Source: Candidatus Poseidoniaceae archaeon (lineage in GTDB: Archaea; Thermoplasmatota; Poseidoniia; Poseidoniales; Poseidoniaceae). Taken from it: 50,107 bases of DNA. Location: the NCBI GenBank assembly GCA_024958795.1, contig JANXHP010000021.1, positions 1 through 50,107 on the forward strand, written 5' to 3'. Positions 1 through 50,107 of the stretch are shown in pieces. Position numbers and translations under genes: made by a program. The first letter of the stretch is position 1, and each line of letters begins with the position of its first letter. The notes beneath the pieces were generated by a model that was not told the origin of the DNA, made no database searches, and saw only the letters and a program-made list of their open reading frames with translations.

Positions 1-1373
1 GAAGACATTACAAATAATTCCAACAGTACCATACCTTGCAGACTTCTACCATCTGCACCAATTACGCGATGTATACTTACTTCTCTTCGCCTTTGTTCAA
101 GTGAAAGAACAAGACCATAAATCAAAACTGACAACGAAAGAATGACAATTGGAATCATGATAATATAATCAAATATTTGTATTAGACCAAGGAAAATATC
201 GAGGAATATTATGGTGCCTCCAATAATGTCAGTATAGTACAATTCAACGCCTTCATCAGTATAATTTCCCTCTTGCACCCTTGTTCCAAGGTCTTCAAGC
301 CATTCAGCGGCATCATCTGTGGAAGTAGTCGGTAATTGACCTCGGTCAACTGTAACACCAAGATACATGTGATCATTGTTGATTAATATTGAACGCTGTG
401 ATTCATTAAGAACTTCCCATGTTGTAAAGATTGGATTTGGTCCAAGTGTTGGATTGCCTAGATCCCATGGGTCATAGACGCCAACAACTGTCAAATTAGT
501 TGCAGTCATCATCATTCGGCAGTAGATCATTTCATTGATTTCAGGAGTTATTTCTCCATCACAATTATCGCTTGTAACACTACCTTCAAGCAAAGTTGAT
601 TCATCAACAACATAAGCAAAAGTCAGTGATTCAAGGGAATCACCCACATTGGCCTTAGCCTGAGAAGCAACTGTAGAAGGAAGAATTATTCCGCGTTGTG
701 CACTCATATTTTCAGGTGAAGGCCATTCTCCCATTCCAGAAATAATATTGCCACCAAGACGATTTGCAAATTCTCCATCAAACGCCTCAGGTCCTAGGAA
801 ACGAATAGAACGCATATCTGAAATTGGAGGTCCTGATTCTGCTAACTCTGGATAACTAAAAGTGATATTATCCCAATAAGGATTTGAATCATCATAAATT
901 GAATTCATCTCAAGTGGTTGTGCAACAATAAATTCTTGATTGAAGAATCCACCACTATGTATTCCTTGCCGCCCTAACACAAGTGTACAATCAGTAAATT
1001 CATTAAATTCTAACATTAACTCATCACATACATTGGTCATGGTTGTGGAGTTATTAGACCATCCTGAAGAGGTCTCTGTAGGGGTTCTAGCGAATTCTAT
1101 TTTCGCATCAAATGGTTCACCTTTGAGAGATTCTTCAAAGAATAATTGCGATAAACCTACTCCATATGAAAGAACAGTAGTAATTACCAATGAAGCAAGG
1201 AAAACACCTGCAATAACAGCAAGTCCACGTTCTTTACCACGCCAAGCGCTCAATCCTGCCAGACGAAGTTGCCCCGGAGTCTCAGTCACCTTACGCATCA
1301 TTCGCATAGGGAAATTTAGAGATTGAGCAAAATCACTTGGCTTCAATTCAACCAATTCCTTCTCATTACTCAT
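1..1373 (-). CDS. ABC transporter permease, FtsX/MacB-like (3' end runs off the window)
   Basis: Not in the ORF track. Translated by hand from the ATG at 1373, which overlaps the ATPase stop (ATGA): MSNEKEL...RGLAVIAGVFLASLVITTVLSYG (TM1), a large external loop, then IPIVILSLSVLIYGLVLSLEQRRREVSIHRVIGA, the typical FtsX motif. Frame is open to the window edge. Confidence 0.9.
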   Translation of the reverse strand, partial: MSNEKELVELKPSDFAQSLNFPMRMMRKVTETPGQLRLAGLSAWRGKERGLAVIAGVFLASLVITTVLSYGVGLSQLFFEESLKGEPFDAKIEFARTPTETSSGWSNNSTTMTNVCDELMLEFNEFTDCTLVLGRQGIHSGGFFNQEFIVAQPLEMNSIYDDSNPYWDNITFSYPELAESGPPISDMRSIRFLGPEAFDGEFANRLGGNIISGMGEWPSPENMSAQRGIILPSTVASQAKANVGDSLESLTFAYVVDESTLLEGSVTSDNCDGEITPEINEMIYCRMMMTATNLTVVGVYDPWDLGNPTLGPNPIFTTWEVLNESQRSILINNDHMYLGVTVDRGQLPTTSTDDAAEWLEDLGTRVQEGNYTDEGVELYYTDIIGGTIIFLDIFLGLIQIFDYIIMIPIVILSLSVLIYGLVLSLEQRRREVSIHRVIGADGRSLQGMVLLELFVMS

Positions 1374-2083
1374 TCTTCTTCACCTCCAAGTCCCCAAGCA
1401 GAACGAATATCAGATGCTTTAGTCACTCCATCGGTAAGCAATAGCATCCTGTCAGCATTAGATGCTAAGTCTGGGTCGTGTGTCACCATCAATATTGAAA
1501 TTGGGTTTGTTTCGTCATGACAAAGGTCTTTGAATAATTGTAATACTTCTTTACCGCTTGCAATGTCTAAATTTCCTGTCGGTTCATCAGCAAGAAGTAG
1601 TGGGCGATCACCTGCAATCGCCCTAGCGATAGCAACACGTTGTTGCTGCCCACCGGACAATTGATCTGGAATGTGTTCCATTCTATCTTCAAGTCCAACC
1701 TTCACTAGTGCTTTACGAGCTGCTTTTTCAGCATCCATGGATGACATTCCTGATAACTCGAGCGCCATAGCCACATTGTCTATTGCCGTTAGATGTTCTA
1801 GTAAATGAAAATCTTGAAAAATCCATCCAACATATTCGCGCCTAATATCAACAACATTTGACGGACTTTTTTGTCCATATGTCTTATCTTTTAGAGTAAT
1901 TGTACCACTTTCGGCTGGTAATAATCCACCAATAATATTGAGCAGTGTAGATTTCCCGCATCCAGAAGGACCCATTAGAGCAACTAATTCACCCAGTTCA
2001 AGTTTCATGTTGACGCCATTAAGAACTTCTAAACGATTAGCACCAGTGCCGAAGCCTTTCTTTAAGACATCAACACTGAGCAT
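1370..2083 (-). CDS. ABC transporter ATP-binding protein (LolD/MacB-type)
   Basis: Walker A GPSGCGKST, signature LSGGQQQRVAIARA, Walker B LLLADEPTGNLD, H-loop VTHD. Confidence 0.95.
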   Translation of the reverse strand: MLSVDVLKKGFGTGANRLEVLNGVNMKLELGELVALMGPSGCGKSTLLNIIGGLLPAESGTITLKDKTYGQKSPSNVVDIRREYVGWIFQDFHLLEHLTAIDNVAMALELSGMSSMDAEKAARKALVKVGLEDRMEHIPDQLSGGQQQRVAIARAIAGDRPLLLADEPTGNLDIASGKEVLQLFKDLCHDETNPISILMVTHDPDLASNADRMLLLTDGVTKASDIRSAWGLGGEEE

Positions 2084-2180
2084 ACCTAATCAGTACTATC
2101 GCATAGACAATAATATATCAAAGATACTTCAACAATATCAGTACAGTGATATAGAACAATTGGCTAATGATGGCCTATAT

Positions 2181-2288
2181 TTATCGCTTGAAAAAGTTGA
2201 TCCAAGAAAAGAATTTTATTCCATTCGTTATTTCCTGTTGTTCCATTATTTGCTCAACATATGTTTCTAATTCAATATCCATTTTCAT
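2181..2288 (-). CDS. Putative 35-aa small protein MKMDIELETYVEQIMEQQEITNGIKFFSWINFFKR
   Basis: Hand translation, ATG at 2288 to TAA at 2181. Preceded by purine-rich GGGTAAGTG and a structured element. Fills an otherwise empty gap. Confidence 0.4.
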   Translation of the reverse strand: MKMDIELETYVEQIMEQQEITNGIKFFSWINFFKR

Positions 2289-2290
2289 CA

Positions 2291-2372
2291 CTTACCCGGG
2301 CCTGTTCAAACTGCTCCGTTGGTGTAAAATGTAAAGCGCACCCTATATTAACAGGTGGTAAAGTTGCCAACA
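2291..2372 (-). promoter_or_regulatory. Candidate structured RNA leader (nested stems)
   Basis: Nested complementary pairs (+ strand letters): TTACC 2292-2296/GGTAA 2357-2361, CCTGTT 2301-2306/AACAGG 2350-2355, GGTG 2321-2324/CACC 2339-2342; alternative GTTGG 2318-2322/CCAAC 2367-2371. GC-richer than its flanks. Confidence 0.4.
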
Positions 2373-2411
2373 CGCAGGTGTAAAAAATAAATTAAGTAGT
2401 ATTTACAACAT

Positions 2412-3461
2412 CTATTCTTCATTTGTTCTGCGTGCAAACATTTCATCGTTCACTTTCAGATTGAGTAGTATTTCGCCAAAATCTCTCGCATAAGCACATT
2501 GTCTGCGTAGAGATTCAGACAACTTGAATTCGAATAATATCGTTGCCGCTTTTTTCTTGCTCTTCATCAGTTCTTCCTCATGTGATTCAAGTAATCCTTG
2601 CGCTTGCTTTAACTCGTTTCTAGCAGATTCAATTCTTGTTGATTGTTTGGTTCTAATATTTATCATCAATTCTTTCAAGGCCTCTAGCCACTGTGGAATT
2701 GCACATAATGGTGCTGAATCGGGTGATAAATTGGGCATTTCAAATTCTAGGAGGTAAGTGCCGATTTGAAATGCGTGGTCCATCATTCGCTCTAAGCTGC
2801 GAGCCAAATTCGAGTACTCAAGCGCTTGGTGTCGGCTCACTTTTAATGATGAAGCTACCAGATGAGAATCTAATGCAACTCTAACTTGTCGCTCAACCAG
2901 ATATAACATTGCATCCACATCCGCTTCTCGTTCTGCTACATCCTCGATTAATTCTATACCCTCTCCATCAAAGACCAATAAAATATCTCTCATCAATGAA
3001 ACCAGTTGTGAATACATTCTGTTCAAACTTGCATACAAGGGCATCTCACCACTATTCAACAAACAAACCATTCTCATAGTATTATTATCTTCAGTTATTA
3101 TCTCAAAGCCACGTGTATTTTTCAAAAAACGCCTAATCTCTGCCTGGTATTGCTTGTTGTTGCTTGTAATGTTAGTAATAATAATTTCATCAGCACCTGA
3201 GATATACGCTCCCATTAGATGATCATGCAAACTATCAAAATTTATTTCTTTACAACTAAATATTGCTCTTTGGTATTTGTTTTCAAACATGTCAAGTGGA
3301 GTTATTCTCAAAGCACCACTCGGCCTCCAATCTATTCTAAGAGGATTTTTTGCTTGTATTGAATTCTCAACGACCCATGCTTTAGGAAGGCTGATCGTAT
3401 AGGTTGCTCCACCTGTAAGTTGTACTTTCCGCACCTCATATCCACCAGCACCTTCAGCCAT
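2412..3461 (-). CDS. phoU: Phosphate uptake regulator (N-terminal AbrB/SpoVT domain + PhoU domain)
   Basis: N-terminal RKVQLTGGATYTISLPKAW (archaeal AbrB-PhoU signature) and PhoU-like ARSLERMMDHA. Start moved to the ATG at 3461 because the longer ORF overlaps the pit gene. Confidence 0.88.
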   Translation of the reverse strand: MAEGAGGYEVRKVQLTGGATYTISLPKAWVVENSIQAKNPLRIDWRPSGALRITPLDMFENKYQRAIFSCKEINFDSLHDHLMGAYISGADEIIITNITSNNKQYQAEIRRFLKNTRGFEIITEDNNTMRMVCLLNSGEMPLYASLNRMYSQLVSLMRDILLVFDGEGIELIEDVAEREADVDAMLYLVERQVRVALDSHLVASSLKVSRHQALEYSNLARSLERMMDHAFQIGTYLLEFEMPNLSPDSAPLCAIPQWLEALKELMINIRTKQSTRIESARNELKQAQGLLESHEEELMKSKKKAATILFEFKLSESLRRQCAYARDFGEILLNLKVNDEMFARRTNEE

Positions 3462-3537
3462 AAACGCACCAATATATATTGACCTATATAGATTACCTAT
3501 AATGTTCAATATATACCGATAGCAACTAGAATGGTAC
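3462..3537. promoter_or_regulatory. Divergent phoU/pit promoter region with AT-rich palindromes and repeats
   Basis: Palindromes CAATATATATTG (3470-3481) and CTATATAG (3484-3491); ACCTATA twice (3482, 3495); CAATATATA twice (3470, 3507). TATA-like elements lie about 29-30 nt from both start codons. Confidence 0.6.
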
Positions 3538-5631
3538 ATGGAACCAACCACCTTGCTCCTAGGAACCGCTTTTATTGTGTGTGCATATATGGCTTGGAAC
3601 ATAGGCGCTAACGATGTTGCAAATGCAATGGGGACTTCGGTTGGTTCTGGCGCATTGACCCTACGTAGAGCGATTATTGTCGCTGCAGTGTTCGAGTTTT
3701 GTGGTGCTGTATTCTTTGGTAGTCATGTTACTGAAACGATTCGTAAAGGTGTTTTAGACTTCGGAGATACTGGTTTTTCAGAGGAGTTAAGTCAAAAATT
3801 AATGTACGGATTTATGGCAGCATTATTGGCTGCTGCTATTTGGCTAACTATCGCCACTAGATTTGGGATGCCTGTCTCAACCACACACAGTATCGTCGGT
3901 GGTGTCATCGGCATGGGATTATACATTCAACCTTCTTCTGTAAATTGGGGTAAAGTGCTAGAAATTGTATTGAGTTGGGTTGCATCTCCTTTGTTAGGAG
4001 GTATTCTTGCATTCATCTCATTCTATGTTATCAAGCGGCTTATTTTCAATGATGAAGATCCGCTTAAACAAACCAAAAAATTAGCACCGGTTCTTGCTTT
4101 ACCTACATTTTTTGTCCTAGGTCTTGCATTTCAATTCAAAGCACTGAAAGGATTTTACTCAAATCTTGATTCTGCTGGATATATAGACAAGTCCAAATGG
4201 TTACCGGCAAAAGAAGGCTCTACCTTCAATCCATTCGCCGATGGCGCTTGGATTCCAATTAACAGTCTAGCAGTTGCTCTAGCAATCGGAATTATCTCAA
4301 GCTCAATTCTATATCTTGTTCTAAGGCGTTATCAATTCAAAGAAGAAGGAATGGAAGGTAGTGAACGTGTATTCATTTGGTTACAGATCATTACAGCATG
4401 TTATGTAGCATTTGCACATGGTGCGAATGATGTTGCAAATGCGATTGGCCCTATGGCAGCAATTTGGGATATTGCAACATCCACAACTGGTACATTGTCC
4501 GATGGTAATGTTGGAGTGCCGTTATTCCTATTGCTAATAGGTGGAATTGGAATTACCATCGGTGTAGCGACATGGGGCTACAAAGTAATGGATACTATCG
4601 GCAAGAAAATAACTCATATTACTCCTTCAAGAGGTTTTGCTGCTGAGTTTGGTGCTGCAACTACAGTACTAATCTTCTCAATGCCATTCCTGGCTGTTCC
4701 GATTTCAACAACCCACACTTTAGTCGGTGCAGTTGTTGGTGTTGGACTTGCAGGTGGTGCAGGTGCTGTTGATTTCAGAGTATTTGCAAAGATTGCAGCA
4801 AGTTGGGTGGCAAGCCTGCCAATCGCTGGTGCAGGGGCTGTTGTTTTCGTAATCCTATTCGCTGGAACTCCAATCAATGTAGCAATAGTGACATTACTCT
4901 CAATCGCGTTAACTTTGGCGGTTGTGATGCGTCCTGACAGTAAAGAAGAAAGGAAAGAGGATTTGGTGGATACAACTCCTTACGACACCTTAGATTCAAC
5001 GCCGTTTGATATGTTCTATGAGCATGCAAAGGCTGTTGAAAAGACTGTTGAGCATATGCTAACTGCAGTTACTGCTGCATCACTAGGAAAAGATGCTAGC
5101 AAGCACATTACTGCAACAATTGCTGCAGAATTAGACGCTGATAATATCAAAACAGATCTGCGTAATCACGTAGGAACTGGAGTAAGGGTTGCAATCGGGC
5201 GAGATACATTCTTGCATATGCTTTCACGCCAAGATAGGATTGCTGATTATGCACAAAATGTTGCTGAACAGATTTCATTTAGAGAATTAATGATCGATGA
5301 TAAAGCAAGAGAGAATTTGAAGGAGATGGCTGAAGCAGTCCACTTAACCGTTCAGAAGTATTCTGAAACAGTGGACCAACTAAATGTCTTGACTCAATCT
5401 GGGTTTGCTCCAAAGCAAAAAGTTGTTCTCAATGATTTGATTCTAGAGGTTAATCTTCTCGAACATGGGGCTGATGAACGCGAGAGTATTGCTGCTGCCT
5501 ATGTATTCTCTGAAGGTGATGACAAGCCGCTAGCGGCTATGCACATGTACAGAATCCTGCAACGCTTAGACGATGTAGCAAATGCTGCTGAGAAGGCTGC
5601 TAATGCGTTTTTACCGATGATAAATAAGTGA
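3538..5631 (+). CDS. pitA: Inorganic phosphate transporter (PiT/PHO4) fused to a C-terminal DUF47 (PhoU-like) domain
   Basis: Two GANDVANA motifs plus PVSTTHS/PISTTHT. The C-terminal ~210 aa are soluble and helical, with ELDADNIK, QDRIADYAQ, EHGADERE and LDDVANAAE (DUF47-like). Confidence 0.9.
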   Translation: MEPTTLLLGTAFIVCAYMAWNIGANDVANAMGTSVGSGALTLRRAIIVAAVFEFCGAVFFGSHVTETIRKGVLDFGDTGFSEELSQKLMYGFMAALLAAAIWLTIATRFGMPVSTTHSIVGGVIGMGLYIQPSSVNWGKVLEIVLSWVASPLLGGILAFISFYVIKRLIFNDEDPLKQTKKLAPVLALPTFFVLGLAFQFKALKGFYSNLDSAGYIDKSKWLPAKEGSTFNPFADGAWIPINSLAVALAIGIISSSILYLVLRRYQFKEEGMEGSERVFIWLQIITACYVAFAHGANDVANAIGPMAAIWDIATSTTGTLSDGNVGVPLFLLLIGGIGITIGVATWGYKVMDTIGKKITHITPSRGFAAEFGAATTVLIFSMPFLAVPISTTHTLVGAVVGVGLAGGAGAVDFRVFAKIAASWVASLPIAGAGAVVFVILFAGTPINVAIVTLLSIALTLAVVMRPDSKEERKEDLVDTTPYDTLDSTPFDMFYEHAKAVEKTVEHMLTAVTAASLGKDASKHITATIAAELDADNIKTDLRNHVGTGVRVAIGRDTFLHMLSRQDRIADYAQNVAEQISFRELMIDDKARENLKEMAEAVHLTVQKYSETVDQLNVLTQSGFAPKQKVVLNDLILEVNLLEHGADERESIAAAYVFSEGDDKPLAAMHMYRILQRLDDVANAAEKAANAFLPMINK

Positions 5632-5757
5632 TTGTGACATTTGCACTAATCGCGAAGTTGAAACCGGATTGACAATAGCATTGGCTAACCGAGCCAGTTC
5701 CCGAAGTAGATGCACTCGCATCTCGACAGTGGAAATCAGGCTGAGGAAGTGAACCCT

Positions 5758-6765
5758 ATGGGTATGGATTTAGCACTAAAAGCAAAATTGCAAAAGCAAA
5801 GATATCACATTGTTGGTGAACATGGTGGTGTCAAAACCTGCCATTGGACAAAAGAGTCACTGCTACGAGATCGTCAATGTTACAAAGGAAAATTTTACGG
5901 TATAGCAAGCCACAATTGTATGCAAATGTCACCTGTGGTAGACCAATGTAACCTCGCTTGCACATACTGTTGGAGAGAACCTCATATGGATACTCTAGAA
6001 CTTACTGACCAGGACCCACTTGACATGCTGTATGAATCAGTACGTGCACAACGACGATTGTTATCTGGATTCAAGGGTAATGATAAGGTGCCAAGAGAAA
6101 AATGGTTAGATGCTCAAAATCCAAAGCATGTCGCTATCTCACTCAATGGAGAACCTACTCTTTACACACGACTTTCTGAATACATGGATTTATGCCATAA
6201 GCACGGAATGACTACTATGCTTGTTACAAATGGAACACTGCCTAAAGTTCTAGAAAACCTTGACACATTACCAACTCAACTCTATGTTTCATTTGATGCT
6301 CCAAATAAGAAAGTCTTTGATGCAGTATGCAAACCAAAATGGAATGCTAATGCTTGGGATAAATTTGAAGAAACTGTTGATTTATTACCTTCTTTAGATA
6401 CTAGAATTGTGGCTAGGCACACATTGATGAAAGGAATCAATATGTCAGATGAACATATTTCTCAATTCGCAGCATTAGATAATAGGGCAGACCCAGATTT
6501 TATTGAAAATAAGGGCTATGTATTTGTTGGACACAGTAGGGAAAATCTATCGATGGAAAATATGCCAAGTCATGATGACATTATGCAATTCTCAAACAAA
6601 ATCGCACCCCTAACTGGAAGGGAAGTTCTTTCCGATTCTCGGCCGAGTAGAGTCGCATTAGTTGGTCATGAAATTAGTCCAATTCCAATTCCTGAAGCTA
6701 CAATGTTCTTCCCTGATGATTTGGGAATCGCACCATCTGTCAAGCATCTGACAATGGCTAACTGA
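5758..6765 (+). CDS. taw1: 4-demethylwyosine synthase (radical SAM, Taw1/TYW1)
   Basis: KTCHWT, CYKGKFYGIASHNCMQMSP, CNLACTYCWR (CxxxCxxC), HVAISLNGEPT, PTQLYVS. Start more likely at 5758 than 5710. Confidence 0.95.
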   Translation: MGMDLALKAKLQKQRYHIVGEHGGVKTCHWTKESLLRDRQCYKGKFYGIASHNCMQMSPVVDQCNLACTYCWREPHMDTLELTDQDPLDMLYESVRAQRRLLSGFKGNDKVPREKWLDAQNPKHVAISLNGEPTLYTRLSEYMDLCHKHGMTTMLVTNGTLPKVLENLDTLPTQLYVSFDAPNKKVFDAVCKPKWNANAWDKFEETVDLLPSLDTRIVARHTLMKGINMSDEHISQFAALDNRADPDFIENKGYVFVGHSRENLSMENMPSHDDIMQFSNKIAPLTGREVLSDSRPSRVALVGHEISPIPIPEATMFFPDDLGIAPSVKHLTMAN

Positions 6766-6768
6766 TTA

Positions 6769-7374
6769 TTAATTAGGGAATTCAACTAGTGAATCTCCTT
6801 CAAACCATTGCTTATTTTTCTTCATACACATTTTGAATTCATCACTTGCCAGGTTATTGGCTAACCAATTGTGAATATTTGTCCAAGGTTGAATATCAAA
6901 CCATTCTCTATCATGATTAGCAAATTGGCGAACAAATGGGAATAATGAATCATTTAGATCTGCATTTTGTTCAAAACTCTGAAGATTTGCATCTAAATCG
7001 TCAAGGTAGATTACTGCTGCATTTCTTTGTTCTATCACATCAATATCCTCATAGCGATTAGGATATTTGTAACGGTCCAGGTGAAATTTAAATTCAAAAT
7101 CATTTCTTTCAATCCAAATTGATTCTTCTTTACTTAGTTGCCAGTCGAGAACATATTGCATAATCTCAAGACTTTCCTCAATGACCGTTCCATCTGGTAA
7201 TAACAAAACTGGCACTGTACCTTTTGGAGAAATTTGCATCATATGGGCTGGTCTATCGCGAAGAACTACTTCTCTATGCTCAACTTTGAAGCCTTTTCTA
7301 ACAATTGACATACGGGCGCGTATTGCATAAGGACAACGCCTAAAAGAATACAAAATTGGTAGCGCTGTGGTCAT
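6769..7374 (-). CDS. Glutathione S-transferase family protein
   Basis: LYSFRRCPYAIRAR, SPKGTVPVL, ESLEIM, FKFHLDRYKY, PFVRQFA. Start moved to 7374 to avoid overlap with gmd. Confidence 0.9.
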   Translation of the reverse strand: MTTALPILYSFRRCPYAIRARMSIVRKGFKVEHREVVLRDRPAHMMQISPKGTVPVLLLPDGTVIEESLEIMQYVLDWQLSKEESIWIERNDFEFKFHLDRYKYPNRYEDIDVIEQRNAAVIYLDDLDANLQSFEQNADLNDSLFPFVRQFANHDREWFDIQPWTNIHNWLANNLASDEFKMCMKKNKQWFEGDSLVEFPN

Positions 7375-7396
7375 AATAAACCACTCCAATTCAATC

Positions 7397-8461
7397 TCAC
7401 TCTGGTGGAATAGGTGGCTCATAACCACCCTTGACCGCTTCTTCTACAATGTTCATATCAGAGTCGACCATCATCGCGACTAATTCTTCAAAAGAAGTAC
7501 TTGGAACCCAACCTAACTCCTTACGAGATAAAGCTGGGTCGCCAATGAGTAAGTCAACTTCAGCAGGGCGGAAGAATTTCGGATTGGTTCTAACTCGAAC
7601 TACACCGTTTTGGTCTGTAGCAATAACATCTACGCCCTCTCCAGACCAGGTTAATTCCATTCCTACATGGGAAAATGCAAGATTGATCATATCCTTGACA
7701 CTGTGTGTGCGGCCAGTTGCAACTACGAAATCAAATGGTGTATCTTGTTGTAACATGCGCCATTGCATCTCGACATAATCTCCTGCAAATCCCCAGTCAC
7801 GCTTCGCTTCAACATTACCAATCCATAGATTCTCATCGATACCATGGGCGATACGTGCTGCGGTCATGGTGACCTTGCGAGTGACGAATTCAAGTCCACG
7901 GCGTGGGCTTTCGTGATTGAATAGAATCCCAGTACAAGCAAACATATCGTATGATTCACGATAGTTTCTAGTGATTTCAAATGCGAAAACCTTGGCACAT
8001 CCATAAGGTGAACGTGGATGGAATGGAGTAGCTTCAGTTTGAGGTACTTCATGCACCTTGCCGAATTGCTCACTGGAACCTGCCTGGTAATAACGACAGT
8101 TTGGAGCGTTCTTACGAATAGCTTCAAGGCAACGAAGAGCGCCCAATCCAGTAATATCTGCTGTCATCATTGGTGAGCGCCATGATTCAGGGACGAATGA
8201 CATTGCACCAAGATTGTAAAACTCGTCTGGTTGACAAGCGGTAACTGCATTATCAATCGAAGATTGGTCTGTTAAATCACCATTGATTAAATGGAATTTT
8301 TCATTACTCATTAGGTGGTTTATGAGGTTGCGTCCAACAGTTGGTTGTGACACACGTCTAACGAATCCATAGACTTCGTATCCCTTTTCTAATAGTAATT
8401 CTGCAAGGTAAGAACCATCTTGTCCTGTGACACCCGTAATCATCGCTGTCTTGCCGGTCAT
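7397..8461 (-). CDS. gmd: GDP-mannose 4,6-dehydratase
   Basis: ITGVTGQDGSYLAELLL, PRSPYGCAK (YxxxK), GILFNHESPRRG, FRPAEVDLLIGD. Confidence 0.95.
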   Translation of the reverse strand: MTGKTAMITGVTGQDGSYLAELLLEKGYEVYGFVRRVSQPTVGRNLINHLMSNEKFHLINGDLTDQSSIDNAVTACQPDEFYNLGAMSFVPESWRSPMMTADITGLGALRCLEAIRKNAPNCRYYQAGSSEQFGKVHEVPQTEATPFHPRSPYGCAKVFAFEITRNYRESYDMFACTGILFNHESPRRGLEFVTRKVTMTAARIAHGIDENLWIGNVEAKRDWGFAGDYVEMQWRMLQQDTPFDFVVATGRTHSVKDMINLAFSHVGMELTWSGEGVDVIATDQNGVVRVRTNPKFFRPAEVDLLIGDPALSRKELGWVPSTSFEELVAMMVDSDMNIVEEAVKGGYEPPIPPE

Positions 8462-8577
8462 GTTTTACCCTGCGACTTATCTCTTTTCAATTGGTCGCGT
8501 TAAAGTTATCACATTTTCTAACAATAATTTACCCTTTTGTGGGTTCAAATTAAGGTTGTAAGTCATGACAGCATTGC

Positions 8578-9936
8578 ATGGCTGATGAGTCTGAGGCTAT
8601 TGAAACTCCTTTGCGAGTATTAATTGTTAGAGGTTCATTCAACACTTTAGGAGGAGGCGAACGGGAATTGTTGCAGTTGCTTCGCCATGTTGGAAATAGA
8701 TGGCAAGTTAGTCTTGCAACACTTCAGTTTCCACAACAAGCAAAAGAGTTGTTAGGAAATCATGAAATCAATATCATCCAGCCAAAGCACCCATTTTCAT
8801 GGCCTCAAGGTGCAATAACTGAACTAACTGCAGGGCAAAGTTCTGCAGCCAGTAGAGAATGGAAAAAAATGAAAATTGATTGGTCCAACTATGATGCTAT
8901 CCACTTTTCTGTTTGCCGTGGAACATTAGAGATTCTAAACTCGGTTTCAGATAATGAACTCGCAGGTAAAGGACTGCACTATCATTGTCTTGAACCACCG
9001 CGTTGGCTGTATGAAGATGTCCTTCATCGACAGATAGATGGTACTTTGAAAAGACCTTTGTGGCTAACGAATCTGATTTTTGCAAATCAACGCCGCATTG
9101 ACCAAAAACTTGTCAAGCGTTTGGCGAAGATGAAGGGTTCGGCGATCTCTGGAAATTCAATGTGGATTCAAAAACAGTTGAGGGATATTTACGAGTTCGC
9201 AAGTGATGACAAGAAAGTGAATGGTTCTCCACCGCGCCGTAATTCAAGGGGGCAGATGCTGGAAGCAACACATCTAATGCATGTTTTAGATTGGAAATTA
9301 TGGCCCCAACTTGCAGACGAGGATGAAAAGAATGCTGGTGATGAAATTCAACAAGCGGTTGTTTCAGCAGAGAAAAACTCGCCAGAAGCAAAATCGTTAC
9401 CAGATGAATATGTTGTTACCATTGGCAAATTATCTTTCGTAAAGGGAGCATGGGAAACGGTGCAATCTTTGCAAGGAACTGGTCTTTCATTAGTTCAAAT
9501 TGGTGGTGGAGATAATAGCGATAAAGAGAGTATTTTAGCCCATGGAAGTTCCTTGGGCATAGATGTTTATTGCATGCCACGTCTAAGTCAATCAGCACTT
9601 AGAGCTGTGATTAGAGGCTCTGTTGCTATGGTTAGCCATGCACATGGTGAGCCGTTTGGATTAACTCCGTTGGAGGCGATGGCAATTGGAGTTCCCGCAT
9701 TAATGGTTGATGAGGGAGGTTTCCATTACACTATGGGCCTTGTTGACTCAGGGATGTTGATTTCACGGGAAGATTATAAATCGTGGAATGAGGCTTATGG
9801 TTTGGCTCAAGATGATGATACTCGTAAATTATGGGCCGGTAATGGACGCAAATATGTTGAAGAAAATTTCACAATTGATGTCCAACTTGATGCACTGGAG
9901 AACTTACTCTTGGAATGCATAAAAAGTGCTTTGTGA
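8578..9936 (+). CDS. Glycosyltransferase family 4 (GT-B)
   Basis: N-terminal GGGERE; C-terminal EPFGLTPLEAMAIGVP (E-x7-E). Confidence 0.9.
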   Translation: MADESEAIETPLRVLIVRGSFNTLGGGERELLQLLRHVGNRWQVSLATLQFPQQAKELLGNHEINIIQPKHPFSWPQGAITELTAGQSSAASREWKKMKIDWSNYDAIHFSVCRGTLEILNSVSDNELAGKGLHYHCLEPPRWLYEDVLHRQIDGTLKRPLWLTNLIFANQRRIDQKLVKRLAKMKGSAISGNSMWIQKQLRDIYEFASDDKKVNGSPPRRNSRGQMLEATHLMHVLDWKLWPQLADEDEKNAGDEIQQAVVSAEKNSPEAKSLPDEYVVTIGKLSFVKGAWETVQSLQGTGLSLVQIGGGDNSDKESILAHGSSLGIDVYCMPRLSQSALRAVIRGSVAMVSHAHGEPFGLTPLEAMAIGVPALMVDEGGFHYTMGLVDSGMLISREDYKSWNEAYGLAQDDDTRKLWAGNGRKYVEENFTIDVQLDALENLLLECIKSAL

Positions 9937-9993
9937 ATAGAACTGTTGATATCTGTTTCAATTCTTTATATGTTCTCACTCAATTAATGTTGT

Positions 9994-10632
9994 ATGAAGA
10001 AAACTGTGGATAGCAAAACGCTACTTATTGTCGGCGCTGGTGGAATAGGTTCTACTCTTGTTGATGTATTGACCCCTGCACTAAGGAGAATAGGAATCAA
10101 TTGTGAAATAGTGATTATGGATGGAGACTTAGTTGAAGCAACTAATCTTGGCCATCAAAGGTTTACCAGCGAAGACATTGGTCTATCAAAGGTCGAAGCT
10201 TTAGCTCAACGCCATATTGCTGACAGTGAATCCAGTGTAACTGTCAGTGCAATAACTGAAAACTTACGTAATTTAGAGCAACTAAAAGGTGCTGATTTAG
10301 TCATAGTTTGCGTAGATAGACCTGAACCAAGACGTTTAGTTCACCAATTGCAAGTTCCTTGGACAGATTTGCGTTGTGGTGGCGATGGCCACCTTGTAAT
10401 GACTAGTGAAAGTCAAACTGCATTAGTTGAAGCCATGACTCCAGATCATCCTGCAAAATCATGTCAGCATGAAGGGGCTCTTGAATCTGGAAACCTAGAA
10501 TTTGGGTTCCTCAATGCTGCTGCTTTCGGCGCCCAGTGGGCCCTTCAACAATTGCGTGGAAAACCTACACCGATACAGAGTATGGCAAGCATTACCTATG
10601 GACAAATGCATTTTCCGGTGGTGAGTGAATGA
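9994..10632 (+). CDS. ThiF/MoeB/E1-like adenylyltransferase
   Basis: IVGAGGIGS, DGDLVEATNLGHQ, SKVEAL, VCVDR; a lone Cys in PAKSCQ; no CxxC zinc sites. Confidence 0.9.
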   Translation: MKKTVDSKTLLIVGAGGIGSTLVDVLTPALRRIGINCEIVIMDGDLVEATNLGHQRFTSEDIGLSKVEALAQRHIADSESSVTVSAITENLRNLEQLKGADLVIVCVDRPEPRRLVHQLQVPWTDLRCGGDGHLVMTSESQTALVEAMTPDHPAKSCQHEGALESGNLEFGFLNAAAFGAQWALQQLRGKPTPIQSMASITYGQMHFPVVSE

Positions 10633-11180
10633 TTTTTATTCCAAATATTGAAGAATTGTGTGAAGATCAAAGAGCATGGGAATACATCTGTAATCTTGCC
10701 GAAAACAAGAAGGTTGATGCTCCAATTCTACTAACATTCCAAAGCAATAGTGCTTCGGCTGGAAGATGGGATGCAGTTTACGCAATATCTCTGTTAGCAG
10801 GGCTTGAAACATCGGTTCTTATCGATGCTGATGACATGGTATTCATTGACTGGGGTACATCTGGAAGAGTACCACTAAAACCTCCAGTCGGTGCAAGAAT
10901 GCCCTTCAAAACCTGGGTTCACACCCATCCTGGGTTTGCTGCATATTGGAGCGCTACAGATACCAATAGTTTAGCGATAGGAAGCGCAATTCTTCGTCAA
11001 GCAATCGTACTTGGCGCACCGGGTCCAAAAACCGCTATCAACCTCGCTTTTGATGACGATTATGAATGCCAGAATACAATTAATGCTAACGGACCTTTGT
11101 CCAATTGGAGTGATGAACCTGTCACACCATGGGATGAATGGTATCAGCAAAGAGAAGAAATCAGTGAGGTGATTGTATGA
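10629..11180 (+). CDS. JAB/MPN+ (JAMM) metallopeptidase-like protein
   Basis: Exact JAMM spacing H-x-H-x7-S-x2-D (HTHPGFAAYWSATD) with an upstream Glu in LETSVLID. ATGA overlap with the ThiF gene. Confidence 0.8.
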   Translation: MIFIPNIEELCEDQRAWEYICNLAENKKVDAPILLTFQSNSASAGRWDAVYAISLLAGLETSVLIDADDMVFIDWGTSGRVPLKPPVGARMPFKTWVHTHPGFAAYWSATDTNSLAIGSAILRQAIVLGAPGPKTAINLAFDDDYECQNTINANGPLSNWSDEPVTPWDEWYQQREEISEVIV

Positions 11181-11413
11181 GTGTTAGGAATCCTAAAGAT
11201 GATGAAGAAGAACTGAAAGCGCGGTTAGCAATAGCTTTAGGTAAGGGTAAGACCATCAAGGAATTTATTCAATTCATTAGCGATGAAGAAATTGATGATG
11301 AATTAGTTGAAGCAATTAAGAACAGGCTTAAATTTGCGAGTGAGAGGGATGAAACGATAGATGTTCACGCACTAATCACTGGAATGCTTGCTATTCAAGG
11401 CAAGTGGATTTGA
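11177..11413 (+). CDS. Small acidic, probably helical hypothetical protein (78 aa)
   Basis: ATGA overlap with the JAB gene; SD-like GAGGTGA upstream; composition looks like a real protein. Confidence 0.75.
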   Translation: MSVRNPKDDEEELKARLAIALGKGKTIKEFIQFISDEEIDDELVEAIKNRLKFASERDETIDVHALITGMLAIQGKWI

Positions 11414-11417
11414 GGAA

Positions 11418-13487
11418 TCATTGATTTGTATAAGTCGGTCTACGACCTTCGATTAGAGCGCTCAAACCTTCTAATGAATCAGCAGTTGAAAATATTCCAT
11501 TCAATCCAGCTAACTCTAGTGCAAGACCTGCCGAAAGATCGGTTGAAGAAGTTGCATCGATTAACTCACTTGCTTTTGCCAAAGCGATAGGGGCAGTGAA
11601 TTTCAAACTCTTCATTTGACGAGAAACTTGTTTGTCTTCCATATCAAAACCTTGAGGACATATTCCATTCATCAAATCATCCATATTTGCATCTGCAAAG
11701 AAATCATTAGCAAATTGAACAACAGATGATTGGAGATTTGCTGCTTGACCTGGATACTTGTTTGCTGGCTTTCCTTGATTGGAAATTTGTATAACAACTT
11801 CATCAACTGCAGCAACATCAACCAAATGGGTAATCAATCCCAAATCATTAGCTGTTTTTGCATCCATGAAGTTTCCTGCTAATACTGCCCACCTTGCAGC
11901 AGGAATACCACATATTCTTGCTGGCCTTTGTGAACCACCTAAACCAGGATAAATTCCGATTGAAGTCTCAGGGAATCTAAATTGTGTTCTGCGAGTACCG
12001 ACTCGGTAATCACACGCAAGAGCAAGTTCTAAGCCACCACCAAGAGCCAAGCCTGTAGTCAATGCAATAGTTGTCTTTGAAGAAGATTCTAATTTATCTA
12101 GAACTTGATGGCCAAAGGCTGTAAAATCATAGATATCATCTATTGAATCTGCACGAATTTTGTCAACAAAGAATTTGACATCAGCACCTGCAACAAAAGC
12201 CTTACCGGCTCCATCCAATACTATGGTTGAGACTGAATCATCCGAATTTACAATATCCAAAGCACTACCTAATTGTGCCATTACTGTCTCATTCAAAGCA
12301 TTCATCGCTTCTGGACGATTGATAGTAATGGTGGCAATACCATTGTCAATTGATGTGTCTACAACTTTGAAATCCCAATTAGTATCACCTTGATCGCTGA
12401 AATATTGTGGAACTTGCCAGCCACCATTAGCTAACTCTGCATATTGCTTGGCCATTCTATGTGCATTTTCTACTCCAACTCTATTCATTAATTCAAATGG
12501 TCCACGAGCCCAACGAAGACCTACCTTTGCACCACGGTCAACATCTTCCATTGAACAAATTTCTTCATCGACTATCTGTGCAGCCACTCCGAAAACGACT
12601 CCGAGTAATCGCTGTGAAATGATTTCATATTGTGATTCATCATAATCTTCATCCTGTGAAATTTCCCACATCTTGTTATCTGCTACCAAATCTCTTAGAT
12701 TCTGAGCACCATGGTAACGAGAAGTATTCAATTGTTCAGCCAAATAATCTGTTGAATGTAATGCGATAGGTGGACCGGTTAGATTCATCAATCCAAATGG
12801 CCCTAATCCAATAGAGAATGCTTTACGAGAAACCGCGTCTATTTGGGCTGGAGATGCTACTCCTTCCTGTAATAGCAAACAAGCTTCATTTAGCCATGGT
12901 ACAAAGAAACGGTTGACTACAAAACCAGGACGGTCTGCACATACGATGACAACTTTACCTAGCATCTTACAATACTGAACAACTTTTTCAACTGTTTGAG
13001 CAGATGATGCCTTTGCTGGAATGACTTCTATTAAACGGTTTTTTGCAGGGTGGAAAAAGAAATGAAGACCTACGAATTTATCTGCTCTTCCAGATGCTGC
13101 TGCCAATTCATTTACCGATAATGAAGATGTATTGGATGCAAAAATTGTATTATCGTCACAAGCAGAGTTTAATGTTTCAAAAACTGCTGTTTTTACATCA
13201 AAATCTTCGAACACTGCTTCTATTACTAAATCGGTATCTGCAGCGGTGTTTTCAACACCCACAACACCAGTGATTCTACCTTTTATCGCTTCAACCTGTG
13301 CTTCTCTAAATATTCGGCGTTCAACCGCTTCATTGAGAAAATTTGCAATAATATCTTGCCCTCTATCTACCCATTGCTGCTCTCGGTCCACCATTTGAAC
13401 ATCGAATTCTTCTTGCGCAGTTTTTTGAGCGATACCAGACCCCATATTTCCTGCGCCGACAATTGCCACACTCTGAATAGGTTGCAT
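11418..13487 (-). CDS. 3-hydroxyacyl-CoA dehydrogenase / enoyl-CoA hydratase fusion
   Basis: GAGNMGSGIA, ASNTSS, GLHFFFHP, PGFVVNR; C-terminal crotonase with AFVAGADV, GGGLELALACD, FPET. Start at MQPIQ inferred from promoter spacing. Confidence 0.93.
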   Translation of the reverse strand: MQPIQSVAIVGAGNMGSGIAQKTAQEEFDVQMVDREQQWVDRGQDIIANFLNEAVERRIFREAQVEAIKGRITGVVGVENTAADTDLVIEAVFEDFDVKTAVFETLNSACDDNTIFASNTSSLSVNELAAASGRADKFVGLHFFFHPAKNRLIEVIPAKASSAQTVEKVVQYCKMLGKVVIVCADRPGFVVNRFFVPWLNEACLLLQEGVASPAQIDAVSRKAFSIGLGPFGLMNLTGPPIALHSTDYLAEQLNTSRYHGAQNLRDLVADNKMWEISQDEDYDESQYEIISQRLLGVVFGVAAQIVDEEICSMEDVDRGAKVGLRWARGPFELMNRVGVENAHRMAKQYAELANGGWQVPQYFSDQGDTNWDFKVVDTSIDNGIATITINRPEAMNALNETVMAQLGSALDIVNSDDSVSTIVLDGAGKAFVAGADVKFFVDKIRADSIDDIYDFTAFGHQVLDKLESSSKTTIALTTGLALGGGLELALACDYRVGTRRTQFRFPETSIGIYPGLGGSQRPARICGIPAARWAVLAGNFMDAKTANDLGLITHLVDVAAVDEVVIQISNQGKPANKYPGQAANLQSSVVQFANDFFADANMDDLMNGICPQGFDMEDKQVSRQMKSLKFTAPIALAKASELIDATSSTDLSAGLALELAGLNGIFSTADSLEGLSALIEGRRPTYTNQ

Positions 13488-13603
13488 AAGACAACCCACC
13501 AGTCACCTATTCATGAACAAATCGCTATTATTATTCGCTAAATAATAAGATAATTGGGCCTTTATGCAAAGGATTTATGCTGCTTGATGGTTGATAGAAA
13601 TTT

Positions 13604-14008
13604 ATGCGAGTGGTGAAATTGACATTGGAGGATTTCCCAACAATGGCAATTCTAGATGATTATTTTGAAGAATTATCATCTCCGACAAAGAATGGAAGAG
13701 TTGACATCAATGGTGATTGTATGGAGGATTCTCAAATTTTTCCCGGTGAAATCGTTGTATTCTTACATGGAGGAAGGCTTGTGAAAATGGCAAGAGCATC
13801 TTCCTCAGTAATCGCCTCAGATAACGACCTTCCACGCCATTTTACAATAGATGCTGAATCCATTCGTATTCCAAGAAGAATGTTACGAATATCTGAATTC
13901 CAAGAAATACTCTTCAAAGTCGCTGGCCTTGCTACAAATCTAGCGAGTAAGAACTGGAACCATCTACAAGATTCTGATGTTTTGATTTCAATAATTGACA
14001 GATTATAA
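13604..14008 (+). CDS. Hypothetical protein, possibly PUA/EVE-like fold
   Basis: 134-aa ORF with TTTATG 30 nt upstream. PGEIVVFLHGGRLVKMARA resembles the G-D-x-V-x-F strand-turn-strand of PUA-like domains. Confidence 0.6.
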   Translation: MRVVKLTLEDFPTMAILDDYFEELSSPTKNGRVDINGDCMEDSQIFPGEIVVFLHGGRLVKMARASSSVIASDNDLPRHFTIDAESIRIPRRMLRISEFQEILFKVAGLATNLASKNWNHLQDSDVLISIIDRL

Positions 14009-14018
14009 CTTCAGTAAA

Positions 14019-15194
14019 TCAAAGATTTGAGTAAACTTCAGCCATCTTATCATTAAAAATTGTCATACTATAATTTCGTGAATGCTCAATCAATTCTTCA
14101 TCCACATCAATAGGTCCACCTCTTTGTTTCCATTGAGAATGTATCTCAACAATGGCCTTCTGCCATGCGCTAATATCATCTGCTGCAATACAAGCATTCA
14201 CAGGCATCAATTCATTATGACTTGCAAGATCTGAACAGAGAACTTTAGTTCCGCAGGCCATTGATTCTAAAGGCGGGTAACCAAATCCCTCACTTCCAGA
14301 AGGAAATAATAGCGCCTCAGATTTGATACGCATCCACATCAATTCCTGATGACTAAGATTTATTCCAACCCCATGCCAATTATTGACATTATATTGTTTA
14401 GCCAATTGATGGGTTGATAATCCACCATACGGACATTCACCATTACCTACATGATAGATATGAATGTCATTTTTTATTGATTCATCTAATCCGCCCAATA
14501 CTTCACAAATGAATTTGATTCTCTTTCTTGGGTCATGACTACCCACGATTAAGAGATTGCAACCAATTGGCATATTTTGTGCTGGTCCAGTGACTTCCAA
14601 ATCCCTTTGAATGAAATTTGCAAAGGCATCGATGTCAAGGCCGAGTGGAACGCAGATGCTTTTTACACTTGGAAAATGTTTTTTACAATCTGATAAAGTT
14701 GCCTTTGAATCACAAACTAATAGATTTGCTCTCCTTAATCCATTTCTTAATTTTTTCAAATCTCTTCTACGATAACTTGGTGGCTTTGGCTCACCAACTT
14801 GTATGATTTCATTACCTATCTTCACTTGCCTAGGAAATAAATGGAATAAATCATGCACTGTGACTACGACTGGCACTTTGCAATTCTTTGGAACCAAATG
14901 CGCCTGTTCCTGATCAGTAATGTGTAAAATATCACAATCACCAGCTTTTACAGAAGATTTTACGAATTTATTTACCACTCTTGGGTGTGACCACCAACGC
15001 ATCAATAATCGCTTGGCTGGATTCGTTTTCATTGAAAGTTCATATTCACAAGTTGCAGCCAATTGATGACCTTTGATGCTACCATTTTTGAGCGAATTTA
15101 ACAAATTGTGGTGTGCGCTGCCGAGACCTGTATTGCGGCCAAGTACACCCCCGCGAGCGAGTATTATTGACTTGACCATGACAACCCGAGTCAT
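14019..15194 (-). CDS. Glycosyltransferase family 4 (GT-B)
   Basis: VVVTVHDL, PRKRI, FPSGSEGFGYPPLESMACG. Start moved to about 15194 (15179 is an alternative) because the long ORF overlaps the hxlR-like gene. Confidence 0.9.
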   Translation of the reverse strand: MTRVVMVKSIILARGGVLGRNTGLGSAHHNLLNSLKNGSIKGHQLAATCEYELSMKTNPAKRLLMRWWSHPRVVNKFVKSSVKAGDCDILHITDQEQAHLVPKNCKVPVVVTVHDLFHLFPRQVKIGNEIIQVGEPKPPSYRRRDLKKLRNGLRRANLLVCDSKATLSDCKKHFPSVKSICVPLGLDIDAFANFIQRDLEVTGPAQNMPIGCNLLIVGSHDPRKRIKFICEVLGGLDESIKNDIHIYHVGNGECPYGGLSTHQLAKQYNVNNWHGVGINLSHQELMWMRIKSEALLFPSGSEGFGYPPLESMACGTKVLCSDLASHNELMPVNACIAADDISAWQKAIVEIHSQWKQRGGPIDVDEELIEHSRNYSMTIFNDKMAEVYSNL

Positions 15195-15347
15195 CCTCTC
15201 CTCTTTGAAGGATAAGTCGGATTTATTCGTTTTTGATTCATTTTCTTTTAATTCCCGATAACGCAAGTAACATTCGGTAACAATTTTCATACTCGGTGTG
15301 TAAAAGAAATCAAGTAGTCCTAGCCATCCGGACGAGTTGGGACAACC

Positions 15348-15806
15348 ATGCCAGAACCTGCACTTACCATTCCAAGAGATTCTTTTGACGCTGTTCAAAT
15401 TCATATTGATAATACAATAAAAAACGGTAGTAACATTCGAGATATTCTCGGTAAGTACTCCGATAATGGACCATGGGATACTACTTGGGAGGTTCAAGCT
15501 GCAGTTGAAGCATTACACGTATTTGGTTCCCGATGGACTACTGAAATTCTTTCAACACTATACATTGCTGGACCTCGTAGATTTAATCAAATGAAGGGAA
15601 TGCTATCAGGGATTTCTTCAAGAACATTGAGTGATAAATTACGTTTCCTCGTTGAAGAAGGATTGGTAATTCGCGAAGTTGAAGATGGACCGCCAATCCG
15701 TGTTTCCTACATCCTATCAGAGCATGGACGTACATGTGGAAGATTACTCTCACCATTAGTGGCACACTTGAAAATAAGGAACTATTCTGTTCGTAGTGAA
15801 AATTAA
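15348..15806 (+). CDS. HxlR-family winged-helix transcriptional regulator
   Basis: SRWTTEIL...PRRFNQM...GISSRTLSDKLRFLVEEGLVIR...PIRVSYILSEHG. Confidence 0.9.
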   Translation: MPEPALTIPRDSFDAVQIHIDNTIKNGSNIRDILGKYSDNGPWDTTWEVQAAVEALHVFGSRWTTEILSTLYIAGPRRFNQMKGMLSGISSRTLSDKLRFLVEEGLVIREVEDGPPIRVSYILSEHGRTCGRLLSPLVAHLKIRNYSVRSEN

Positions 15807-15862
15807 TCGTTGTTTGAACAACGCTCCAATGGATTAAGAAGGGAAGAGGCTAACCCGACTAT

Positions 15863-16531
15863 ATGCCTCTACTATCGCAGTGGGTTCGTCAGCGTCCTTG
15901 GTTGGCTGCTGGTCTGCTTGGTGCTACTGGAGGTTTGTCTGGGATTGCGGGTGGAATGGCCGCGGCTGCAAGCGCCATTGGAGCTATTACTCTTGGAGGA
16001 GTCTCAAGCAAATCCAAACACCAACATGAGCACCCACAGCGTTTGAGAATTCTCACTGCATTGGAAGTAAATCCTGGCTTATGTTATCGTGAATTACAAT
16101 CTGTTTTGAATACTGCAAATGGGACGCTACGGCATCATCTTGATGTTTTACAAGCCAGAAATAGTGTCATCATTATGCCAGTAAATGGAAGAACTTGTTA
16201 TTTCGTAGGTGCACCTAGTCAAATCGAAGAACTGAGAGGAATGAAATTAGGTGAACAAGCAGCAGCAAACGCCTTACCGATCGGTTTGTCATTAGTACAA
16301 AGATTGATTCTTGAAAATATTGACAAAGAGGGAGTCCCTCGATCTCAAGCTGAATTGGCACGCAGAATCGGTCGCTCAAGAGCAACTATTCATTCCGCTG
16401 TTAAAGTTCTAAGACGAAGAGGGATTCTGCGTGAAGATAGAGTTGAATTGATGCCACACATCAATATGGACATGACTTGGCATGGAACTGTGGCTGTGGA
16501 TTATGAATGGGACGACCGTCGTCGCGACTAA
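15863..16531 (+). CDS. Double winged-helix regulator with N-terminal hydrophobic segment (COG3398-like)
   Basis: RLRILTALEVNPGLCYRELQ...GTLRHHLDVL and a second HTH SQAELARRIGRSRATIHSAVKVL; Gly/Ala-rich hydrophobic N-terminus. Confidence 0.8.
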   Translation: MPLLSQWVRQRPWLAAGLLGATGGLSGIAGGMAAAASAIGAITLGGVSSKSKHQHEHPQRLRILTALEVNPGLCYRELQSVLNTANGTLRHHLDVLQARNSVIIMPVNGRTCYFVGAPSQIEELRGMKLGEQAAANALPIGLSLVQRLILENIDKEGVPRSQAELARRIGRSRATIHSAVKVLRRRGILREDRVELMPHINMDMTWHGTVAVDYEWDDRRRD

Positions 16532-16615
16532 GTCATTCAATAAACGCCTCTTGACAAGCAATTGTTACAAAGTCTTCAAAGACTCTTGGCATTCACTTCA
16601 CTTTGGTAGAGAAAT

Positions 16616-17722
16616 ATGTTTAGTGTTCGATTACAGGAAGTCGCACTACCAACAAGTGATAGGGATATAGACAGTTTAGTCACTTGGTTTACAGATACGC
16701 TTTGTTTAGTTCGTAAAAAAGGCGATGCAATGGCTGATTATGGTTTGGCAAATCCAGTTCATCGATTACTTCGTGACCACCTTCTAACTTCTCCAGAAAT
16801 CGGCTGGGATGCACAGATGTTAGCAGATGAACTTGCATTAACTCCTGCATCCTTGAATCATCATCTAACTCGCTTGGTTGAGGCTGGAATAATTGGATAT
16901 ACCAATGAAGGTAAAGGATGGAGAAGATATTATTTGCGCGGTGGAAGTATTACTAATGCTGTTGAATTGTTTTCAGTCCAATGTAAAGCCATAATCAATC
17001 AAAGAATGTCTCTTCTTGCGGCTAACTGGGAGCGAGGTGACTGCCGATTAGCACTTGAACTTCCAGAAGAAGATGCTCCATCATTGTCACTTGGAATTGT
17101 TGACCACAGACCCCTTACTCCACAGACCAGTGAAAATTTGTTATCCCAATGGTTAGGTGATTTTGGCCTACTTGGAGAACGTCCTGGAAAGGAAATAAAT
17201 GCTGATTCTCTCTCATGCAAATTGTTTGAAATTCTTCTAAGTAGAAATGCGCCATTATCTCTTGATGAAGCGGCTGAACTACTCGATGGCCCAAAGCCAC
17301 GTATCGGACGTATTCTAGAGCGCTTTAGAGCATCTGGAATGGTTGAAAGAGTTGCTAGAACAGATCGACTTTCCATTTCGTTATGGTCTGCAATGATGGC
17401 TCAATATCAACGACGTGGTGAAGATTGGATGCTGAAGAAAGGAGGATTCAACCGAATCCTCAATGAAAATCAACAATCAAAGTTGATTCAAAAATTAAAG
17501 AAGAATAAGTTGAAAGTTGAAGATGTGGAATCTCAATTAAAGGATGTAAATTCCAAACAACAAATGCTTCTGTTAAACCTATTAGGAGGGCGTTTGCCCT
17601 TAGGTCACCGTCTTAGTGGGGAAACTCCTGAAGATGTGGCTCGTCGTGTCAATGAACGGTTAGACAAGGTATTACGACGTATGCGGCGTGTTGCAGAACT
17701 TCTCGTTTCTGCTCAAAATTGA
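16616..17722 (+). CDS. Tandem-duplicated winged-helix (ArsR/MarR-like) protein
   Basis: HTH1 AQMLADELALTPASLNHHLTRLVEAGII; HTH2 LDEAAELLDGPKPRIGRILERFRASGMV; each is preceded by a similar W-x-x-x-x-L segment. Confidence 0.8.
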   Translation: MFSVRLQEVALPTSDRDIDSLVTWFTDTLCLVRKKGDAMADYGLANPVHRLLRDHLLTSPEIGWDAQMLADELALTPASLNHHLTRLVEAGIIGYTNEGKGWRRYYLRGGSITNAVELFSVQCKAIINQRMSLLAANWERGDCRLALELPEEDAPSLSLGIVDHRPLTPQTSENLLSQWLGDFGLLGERPGKEINADSLSCKLFEILLSRNAPLSLDEAAELLDGPKPRIGRILERFRASGMVERVARTDRLSISLWSAMMAQYQRRGEDWMLKKGGFNRILNENQQSKLIQKLKKNKLKVEDVESQLKDVNSKQQMLLLNLLGGRLPLGHRLSGETPEDVARRVNERLDKVLRRMRRVAELLVSAQN

Positions 17723-17745
17723 ATCGCGATTGTGAGTGAGTGAAA

Positions 17746-18777
17746 ATGAGCCAATATATTTCAGCCAAACCAGGCCAATGGGATGGAGAAGAACGCCCTC
17801 TCTTTCTCGCACCGATGGCCGGAGTTACTGATTTGCCTTTTCGCCTATTGGCCAAAGATTGTGGTGCTGATTTTACCATTACAGAATTCACAAATTCTAC
17901 TGCATTAACTCGTGAAGCTGCAATGTCTTGGCAAAGAATGGAAACCTGTAAAGAAGAATCTCCATTCATCCCTCAAATATTTGGAGGAGTTACTGAGGAT
18001 ATGGCTCGCGCTGCAGAAATGCTCAGCGATAACGCCGATATTATTGACTTGAATTTTGGCTGCCCTGCACCAAAGGTGACCAAAATTTGTGCTGGGGCTG
18101 CTTTGATGGGCGATCCTGATAATTTGGTTGATATGTGCTCTCAAATTGTTGATAGAATAGATACTCCTGTAACTGCAAAAATGAGATTAGGAACTGGTCA
18201 AGGTGAAAATAATGCCCTTGAAATTTGTAAGGAATTAGAGAATGTTGGAATACAACGATTATGTATTCATGGCAGAACTCTCAGGCAAAGATATTCTGGT
18301 CAAGCAGATTGGGATTATATCGCAAATGCAGTTGAGGCTGTTGAAGTTCCTGTTATTGCAAATGGTGACATTGTTGATGCAGCATCTGCTTCAGCATGTC
18401 TTTCACAAACACACGCAGCGGGATTGATGGTCGGAAGAGGAGCGATTGGAAGACCATCAGTATTTGCTGAGATGAAGGTTGAATTAGGCTGGATGGATGA
18501 AGAGCGATTACCTTGGATAAAACAATTCGAAGGCAATTGGCATTCACTATCTGAAATCGGTAGACAATTTGAGACTAGAAAATGGTGTTGGAACAGGTAC
18601 ATAGAATTAGCAAAAAAAACTACTGGATTAGACTCAAAAAGCCTGCGTGGTCATGCAGTATCCTTTACCAAGGGGTTACCAAGTGCCAAAAAAATTAGGT
18701 CTATCATGCATGGAAAAGTAACTAGAGAAGAATTCGCTCAAGCTACATCTGATTTTCTTTCATCTCACGAAGAGTGA
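17746..18777 (+). CDS. dus: tRNA-dihydrouridine synthase (DusB-like)
   Basis: LAPMAGVTDLPFR, DLNFGCPAPKV, GAALM, HGRT, VIANGDI, GLMVGRGAIGRP. Start is 17740 (GTG) or 17746 (ATG). Confidence 0.93.
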   Translation: MSQYISAKPGQWDGEERPLFLAPMAGVTDLPFRLLAKDCGADFTITEFTNSTALTREAAMSWQRMETCKEESPFIPQIFGGVTEDMARAAEMLSDNADIIDLNFGCPAPKVTKICAGAALMGDPDNLVDMCSQIVDRIDTPVTAKMRLGTGQGENNALEICKELENVGIQRLCIHGRTLRQRYSGQADWDYIANAVEAVEVPVIANGDIVDAASASACLSQTHAAGLMVGRGAIGRPSVFAEMKVELGWMDEERLPWIKQFEGNWHSLSEIGRQFETRKWCWNRYIELAKKTTGLDSKSLRGHAVSFTKGLPSAKKIRSIMHGKVTREEFAQATSDFLSSHEE

Positions 18778-18794
18778 AATGTAATCTATGGTGC

Positions 18795-19406
18795 TCAGAA
18801 TGTTGATTGCCACTCTTCGACATCTTGTTCCTTAGCCCAGTCTTCATCTGTGGTTTGTCCACGAAGTTTGAGTACTTCACGGGCTAGTAGCCAGTAAACT
18901 TGAGCAAGAGAGCGTCGACCTTTGTTATTTGCAGGTAATGCGATGTCCACATTGCGCAGGTTGTTATTTGCATCCACAATACCAACGATTGGTAGTCCAG
19001 AGTTAACCGCTTCAATCAATGCTTGTTGGTCAGCTGCTGGATCTGTTACAAAAAGAACATCTGGTTCAACATATGAACGAAGTACTGGATTGGTAAGAGA
19101 ACCTGGAATAAAACGACCGACCGCTGAATTTGCACCGATAGCCTCTGAGAAAAGACGTGCAGGTCTTTGTCCATATTGTCGTGCTGAAACGACCATAATA
19201 CGAGGGGATTCAAAATTGTTTAGGAAAGCAGCGATAGAACGGATGCGGGAATCTGTGATGTTTACGTTTAGAAGATATAATCCATCTTCGCGAACACGTT
19301 CAATAAATCTCATCATGTCTGCACTTTTCTGTTGAGTACCGATATTAACGGCATTCTCCTCATAAGTTTCAAACGGGAGCAATAATGTTGCTTCTTCATC
19401 GGACAT
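18795..19406 (-). CDS. rps2: 30S ribosomal protein S2 (archaeal uS2)
   Basis: NIGTQQKSADM, VSARQYGQRP, GRFIPGSLTNP, VTDPAADQQA, PANNKGRRSLA. Confidence 0.97.
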   Translation of the reverse strand: MSDEEATLLLPFETYEENAVNIGTQQKSADMMRFIERVREDGLYLLNVNITDSRIRSIAAFLNNFESPRIMVVSARQYGQRPARLFSEAIGANSAVGRFIPGSLTNPVLRSYVEPDVLFVTDPAADQQALIEAVNSGLPIVGIVDANNNLRNVDIALPANNKGRRSLAQVYWLLAREVLKLRGQTTDEDWAKEQDVEEWQSTF

Positions 19407-19565
19407 TAATAAACCTCAGCAAGCCGGCGACATAACCCCCATATTAAACCGCTTCGCACTAACAAAGGCAAACAAAAATACTGTGTTTAGTGAAATTACA
19501 ACAACCGTGGCGGGGGAGAATAAAAGAAAGAGCCCGTTCACACGAGGTCTACTGGGGGAATTTGC

Positions 19566-20753
19566 ATGGCTCAACAATCTCCAAAATCTGACCTAATAAA
19601 GGGTGCTGAACTGCATGAGGATGGTGTTTGGAGATTAGAAAACGGTGAACCTTTGAGAGTTAGTGCCAGTGATTTAGAACGACACGAATATTGTCCTCTC
19701 TCTTGGTCACTTGCGCGTGAAGGGAAAAGTGGCCAAGGTGAAGCGATTGTTGCCGGGATGGAAAAACACGCGGCAATTCACGGTCAAGTCAAAGACTATC
19801 AGCAGAAGCATTCAAAGTTACGTAGAGCGATGATAATATGGTCATGGTGGTTTGCTGTTGTACTTGTTTTTATTATAGATGCCATCATATTTTCATTAAT
19901 AGATGACATAGTTCATACTCCAGATTCAATCGCAAGGTATCTCGCTCTTTGGGCACTATCTCTCCTAATTACCAGTATTATTGCAGTATATCTGCCATGG
20001 AGAGAATGGGTCGGATGGACTGAGACTATTGCAAAATCAAAAATAGACTTTGAAGAAAGTAGTGAAGATGATATCATAGCTGTTTTCCAACCTCAAAGTT
20101 TCATTGGTGGGTGGTTTGAAGCGGGGCGTCTTGAAGCAGGGTTATTGTTTGCAGCAATTGCATTAGCCCTCCATGCAGTCGCTCTTATATGGGCTGATAA
20201 TAGAACTCAAGCAGGATTCTTGTTAGCAACAATTGCAATGACTTGGACACTATTGGCCTCTTGGCAATTACAAAAAGCACTACTTGCAGAGAATGCATTG
20301 GAAATTGCAAGAGAAATCGTAGGGTTACAAGAAAATACAAAAGTTGCATATTCTGATGATGACGATACTTCTGGCCTATTGACAGATCCAATAACCGGAC
20401 TACGTGGCCGCCCTGACCAAATAGTGATTGTCGATGGTGAATTTATCCCTGTTGAACAAAAAACCGGAAGAATACCAAAATTTCCACACCGTTCTCATAA
20501 GATGCAGGTCTTAGCGTATTTGCATTTGGTTGAAATCAGCACAAAGCGTCCAACACCTTACGGTGTTTTACGATATGGAAATGAAGATTTACATCAAATA
20601 TCTTGGGATGATTCAAACAAAGAAATGTTGTTTAATGCTATTACTGAAGTCCAGAGATTAATGGTTCAAAATGATGCAAAAAGAAATCACAATAGACCAG
20701 GAAAATGTAAAAATTGTTCACGCAATTATGCATGCCCTGATGCTTTAGTTTGA
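19566..20753 (+). CDS. cas4: Solo Cas4-like PD-(D/E)xK nuclease with four inserted transmembrane helices
   Basis: SASDLERHEYCP, G-x-x-x-H (AGMEKH), LRGRPD, PVEQKTG, QVLAY, C-terminal CKNC-x5-C; four hydrophobic stretches between about aa 89 and 235. Confidence 0.85.
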   Translation: MAQQSPKSDLIKGAELHEDGVWRLENGEPLRVSASDLERHEYCPLSWSLAREGKSGQGEAIVAGMEKHAAIHGQVKDYQQKHSKLRRAMIIWSWWFAVVLVFIIDAIIFSLIDDIVHTPDSIARYLALWALSLLITSIIAVYLPWREWVGWTETIAKSKIDFEESSEDDIIAVFQPQSFIGGWFEAGRLEAGLLFAAIALALHAVALIWADNRTQAGFLLATIAMTWTLLASWQLQKALLAENALEIAREIVGLQENTKVAYSDDDDTSGLLTDPITGLRGRPDQIVIVDGEFIPVEQKTGRIPKFPHRSHKMQVLAYLHLVEISTKRPTPYGVLRYGNEDLHQISWDDSNKEMLFNAITEVQRLMVQNDAKRNHNRPGKCKNCSRNYACPDALV

Positions 20754-20754
20754 T

Positions 20755-21306
20755 TCATTCTGCCGAACAAGGTCCTTCTAAAGGATATTCAACACATCTT
20801 TTTGTTATTGTCAATTGGATGTTGAAATTGTCATGAATAAGTCCAAGTGTTTCTTCACCTATTCCTCTTGCTTCAACATCAAGTACCCATTCACCTTTAG
20901 CAAATTCAGGTGTTGGCTCAAGAGTTTCTTCAACTGGTGCTGAATCTGAACTAACATCAACATTCCATTGAATTACCCCTTCCGAATCAGTTAATGTGGC
21001 TCTTACATACCTCGTATTATTTTCAAATTGTGGAAATAATTCAGAAAATGTAAATTGAGCCTTGAAATATACTGAAATTTCAGTAACAGAATCATCAACA
21101 ACAAACGTTGACTTATTTGTAAACGGCTGTATTTCTAATGTAGTATAGGTATGAGAAACGTATATTTTTTGGTAATCTAATGACCACTCAGCAGGATCTC
21201 TAAATCCTTCAATTGCTTCACGAGCTGGAATCAAGCCCAGACAACCCACAGTTGATGTCATCAACATTGTTAGAACAACAAGCATTGGCAATACTCTGCG
21301 TTGCAT
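20755..21306 (-). CDS. Secreted / lipoprotein-like hypothetical protein
   Basis: MQRRVLPMLVVLTMLMTSTVGC: basic N-region, hydrophobic core and lipobox-like VGC; beta-rich body. Confidence 0.75.
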   Translation of the reverse strand: MQRRVLPMLVVLTMLMTSTVGCLGLIPAREAIEGFRDPAEWSLDYQKIYVSHTYTTLEIQPFTNKSTFVVDDSVTEISVYFKAQFTFSELFPQFENNTRYVRATLTDSEGVIQWNVDVSSDSAPVEETLEPTPEFAKGEWVLDVEARGIGEETLGLIHDNFNIQLTITKRCVEYPLEGPCSAE

Positions 21307-21386
21307 CAAATATAGCCACTCTCTCTTTTGCTTTCAATACCTCCCCCCCTTGAGGCAAATTGAAGCCAAGTTGTGTTGTGAGTCAA

Positions 21387-21452
21387 TTCGCCTGGATGAC
21401 GCACATGGTGGCCGAGCGAAAGCGATGACGAACCCTATGAAAGCCGACGGGC
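21387..21452 (+). ncRNA. Box C/D guide sRNA, candidate sR-tMet-like (pre-tRNA-Met Cm34 guide)
   Basis: Box C GGATGA 21394-21399, D' CCGA 21412-21415, GC-GAAA-GC loop, C' CGATGA 21423-21428, D CCGA 21444-21447; ends can pair (GCCTG/CGGGC); TTGAAG promoter-like element at 21360. D-guide is AACCCTATGAAAG. Confidence 0.75.
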
Positions 21453-21483
21453 ACAAAAATCTCTCTTTAATCAGTGCTCAAAA

Positions 21484-24279
21484 TCATTCGAATTTAGCAC
21501 CGCAAGTACCGCACTCATTCGCTTCTACCGCAATATCTGCACCACATGCACCACATTCTGCAACTTCTGAAACTTCTTCTTTTCGTTTAGGAGCACGGCG
21601 TTTTGGTTTCTGTGCTTTCCTTGCCGCAGCAACTTCAGCATCGGACTTGGTAGATGCTGAAAGTGGGGCATCATCATCTACAAAGGTGAAATCTGTTGTT
21701 GATTCATTAACCTCATTTCCAGCAAATGAATTATCGGTTGCACTCATTCCAACTTCTACCTTTTCACCTGGCAATACTCCATCTTCACCAGTGACTTCGA
21801 ATATTTGCTCCCTAATTCCTGCATCACTTGCTGATAATTCCTTGCCATCATCCAAATGAGCGTGAAGTTCACGACCTTCTAGCATCTCGTCGATTCCAGC
21901 ACCAGAAGCGGCTTCTTTAGCACTCTTGAGCGTCGTAGTAACTTTGCTCTTATATTCTTCAATCTCTTCATCAGTGAGTCCTTCAAGCGCCATTTCGTCT
22001 GCATGTCTTCTATCGTATGCTGCTTCAACCTCTTCCTCAGCACTCTTCAGATTCTCATCCCATTCTTGCTCTAGTTGGTCTTCATCATAACCAAATTCTT
22101 GAACTGTTGATGCGAAATCTTCTGTTCCAGTGACGATTTCATCTTCATCTTCCTCAACTTCAATAGGAATATACTCTTTCTCTTCCACAACTCTTCTCTG
22201 CCTTTGTTCAAAGAATGATGATACATCTTGCTTAGAACCACAATATGGACAATCTTCCATCAAGTCCGGAATAGATTCTGAACATTCATGACAATCGTGG
22301 AATTGCTTTCTAGCCTTCTTTAAATTGAATGAGCAATGTGGACAACGGTCTTCATCACCTTCTAATTCACCATCACATGATGGACAATATTCGAAAATAT
22401 CTCTTTCAACTTCATCTTCTCTTTCCCTCGTTAGAATATATGCCACCACTAGTAATGCGACCAATCCCATAGCGCCACCACCAAGTAAAGTCATTGTTCC
22501 TTTAGTAGATGCTGCATTATTTGTTTCTCCATCATCGCCAGCTGCCGTTGGGAAGGCGCGTGTAAACATACTAGTTACAGTCATGTCTGATGGCGTAATT
22601 TTGATAGTACTAATTGGTGAAGAAGCAACGAAATTACAAGAAATAGATGCTCTATCACCTCTTTCTTCAATTGTCACAAGCATTGTCTCCAATAGATCTC
22701 CATTTCCATTATCACAATTGAAAGAAACATTACCCGTTTCAATACTGGTCATGTTTATTGACAATGTGTAAGCATCACCACTTTGTAATGGAACGGTTGC
22801 TGCATTACCAGAAATATCAGTCAATGAAATAGATGAATACACCCACTGTAATCTTAATGGAGCCTCAACCAAGATACTGCCTGTTGCTAAACTATTCAAT
22901 GGATTGCTATCCCAACTGGTGCTATGTGGAACCCACTGTGCTTCAAATTCAGCTGTGTGAGAACCGATTAATGTTGTCAGTGTAACGTCCCATGGTAGAG
23001 TTGCTCCTGCGTCAACATATATCCAATCTGATTCTGCTTGAGTTCCTTCCCAATCATATACAATTCTTCCTCGTACCTGGATGTCTCCAATGTTGGAAAT
23101 ACTAACTCTCCAAGTTACATCTTCACCAGAAGAGATTGATGAAGAAGATGGTATTGCATCTCCATCTACAAAAATATCTGGGATTGGAAAAATAGAAAGT
23201 TGCCCAGATTCTCTATCATTATCAGTTGTCTCTTGAATGAAACTACCTGCATTGAAAGGATCTATTTGTGCGGTGATAATATGTGAGCCTTCACTCAAAG
23301 AAGATATGTCGTTTATTGTCAGTACTTGACTCCAAGATGTCTCAGCATAGCCTGCACCTGTGAGAGTGACAGTGAATGGAGCCATCATTAGTAAGCCTCC
23401 ATTATCAGTTGGAATCTCAAGACGAACAGGAACATCAGTAGTGCCGGTTCCATTGGTTCTACCTAAAGTCCCTTCAATAGTCCATGGACCTTCTAAAGCG
23501 CCACTTTCAACAGTTACGGTTAATCCTCCAATATGGTAGACATCCATTCTTGTCTCAACTATCAAAGACTGTTCTACAATCTTGTTTAACTCTGAGGCTT
23601 CATGTACTTCTTCATAATAATCTGGATTCAGATAGATGGTATGAGTTCCACTTTCGGGAGCAATAAATGTTGTGTTAACCCATTGTGACTGACCAGCGAG
23701 TATTGCTGGAGTTGGCAAAAACTGTTCTTCACCACTGGATGAGGAAAAATGAAGGGTACTCGCTGATGCATCAACACTGCCTGTATTGGTAATGCGACTT
23801 GAGGCTGTAACATTATCGCCATAGTGAATACCACTTGCAGGTGATAATTCTGTTTCAACTACTCGTAAATTTGGCAAGCCTGTTACTACGAACTCGAGGT
23901 AAAATGATGCTTCAGTGTCGCCGTTAGCCTCAAATGTCACCCACACTTTGTGAGTTCCTTCAGTTACTGAATTCCATGATGTACTAACGTCTACTGTTGT
24001 TTCACCAAGAATATTGACAGTATTCGTTACAATCCTATAATCAGAATTTATTTCATCCTTGAAAAATGAGTATTCAACATCGAACGCATCAGTTTGTTGA
24101 GAATTGTAAAGTGTTAGTAAAATGGTGACATCATCACCTGCTTCAGGAGATGCTGGCAAGATGCTTAAAGTAGAAGAAGAGGCTTGAATTCCACCACTAG
24201 TTTCTGCTGAAACTGATAACGGAATCATTGTTAGTGCCAACAATACTACGACCAGCGTGGACTTCAACTCGTTCGCCAT
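21484..24279 (-). CDS. Membrane-anchored CARDB/Ig-like protein with cytoplasmic zinc ribbons and acidic linker
   Basis: Signal peptide; CARDB-like repeats (LPNLRV..., ITNTGSVDA..., E-x-x-E-x-NN-like ends); one TM (GGGAMGLVALLVVAYIL); CPSC/CPHC/CHEC/CPYC, an acidic stretch, terminal CGAC/CGTC. Start moved to 24279. Confidence 0.85.
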   Translation of the reverse strand: MANELKSTLVVVLLALTMIPLSVSAETSGGIQASSSTLSILPASPEAGDDVTILLTLYNSQQTDAFDVEYSFFKDEINSDYRIVTNTVNILGETTVDVSTSWNSVTEGTHKVWVTFEANGDTEASFYLEFVVTGLPNLRVVETELSPASGIHYGDNVTASSRITNTGSVDASASTLHFSSSSGEEQFLPTPAILAGQSQWVNTTFIAPESGTHTIYLNPDYYEEVHEASELNKIVEQSLIVETRMDVYHIGGLTVTVESGALEGPWTIEGTLGRTNGTGTTDVPVRLEIPTDNGGLLMMAPFTVTLTGAGYAETSWSQVLTINDISSLSEGSHIITAQIDPFNAGSFIQETTDNDRESGQLSIFPIPDIFVDGDAIPSSSSISSGEDVTWRVSISNIGDIQVRGRIVYDWEGTQAESDWIYVDAGATLPWDVTLTTLIGSHTAEFEAQWVPHSTSWDSNPLNSLATGSILVEAPLRLQWVYSSISLTDISGNAATVPLQSGDAYTLSINMTSIETGNVSFNCDNGNGDLLETMLVTIEERGDRASISCNFVASSPISTIKITPSDMTVTSMFTRAFPTAAGDDGETNNAASTKGTMTLLGGGAMGLVALLVVAYILTREREDEVERDIFEYCPSCDGELEGDEDRCPHCSFNLKKARKQFHDCHECSESIPDLMEDCPYCGSKQDVSSFFEQRQRRVVEEKEYIPIEVEEDEDEIVTGTEDFASTVQEFGYDEDQLEQEWDENLKSAEEEVEAAYDRRHADEMALEGLTDEEIEEYKSKVTTTLKSAKEAASGAGIDEMLEGRELHAHLDDGKELSASDAGIREQIFEVTGEDGVLPGEKVEVGMSATDNSFAGNEVNESTTDFTFVDDDAPLSASTKSDAEVAAARKAQKPKRRAPKRKEEVSEVAECGACGADIAVEANECGTCGAKFE

Positions 24280-24486
24280 GTAACTAAGCGTGGTATTGCG
24301 TAGCACTTGAACCCATCTCAAACCAAGTGCATTAGTTGTCAAGACTTTGAGATGTTATTACGCGCCAAAAGAACAGATAATTTTGGAAATGATATGATTT
24401 TGGCAAATGTTATTACCTTCACTAAATTGTAAAAAGAAGCAATTCTAAGGGTAGCATTGAAGGCTGAGCCCAAACGTCTCTAGGGT

Positions 24487-26304
24487 ATGCAGGGGAGGGC
24501 GGCGAGCATAGTGTTGGTTTTTCTTCTCGCTAGTCTTGTCTTGCCAATAACAAATTACAATGATGAATGTGATATACTGTCAGACACAATTGTTGTGAAA
24601 AACTCCCCTTCAGATATCAGCATTGCATTCAGTAATGGTCCAAATACAAATGATGACATTACCGGATTACACACCCTCACCTTTTCATTGAGTGGAACTG
24701 GTAACATCTCTTCTATTTTGATTGAATTATTAGATTCGGGCACATGGAGTACAGTAACAAATTTGACTGAAACTCCATGGTTGAAACATTTTGACTCCAC
24801 AGCATATGCAAATGGTAGTTATACACTAAGGGCTACTGCTTGGGATGATGATGTTGCAAATAATACTTCAGCACAAAGTGGACAATTCAATATTGTAAAC
24901 CATATTCCAGAAATTACAATTTTCAAAGTGTTAAATCCTGATTATGGCACAGGTGATTCCGCAACTGATAGAGCATGGTTTGATATTGAATCCAATGAAG
25001 CGATTTCATTTAGATGGGGCGCTATTGATGATGATCTAAAACGCGCAACTCTAACCAATGCCCCTGGCCCTAGTGCTCCAGCTGCAGACGGCCCAGGAAC
25101 TCTCAATTATGGCTGGGACTGGGCAAGCGGAAATATGTCTGAAGGTGTTTCTAATCCACGCTTGACGGTGTTTGATTATTCTGGACTTTCAAACTCTTCT
25201 ACATTATTCATCGGCATAGATAGAACCGGCCCTAGTATTGGTACTGTATCAATTGGTGATGGCTCTACTTGGCAACAAAGCACTTCTGTCACACTATCAA
25301 ACCTAATCTCTGGAAGCGATGACGGCCAAGGTAGTGGTGTTAGCCATATAGAATGGTCTAGCGATATTGGAGTTACTTGGAATTCAGTTAGTACAGATTC
25401 AATTACATTGACATTGGATGAAGGAATACACAATATTGCAATTAGAGCAATTGACAATGTAGGAAATATTGGACCAAGTGACACCATCACGATAAGAGTG
25501 GATGCAACTGAGCCAGAAGCTGATGGCTGGACTGTTGATGAATTAACAACTAGTAAAATCGGTGGTGCAAATGTTTCATACAGTGCTATTGATGGACAAT
25601 CTGGAATTGATAATACTTCATCATATATCCAATATGGATTTGACTCAAATGGAGTAGGGCAAACTCCTGACCTTTCTGGACGTTGGATTACATTAGGCAC
25701 TAGTGGTCTTGAAGGAACTGTTGGATTGGCTAATTGGGCCACAAAGTCTCGTCAGCATCTAATGCTTCAAGCTGTAGTTTTCGATGTTGCTGGTAATTCT
25801 ATGACGACTGCACCAGCATCATACCAAATTCTTCCGGGATTAGACCTATATTGGAATGAAACTGAAACCAATCTTGATAGATTGGTTGTTCGTCCTGGAG
25901 AAAATATGGGGAACATTACAATTACCAGTGTACTGGAAAGCAATCAAGACTATGGCGGAAGTGTAGTGGTTAGGCTTGAATCTGCACCAGCTGACCGTAC
26001 TTCCTCCGTGCAATGGACCGTGATGGAAGCAAGAACTCTTGGAACAGGAAGTCTTTCAGATTCTACTGAGACAATGATATGGAATTACACTGTTCCAAAA
26101 ACAGGTCAATTCGATTTACGACTTGTTATTGACTATGCAGATGGAATTGATGAGTATGATGAAGGAAATAATTACAACCACATGGTTGTCACTGGTGCAG
26201 CGGTAACAAGTGCTGGATTAGTTCCTTCTTTCTCACCTTCAATAATCGCACTATTATTCGCCGGAATTGTGATTTCACATCTTCAAAGAAGAAGCAACGA
26301 TTGA
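24487..26304 (+). CDS. Secreted Ig-like/CARDB surface protein with C-terminal anchor
   Basis: Signal peptide; Ig-like motifs NGSYTLRATAWD, EGIHNIAIRAIDNVGN, DVAGN; CARDB end IDEYDEGNN; C-terminal VPSF + TM + RR. Confidence 0.85.
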   Translation: MQGRAASIVLVFLLASLVLPITNYNDECDILSDTIVVKNSPSDISIAFSNGPNTNDDITGLHTLTFSLSGTGNISSILIELLDSGTWSTVTNLTETPWLKHFDSTAYANGSYTLRATAWDDDVANNTSAQSGQFNIVNHIPEITIFKVLNPDYGTGDSATDRAWFDIESNEAISFRWGAIDDDLKRATLTNAPGPSAPAADGPGTLNYGWDWASGNMSEGVSNPRLTVFDYSGLSNSSTLFIGIDRTGPSIGTVSIGDGSTWQQSTSVTLSNLISGSDDGQGSGVSHIEWSSDIGVTWNSVSTDSITLTLDEGIHNIAIRAIDNVGNIGPSDTITIRVDATEPEADGWTVDELTTSKIGGANVSYSAIDGQSGIDNTSSYIQYGFDSNGVGQTPDLSGRWITLGTSGLEGTVGLANWATKSRQHLMLQAVVFDVAGNSMTTAPASYQILPGLDLYWNETETNLDRLVVRPGENMGNITITSVLESNQDYGGSVVVRLESAPADRTSSVQWTVMEARTLGTGSLSDSTETMIWNYTVPKTGQFDLRLVIDYADGIDEYDEGNNYNHMVVTGAAVTSAGLVPSFSPSIIALLFAGIVISHLQRRSND

Positions 26305-26330
26305 AAAGAGGGTGGCGGTAGCCTCGCCTC

Positions 26331-27077
26331 ATGCGCCAATCTCTACCTCGTGTTCCGCAAGGCCGTATTGCGGTCCTTATTGGGGCAAAAGGTGTTACTG
26401 CGAAGTCATTACACAAGGCTGCTGGTTGTAAAGAATTCAATATCGACTCCGATACAGGAGATGTAGAAGTTGTTTGGGGCGAACCTGGCTCTTACGATCC
26501 AGTGAAGGCAATGAAGTTACCAGATGTAATCAAAGCAATTGCTAGAGGAATGGCCCCTAAAGCAGCAATAAGATTACTTCAAGATGACCATTTCTTTGAA
26601 TTGGTTGATTTGCGTGAGTTTGTAGGTAAGAGAGCAAATCAACAGCGAAGAATACGTGCTAGGATAATTGGTAGTGAAGGAAAAATCAGAAAATTGATTG
26701 AAGGATTAACAAATACTGAAATCACTATTTACAAATCAACTGTTGTTTTAGTCGGTCATGAAGAAGGATTAGCAGCAGCAAGAGTTGCCATAGAAATGAT
26801 TGCAGGCGGTGCTGAACATGGTACTGTTTTGAATTTCTTGGAAAAGGATAGACGTAGGTCAAAGTTGGCTAGCCGAAGCTTAGACAGTATCGAAATTAGA
26901 GCCGAAGAACCAAGCGAATCTGGTTTTGAAGACCTTGTTCCTGGCCTTGCTGATTTGAGTGAGAGACGTAATAGAAGGATGCGCGCTGCTCAAATTGACC
27001 CTGAAGACCTAGAAGCTGTTGAGTTAGTGATGGAATTGGCTGATGATGAAAGTATCATTTATTCTGAAGAAGAATGA
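26331..27077 (+). CDS. dim2: KH-domain pre-rRNA processing protein (Dim2/Pno1/Krr1 family)
   Basis: RIAVLIGAKG, IKAIARGMAP, RARIIGSEGKIRKLIE, GAEHGTV. Confidence 0.92.
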   Translation: MRQSLPRVPQGRIAVLIGAKGVTAKSLHKAAGCKEFNIDSDTGDVEVVWGEPGSYDPVKAMKLPDVIKAIARGMAPKAAIRLLQDDHFFELVDLREFVGKRANQQRRIRARIIGSEGKIRKLIEGLTNTEITIYKSTVVLVGHEEGLAAARVAIEMIAGGAEHGTVLNFLEKDRRRSKLASRSLDSIEIRAEEPSESGFEDLVPGLADLSERRNRRMRAAQIDPEDLEAVELVMELADDESIIYSEEE

Positions 27078-27078
27078 T

Positions 27079-28080
27079 TTAACCTTCTTCTTCAACTACT
27101 TCTGACTTTACAACATGGTCTAAATTCATATTTAATACTTCATACATAGCGCTAGGTAATTCAACTTCAAGTCCTTGCTTTTTACCCCACTCAACCAATC
27201 TAGTTACATCTCTAACGAGGAACTCTTGTGCCTTTGGATGTGTTTCAATTACCGCTTGACCAACATCTATTACGACAGGCCCTCCATCATGCCACAAGAT
27301 GTTATATGGAGAAAAATCTCCATGAGCAAGTTTTGCTTTTTGCCAAGTAACTGCTAAAAATTCTAGTAATTCATCATATACTGGCTCTGGATCTTCTACT
27401 TTCACTTCTCTCAATTTTGGACTAGGTGATATTTCATCACCCAAATAATCCATCACTAGGACATTTTTGTGCAACCCTAGTGGTTTGGGCACATTCAATC
27501 CCCAACGAGAAAGTCTAGTCAAATTACTATGTTCTTTACGAACCCAAATATCAACCAAATCCCTATGCCTACGCTTTAATCCACTAAACCTTCTATCACC
27601 TTCGATATATTGTACTAAATTTTTGAATACCGCATTTGAAGTGTGGAATATTTTGACTGCAACAACTTTGCCATCTAAATCAGTAGCATGAAAAACATGC
27701 GCTTCTTTACCTCTAGCGATTGGGAAATCGAGTGTGTCTATGACTCCACTCTTCATTAGTTTATACAATGACATTAGAGTTAATCTGTCAAACACTTGAT
27801 CGAAAACACGGCGGTCTACCCAATCATAACTTCCTTTGCCAACAACACCTTGGAGTTTTGATTCTATATCACGAAACATTCTCTTGTGTCTATCTTCTTT
27901 CATCCAAACATATCGGCCAGACTTTGATTCCAAATCATTGAGGAACTTCTTAGATTGCTTCTCGTTAAATGCAGCATCTTCTATCTGCTCAGGAGTTTGG
28001 TTTTGATTCCTATTCTTTTTCTTATTGCGACGATGCTGGCGAGTGTTTTCGGTCAAATCTTCCCAGTCATCGGAACCCAT
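27079..28080 (-). CDS. rio1: RIO1-type Ser/Thr kinase
   Basis: VFDRLTL, IARGKEAHVFHA, VAVKIF, YIEGDRRF, HGDFSPYNIL, IDVGQAV. Confidence 0.95.
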   Translation of the reverse strand: MGSDDWEDLTENTRQHRRNKKKNRNQNQTPEQIEDAAFNEKQSKKFLNDLESKSGRYVWMKEDRHKRMFRDIESKLQGVVGKGSYDWVDRRVFDQVFDRLTLMSLYKLMKSGVIDTLDFPIARGKEAHVFHATDLDGKVVAVKIFHTSNAVFKNLVQYIEGDRRFSGLKRRHRDLVDIWVRKEHSNLTRLSRWGLNVPKPLGLHKNVLVMDYLGDEISPSPKLREVKVEDPEPVYDELLEFLAVTWQKAKLAHGDFSPYNILWHDGGPVVIDVGQAVIETHPKAQEFLVRDVTRLVEWGKKQGLEVELPSAMYEVLNMNLDHVVKSEVVEEEG

Positions 28081-28134
28081 AGACTCTCACCTTTGATTGC
28101 CCAACATAGCAATATAACATCAAAGCGTCGGTAT

Positions 28135-28794
28135 TCAGGCGAATAATGCATCAATATCATCATCGTCATCATCATCGTCATCATCTTCACTTGACTCTTC
28201 AGCAATAACTTCAGCAGGTTCTTCTTCAACGACTTCTTGTTCTGATTCTTCTTCACTTGCAAATAAGTCATCTGTTTCGTCATCATCGCCTTCAGACATA
28301 TCTTCTGTTTCTTCCGCAACTGATTCTTCCGCAACATCATCCTCAAACATATCGTCTTCTTCAGCATCGCTTGAGTTACCGAATAAGTCATCAAATTCAT
28401 CATCGTCATCTTGACGAGTGTTCATTCCAAACATATCAACTACTTCTGGAAGAACTCCTTTTCGTGAGAGGTACATCGATTGTGTCTTGCTGTATCTATG
28501 CTTTACGTCCGCCTTAGCATCTTGGAAATCCCAAGGCCAAACGATAATCAAATCTCCTTCGCGAACCCATTGTCTACGACGCATTTTTCCTGGAATACGG
28601 GCCAATCTCGTTTCACCATCAGCACACAGTACTGATACGCGACGACCACCGAGAATTTGTTCTGCTAAGGCAAACATTTCATTGACCTTTTTGTTAGGCA
28701 TCTTAACACGGATTTTGCCACCTGTGCCTCCTTCAGGAGATTCAAGACGAGCTAGTTCTTCCACGTCTACTTTTTCTTCACGACGACGTCCCAT
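28135..28794 (-). CDS. eif1a: Translation initiation factor aIF1A with long acidic C-terminal tail
   Basis: LGGRRVSVLCADGETRLARIPGKMRRRQWVREGDLIIVWPWDFQDAKADV. Start moved to MGRRREE at 28794. Confidence 0.93.
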   Translation of the reverse strand: MGRRREEKVDVEELARLESPEGGTGGKIRVKMPNKKVNEMFALAEQILGGRRVSVLCADGETRLARIPGKMRRRQWVREGDLIIVWPWDFQDAKADVKHRYSKTQSMYLSRKGVLPEVVDMFGMNTRQDDDDEFDDLFGNSSDAEEDDMFEDDVAEESVAEETEDMSEGDDDETDDLFASEEESEQEVVEEEPAEVIAEESSEDDDDDDDDDDIDALFA

Positions 28795-28869
28795 GTGCTT
28801 GCACCTAACTGCTCCACCAGCCAACCCTTCTTGAAGGGTTCACATACTCATGCAGTGATATTGACGCTA

Positions 28870-30687
28870 TTATTGACTCGCCCAACTATAATTTAGGCTA
28901 TTTGCTGCCATTTCACACAATTCGATTAATGCATCTGCATTTATTCCGAAGAACACTGAAGCGACTACACAAGCAAAGATTGCTGTTCTTACTTGCCATC
29001 CATTTGGAAGTGGACCTTGTCGAGTTCCCTCTGGTTCATGGAAATACATTGTAACAACAACACGCAGATAATAGAACATTGAAATTGCTGAATTCAAAAC
29101 CATAATCAATGCTAACCACCAAACCCAATGTGCATCTCCAATACTGAGGAGATCACCATTGGATATCGCATCACCCATATCTCCAATTGCAACCTTTACA
29201 ATTCCCATTATCACTAATAGTTTAGACATAAATCCAGACATTGGTGGTACACCTGCAAGACTAATCATAAAGATAAACATGGATACTGCAAGTAGTGGTT
29301 CTCTCTTTGCAAGACCTCTCATATTAGACATTTGAGAAACTTCTCCTTCACTTTCTAGAACTGAAAGGACAAGGAATGCTCCTAACTTGAAACAAACTAA
29401 TACAACCAAATGGAATAGTATCGCCGTCATTACCATAATCGCTGCATCTCCGCCATGGCCAGCAAGTCTCGGATCCCAATTCCATGCACCAATCGCAGTT
29501 AATCCCGCAAGCATATATCCAGCATGAGCAACTGATGAATAAGCCAACATTCTCTTTGGATTGTCTGAACCCAATGCTGCAATATTGCCCCAAGTCATTG
29601 TGACTACAGAAAGAATACCTAATGCAACTAACCAAATTGCAGAGCCATCACTGGATTCTGGACTTGCAACTATTAACAACATACGCGTTAATCCAACAAT
29701 TCCCATCGCTTTACTTGCTGTTGCCAATATTCCTGCTACTGGTGAACTCGCTCCAGCATAAGCATCTGGTGCAGCGAAATGGAATGGTGCGGCGCTTACT
29801 TTGAAACCGAATCCAACCAATACAAATCCAAGTGCAATCAATGGTAATGCTGGAGAACCTTGTGGGCTCATGGCTGCATCAAAAGCAACCGATAATTCTC
29901 CTAATTGTAGAGAACCGGCCCAAAGATAGAGCATTGAAAGTCCGTATAGTCCAATACCTGATGCAACAGAACCAACGATGAAATATTTCATTCCACCTTC
30001 TGTTCCTTCCTTTGATTCTTTGTGGAATGCGACTAATACATATGATGAGAAACTTGCTAATTCCAAACCGAGGAATAGCACGAACATGTCCTGTGCCAAT
30101 GCAACTATTGCCATTCCCATTCCTGTAGTTAGTAGTAAGATGTAGAAGTCTGCTTGGCGGCGGTTGTTGTAAAGAGCATTTGTGCTTCTATCTGAAGCAT
30201 CAAATGATTGCAAACGATTCATACTAGCGATAGCAGCAAGAGAAAGAGCTCCGAAGAATATCATTTCAAATAGACGTGAGAAACCATTGATGAGCAACAA
30301 TTCCTTTGAACTACCAGGAAGAATATGGCTGCCTCCATTGACTAATACATCACCTGAATTTACTTCGTTTATTGTTGTTGGAAGTAATTCTGATACGATC
30401 ATATAGCGCTGAAGACCACCATCAAAGGTCATTAGCACCTCTACGAATGCAATGATCAAGGTGATTGCAGCAATCCAACTTGGTAAGCGAGGATTGGAAA
30501 ATGCAGAATATCTCTCTCCACCTAAGAAGTACGGCAATCTAATTTGAGTCCCAGGAATCCTAAAGGTGGCCTTACCCAAATTTGGAATTATTATCAGTGC
30601 AAATAATCCAGCAACTAATACTAATTCTGGGCAAAACGCAGTAGTGAAGTTTTCATCAAATGGTTGGACATATGTTACTTCAGACAT
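28870..30687 (-). CDS. nuoN: Complex I-like antiporter subunit N
   Basis: LGLELASF, EGGMKYF, GFKVSAAPFHF.APDAY.G, KRMLAYSSVAHAGY, SLAGVPP; SD GGAGGTG before the ATG at 30687. Confidence 0.93.
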   Translation of the reverse strand: MSEVTYVQPFDENFTTAFCPELVLVAGLFALIIIPNLGKATFRIPGTQIRLPYFLGGERYSAFSNPRLPSWIAAITLIIAFVEVLMTFDGGLQRYMIVSELLPTTINEVNSGDVLVNGGSHILPGSSKELLLINGFSRLFEMIFFGALSLAAIASMNRLQSFDASDRSTNALYNNRRQADFYILLLTTGMGMAIVALAQDMFVLFLGLELASFSSYVLVAFHKESKEGTEGGMKYFIVGSVASGIGLYGLSMLYLWAGSLQLGELSVAFDAAMSPQGSPALPLIALGFVLVGFGFKVSAAPFHFAAPDAYAGASSPVAGILATASKAMGIVGLTRMLLIVASPESSDGSAIWLVALGILSVVTMTWGNIAALGSDNPKRMLAYSSVAHAGYMLAGLTAIGAWNWDPRLAGHGGDAAIMVMTAILFHLVVLVCFKLGAFLVLSVLESEGEVSQMSNMRGLAKREPLLAVSMFIFMISLAGVPPMSGFMSKLLVIMGIVKVAIGDMGDAISNGDLLSIGDAHWVWWLALIMVLNSAISMFYYLRVVVTMYFHEPEGTRQGPLPNGWQVRTAIFACVVASVFFGINADALIELCEMAANSLNYSWASQ

Positions 30688-30688
30688 T

Positions 30689-32332
30689 TTAGACACCTCC
30701 AGAAAAGTTGCCGAGAATCGGCATAATCAAACCTTCAAAAATTTGGATGGTCCAATCATTCATCATATCCAATGCAATCCATGGCATTACACCGAATAAG
30801 ATTGTAAACATTGCTAATACAAACATTGCCAACTTCTCATGGTTAGCAATATCAGGAATTGGGTGTCCATCCATTGAAGCAGGTGGTTGTGTTTCATCTC
30901 CACCTTCGAAGATTGTGCGTTGCATACTCCATAGATAATATGCCGCAGTAACAGCGATAGTAAGTGCTGGTCCAACCATCCACAATACACTCCAGCCTTC
31001 AGCGATTAAGAAGTGCCATAGAGCGATTAAGACCATTAATTCTGCAACGAATCCTGCTAATAGAGGAAGTCCGAGAGAAGCCATCCATGCGAACATCATA
31101 GATGTCGCTAACCAAGGTGAATGTTTGGCCATACCGCGCATTTCACCAATTTCCATACTGTGGTAGTGATGCTTGAATGCTCCACACACTGCGAACAAGT
31201 GAGGTGAGATAATTCCGTGTGCAAACATCATGAATAAGGCTGCAGCCCATCCAATCGGTTGCATTGTAGCAATACCTATACAAATTACTCCCATGTGAGA
31301 TACAGAGGAATAAGCAACCATCTTCTTGAGATTGGTCTGACCTAAACAAACTATTGAACCCCAAACAAGTGAAATCATACCGATTGCCATCAATGCTAAT
31401 TGGAAGTGTTCCAAGGCATGGGGGAATAGTGCTACAGGTAATCTAAACATTCCATATGCACCCATCTTTAGCATTACACCTGCAAGTAGCATTGAGCCAC
31501 CAGTAGGAGCTTGAACGTGTGCATCTGGAAGCCAAGTATGGAAAGGAACTGCCGGTAACTTTACCAAGAATCCGAGCATTAACATTACAAAGATAATCTT
31601 CTGCATTGAAGCACCCAAAAACCAATTTCCATTCATGTTAGCATTTTGTGCATAAGTCACAAGTTCTGGAATATCAAATGTGCGTCCTGTCAATGAACCT
31701 GAGTAGGCCAATGGTTCCAATGGGTTTTGTAAGAAGTAAAGAGTTACAAGACCTAGTAACATAACTACGGAAGCTGTGAAAGTATAGATGAAGAACTTCT
31801 GAGCTGCATATTTTCTATCTGCACCACCCCACTTGAGAATCAAGAAGAACATTGGAATCAGAGTCAATTCCCAGAAGACATAGAACATGAATAAATCAAG
31901 AGATACGAAAACACCGATTAAAGCTCCACCCATTAACAGAATTAGAGGATGATAGAATGCACCATTCTTTTCATCCCAAGTCGCAATAATAGTAATCGGT
32001 AGAAGTAGTGTTGTCAGCCAAACCATAGGGAATGAAAGCGCATCAAGACCAACGCTCCAATATATTCCCAATGAATCAACCCAAGAATATCTTGCAGTAA
32101 ACTCATAGGTGTTGAAAGCAATACCTTCGAAGCCATTTATATCTCCGAAATAATTGTAGAACATTGCTGTAGTCAAACCAAGCAATCCTAGAGAAAATAA
32201 CAAGATTGCCCACCTAATTGGGTTAACCATCTTCTCTCGCACTTCTTCACTCAAATTTGAGACAGTTGCCATTATTATTAAGCTCGCAATAATCGGTAAT
32301 CCGACCAAAGGCATTGAAATTAGGTCTTGCAA
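30689..32332 (-). CDS. nuoM: Complex I-like antiporter subunit M
   Basis: FYVFWELTLIPMFF, VKLPAVPFHTWLPDAHVQAP, LKMGAYG, KKMVAYSSVSHMG; TTG start abutting the nuoL stop. Confidence 0.93.
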   Translation of the reverse strand: MQDLISMPLVGLPIIASLIIMATVSNLSEEVREKMVNPIRWAILLFSLGLLGLTTAMFYNYFGDINGFEGIAFNTYEFTARYSWVDSLGIYWSVGLDALSFPMVWLTTLLLPITIIATWDEKNGAFYHPLILLMGGALIGVFVSLDLFMFYVFWELTLIPMFFLILKWGGADRKYAAQKFFIYTFTASVVMLLGLVTLYFLQNPLEPLAYSGSLTGRTFDIPELVTYAQNANMNGNWFLGASMQKIIFVMLMLGFLVKLPAVPFHTWLPDAHVQAPTGGSMLLAGVMLKMGAYGMFRLPVALFPHALEHFQLALMAIGMISLVWGSIVCLGQTNLKKMVAYSSVSHMGVICIGIATMQPIGWAAALFMMFAHGIISPHLFAVCGAFKHHYHSMEIGEMRGMAKHSPWLATSMMFAWMASLGLPLLAGFVAELMVLIALWHFLIAEGWSVLWMVGPALTIAVTAAYYLWSMQRTIFEGGDETQPPASMDGHPIPDIANHEKLAMFVLAMFTILFGVMPWIALDMMNDWTIQIFEGLIMPILGNFSGGV

Positions 32333-34567
32333 TCAAGCCACCCCCCAGATAAAGAAGAAAATAAGCAATGTTCCGATCGCCACCCAAAGTATGTAATCAC
32401 GGGCAGAACCAGTTGTTAGAGAGCGAACTGTGGTTGAAATCTTTTGTGATTTGTCTTCTATTTGTTTTACAGTACCATCAATGATTTTTGTATCGGCTTC
32501 AGCAACCTTATTGGAAAATCCTGCAACAATCTTGACCATTGCCAAATCATAGTACTTGTCAATATACAATCTGTTTTGTAAAGCGACTGCCAGACCAGAT
32601 GTTGCTATTCCACTATTATCCCAGTGGTATTTGTCGTAAACCCAATTGTTGAGTTTTATTACCGGTCTAAACCAAGGCTTGCACTCTTCTCCATCCTCAA
32701 GTTTACCACCAAATAGAGACATTGCCACAAATGGTCCAAGAATAGCACCAAGAGCAATTGCAACATATGTCAATATGAAGAAGAATGTATCATGGTTTGC
32801 GAAAGCATGACCTAATTCATACATTATACCATCAATTAATCCATGGTCAGATAGTAAGCTATATTCTGAATCTGGAGCCCAATGAGCAAAGCCCATACCT
32901 GCCAATAGAATTGATGACAATGTTACGAATGTTAGGATGAAAAGAGGTGTTTTGATCCAAGTATTGGTTGGACCAACATGTGCAGCAACTTCGTTACTTG
33001 GCTTACCTGCAAAGGTCTTGAGCCACATTCTTGACATGTAAAATCCAGTCATTCCAGCACCTACTAATACGCAGGCTGCAGGGAAAAAGAATCTAGGGTC
33101 TTCCAAAGCAACTCTCCAAGCATTAGCAATGATTCCTTCTTTAGACCAGAATCCCCCAATCAGTGGCAGACCCATAATAGAAGCTGAACCGACTAACATT
33201 GCTGTTGCTGTAAGAGGCATTTTACTCGCTAGACCACCCATATTCTCCATCGATTGAGCATCAAAGTCATCATCATGTCCATGGTCATCATGGTGCAGAT
33301 GGTGATGTGCATGATGAACTTCATGAATTACTGAACCACTTGCCATGAACAGCATTCCTTTTGCCATCGCGTGGTTGAATAAGTGGAATAGTGCTGCTCC
33401 AAATGCAACTACTACAATTGTATGAGCATCTGCGTCATGATGCCAATCCAATGTATTTGCAAGCCATAAAGCAACACCTAATCCTGTGAAAATATAAGCT
33501 AATTGACTCATTGTTGAATATGCTAATACCTTCTTCAAATCATCTTGGACAAAGGCAATTCCAGCAGCCATTACTACAGTAATACCACCAATTGAAGCGA
33601 TGATGAATGCTAGGTCAACCAATTCACCAGACATTGATTCTGCACCAAAGAATGGGAACATACGAGCAACTAGGTATAATCCTGCATTGACCATTGTTGC
33701 TGCGTGAATAAGAGCTGATACAGGTGTTGGACCTTCCATAGCATCTGGCAACCAAACGTGTAATGGGAATTGTGCTGATTTACCAACAGCACCAATAAAC
33801 ATCATTCCAAGTGCCCATTGTAAAGAACCAGAATCAACTGCTGCAATATTTGCTGAGTCAAAGACAACATTGTAATCTAATGAACCGAATAAATCCCACA
33901 TCATTACAAGTCCAATCATTAGGAATACATCACCAATACGAGTGGTCATGAATGCTTTCTTAGCAGCCGATGCTGCACTTGGACGTTCGTAATAGAAACC
34001 AATTAGTAAATATGAACAAAGTCCCATTATCTCCCAGAAGATGAATAACCATAGGAAAGAATCTGATAACACCATTCCAAGCATTCCAGCACAGAATAAT
34101 ACGAACTCTGCATAGAAGCGATGGTTTCTATTATCGTTTATTGGATCTGTATTCATATATCCAATCGCAAAGATGTTGATTAGGAAACATAGGAATGCTG
34201 CAACGAATAGTAACATTACTGTAATGTGATCTATGTAAATTCCAAAGCCAAAGGAGATTGAAGATATTGAAGAACCACCTTCCCAAACAGCAGTATTCAA
34301 CCAAGTTAGAGAGAAAATATCTCCGTTATTGGAAAAACTACCAATGTAATCTTTGATAATTACTAATGAAATAAATAATGATGCACCCATTGCTGCTAAA
34401 GCAATAATTCCACCTTCTTTTAGCGTATTCTTCCAAGTAGGATTTGTGTTGAATATCTTACCTAAGAACAAGATGACTGGCATTGCCAATATCGGTAATA
34501 ATATGATGAGAGGCGCATACTCGGCCATTGAACTGTCAACTATTTGTGAACTACTTGAACCAGACAT
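32333..34567 (-). CDS. nuoL: Complex I-like antiporter subunit L
   Basis: FWEIMGLCSYLLIGF, GKSAQFPLHVWLPDAMEGPTPVSALIHAATMV, KKVLAYSTMSQL. Confidence 0.95.
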   Translation of the reverse strand: MSGSSSSQIVDSSMAEYAPLIILLPILAMPVILFLGKIFNTNPTWKNTLKEGGIIALAAMGASLFISLVIIKDYIGSFSNNGDIFSLTWLNTAVWEGGSSISSISFGFGIYIDHITVMLLFVAAFLCFLINIFAIGYMNTDPINDNRNHRFYAEFVLFCAGMLGMVLSDSFLWLFIFWEIMGLCSYLLIGFYYERPSAASAAKKAFMTTRIGDVFLMIGLVMMWDLFGSLDYNVVFDSANIAAVDSGSLQWALGMMFIGAVGKSAQFPLHVWLPDAMEGPTPVSALIHAATMVNAGLYLVARMFPFFGAESMSGELVDLAFIIASIGGITVVMAAGIAFVQDDLKKVLAYSTMSQLAYIFTGLGVALWLANTLDWHHDADAHTIVVVAFGAALFHLFNHAMAKGMLFMASGSVIHEVHHAHHHLHHDDHGHDDDFDAQSMENMGGLASKMPLTATAMLVGSASIMGLPLIGGFWSKEGIIANAWRVALEDPRFFFPAACVLVGAGMTGFYMSRMWLKTFAGKPSNEVAAHVGPTNTWIKTPLFILTFVTLSSILLAGMGFAHWAPDSEYSLLSDHGLIDGIMYELGHAFANHDTFFFILTYVAIALGAILGPFVAMSLFGGKLEDGEECKPWFRPVIKLNNWVYDKYHWDNSGIATSGLAVALQNRLYIDKYYDLAMVKIVAGFSNKVAEADTKIIDGTVKQIEDKSQKISTTVRSLTTGSARDYILWVAIGTLLIFFFIWGVA

Positions 34568-34576
34568 GATACCACC

Positions 34577-34879
34577 TCAGTTACTCAGAACATTGATATC
34601 GTCCAGAGTTATCGTTTCGTGCTTTCCATAAACAGCCAAGAATATGGCTAATCCGATAGCGACTTCACTAGCGGCGATTGCTATTGCGAAAAGGGCGTAA
34701 ACCCAACCGGTTGCATCACCATGGTGAACTGCAGCTGCTGCGAATTGCATATTTGCTGCATTGAGCATTAATTCTATACACATCAATACAATGATGGCAT
34801 TCTTTCTAGTGAAAACTCCAATCAGTCCAATAATGAACAATAGAGCAGAAAGACCGGAAACCCATGCTGGATCAATCAT
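34577..34879 (-). CDS. nuoK: Complex I-like subunit K
   Basis: LFIIGLIG, RKNAIIVLMCIELMLNAAN, AASEVAIGLA. Confidence 0.95.
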   Translation of the reverse strand: MIDPAWVSGLSALLFIIGLIGVFTRKNAIIVLMCIELMLNAANMQFAAAAVHHGDATGWVYALFAIAIAASEVAIGLAIFLAVYGKHETITLDDINVLSN

Positions 34880-35169
34880 TCTTCTTCACCTCCATCATTA
34901 GATTCAGATTTAAATTCCCAAAGAAGATTCTCTCTTCTCTCATCCCTAACAAGATATGCAGCACCTATCATTGCGATAGCCATTAGAACTCCAAGAATCA
35001 TTAAAGGAAGTGCCCATTCGTTGAATAGACTTGATGCCAATCCTGCATTTGTTGGTGACATATCAGGATTCTTAGCAGATTGCCAAGTTGATGCATCAGA
35101 AACAATTTTTACCAAAATAAATCCAAGGCCTACTAAGCCAATTCGAGTAAATGATGACATCAATTTCAT
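34876..35169 (-). CDS. nuoJ2: Complex I-like subunit J, C-terminal half (J2)
   Basis: LF..WALPLMILGVLMAIAMIGA..L matches the last helix of NuoJ; lies between J1 and K. Confidence 0.8.
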   Translation of the reverse strand: MKLMSSFTRIGLVGLGFILVKIVSDASTWQSAKNPDMSPTNAGLASSLFNEWALPLMILGVLMAIAMIGAAYLVRDERRENLLWEFKSESNDGGEEE

Positions 35170-35441
35170 TCAAAATCCTCCTCTAAGATTTGTCTGCGTG
35201 TTAACATGATAGCGAATAATACCACCAAACCAACACTTGCAAGATAAACTAAAATCTGAATTGCTGCCAAGAATTCTGCACCCATTAAGATGAAGATTCC
35301 TGAAACTGCCATGAAACAGAAAATCAATGAAAGCATGGAATGAGCAACACGTTGTGCAAGTATCATTCCAACTGCACCTAGTATTACGATAGTTGCGAAC
35401 AAAAAGAATACTGCTGATTCTGCAATAACTTGTATATCCAT
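35166..35441 (-). CDS. nuoJ1: Complex I-like subunit J, N-terminal half (J1)
   Basis: HSMLSL, AEFLAAIQILVY.ASVGLVVLFAIML. Confidence 0.88.
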   Translation of the reverse strand: MDIQVIAESAVFFLFATIVILGAVGMILAQRVAHSMLSLIFCFMAVSGIFILMGAEFLAAIQILVYLASVGLVVLFAIMLTRRQILEEDFE

Positions 35442-36416
35442 TCAAGCACTCTCCTCTTTAGCTGCCCTTGCAGCCGCCTTTTCACGCTTAGTGCGCTCCT
35501 TGCTTGCTCTCTTTGCCAATTCACCATCAACCGCTTCTTGGTGAACTGTTGGCAGAAGTCGAGTTCTGCTAGCATCCATCCAAAGGTCTTGGCGTGAAAA
35601 GCCGGACATACCATCATATTCGTTGGTCATAAAGAATGAAGTGAATCCACATGCTTCAGCACATAATCCACAGAACATACATCTTCCCAAATCAATTCTA
35701 CCGGATACGATTTGCTCATCTGCAGTTCGTAATTCTGAGGTATTAACATCGGATTCTTCACCAGAATCATTCCAGCGAACTGTTGCAGTATCTCCTGACA
35801 GGTCGAGAACTTCTGCATATCTCCACTGCTCAGGTGCTTCACTGTGAGCAGTTGCAAGGTTGAATGATTCCAATTCCTCATCAATTTGAGCAATTGCCAA
35901 AGCAGCATAACCTCCGACTTCAAGATCGGCCCCCAGCCCTGCATCTTCTCCATCAGCACCATCCAAAACATCAACTCGTAATTCTGTACTCATGTGAAGA
36001 CAATCGTTAGGACATGCTGTAACACATAACTTACAAGCAGTACAAGTTTCCCAAATAATTCCTATACGACCATTGTAATTTCCTGGCTTGAAAAGCCAAG
36101 GCTCAATTTCTTCAAGTCTTTCATACGGATATTGAACTGTTTGAGGCTTCCATAATGTAGGTGTCAAATCAGTTGTCACTCTATCTGGTGCAAATCTTTG
36201 CTTTGAAATATCGTTAATATGGGCATTGCGGGCCATTCTATTCTTAGTTGCATCATCCAAAAACTCAGGGTGTTCTGTATTATGATAAGCGCCCATTTTG
36301 TCGCCCCATCTCTTACCAAAGAATGGGAAAGTTCGCAATGCAGTAATCAATGTAATCTTAAATGGATACCAGAATAGGTTTCTGAAGTTTGGTTGTGCTC
36401 TTGGGTGCATTGGCAT
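35442..36416 (-). CDS. nuoI: Complex I-like 2x[4Fe-4S] subunit I with a large insertion
   Basis: TVQYPYE, CTACKLCVTACP and IDLGRCMFCGLCAEAC; lies between H and J. Confidence 0.9.
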   Translation of the reverse strand: MPMHPRAQPNFRNLFWYPFKITLITALRTFPFFGKRWGDKMGAYHNTEHPEFLDDATKNRMARNAHINDISKQRFAPDRVTTDLTPTLWKPQTVQYPYERLEEIEPWLFKPGNYNGRIGIIWETCTACKLCVTACPNDCLHMSTELRVDVLDGADGEDAGLGADLEVGGYAALAIAQIDEELESFNLATAHSEAPEQWRYAEVLDLSGDTATVRWNDSGEESDVNTSELRTADEQIVSGRIDLGRCMFCGLCAEACGFTSFFMTNEYDGMSGFSRQDLWMDASRTRLLPTVHQEAVDGELAKRASKERTKREKAAARAAKEESA

Positions 36417-36427
36417 TCTAAATCACC

Positions 36428-37939
36428 TCACTCCTGCCCCGGGACGTGCTTTCCCGCAGGCTGCATTGTTTGTACATGGAACATTCTCTCAGGGCTAGCA
36501 TCTTTGTCCTCATCTCTTAACATCAAAACGAATACTGCAAGCCAGAAGATGGTTGTTACAATTGGAACGAAATATGGAATGCCATATGCATCCCACGCCA
36601 TACCACCAGCAACTGAATCAGACATTGCTGTTGGATCGAATAACCAAAGTCGGTAAATAACTGCTAAGACTAATTGGAGAACTGAAAGTGGGAGTAAAAC
36701 TCTCCAACCAAATTCTAGGATTTGGTCTGTTCTAATACGAGCCAAAGCGAAACGAGCCATTACGAATACTACTAGGAAAACAATCCAAGCCTTTACCAAA
36801 GTTACAACAGCACCTGGAATCAATAGATATAGTGAACCAATTCCTAATAATTCAATGGAACCAATTGTTCCTTGAAGTGGCAAATGCCATCCTCCTAAGA
36901 AGAAGTGAGCGAAGAGGAAACATGCAGCATAAGTTCTAATGTATTCTGCCATAAATAGCATACCAAATCTCATTCCACCATACTCTGTCCACCAACCTTC
37001 AACCAGTTCAGCTTCCGCCTCGGGCATATCGAAAGGTACTCGTTCAACCTCTGCTATCATCGTCAAAAGGAATAATGCGCCACCAAGTGGCATAAGGAAA
37101 ATATTCCATGCGCCTGCTGAATGTTGGAAGTGAATACTTTCAATGATATTGAATGTACCAGTGAGAATACTTACGCTCAACAAAGTTAGAAGAAGAGGAA
37201 TCTCATAGGAAGTAAGTTGGGCTGCTGAACGAATACCGCCGATGAGTGTATACTTGTTGTTACTGGACCAGCCGGCGAAAAATACACCAATAGGTGCAAT
37301 TCCGAAGATTGCAATAATGTATAATATTGACAATTCTGGATTTGTTGCATAAATTCCACTCGATAGAGGAATTAGTCCAAGAATTAGCAGTGTTGTAGAA
37401 ACGATAAGGAATGGAGATACTTCAAAAATCAACTTATCTGCACGTTGCGGAACCATGTGTTCTTTGAGAAGGAATTTCATTCCATCAGCAACATTCTGGA
37501 AGAATCCAGGCAGGATTGGCATACCCATCCATGAACGGTTATTGACGCGGTCAACCATTGCATAATTTTCATCTCGATTACCGAATTTAGAGTTTAACCA
37601 ACGATTGATTGCACCAACTGGTTTTCCTACTCCGAATGGAAGCATATTCCACCATTCGCCTGCAGTTTGACCATTTTCTCCAACCCAAAGGGAACGAAGT
37701 GCCGTAGTTGCACCACGGCGGTCTTGCATACGAGCACACCATTTTCTCTCAATCCAAAGTATTGCAAATTGGGAGAAGAATAGTAGTAAGAACACAACAT
37801 TAACAATTACGAAGGTTCCTAATCCAAACGAAATTACTCCAATTTGGTTTTCAAGAGGAGTTCCAGTCAATAATTTGACTGTCACATCATCAACTATGTT
37901 AAACAGTAAAGAACGTAGGTCATATACATCATCCATCAT
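36428..37939 (-). CDS. nuoH: Complex I-like subunit H
   Basis: ERKWCARMQDRRG, ADGMKFLLKE, GWSSNNKY, SYEIP, RVPFDMPEAEAELVEG; SD GAGGTGA before the ATG at 37939. Confidence 0.95.
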   Translation of the reverse strand: MMDDVYDLRSLLFNIVDDVTVKLLTGTPLENQIGVISFGLGTFVIVNVVFLLLFFSQFAILWIERKWCARMQDRRGATTALRSLWVGENGQTAGEWWNMLPFGVGKPVGAINRWLNSKFGNRDENYAMVDRVNNRSWMGMPILPGFFQNVADGMKFLLKEHMVPQRADKLIFEVSPFLIVSTTLLILGLIPLSSGIYATNPELSILYIIAIFGIAPIGVFFAGWSSNNKYTLIGGIRSAAQLTSYEIPLLLTLLSVSILTGTFNIIESIHFQHSAGAWNIFLMPLGGALFLLTMIAEVERVPFDMPEAEAELVEGWWTEYGGMRFGMLFMAEYIRTYAACFLFAHFFLGGWHLPLQGTIGSIELLGIGSLYLLIPGAVVTLVKAWIVFLVVFVMARFALARIRTDQILEFGWRVLLPLSVLQLVLAVIYRLWLFDPTAMSDSVAGGMAWDAYGIPYFVPIVTTIFWLAVFVLMLRDEDKDASPERMFHVQTMQPAGKHVPGQE

Positions 37940-37946
37940 AATCACC

Positions 37947-39086
37947 TCAACGATCTGTCTCTCCTATACAAGGGTCAAAACTACCCATTATCGCAGGAAT
38001 ATCTGCAATCTTATAGCCAATCATTGTATCAGCTACATATGGAATTGTAATGAACATAGGAGAACGAATAGACAATCGATATGGATTCTTACCGCGTCCT
38101 TCACCGCCTCCTTGGATGTAAAATTGTGATGCACCACGAGTACATTCGTAGTTGGAAAATCCAGTTGCACCCTCAGGAGCGCGTGTAGGTGCCTTTGTTA
38201 GAATCATTTCATCTCCAGTCGAATAGTTGGTATTCTTGCCACCAGGTATTTTCTCTATTGCATCCAGAATCATTCTGCTAGATTGTCGCATCTCTTCTAT
38301 TCTAACTCTATATCGGTCATAGCAATCAGCACCCTTTACAGAAGTAGGTTTCTCAACTGCAGGCTCCCAGTCTACTTGGTCGTAAACCGAATATGGATGG
38401 GACCAGCGAACGTCATAATTGACACCAGCTGCACGAACATTCGGCCCTGAGACTCCTGCATCGACCATATCTTCCGCCTTTGCATATCCTACACCTTGCA
38501 AACGTACTAACCAAATTGTTGATTCATCGAGTAGCATTTCGTATTCTTCAATTCTCTTCTCAAACAATTTGACCTTAGCGATTAAACGCCCAGCGAAACC
38601 GATTGGAATATCTCGCTTAACTCCACCAATACGAGGGTAATTGTAGTGCATTCTTGAACCACCGAGTTCTTGAAGTAAATCCAGGAACATCTCTCTATCA
38701 CGCATACACCAAGTCATCAATGTTAGAGAACCAATATCTGGACCAAATGCTCCCAACCACATCAAATGTGAAGCAAGACGTTGTAATTCTGCAGAAATCA
38801 AACGAATGAACTCTGCTCTTTCAGGAACTTCCGCTTCTAGCAAATCTTCAGCAGCATAGATGTATGAGTTTGCCCATGTCATTGCAGATACATAGCAAAG
38901 ACGGTCGCAATAAGGAGTGATCTGGGTGAAATCACGTGCTTCACATATCTTTTCAACGCCACGGTGAATGTAACCAAGTTCAGCATCAGTATCAACGATA
39001 GTTTCTCCATCAACCTTGACTCTTAGAGTCCAAAGACCATGCGTCATTGGATGTTGAGGTCCCATTGTAATCCACATTTGTGCCAT
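37947..39086 (-). CDS. nuoD: Complex I-like subunit D
   Basis: GPQHPMTHG, GYIHRGVEK, DRLCY, ELQRLASHL, DPCIGETDR; no NiFe-binding CxxC pairs. Confidence 0.95.
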   Translation of the reverse strand: MAQMWITMGPQHPMTHGLWTLRVKVDGETIVDTDAELGYIHRGVEKICEARDFTQITPYCDRLCYVSAMTWANSYIYAAEDLLEAEVPERAEFIRLISAELQRLASHLMWLGAFGPDIGSLTLMTWCMRDREMFLDLLQELGGSRMHYNYPRIGGVKRDIPIGFAGRLIAKVKLFEKRIEEYEMLLDESTIWLVRLQGVGYAKAEDMVDAGVSGPNVRAAGVNYDVRWSHPYSVYDQVDWEPAVEKPTSVKGADCYDRYRVRIEEMRQSSRMILDAIEKIPGGKNTNYSTGDEMILTKAPTRAPEGATGFSNYECTRGASQFYIQGGGEGRGKNPYRLSIRSPMFITIPYVADTMIGYKIADIPAIMGSFDPCIGETDR

Positions 39087-39096
39087 GATATTCACC

Positions 39097-39750
39097 TCAC
39101 TTTATGCGGCCCTCGTCCGCAGATTTACGACCAAATCCTTGAGCGTCGTCATACATTTCGTTATGTCCGTGATATCGCAACTTGTGTTGCTTTTGTAACG
39201 GATGGAATTCGTCTGGGCTATCATGTGGGTTGAGAACGCGATGCATGTTTTCATGGCCTTCAAAGTTAATGCCCACCAAGTCCCATGTTTCTTTTTCATT
39301 CCAATCAGCACCGACCCAAATGCTTTGGATTGATGGCACAGTAGGAGTATCTCCTTGTTCAATAGCAATTCGAACTTCAAATTCTAATGGAATATCATCT
39401 CCACTCAAATTTTCAGCGATATGAGTAGTATTGGTATGTGGTTCTACGTTTGATACTGGCATACGCATCATGTGGTATGCAACTTCCCAGCCCCTCTCAG
39501 CAGGTCCATCTGGGAAGTGTGTTCCAGTAATCATTGAGCAATAGTTTACGGATAAATCATATTTCATGTATTTTGCAACTGCTAACCAATGTTGAGGTGT
39601 GGCGTTGATTCTAACAAATGCCATCTTAAATGAGTTTGAATGGTGTTCGACAGTAGATTCCACACCACTGCCTGAGAAACGTTCATTCAATGACGCAACA
39701 CAGGATTCTGCAGCATTATCGCTTTGTTCAAGCGTAACTCTCATCCCCAT
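39097..39750 (-). CDS. nuoC: Complex I-like subunit C
   Basis: PSIQSIWVGADWNEKETWDLVGINFEGH, HPLQK. Confidence 0.9.
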   Translation of the reverse strand: MGMRVTLEQSDNAAESCVASLNERFSGSGVESTVEHHSNSFKMAFVRINATPQHWLAVAKYMKYDLSVNYCSMITGTHFPDGPAERGWEVAYHMMRMPVSNVEPHTNTTHIAENLSGDDIPLEFEVRIAIEQGDTPTVPSIQSIWVGADWNEKETWDLVGINFEGHENMHRVLNPHDSPDEFHPLQKQHKLRYHGHNEMYDDAQGFGRKSADEGRIK

Positions 39751-39752
39751 CT

Positions 39753-40346
39753 TCAGTCATCTCCTACAATAATTGGCTTCTCACCATCACGACCTGTGCT
39801 TGGAGCACCACCTATGCGAATTATCTTTTCTCGAAGTAAACCAAATCCATCGATTAATGCTTCTGGGCGAGGAGGGCAACCAGGGATGTAAACATCGACT
39901 GGAATTACAGTGTCCACTCCTTCTAAGATGTTGTAGGATTGGAAGTATGGTCCGCCTGAAATTGCACATTCACCCATAGCAATGCAATATTTTGGCTCAG
40001 GCATTTGTTCCCAAAGACGAACGATTTTATCAGCGAACTTCTTTGAAACTGGACCATTGACCAACAAGACATCGGATTGACGAGGTGATGAACGGAACAA
40101 TACTCCGAATCTATCACCATCAAATCTAGGCGTTGCTGCTGCTGCCATTTCAATAGCACAACACTTGATTCCCAAATGCAGTGTGAATAATGACTTACGA
40201 CCAGCCCAATTGAAAAATCGCCCCGCTAATACTCCGAGGAATTGCTTGATCTTTGTCGCCTTTAGTGCCTCATCGGTGACATCTCCGACCATTTCCACTA
40301 GCGCTCTGCTATTGAAAGCTGCAAAATTCTCTCCATCACTAGACAT
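39753..40346 (-). CDS. nuoB: Complex I-like subunit B
   Basis: CCAIEM, SPRQSD, MPEPK, MGECAISGG, DVYIPGCPPRPEAL. Confidence 0.96.
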   Translation of the reverse strand: MSSDGENFAAFNSRALVEMVGDVTDEALKATKIKQFLGVLAGRFFNWAGRKSLFTLHLGIKCCAIEMAAAATPRFDGDRFGVLFRSSPRQSDVLLVNGPVSKKFADKIVRLWEQMPEPKYCIAMGECAISGGPYFQSYNILEGVDTVIPVDVYIPGCPPRPEALIDGFGLLREKIIRIGGAPSTGRDGEKPIIVGDD

Positions 40347-40357
40347 AATATTTCACC

Positions 40358-40843
40358 TCAAATGTAGATGCGCCCTCTCTTGCGGAATACATACCAAACT
40401 CCAGCAGACATAGTACTGAAGAATATTGCTAGAATCATCATTGCCATCTTGGCATCCTCAACAGCAGTTCCACGACTGTTTTCAGTTAGTTCTGGTGAAG
40501 TAGCATTACCAACGACCATTCCTCCGAGTACTAAGAACATGAATGCAACATCAAAAACTAAGAAAATAATCGCATACCAATAATATTGAAAGTGAAATTG
40601 GATCATTGCATCCCCTACTGGCTCGCTACCACATTCAAAGGTGGTTAAACGACGTGGATAGAGGCTGTGATCAACTTCATACCCCTCCAAAAGATAGGAT
40701 TTTGTGATGTGTGGTCGAGCGGGATCAACCTTTGGCCTAACTACCCAAGTAATGAGGAAATTAGTCAATGGCATGATTATTCCAAGAATGGCTAAAAAGC
40801 CAATTGAAAGATAGGCACTAGGAACCGATTCTATGCCGGACAT
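40358..40843 (-). CDS. nuoA: Complex I-like subunit A
   Basis: TFECG, QYYWYAIIFLVFDV; SD GGTGA before the ATG at 40843. Confidence 0.92.
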   Translation of the reverse strand: MSGIESVPSAYLSIGFLAILGIIMPLTNFLITWVVRPKVDPARPHITKSYLLEGYEVDHSLYPRRLTTFECGSEPVGDAMIQFHFQYYWYAIIFLVFDVAFMFLVLGGMVVGNATSPELTENSRGTAVEDAKMAMMILAIFFSTMSAGVWYVFRKRGRIYI

Positions 40844-40999
40844 AATATCACCATTGCACATAGCATACGCTGTGTGATTTGTCCGACAGGAAGACTGTCC
40901 ATAAGCGTTACCAAATGGGCCCGCTACATTGAGTGCCTCAGTACCCCTTTTAGACTCACAATGCAATAATTTTGTATTCGGCATCTAAGAAGCCGAGAA

Positions 41000-43876
41000 T
41001 CATGGTTTTTTACGCATTAAATATGCAACTAATAATGAAAATACTAATCCACTCGCAATCCACATAGTAGTGCCATTACTCAACGCTCCACCGAAGAGCC
41101 CGGTATCTTGCTGACTTTCAACCGTAAACTCAATGTTTTGACGATTGACTACTCCTGTTTCAACTGGTTCTGAAGAAAGTGTGAACTTGAATGTATCTTC
41201 CATTTCCGCACCGCTTGGAGGACGTACGATCACTTCGACAAGCACTGAAGCACCAACATCTATCCAGCATAGTAATTCTCCTCCATCAGGGATGCATTCA
41301 AAATCACTATCGAGAGATACGCTCCAACCACGTAAATTTTCAGATGCGAATATTCTCACTTCTGAGCGTATGTTACCAGTATTGTGCAATTCAATTTCAA
41401 ATTGTGTCTTTTCCGAGAATGAAACCTTGTATTCTGTATCAATATTTTCATCCATAAAGGTGAGCTCATAAATAATTTGTACATCTAATGCAACCGTAGC
41501 CCTTCCAGAACGATTGGCAGAATTTGACTCACTCATTACCACTATTTCCAACACTCCACCATCTCCAGTTTCAGCACTTGGATTAACAATGAGTGTAAGC
41601 AAAAAGTATTGTTCAAATGGTCTTGCTTCATGGCCAACCATCAAATCTAATTCTAACATTCTAGATTCAACACCACTTTTACTAGATTCAGTGACTGGTG
41701 TTCCGGATTGGTCAATCGCAAATTCTCCTCTTGTAAGATTCCAAATCCCATATCCAATTGGGATTTGTACCGGGTCTTCAACCGCCATACCATTCATCCT
41801 CAATGTCCTAGTTGCAAGCCCTTCTAGTCCACTGATTTCAAAGACAGCATTATCTCTACCATCGCCTGTATTCTTGACCCAGACGCCGTATTCTTTGACA
41901 CCATTTGGAGCGAGTGTTGCCATACCAGTACGCCCATCTAGGCCACCATCTTCTAATCGAAGATCCATCTGGAAATTTCTATCCGATTGTATTGCAAGCA
42001 TGGTCAATTCTCTTTGGTTATCCGGTATACCATCCTCATCCAAATCTTGTGAATTTGTATCATCTTTATTGGTAATTCGAATGGTTAATCTGGTACTGTC
42101 TAATTCTTCCTCACCATCAATACTCACTACGAGATAGACGACCATTGTAGACCTAGGCGCAATATCAATTTCTGTAAATTGGTTTCCGTCAGCATCTTCG
42201 AATGATGTTGCCCAATTAGGTGTAGATGTTTGTGACATTACTGCACATCGGAATGTGTCTTCTACATTACCGCGATTCTCAATTGAAATCGGGAATCTAA
42301 CTTCGGTATCAGAACGACCAGTTTGGTCTTCAATGCTAGAAACTACATCCATGCCGTGGTTTGCGGCAACTGTAACCGATAATGTAATCTCAGCGAAAAC
42401 AATTCCTCCATTATTGGACAGTACAGATAGCACGATTTCTATTTGCTCATCTGCGAGTGCATCAAATGGTACATTCACTTGAACTTCAACATCTCCACTT
42501 CTTTCGCTTCCATGCTTAGAACCGAGTGTTATCGATGATTTTGATAGTTGAACACTCCAGCCTTGTGGTGGTGATGATGAAGATATTTTGAAAGTATCAG
42601 CACCGTTACCTTGGTTTGTTACTGTCAGTGTTGTAGTGCCATTATCTCCTGGTTGGATATTTGGTAATAATGAACTAACTAATGATAGTGAAGCATCATG
42701 TGATTGACCCAGAATAATTCTAATGTCCTGTGTACACTTAACGGAACTACTTTCTTTGCCTTGAATTGCAACAACCGATTCTGACCCCGCTTCAACGGAA
42801 TCATCAGGATTAACTTTTAGATTGAAAGTTTTTGTTCCAGATCCACCATCATATTCAAGCAATCCTGAACTTGCACCATCAACACTTACCCATCCGGCTT
42901 TTGAACCAGATTTCCCAACTGTAATCGTCCAATCTACATTTCCATCATTTGTGAAAGTTGCAGAGAAAGTCCCCTCAGCACCAGGTGCTACAGTAATGGA
43001 GCTTTTACTCAGACTCATTGAACATTCGTGCAATTCTGGAACTGTTAAATCAAATTCTTGTGTATCGGTTGTACCTTGTGATGGGTCGTTGCTTACTAAA
43101 CCATCAACATCCCAACAATACTTGTCTGCTGCTTGTCCTTCTGGCACTTCAACTGAAACGGTTACAAATTCACTTTCATTGGCATCAACACTTACTGAAG
43201 ATTCACTTAGAGTAACGCTAATAGCTCCTGCATTAGAACAACCAGGACCGGATGCTTCGTTAGTAGTCAAAGTGATTGTTTCATTTGTTTGACCAGTATT
43301 CTCAACCTCAAGGCTGTATTCAACAACACTTTCACCACCCCAAGTTTTTGAAGGAGATGACATCTTCAAATCTACACCAAATACTGCACTACCAGAACCA
43401 TCACCAGCAGTAGTAGTAACTGTTGAAGTTTCTTGGGCTGGAGCACCTGGTACATCTGGAGGTGTTGCTTGTTCGTTCGCGGAAACAGTGACAGTGGTAT
43501 CACAACTACCCTCTGCTGTTTGAGTCAATGTTACATTCATTGCTGTCTCTTCATATGTTCCAGCATCAATTTGACCAGAAATTTGACTCGCTTGTGAAGA
43601 GTATTGGCCACATTCTTGAGTTCCTTCTTCACTTGAAGAGATTGTCACTGTCACTGGATTTGAACCTGTGTTACGAACACGAATTGTATATTCTCCCGAT
43701 TCACCTGGATTTATTTCCAAACTATTTGGGATCATTGTGACAGTTATTGAAGCGTCACGTGCCCCATCCGCAGAAACGGCTGGAGCCATAATAGGAATCA
43801 AAGAGAATAACAGTAAAGCCATTAGGAAAATAGCAGCCTTTGACTGCTTCCTTGTCTGATGTTTACGGGAGTCCAT
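41000..43876 (-). CDS. Large secreted multi-Ig-like surface protein (COG1470/NEW3-like repeats) with C-terminal TM
   Basis: Signal peptide; repeated x-PG-x...V-x-N-x-GN modules and GW-x-V motifs; C-terminal TM followed by RKKP. Start moved to 43876. Confidence 0.85.
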   Translation of the reverse strand: MDSRKHQTRKQSKAAIFLMALLLFSLIPIMAPAVSADGARDASITVTMIPNSLEINPGESGEYTIRVRNTGSNPVTVTISSSEEGTQECGQYSSQASQISGQIDAGTYEETAMNVTLTQTAEGSCDTTVTVSANEQATPPDVPGAPAQETSTVTTTAGDGSGSAVFGVDLKMSSPSKTWGGESVVEYSLEVENTGQTNETITLTTNEASGPGCSNAGAISVTLSESSVSVDANESEFVTVSVEVPEGQAADKYCWDVDGLVSNDPSQGTTDTQEFDLTVPELHECSMSLSKSSITVAPGAEGTFSATFTNDGNVDWTITVGKSGSKAGWVSVDGASSGLLEYDGGSGTKTFNLKVNPDDSVEAGSESVVAIQGKESSSVKCTQDIRIILGQSHDASLSLVSSLLPNIQPGDNGTTTLTVTNQGNGADTFKISSSSPPQGWSVQLSKSSITLGSKHGSERSGDVEVQVNVPFDALADEQIEIVLSVLSNNGGIVFAEITLSVTVAANHGMDVVSSIEDQTGRSDTEVRFPISIENRGNVEDTFRCAVMSQTSTPNWATSFEDADGNQFTEIDIAPRSTMVVYLVVSIDGEEELDSTRLTIRITNKDDTNSQDLDEDGIPDNQRELTMLAIQSDRNFQMDLRLEDGGLDGRTGMATLAPNGVKEYGVWVKNTGDGRDNAVFEISGLEGLATRTLRMNGMAVEDPVQIPIGYGIWNLTRGEFAIDQSGTPVTESSKSGVESRMLELDLMVGHEARPFEQYFLLTLIVNPSAETGDGGVLEIVVMSESNSANRSGRATVALDVQIIYELTFMDENIDTEYKVSFSEKTQFEIELHNTGNIRSEVRIFASENLRGWSVSLDSDFECIPDGGELLCWIDVGASVLVEVIVRPPSGAEMEDTFKFTLSSEPVETGVVNRQNIEFTVESQQDTGLFGGALSNGTTMWIASGLVFSLLVAYLMRKKP

Positions 43877-43963
43877 GACTCCCGCACAAGCCATCACTAT
43901 CATAAGGCTATGCTCAGTTGTGTATAAAATTGATATTTGTGAGCAATTTTTTATTTTCGGACA

Positions 43964-46900
43964 TTATTCTTTTATGAATTTATTTGCAGGTGCTTGACAG
44001 TTATTACACAGTTCCAATTTTGAAATGTCGCAATCATCTCTTGCAGTTCCGTGATATCTTGCACCACAGGAAGGACATCCCAAAATATCCTCTGAAACAG
44101 GCGACTTGCATATCCAACACATCACCATTGGTTCTGTGCTATTTTGTTGTTCAACTTCATTCGTTGGTAGTGGCTGAATAATTTTAGGTGGTATGAATGA
44201 CTGTGATAGTGGTGCAGCTATTGATGCTGCAATTTGATTTGTTAAAGGCGAAGTAAGATTGTTAATTGGCTGCAATTCTTTTTCGCTAGTAGTCAAATTA
44301 TTTCTATACAATACTACCCCTATTAATGATAATAATACTAAGATGATAATTATTGCAACCCCGTTATTGATGAATGATTCACTTGAAGTCCCTGTAGGCT
44401 CACCTTCAGCATTGACATCAAATGAAACACTCGGATTTGAAAGCAAATGTGATTCTTCAAATTGTAATGTGATAGTTCCATCACCAGGCCTATCAGCCCT
44501 CACATTGATTCTAACAATCTTTGACTGACCTGCTTCAAGAGAGATGATATCATTACCGGTTACCTCAGAAAACCAATCCTTTGACGCGTTGGCATTGATT
44601 TTATATGACCACGCTACATTACCAGAATTTGTTATTTCAATTGATACCGTTTCTGTGATTCCGGTTTTGAATTCTTCAGTTCTACTCACATCCCAAATAG
44701 CAGATTCTACCGATGCAACATACAAACTAATTTGTTCAATATATTCTACTCCATTTCCTTCCAATGTTACTGTGAAGGTAGGTTCACTAGCTGGAGCCAT
44801 ATTTCCTGAAATTAGAATTGAACATTGTAGTAATTTGAACTCTAAATATCCTACAACTCCAACGCTTTGGCACTCACCAAATAATCCCGGATCTAATAAT
44901 AAAGAAAGGGAAGGCTCCCAATCAACATCTGCATTGTTGCCTACTAGCCAAGTAAAATTGAGACTCTCTCCACTCGGATGTGAACCTGGACCTAACGGGT
45001 GTTCGTAAGTAGTACCATCTGCAAATTGAAGAGTTGTGAAATCTAAAGTTGGTTGTGCTAATATTTCAACGTCAATATAACCTGTCCATGAATATCTGTC
45101 TGAGCCATTGTCTAGATTGAACTTTACTTCTCCTGATTTTCCTAAACCTTGAGAATTGACTACTACTATTATGTTAGAAGTAGTTGCCCAAGGTAATTGA
45201 ATTACATCAGTTGAAGAAGCCCACTGCCAACCACTTGGTAATTCAATAGAAGGCGTCAAACCTAAATCGATATTTCCACTATGCTGGATGCTAAACATTA
45301 GACTGAGGCTAGAATCTGGCCTCAATTTGCCAAAGTTATTCTGCAAGTCAATATCAATTTCTCTAATCTCCATTACTTTAATTGGAATATTATAAACATA
45401 GGAGACTGGGTTTTCTGTTTGTGAAACTGCAGTTAATTTCACCATTCGCTCAGCACCTGCTCCAGTCATCACCTGTGGTGGAGTGAAAGTAATTCCGATG
45501 TTTTTCTGTCCATCTTGTGCAATCAATCCGGTTGAACCGGAAATCGCACCTGGCTCACTACCTAAGTCATCAAATCCTGCTTGCCAACCTGCTGGAGCTT
45601 CTAAGAAAAGATCGTAGCCAATATTGTCATTACCAATATTGAAGAATCTAATATCCATACTTGTTGTATTGACTGGATGTACTGGAACGATTTGATAATC
45701 ATATTCAAGATTGACTTTAGAAAGACTTGGAACTACCAAATCTAGGGCGTATGGATAAGTCACTCCATTATCCACATCAATACCGATCAAACTAATTCGA
45801 TATGTTCCTGGGTCTGGAGGTGTTGGGTGAACTAATGTTACCGTAATCTCAGCCGATTCTTGCCCTGCAAGCGAGTGGTTTGATTGTGTTGTTCCAACAT
45901 ACCAAGAAATTGCCACATTATTTTCCACATGAATCAAACTATCAACCAGCAATGAGGCATTGGTCGCAATCAATGCTGTATTGGTCAGAGAAACATTCCA
46001 TGATGTCGCAGATGACTGAGTGTTGTCAAGTGTTGTTATTTGTGTTTCACTTGACAATTTCACACCGGGTGCAGTAACGTTTACAATAATATTATGTTGA
46101 TTATTATTTTCAGGTATTTCTTCAAGGTTTTCATCGGGGTCTATCGTGAAAGAAAGTGTTGATTGGCCAGCAGTTGCTGGTGTCCATGTCCAAAACATGG
46201 ACTTAGTAGAACCTGCTCCCAAATCGATATTCTTACGAGTAATCTCGGTTGAATCAACAGAGAATACAACATCGAAGGACTCGGCTTTCACATTTCCAGC
46301 ATTGAATACTTTAGTCTCAATGTGAACTGGATCGCCTACTTGAGGAATGCTAACATCCATTGAAAAATCATTGACCATCACCATCGGGTCAGGCCGTAAA
46401 TCGTTAACACCATGGCCCATTACTGCGATAGAATAAGTTTGAGCAGAACTGCCCCCCTGATAGGTATTTTTCGCTTTTACAGTCCATACTCCACTCATTG
46501 CATTATCCAATAATACAACTTCCATGTTATTGGTATCATCTGCACTTCCTCCTGTGGTTGAACGACCATTTGCAAAATCATTTCCTTTGTATATTGTTCC
46601 ATCTGGAGAAGTAACAATCAAATCTAAATTATTAACTAATTTTTTATTTGAAAATGTTGACCCTCTCTCATCTGACCAAGCCAATACAACCTTGAATTTT
46701 CCATTATTTTGTGTCAAATTAAATGAATACGATTTGGAATTTCCAGTACCTGAAAGTACCGACCTATCATCAACCCAAATCCCTTGGCCGCTTTGAGGAG
46801 CAAGGGTTTCTCTTAGATTGATTCGACCCCAACCTTCATCATCATTTGGAATATCTCTAGTTCCGATATCTTGAGCCCCTAGAACTAACAAAGCCTTGAC

Positions 46901-48571
46901 CAAAGCACCTTGGGGAGCTGGTCGCTGGGCTATTTCCTCAAGGTACTCTCTAACCATCGCTGCAGCTCCTGCTGCATTTGGAGTCGCCATAGAAGTACCT
47001 GTATACTCAAGATACCAATTATTTGACCAAGTTGAACCTGAAGTATCGGTCGCTTCTTGCGCGCGGCACGAGCGAACATATCCACCTGGCGCTATGACAT
47101 CCGGTTTTATTCTGCCATCATCTGTAGGCCCTCGGCTTGAACCACTCATCAAAGTGTCAGGTGCGCCTGAATAGCGATTTTGGTGATTACCGACTGAAAG
47201 AATGTTTTTTGCAGTAGCAGGAGGTGAAACTGTTCCAGTCCCTGGCCCATCATTTCCAGCCGCAAATAGAATTGTTAATCCGTCTCTACCATTGTAATAC
47301 CTGTCATAATAATTTGCCCTATCATCAACATCCTCTGCTTCAGAATCATATTTTCCTTGTTGACTTGCATCACTTGAACCCCATGAATTAGTATGGGTTC
47401 GCGCTCCTGAACTATATGCTGAATTCATCAAATAATTTAGAGAAGGTGATTGGAAATTACCGGTATTGTCATTCTCCATTGCTTGGAAATACAATTCCGC
47501 TGAAGGTGCAACTCCTGCATATCCACCTTTGCTACCATCTCCTAAAACCGTACATGAAACATGAGTTCCATGGCCAGAATGTTTGTCTGCGGTAGAACCG
47601 TCTCCAATTACATCATTACTACTAATCAATCTTGTACCGAAATCACCATGATCATCGTCCAAACCAGAATCTGCAACTGCAATAATCTGACCCGAACCAT
47701 CTAAATCCGTTGTAAAGTATGATTTCATCACTGTTGTCTTCATATGACTTCGAGCGTTATCATTATCAATGGAAAATTGCGGATTAAAACGGAAGGAACG
47801 AACACTTGGTTGTAGTATGATTTCTGCTATTTGTTCACTATTCAATTGTCCTTGATAACGCCCTTCATCCCACTTTATTATTTCAGATAGCCCAACTTTG
47901 GAAACTTCTTCAAGTGACTGGGAAATAGTAAATCCTTGTTCATCAATTAGTTCTACTGAATCAACAGGACCGAAATCATCCCTCCATCCTTCAAGTCTCA
48001 TCGTTTGCCCCTGTAGAGCAATATTTCCATCTGTTAACATCATAATATCCAATATTGCGCCATCAATTAACAATGCTAATGGTACTTGATGAGTTGCTAC
48101 AACTCCTTGTATGCTACTCGCTTGTTGAATTGAATTTGTGGTAGCTTGAATGATTAAACCGGAAGGTGCAATGAATTCTCTTATCATCAATCCTTGAATA
48201 TCATTCAATTGTTGTCTTGCTTGTTCCATCCTTATCGAATCATCTACAATCAATAAGGCAAGGTCTGGCCGCGCTTGCATCAATTCCATTGGAATTGGCC
48301 TAGATGCAGTAAACCCAAATTGGTCAAAATCACCAATCCGTGATGACGCGATACTCGGCCTTATTTCTAAAGAATAAGTATCATCATATTCACCAACTGC
48401 ATCGGAATAAACTCCGTCAACTAAATCAAATCTAACCCACTCGGTTTGATTCTCATCCAATTGAGATGCATCATTATTTTCACCCGTAGGGTGAAGTATT
48501 GGACTTAGGCTTTGTAATACGAATATCACAACTAAGCACAACGCCATCCTCAGTGAACTACTGGTTTGCAC
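43964..48571 (-). CDS. Membrane-anchored S8 subtilisin-like serine protease with CARDB/Ig repeats and C-terminal Cys/His finger
   Basis: Triad VADSG, HGTH, GTSMATP; oxyanion AAGNDG; KP-43-like SSRGPTDDGRIKPD and GWGR; CARDB; TM; Cys-rich tail. GTG start at 48571 inferred from promoter spacing. Confidence 0.92.
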   Translation of the reverse strand: MQTSSSLRMALCLVVIFVLQSLSPILHPTGENNDASQLDENQTEWVRFDLVDGVYSDAVGEYDDTYSLEIRPSIASSRIGDFDQFGFTASRPIPMELMQARPDLALLIVDDSIRMEQARQQLNDIQGLMIREFIAPSGLIIQATTNSIQQASSIQGVVATHQVPLALLIDGAILDIMMLTDGNIALQGQTMRLEGWRDDFGPVDSVELIDEQGFTISQSLEEVSKVGLSEIIKWDEGRYQGQLNSEQIAEIILQPSVRSFRFNPQFSIDNDNARSHMKTTVMKSYFTTDLDGSGQIIAVADSGLDDDHGDFGTRLISSNDVIGDGSTADKHSGHGTHVSCTVLGDGSKGGYAGVAPSAELYFQAMENDNTGNFQSPSLNYLMNSAYSSGARTHTNSWGSSDASQQGKYDSEAEDVDDRANYYDRYYNGRDGLTILFAAGNDGPGTGTVSPPATAKNILSVGNHQNRYSGAPDTLMSGSSRGPTDDGRIKPDVIAPGGYVRSCRAQEATDTSGSTWSNNWYLEYTGTSMATPNAAGAAAMVREYLEEIAQRPAPQGALVKALLVLGAQDIGTRDIPNDDEGWGRINLRETLAPQSGQGIWVDDRSVLSGTGNSKSYSFNLTQNNGKFKVVLAWSDERGSTFSNKKLVNNLDLIVTSPDGTIYKGNDFANGRSTTGGSADDTNNMEVVLLDNAMSGVWTVKAKNTYQGGSSAQTYSIAVMGHGVNDLRPDPMVMVNDFSMDVSIPQVGDPVHIETKVFNAGNVKAESFDVVFSVDSTEITRKNIDLGAGSTKSMFWTWTPATAGQSTLSFTIDPDENLEEIPENNNQHNIIVNVTAPGVKLSSETQITTLDNTQSSATSWNVSLTNTALIATNASLLVDSLIHVENNVAISWYVGTTQSNHSLAGQESAEITVTLVHPTPPDPGTYRISLIGIDVDNGVTYPYALDLVVPSLSKVNLEYDYQIVPVHPVNTTSMDIRFFNIGNDNIGYDLFLEAPAGWQAGFDDLGSEPGAISGSTGLIAQDGQKNIGITFTPPQVMTGAGAERMVKLTAVSQTENPVSYVYNIPIKVMEIREIDIDLQNNFGKLRPDSSLSLMFSIQHSGNIDLGLTPSIELPSGWQWASSTDVIQLPWATTSNIIVVVNSQGLGKSGEVKFNLDNGSDRYSWTGYIDVEILAQPTLDFTTLQFADGTTYEHPLGPGSHPSGESLNFTWLVGNNADVDWEPSLSLLLDPGLFGECQSVGVVGYLEFKLLQCSILISGNMAPASEPTFTVTLEGNGVEYIEQISLYVASVESAIWDVSRTEEFKTGITETVSIEITNSGNVAWSYKINANASKDWFSEVTGNDIISLEAGQSKIVRINVRADRPGDGTITLQFEESHLLSNPSVSFDVNAEGEPTGTSSESFINNGVAIIIILVLLSLIGVVLYRNNLTTSEKELQPINNLTSPLTNQIAASIAAPLSQSFIPPKIIQPLPTNEVEQQNSTEPMVMCWICKSPVSEDILGCPSCGARYHGTARDDCDISKLELCNNCQAPANKFIKE

Positions 48572-48645
48572 AAGTTGAGGGCTAACCTGCCCCGTTTTAT
48601 CGCTTCGGGTGCATTGATTGTATAGAACATCAATACAATAGTGGT

Positions 48646-49326
48646 TCAAGAGTTAGGCCAAGTAGTTTTATCGCCTTCATCGATAAAAATCTCACTCGAC
48701 CAATGTCCAACTGAGTGATACCAATCTTGACGGTTATCATTTCCATTAAAATCAGTCCATTCTAAATGCGTATGAACTACATAATTATCCCATACAGTAT
48801 AACCAGAAACTAGCATTTCTAATTCATCCCCTGCAATCGAAGAATGTGCTGAAACTTTGTCTATTTCAACTCTCATATTATCAAGTACCAAACCATCTAC
48901 ATCTTGGAATTCTACATGGATCACAACATCAGTAATTTCTCTACTTCCGTCGTTAGATAACTCAGACATCATTAAATGTCCACCGCGTTGCATATAATGT
49001 GTTTCAAGCACAACTGAATCTCTTGGTAGAACCCAATACCATCCACTGAGAACGACACCTATCATCAAGAGGATAACAACACCTGCTAATACAACTTGAT
49101 AAGGGTCGACTTCAGACACTTTTTCGCGAAGTAATTTTGCTGCCTCTTGGGCTCGTTCCCAATCCTCTCTTTCTTCTTCATTATCGCTATCAAATGCGCC
49201 TAATTCCGCTTGTTTATCCATACTTCTAGCCATCAATCCGCCGACTTCTTTAATATCGTCTTCATGAACTAATAGTTCACCATCTCGACCTTTTGCGATT
49301 GTCTTTGATTCAGAATTATCTACCAT
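48646..49326 (-). CDS. Hypothetical single-pass membrane protein
   Basis: Acidic N-terminus, one TM (VVLAGVVILLMIGVVLSGWYWVL), beta-rich C-terminal domain. Confidence 0.75.
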   Translation of the reverse strand: MVDNSESKTIAKGRDGELLVHEDDIKEVGGLMARSMDKQAELGAFDSDNEEEREDWERAQEAAKLLREKVSEVDPYQVVLAGVVILLMIGVVLSGWYWVLPRDSVVLETHYMQRGGHLMMSELSNDGSREITDVVIHVEFQDVDGLVLDNMRVEIDKVSAHSSIAGDELEMLVSGYTVWDNYVVHTHLEWTDFNGNDNRQDWYHSVGHWSSEIFIDEGDKTTWPNS

Positions 49327-49330
49327 TTAA

Positions 49331-50107
49331 TCACCCCAGTAGCATTATGCCTGATGCAAGCATCGTAGTCAATGGCTCAACGACCATGATATGTCTTGTT
49401 TCAACAGCACCACCAGTCAATGTTCCAATCAATGAAAGGTCAGTCACTATTCCATTGACTCCCAATGAAGATGCAGTCGGAATTACTCCAGTGAATTGTG
49501 CATCAAGAAGTACTGCTCTACCATCTAATACAATACCATCCAATGACGGATAGTAAAATCCTGGCTCTATTGTAGCCTCTGCGCTTACTATTATTCTGCC
49601 ATTGGTAATGTCGTCTAAGACAATAATTGGATATTTTAGTGGCCCTTCATAAATATGAATCGTTGCAGATTTCAAATCTTGTCCTACAATTTCAATCCGA
49701 TCAATTGTTACTCCCGGAGCACTAGGAACATCAGTTTGCTGAATGTATACCCGTTTGACACCAACACCGGATGATTCAACCCGCATACCCCAATCTTCGG
49801 TTGGTTCAAGAACGAATCGCCCCGGTAAATCCTCAGCCAACATCAAGATATCTCCTTTGGAGTCTATTGCTCTTCCACTGGCTTCTAGATACAAATCCAT
49901 ATCATCTGTATTGGATGAATAATCCAAACTCATCATTCCTTGGAATGAGCTCATTTCGCGTATGTCAAACACAAGTTGTGGTTGCGCTTTTAACTGCATT
50001 ACTGCAGGTAAATCTCTCATGAAAACAGTGGCTGGCCACCAAAATCCATCAATATATCTCATAGATTGCAGCATTATAGCATCTGCTGAATGTTCACCAT
50101 TACGATA
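49331..50107 (-). CDS. Hypothetical protein, C-terminal part (5' end outside the window)
   Basis: The frame of ORF 49331-50074 stays open to the window edge (YRNGEHSADAIMLQ...). Confidence 0.75.
   Translation of the reverse strand, partial: YRNGEHSADAIMLQSMRYIDGFWWPATVFMRDLPAVMQLKAQPQLVFDIREMSSFQGMMSLDYSSNTDDMDLYLEASGRAIDSKGDILMLAEDLPGRFVLEPTEDWGMRVESSGVGVKRVYIQQTDVPSAPGVTIDRIEIVGQDLKSATIHIYEGPLKYPIIVLDDITNGRIIVSAEATIEPGFYYPSLDGIVLDGRAVLLDAQFTGVIPTASSLGVNGIVTDLSLIGTLTGGAVETRHIMVVEPLTTMLASGIMLLG

Follow-up and report, generated by a model that had tools for sequence, protein, structure and literature searches.

The window (the whole stretch of 50,107 nucleotides that was analysed) carries on its plus strand a gene for a 395-residue protein in which a Cas4-type nuclease fold is predicted to be interrupted by four transmembrane (TM) helices. 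The gene lies between a divergent gene for ribosomal protein S2 and a convergent gene for a 184-residue protein; no element was identified in the presumed promoter region at 19407..19565. The features are listed below, with KD standing for the best 19-residue Kyte-Doolittle mean and K+R for the mean number of lysines and arginines per segment.

18795..19406, minus strand: rpS2 (ribosomal protein S2) gene, conserved divergent neighbour, given as context
19407..19565, unstranded: divergent intergenic region of 159 bp, common to the gene and rpS2
19566..20753, plus strand: whole gene of the 395-aa Cas4-family nuclease, predicted to be membrane-inserted; stop codon at 20751-20753
19653..19790, plus strand: N-terminal Cas4-fold piece, residues about 30-75, SASDLERHEYCP, which aligns to the 4R5Q N-terminus and to 7MI4
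19692-19694, plus strand: C43, predicted Fe-S ligand
19767-19769, plus strand: H68, predicted metal ligand
19827..19901, plus strand: predicted TM helix 1 (TM1), residues about 88-112, KD 2.56; in the model it prolongs the H68 helix
19926..19994, plus strand: predicted TM helix 2 (TM2), residues about 121-143, KD 2.11; forms hairpin 1 with TM1, with an outer loop at 113-121
19995..20126, plus strand: loop 2, residues 144-187, predicted cytoplasmic, acidic and weakly conserved; pLDDT below 50 at 153-186, K+R 3.79
20127..20192, plus strand: predicted TM helix 3 (TM3), residues about 188-209, KD 2.27
20211..20273, plus strand: predicted TM helix 4 (TM4), residues about 216-236, moderately hydrophobic, KD 1.32; the helix runs on to residue 252, and TM3 and TM4 pair as hairpin 2, a homologue of hairpin 1
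20331..20750, plus strand: C-terminal catalytic core, residues 256-395
20406-20417, 20454-20462, 20505-20519 and 20706-20735, plus strand: core motifs GRPD, EQK, QxxxY and CxxCx5C, respectively
20755..21309, minus strand: 184-aa protein, convergent neighbour, no Pfam family

The protein has only four cysteines (C43, C381, C384 and C390), laid out in the Cas4 pattern, with E41-Y42-C43-P44 followed near the C-terminus by C381-K-N-C384-x5-C390, and its translation contains the RecB-type motifs H68, G281-R-P-D284, E297-Q-K299 and Q314-x3-Y318. In an alignment of 90 sequences Y42, C43, G281, P283, D284, K299, H311, C381, C384 and C390 are invariant, and at least 90% of the rows keep H68, E297, Q314 and Y318. 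The intactness of the four Fe-S cysteines and of the RecB-type motifs, claimed in a preliminary description of this DNA, is thus confirmed from the translation and extends across the family. Matches to PF01930 (Cas_Cas4; 36.0 bits, cut-off 22.7) and PF12705 (PDDEXK_1; 37.1 bits, cut-off 22) cover residues about 250-391 only. The cas4 equivalog TIGR00372 scores 60.8 bits, below its curated cut-off of 65, and is matched over positions 65-179 of its 180, the N-terminal third of the model being missing because the insertion displaces it. In a phmmer search against PDB sequences, the two ends of the protein align weakly to the 4R5Q Cas4 (residues 31-64 to chain positions 55-89, and residues 276-323 to positions 118-161), and therefore about 170-180 residues are extra in the protein. 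On its Pfam score, catalytic motifs and four cysteines, the protein is a member of the Cas4 family, with cluster binding predicted.

Between H68 and G281 there are 212 residues, and a hydrophobic block spans about residues 88-236 of the protein. Four helices are present in this block, as first described; they had all been called strongly hydrophobic, and this does not apply to TM4, for which the median Kyte-Doolittle value across 59 Poseidoniales rows is 1.50. The loops that separate them are 9 (loop 1), 43 (loop 2) and 7 (loop 3) residues long. Mean K+R over the 90 sequences is 4.13 in the N-terminal flank, 0.31 in loop 1, 0.88 in loop 3 and 2.93 in the C-terminal flank. Together with the value for loop 2 given above, this charge bias has the form of a positive-inside pattern and predicts an N-in/C-in topology with tiny external loops of about 7-9 residues; the nuclease would therefore face the cytoplasm, the compartment of Fe-S cluster assembly. 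The spanning length of the hydrophobic helices, their even number and the positive-inside bias together predict an integral membrane protein, and the idea that an even number of helices would keep both halves on the same side agrees with the charge bias as well as with the existence of relatives with 2, 4 or 8 helices. The motif GGWFEAGR is conserved in loop 2 immediately ahead of TM3, and W227 in TM4 is near-invariant in the 90-sequence alignment.

Profile-profile comparison of hairpin 1 (residues 82-150) with hairpin 2 (residues 180-250) gave an hhalign score of 48.7 (probability 97%), against 19.2 and 21.8 for the controls in reversed order and 5.2-10.7 for 20 column shuffles, and strongly indicates that the insertion is a tandem duplicate of a single transmembrane helical hairpin. 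When the membrane part (residues 82-252) was searched in the ESM Atlas, the best values were 0.76-0.78, below the level of a lead, and belonged to Thermoplasmatota clusters. Pfam matches in the TM region (Pho86, DUF6249 and GT87) were all far under their cut-offs and were rejected.

The AlphaFold2 model, built on the 90-sequence alignment (A1), has a mean pLDDT of 78.8 and a pTM of 0.68. It shows long helices at residues 59-112, 119-142, 188-209 and 213-252, a disordered stretch at 153-186, and helices of 22-50 residues in the membrane part. The helix at 59-112 leads from the nuclease into TM1 and that at 213-252 leads out of TM4; the passage of the H68 helix straight into TM1 suggests a fairly rigid mounting of the nuclease near the membrane. 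The best Foldseek matches of the model are Dna2, SSO0001 and type I-C Cas4. By structural alignment, residues 9..395 superpose on residues 5..200 of 7MI4_A (Z 18.9, rmsd 2.8, 180 residues) and the model matches 8D3L_I with Z 18.7, whereas AdnA, Exo5 and Dna2 score lower than the Cas4 entries (Z 11-14). Since the superposition runs across residues 9-395 and takes in the whole Cas4 domain of 7MI4, the two pieces, distant in sequence, are predicted to rebuild one complete Cas4 fold, and the placement of the insertion inside the nuclease fold, proposed from the letters of the DNA, is upheld by the model. From the superposition alone we infer that the Fe-S site would close. A homodimer prediction for the protein returned a score of 0.00 ('no answer') and speaks neither for nor against self-association.

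The gene has a wide and regular distribution. At E<=0.001, 1074 homologues came up in a word-indexed search, some of them on contigs up to Mb size; among the 120 best, 114 are 389-427 residues long, with at least 97% query coverage and 59-100% identity, and the other 6 are shorter, with 78-98% coverage. The gene is present without internal stops in 99 of the 151 genomes of the order Poseidoniales, and its own genome (87% complete) has one copy. With the A1 profile, at E<=1e-5, the family was found in 215/301 sampled genomes of the phylum, which by source names is Thermoplasmatota (149/214 high-quality genomes; 102/137 genera), so that the same architecture, sought in other lineages at the suggestion of the preliminary description, occurs across the phylum. 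Homologues are also present in several genomes closed as a single contig (G200 and G262 in f30; G305, G339 and G356 in f35). The length and coverage of the homologues and their number of genomes rule out an assembly chimera, named at the outset as one of the findings that would overturn the reading, or a mis-called ORF, and we regard either artefact as extremely improbable.

Within Poseidoniales each genus either has the gene throughout or lacks it, 15 of the 22 genera carrying it; by lineage, it is present in 74/74 (f1), 2/2 (f2) and 22/74 (f3) genomes. The seven gene-less genera have genomes of 1.3-1.6 Mb, and a search of these genera with the A1 profile again gave no match. The form with two TM helices, P0163, was not found in five genomes of the gene-less genera, a search made without a positive control genome. 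The absence from 7 of the 22 sampled genera means that the gene is dispensable. Together these data show, or at least strongly indicate, that it is vertically inherited, single-copy and dispensable in streamlined genera. A scan of genome contigs had Poseidoniales only among its best 80, and a 2-helix relative labelled as a protein of a Dehalococcoidia bacterium MAG (n=1) is a thin indication of occurrence in bacteria. A profile scan of viral contigs yielded 55 pattern matches, none of them confirmed, by a pattern-based search that is insensitive. The host genome also encodes soluble Cas4/AddB-like Fe-S nucleases, which were found together with this gene in a PF12705 search, and the membrane form is therefore an addition and not the sole enzyme of this kind; a six-frame search of the same genome with PF01930 missed even this gene and was not used as evidence of absence. 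Three oligo-dT marine RNA libraries from one study each contained 0.04 of the sampled words; their few matching contigs (151-336 nt, 90-97% identity, possibly DNA carry-over) cover rpS2, the 5' end of the gene and about 20078-20358, a signal too sparse to establish transcription, and nothing matched in a fourth RNA run.

The number of helices varies within the family. An exhaustive search of representatives gave 695 proteins at E<=0.001, and 70 of the best 150 representatives are complete, possessing the Cys motif near the N-terminus as well as the triad near the C-terminus. In these 70, the TM helices in the stretch from the first Cys to the triad number 2 (21 proteins), 4 (32), 8 (13) or an odd count (4; three with 1 and one with 7), and none has 0 or 6. 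Judging from the lengths, the odd counts probably reflect a helix lying just under a crude hydrophobicity threshold. On a quick tree of the nuclease domain with 64 rows (2 of 66 were dropped for want of a motif anchor), weakly resolved in its deep part and with 33 of its 61 inner branches open, the helix-number classes are clustered, requiring 17 changes against a mean of 34.4 after shuffling, and none of 200 shuffles was as low. The hairpin copy number (1, 2 or 4) might tune oligomerisation or membrane localisation. Short forms of about 173 residues consist of one helix and the core only. One or two C-terminal TRAM domains (E 6e-6 to 1.5e-15) are found in one lineage (f36, 4/4 loci examined) and in the protein P0222, and this addition is predicted to be a nucleic-acid-binding module on the cytoplasmic side.

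The gene stands apart from CRISPR. No cas gene was found in a Pfam scan of the 38 ORFs of the window, and no CRISPR-like array was found in it, in agreement with the earlier remark that cas1, cas2 and repeats are missing there; nor was Cas1 found in the 87%-complete host genome. With the same settings as in the A1 search, Cas1 (PF01867) is present in 73/301 Thermoplasmatota genomes, and at least 142 genomes therefore carry the gene without detectable Cas1. In the family to which the window belongs, Cas1 is found in 0/42 genomes versus 42/42 for this gene, and among sampled Poseidoniales it is found in 1/63. The protein, described from the start as CRISPR-independent, is a solo-Cas4, encoded away from cas loci, and is not part of a CRISPR adaptation module.

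The surroundings of the gene are those of a housekeeping region. In 80 Poseidoniales contigs, rpS2 is divergent upstream in 79, the 184-residue protein is convergent downstream in 70, and Dus and a 952-aa CARDB protein are found in 73 each. The 184-residue neighbour has a hydrophobic N-terminus ending in a cysteine and looks lipoprotein-like by eye. In 18 diverse loci and 14 further ones no conserved partner gene was found. L15e adjoins eight of the 8-helix loci, lying upstream on the same strand in four (L141, L143, L149 and L151) and convergent in the others (L156, L159, L160 and L162); GlmS is convergent in 3 loci, FtsZ or Cdc6 lies near the gene in 3, and the tRNA-modification genes Dus, Trm1 and TruD also occur nearby. 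One of the 18 diverse loci, L132, is surrounded by a type IV pilus-like cluster with a T2SSE ATPase, two prepilin peptidases and a HerA-like ATPase. In PADLOC-DB, the protein matched no defence model beyond Cas4, Cas4-Cas1 and DruK matches to the nuclease core (residues 259-391), the two flanking neighbours had no match, and two upstream HTH regulators gave weak matches to Csa3/CARF models via their HTH. The neighbours match no known defence system, and no defence island was found.

The results show, or strongly indicate, that the gene encodes a Cas4-family nuclease that is intact, independent of CRISPR and anchored by duplicated hairpins on the cytoplasmic side of the membrane; its nuclease activity, its binding of the cluster, its insertion into the membrane and its topology are predicted. 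The two nuclease pieces would both lie in the cytoplasm and reassemble into one PD-(D/E)XK domain with a [4Fe-4S] site, held near the inner membrane surface by the two long flanking helices. By analogy with the bacterial nuclease SNIPE, such a tether may confine a rather non-specific DNA nuclease in space, away from the nucleoid, and at the same time bring it to the contact between DNA and membrane, at which free ends or single-stranded DNA would arise. The substrate would most plausibly be viral, foreign or imported DNA entering the cell, which the enzyme would nick or resect; such an action on incoming DNA may reasonably be proposed. Our best explanation, which we put forward tentatively, is that of a tethered Cas4 nuclease acting at the inner membrane face, plausibly on incoming DNA. 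The preliminary description had gone further, proposing an exonuclease that attacks DNA during its passage through the membrane. With external loops of about 7-9 residues and a nuclease that is cytoplasmic by charge bias, the protein is therefore to be seen as a tethered cytoplasmic nuclease and not as a trans-membrane device. Genes for uptake, pili, viruses or defence show no consistent linkage to it across loci, the pilus-like cluster being found beside 1/18, and the first interpretation as a whole is partly supported.

A role in DNA entry has to contend with the lack of a conserved partner, of defence neighbours and of a confirmed viral relative in the searches described above, and with a vertical inheritance, a synteny with ribosomal-protein genes and an all-or-none presence by genus that are unlike those of typical patchy defence genes. 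These same features, a core-like, single-copy and vertically inherited gene, syntenic among housekeeping genes, are what would be expected of an enzyme for DNA maintenance at the membrane, one that processes chromosomal DNA (its ends, flaps or trapped pieces) and not foreign DNA, for instance when the chromosome is repaired, finishes replication or segregates, or when the cell divides. Among the members of the fold family are AdnA/AddB, Dna2, Exo5 and MGME1 (Z 10-14), nucleases of repair and replication, and the proximity of FtsZ or Cdc6 in three loci points the same way or could be due to chance. However, a gene that seven sampled Poseidoniales genera do without is not essential, the soluble Cas4/AddB-like Fe-S nucleases of the genome could carry out repair, and no Mre11/Rad50 or NurA is linked to it, with a HerA-like gene in a single locus; we consider this maintenance role somewhat unlikely but keep it as a serious rival. 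A stronger version of the DNA-entry reading, namely that of a phylum-wide gatekeeper that destroys viral or foreign DNA at the inner membrane face and tells self from non-self by location, we consider unlikely. If true, it would make the protein an archaeal, Cas4-based counterpart of the bacterial nuclease SNIPE and would give a free-standing Cas4 an immune role in lineages without CRISPR, such as Marine Group II.

The TRAM fusions and the recurrence of ribosomal-protein neighbours (rpS2 in Poseidoniales, L15e beside 8-helix forms) and of tRNA-modification genes raise the question of an RNA substrate or a translation-linked role, for example at membrane-bound ribosomes. TRAM domains bind RNA, and Pfam describes them as nucleic-acid binding; TRAM-like OB folds, however, also bind ssDNA, the TRAM addition is confined to one lineage, and the orientation of the neighbours varies between lineages (divergent, convergent or same strand), as inherited synteny would. 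As the characterised close structural relatives are all DNA nucleases, an RNA-directed role seems improbable, although it too is kept as a rival. The bridging of the two halves by the cluster across the insertion would also allow the protein to work as a membrane Fe-S sensor or scaffold with a secondary or lost nuclease activity, since loss of the cluster could undock the halves, and the solo-Cas4 of M. mazei has, according to the accessible part of its description, a catalysis that does not depend on the cluster (PMC12501428). Nevertheless, D284, E297, K299, H68, Q314 and Y318 show little or no variation in the 90 sequences, which points to retained catalysis and makes a pure sensor or scaffold very unlikely. 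The tethered nuclease acting at the inner membrane face remains our preferred, if tentative, reading.

A membrane-inserted Cas4 seems to be new, since no published description of one was found in the literature searched. A full-text search, with subscription-only literature and supplements outside its scope, returned no paper that uses the terms membrane-bound, -anchored, -associated or transmembrane Cas4 and nothing relevant on solo Cas4 with transmembrane segments; for Poseidoniales together with Cas4, it returned only a paper on Bathyarchaeia viruses. A 'novel Cas4-like clade' reported in mSphere in 2026 is, in the part of that article available, a DUF2779-DEDD fusion without membrane helices. 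Database labels conceal the architecture: some homologues carry the source names 'Dna2/Cas4 domain-containing protein [Candidatus Poseidoniales archaeon]' or 'CRISPR-associated exonuclease Cas4'. Few archaea of the surface ocean are as abundant as the Poseidoniales, which in our sample are nearly without CRISPR, and a conserved Cas4 wired to the membrane would be a previously unrecognised deployment of the enzyme. It would also be one of the few cases in which a polytopic membrane segment interrupts a soluble catalytic fold, with the halves probably stapled by the Fe-S cluster. As a guard of DNA entry, the protein would extend the principle of defence by location to archaea and provide a concrete role for solo-Cas4; a function in chromosome or RNA metabolism would point instead to a new membrane-linked nucleic-acid process in Thermoplasmatota.

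Compared with known systems, the protein shares with CRISPR Cas4 (7MI4, 8D3L, 4IC1 SSO0001 and 4R5Q) the fold, the H, D, ExK and QxxxY motifs and the C...CxxCx5C ligands, and differs from it in that four predicted TM helices follow the His helix and precede the first strand of the core and in that neither Cas1, Cas2 nor CRISPR was found in the genome. Like the archaeal solo-Cas4 proteins, as far as the available text of their descriptions goes (PMC5704561; M. mazei, PMC12501428), it is encoded outside any cas locus; unlike the proteins described there, which are soluble, it belongs to a family predicted to be membrane-inserted. The M. mazei solo-Cas4 is reported, in the accessible part of that work, to be an oligomeric [4Fe-4S] nuclease that cuts both dsDNA and ssDNA and whose cluster is dispensable for catalysis (PMC12501428). 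In the accessible text of the Cas4 survey of Hudaiberdiev et al. 2017, the word 'transmembrane' occurs 0 times and 'membrane' once, in an unrelated mention (PMC5704561). AddB/AdnA, Dna2, Exo5 and ACE1 have the same nuclease core, with an Fe-S cluster that staples N- and C-terminal elements (Z 11-14), but they are soluble, mostly fused to helicases or partnered with Argonaute, and the matched entries are without a membrane insertion. The closest functional parallel considered here is SNIPE, described in the available part of its report as a membrane-bound GIY-YIG nuclease of E. coli whose anchor blocks cleavage of self-DNA and positions the nuclease at the site of phage injection, where it cuts phage DNA as it is injected; archaea are mentioned 0 times in that part (PMC13190303). 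The likeness is one of functional analogy only, a nuclease tethered at the cytoplasmic face of the membrane: SNIPE is a patchy bacterial defence gene with an unrelated GIY-YIG fold, a single N-terminal TM helix and a DUF4041 domain, whereas the protein described here would be held at the membrane by duplicated hairpins set within the nuclease fold.

Among the relatives of the membrane-inserted Cas4, the eight-helix homologues of family f36, a single lineage, together with the representative protein P0222, carry one or more TRAM domains (PF01938) joined to the C-terminus. This fusion is a possible hint about the substrate, which could be single-stranded nucleic acid or RNA. In the f36 genes, the open frame also includes the N-terminal Cas4 piece with its YGFCP cysteine, and in 4/4 genomes the first ATG, GTG or TTG is preceded by 71-108 codons devoid of a canonical start codon. 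These homologues probably begin at a start codon of a non-canonical kind or involve a change of frame.

TRAM-fused membrane-inserted Cas4, with the stretch lacking a canonical start codon
L144:7686-9809, minus strand; stretch 9486-9809, minus strand
L149:2429-4384; stretch 2429-2641
L150:450-2405; stretch 450-704
L151:2467-4647, minus strand; stretch 4399-4647, minus strand
P0222, representative protein (TRAM fusion)

Other relatives depart from the common architecture in different ways. Proteins P0324-P0338, of about 173 aa, have a single N-terminal hydrophobic helix followed by the catalytic core, which includes the Cys triad, the N-terminal Cys piece being absent; their genes may be split, or the proteins may represent a single-pass form. 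A two-helix member of 898 aa (L147:7998-10694, minus strand) bears an N-terminal extension of ~600 residues in which no Pfam family was found, PDDEXK_1 matching 636-894 only, and its upstream neighbour codes for a CBS-domain protein of 1153 aa. In one genome of the window's own genus, a diverged extra copy (G062:C6:85804-86948, 39-58% identity) is present beside an intact one; its reading is interrupted by 3-4 in-frame TGA codons, and it is either a paralogue in decay or a copy that is read differently.

As for the neighbourhood, two adjoining genes upstream in the window code for duplicated winged-helix HTH proteins, and these are kept in 63/80 and 65/80 related Poseidoniales loci, respectively. 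The PADLOC Csa3/CARF models match both proteins weakly, through the HTH alone. The window also codes for three large surface-type proteins.

Other genes in the window
15863-16531, winged-helix HTH protein (MarR/ArsR/TrmB-like), 63/80
16616-17722, winged-helix HTH protein (MarR/ArsR/TrmB-like), 65/80
21484-24342, minus strand, CARDB protein, 952 aa, zinc ribbons, very acidic tail
41000-43903, minus strand, protein with Ig-like repeats, 967 aa
43964-48649, minus strand, subtilase with CARDB, 1561 aa

At a locus of lineage f39 (L132:2906-13374), the membrane-inserted Cas4 gene lies on the same strand inside a cluster comprising a T2SSE-type ATPase, a 663-aa protein without family, two prepilin-peptidase (A24) genes and a HerA-like ATPase, an arrangement found in 1/18 diverse loci.

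The genome of the window (G000) also codes for Cas4/AddB-like nucleases that are soluble and have Cys motifs at both the N-terminus and the C-terminus.

Soluble Cas4/AddB-like nucleases
G000:C12:3344-4525 (L163:1465-2646), 393 aa
G000:C46 (L166:811-2571), first member of a tandem pair, 586 aa
G000:C46 (L166:2588 onward), second member, open frame ~615 aa
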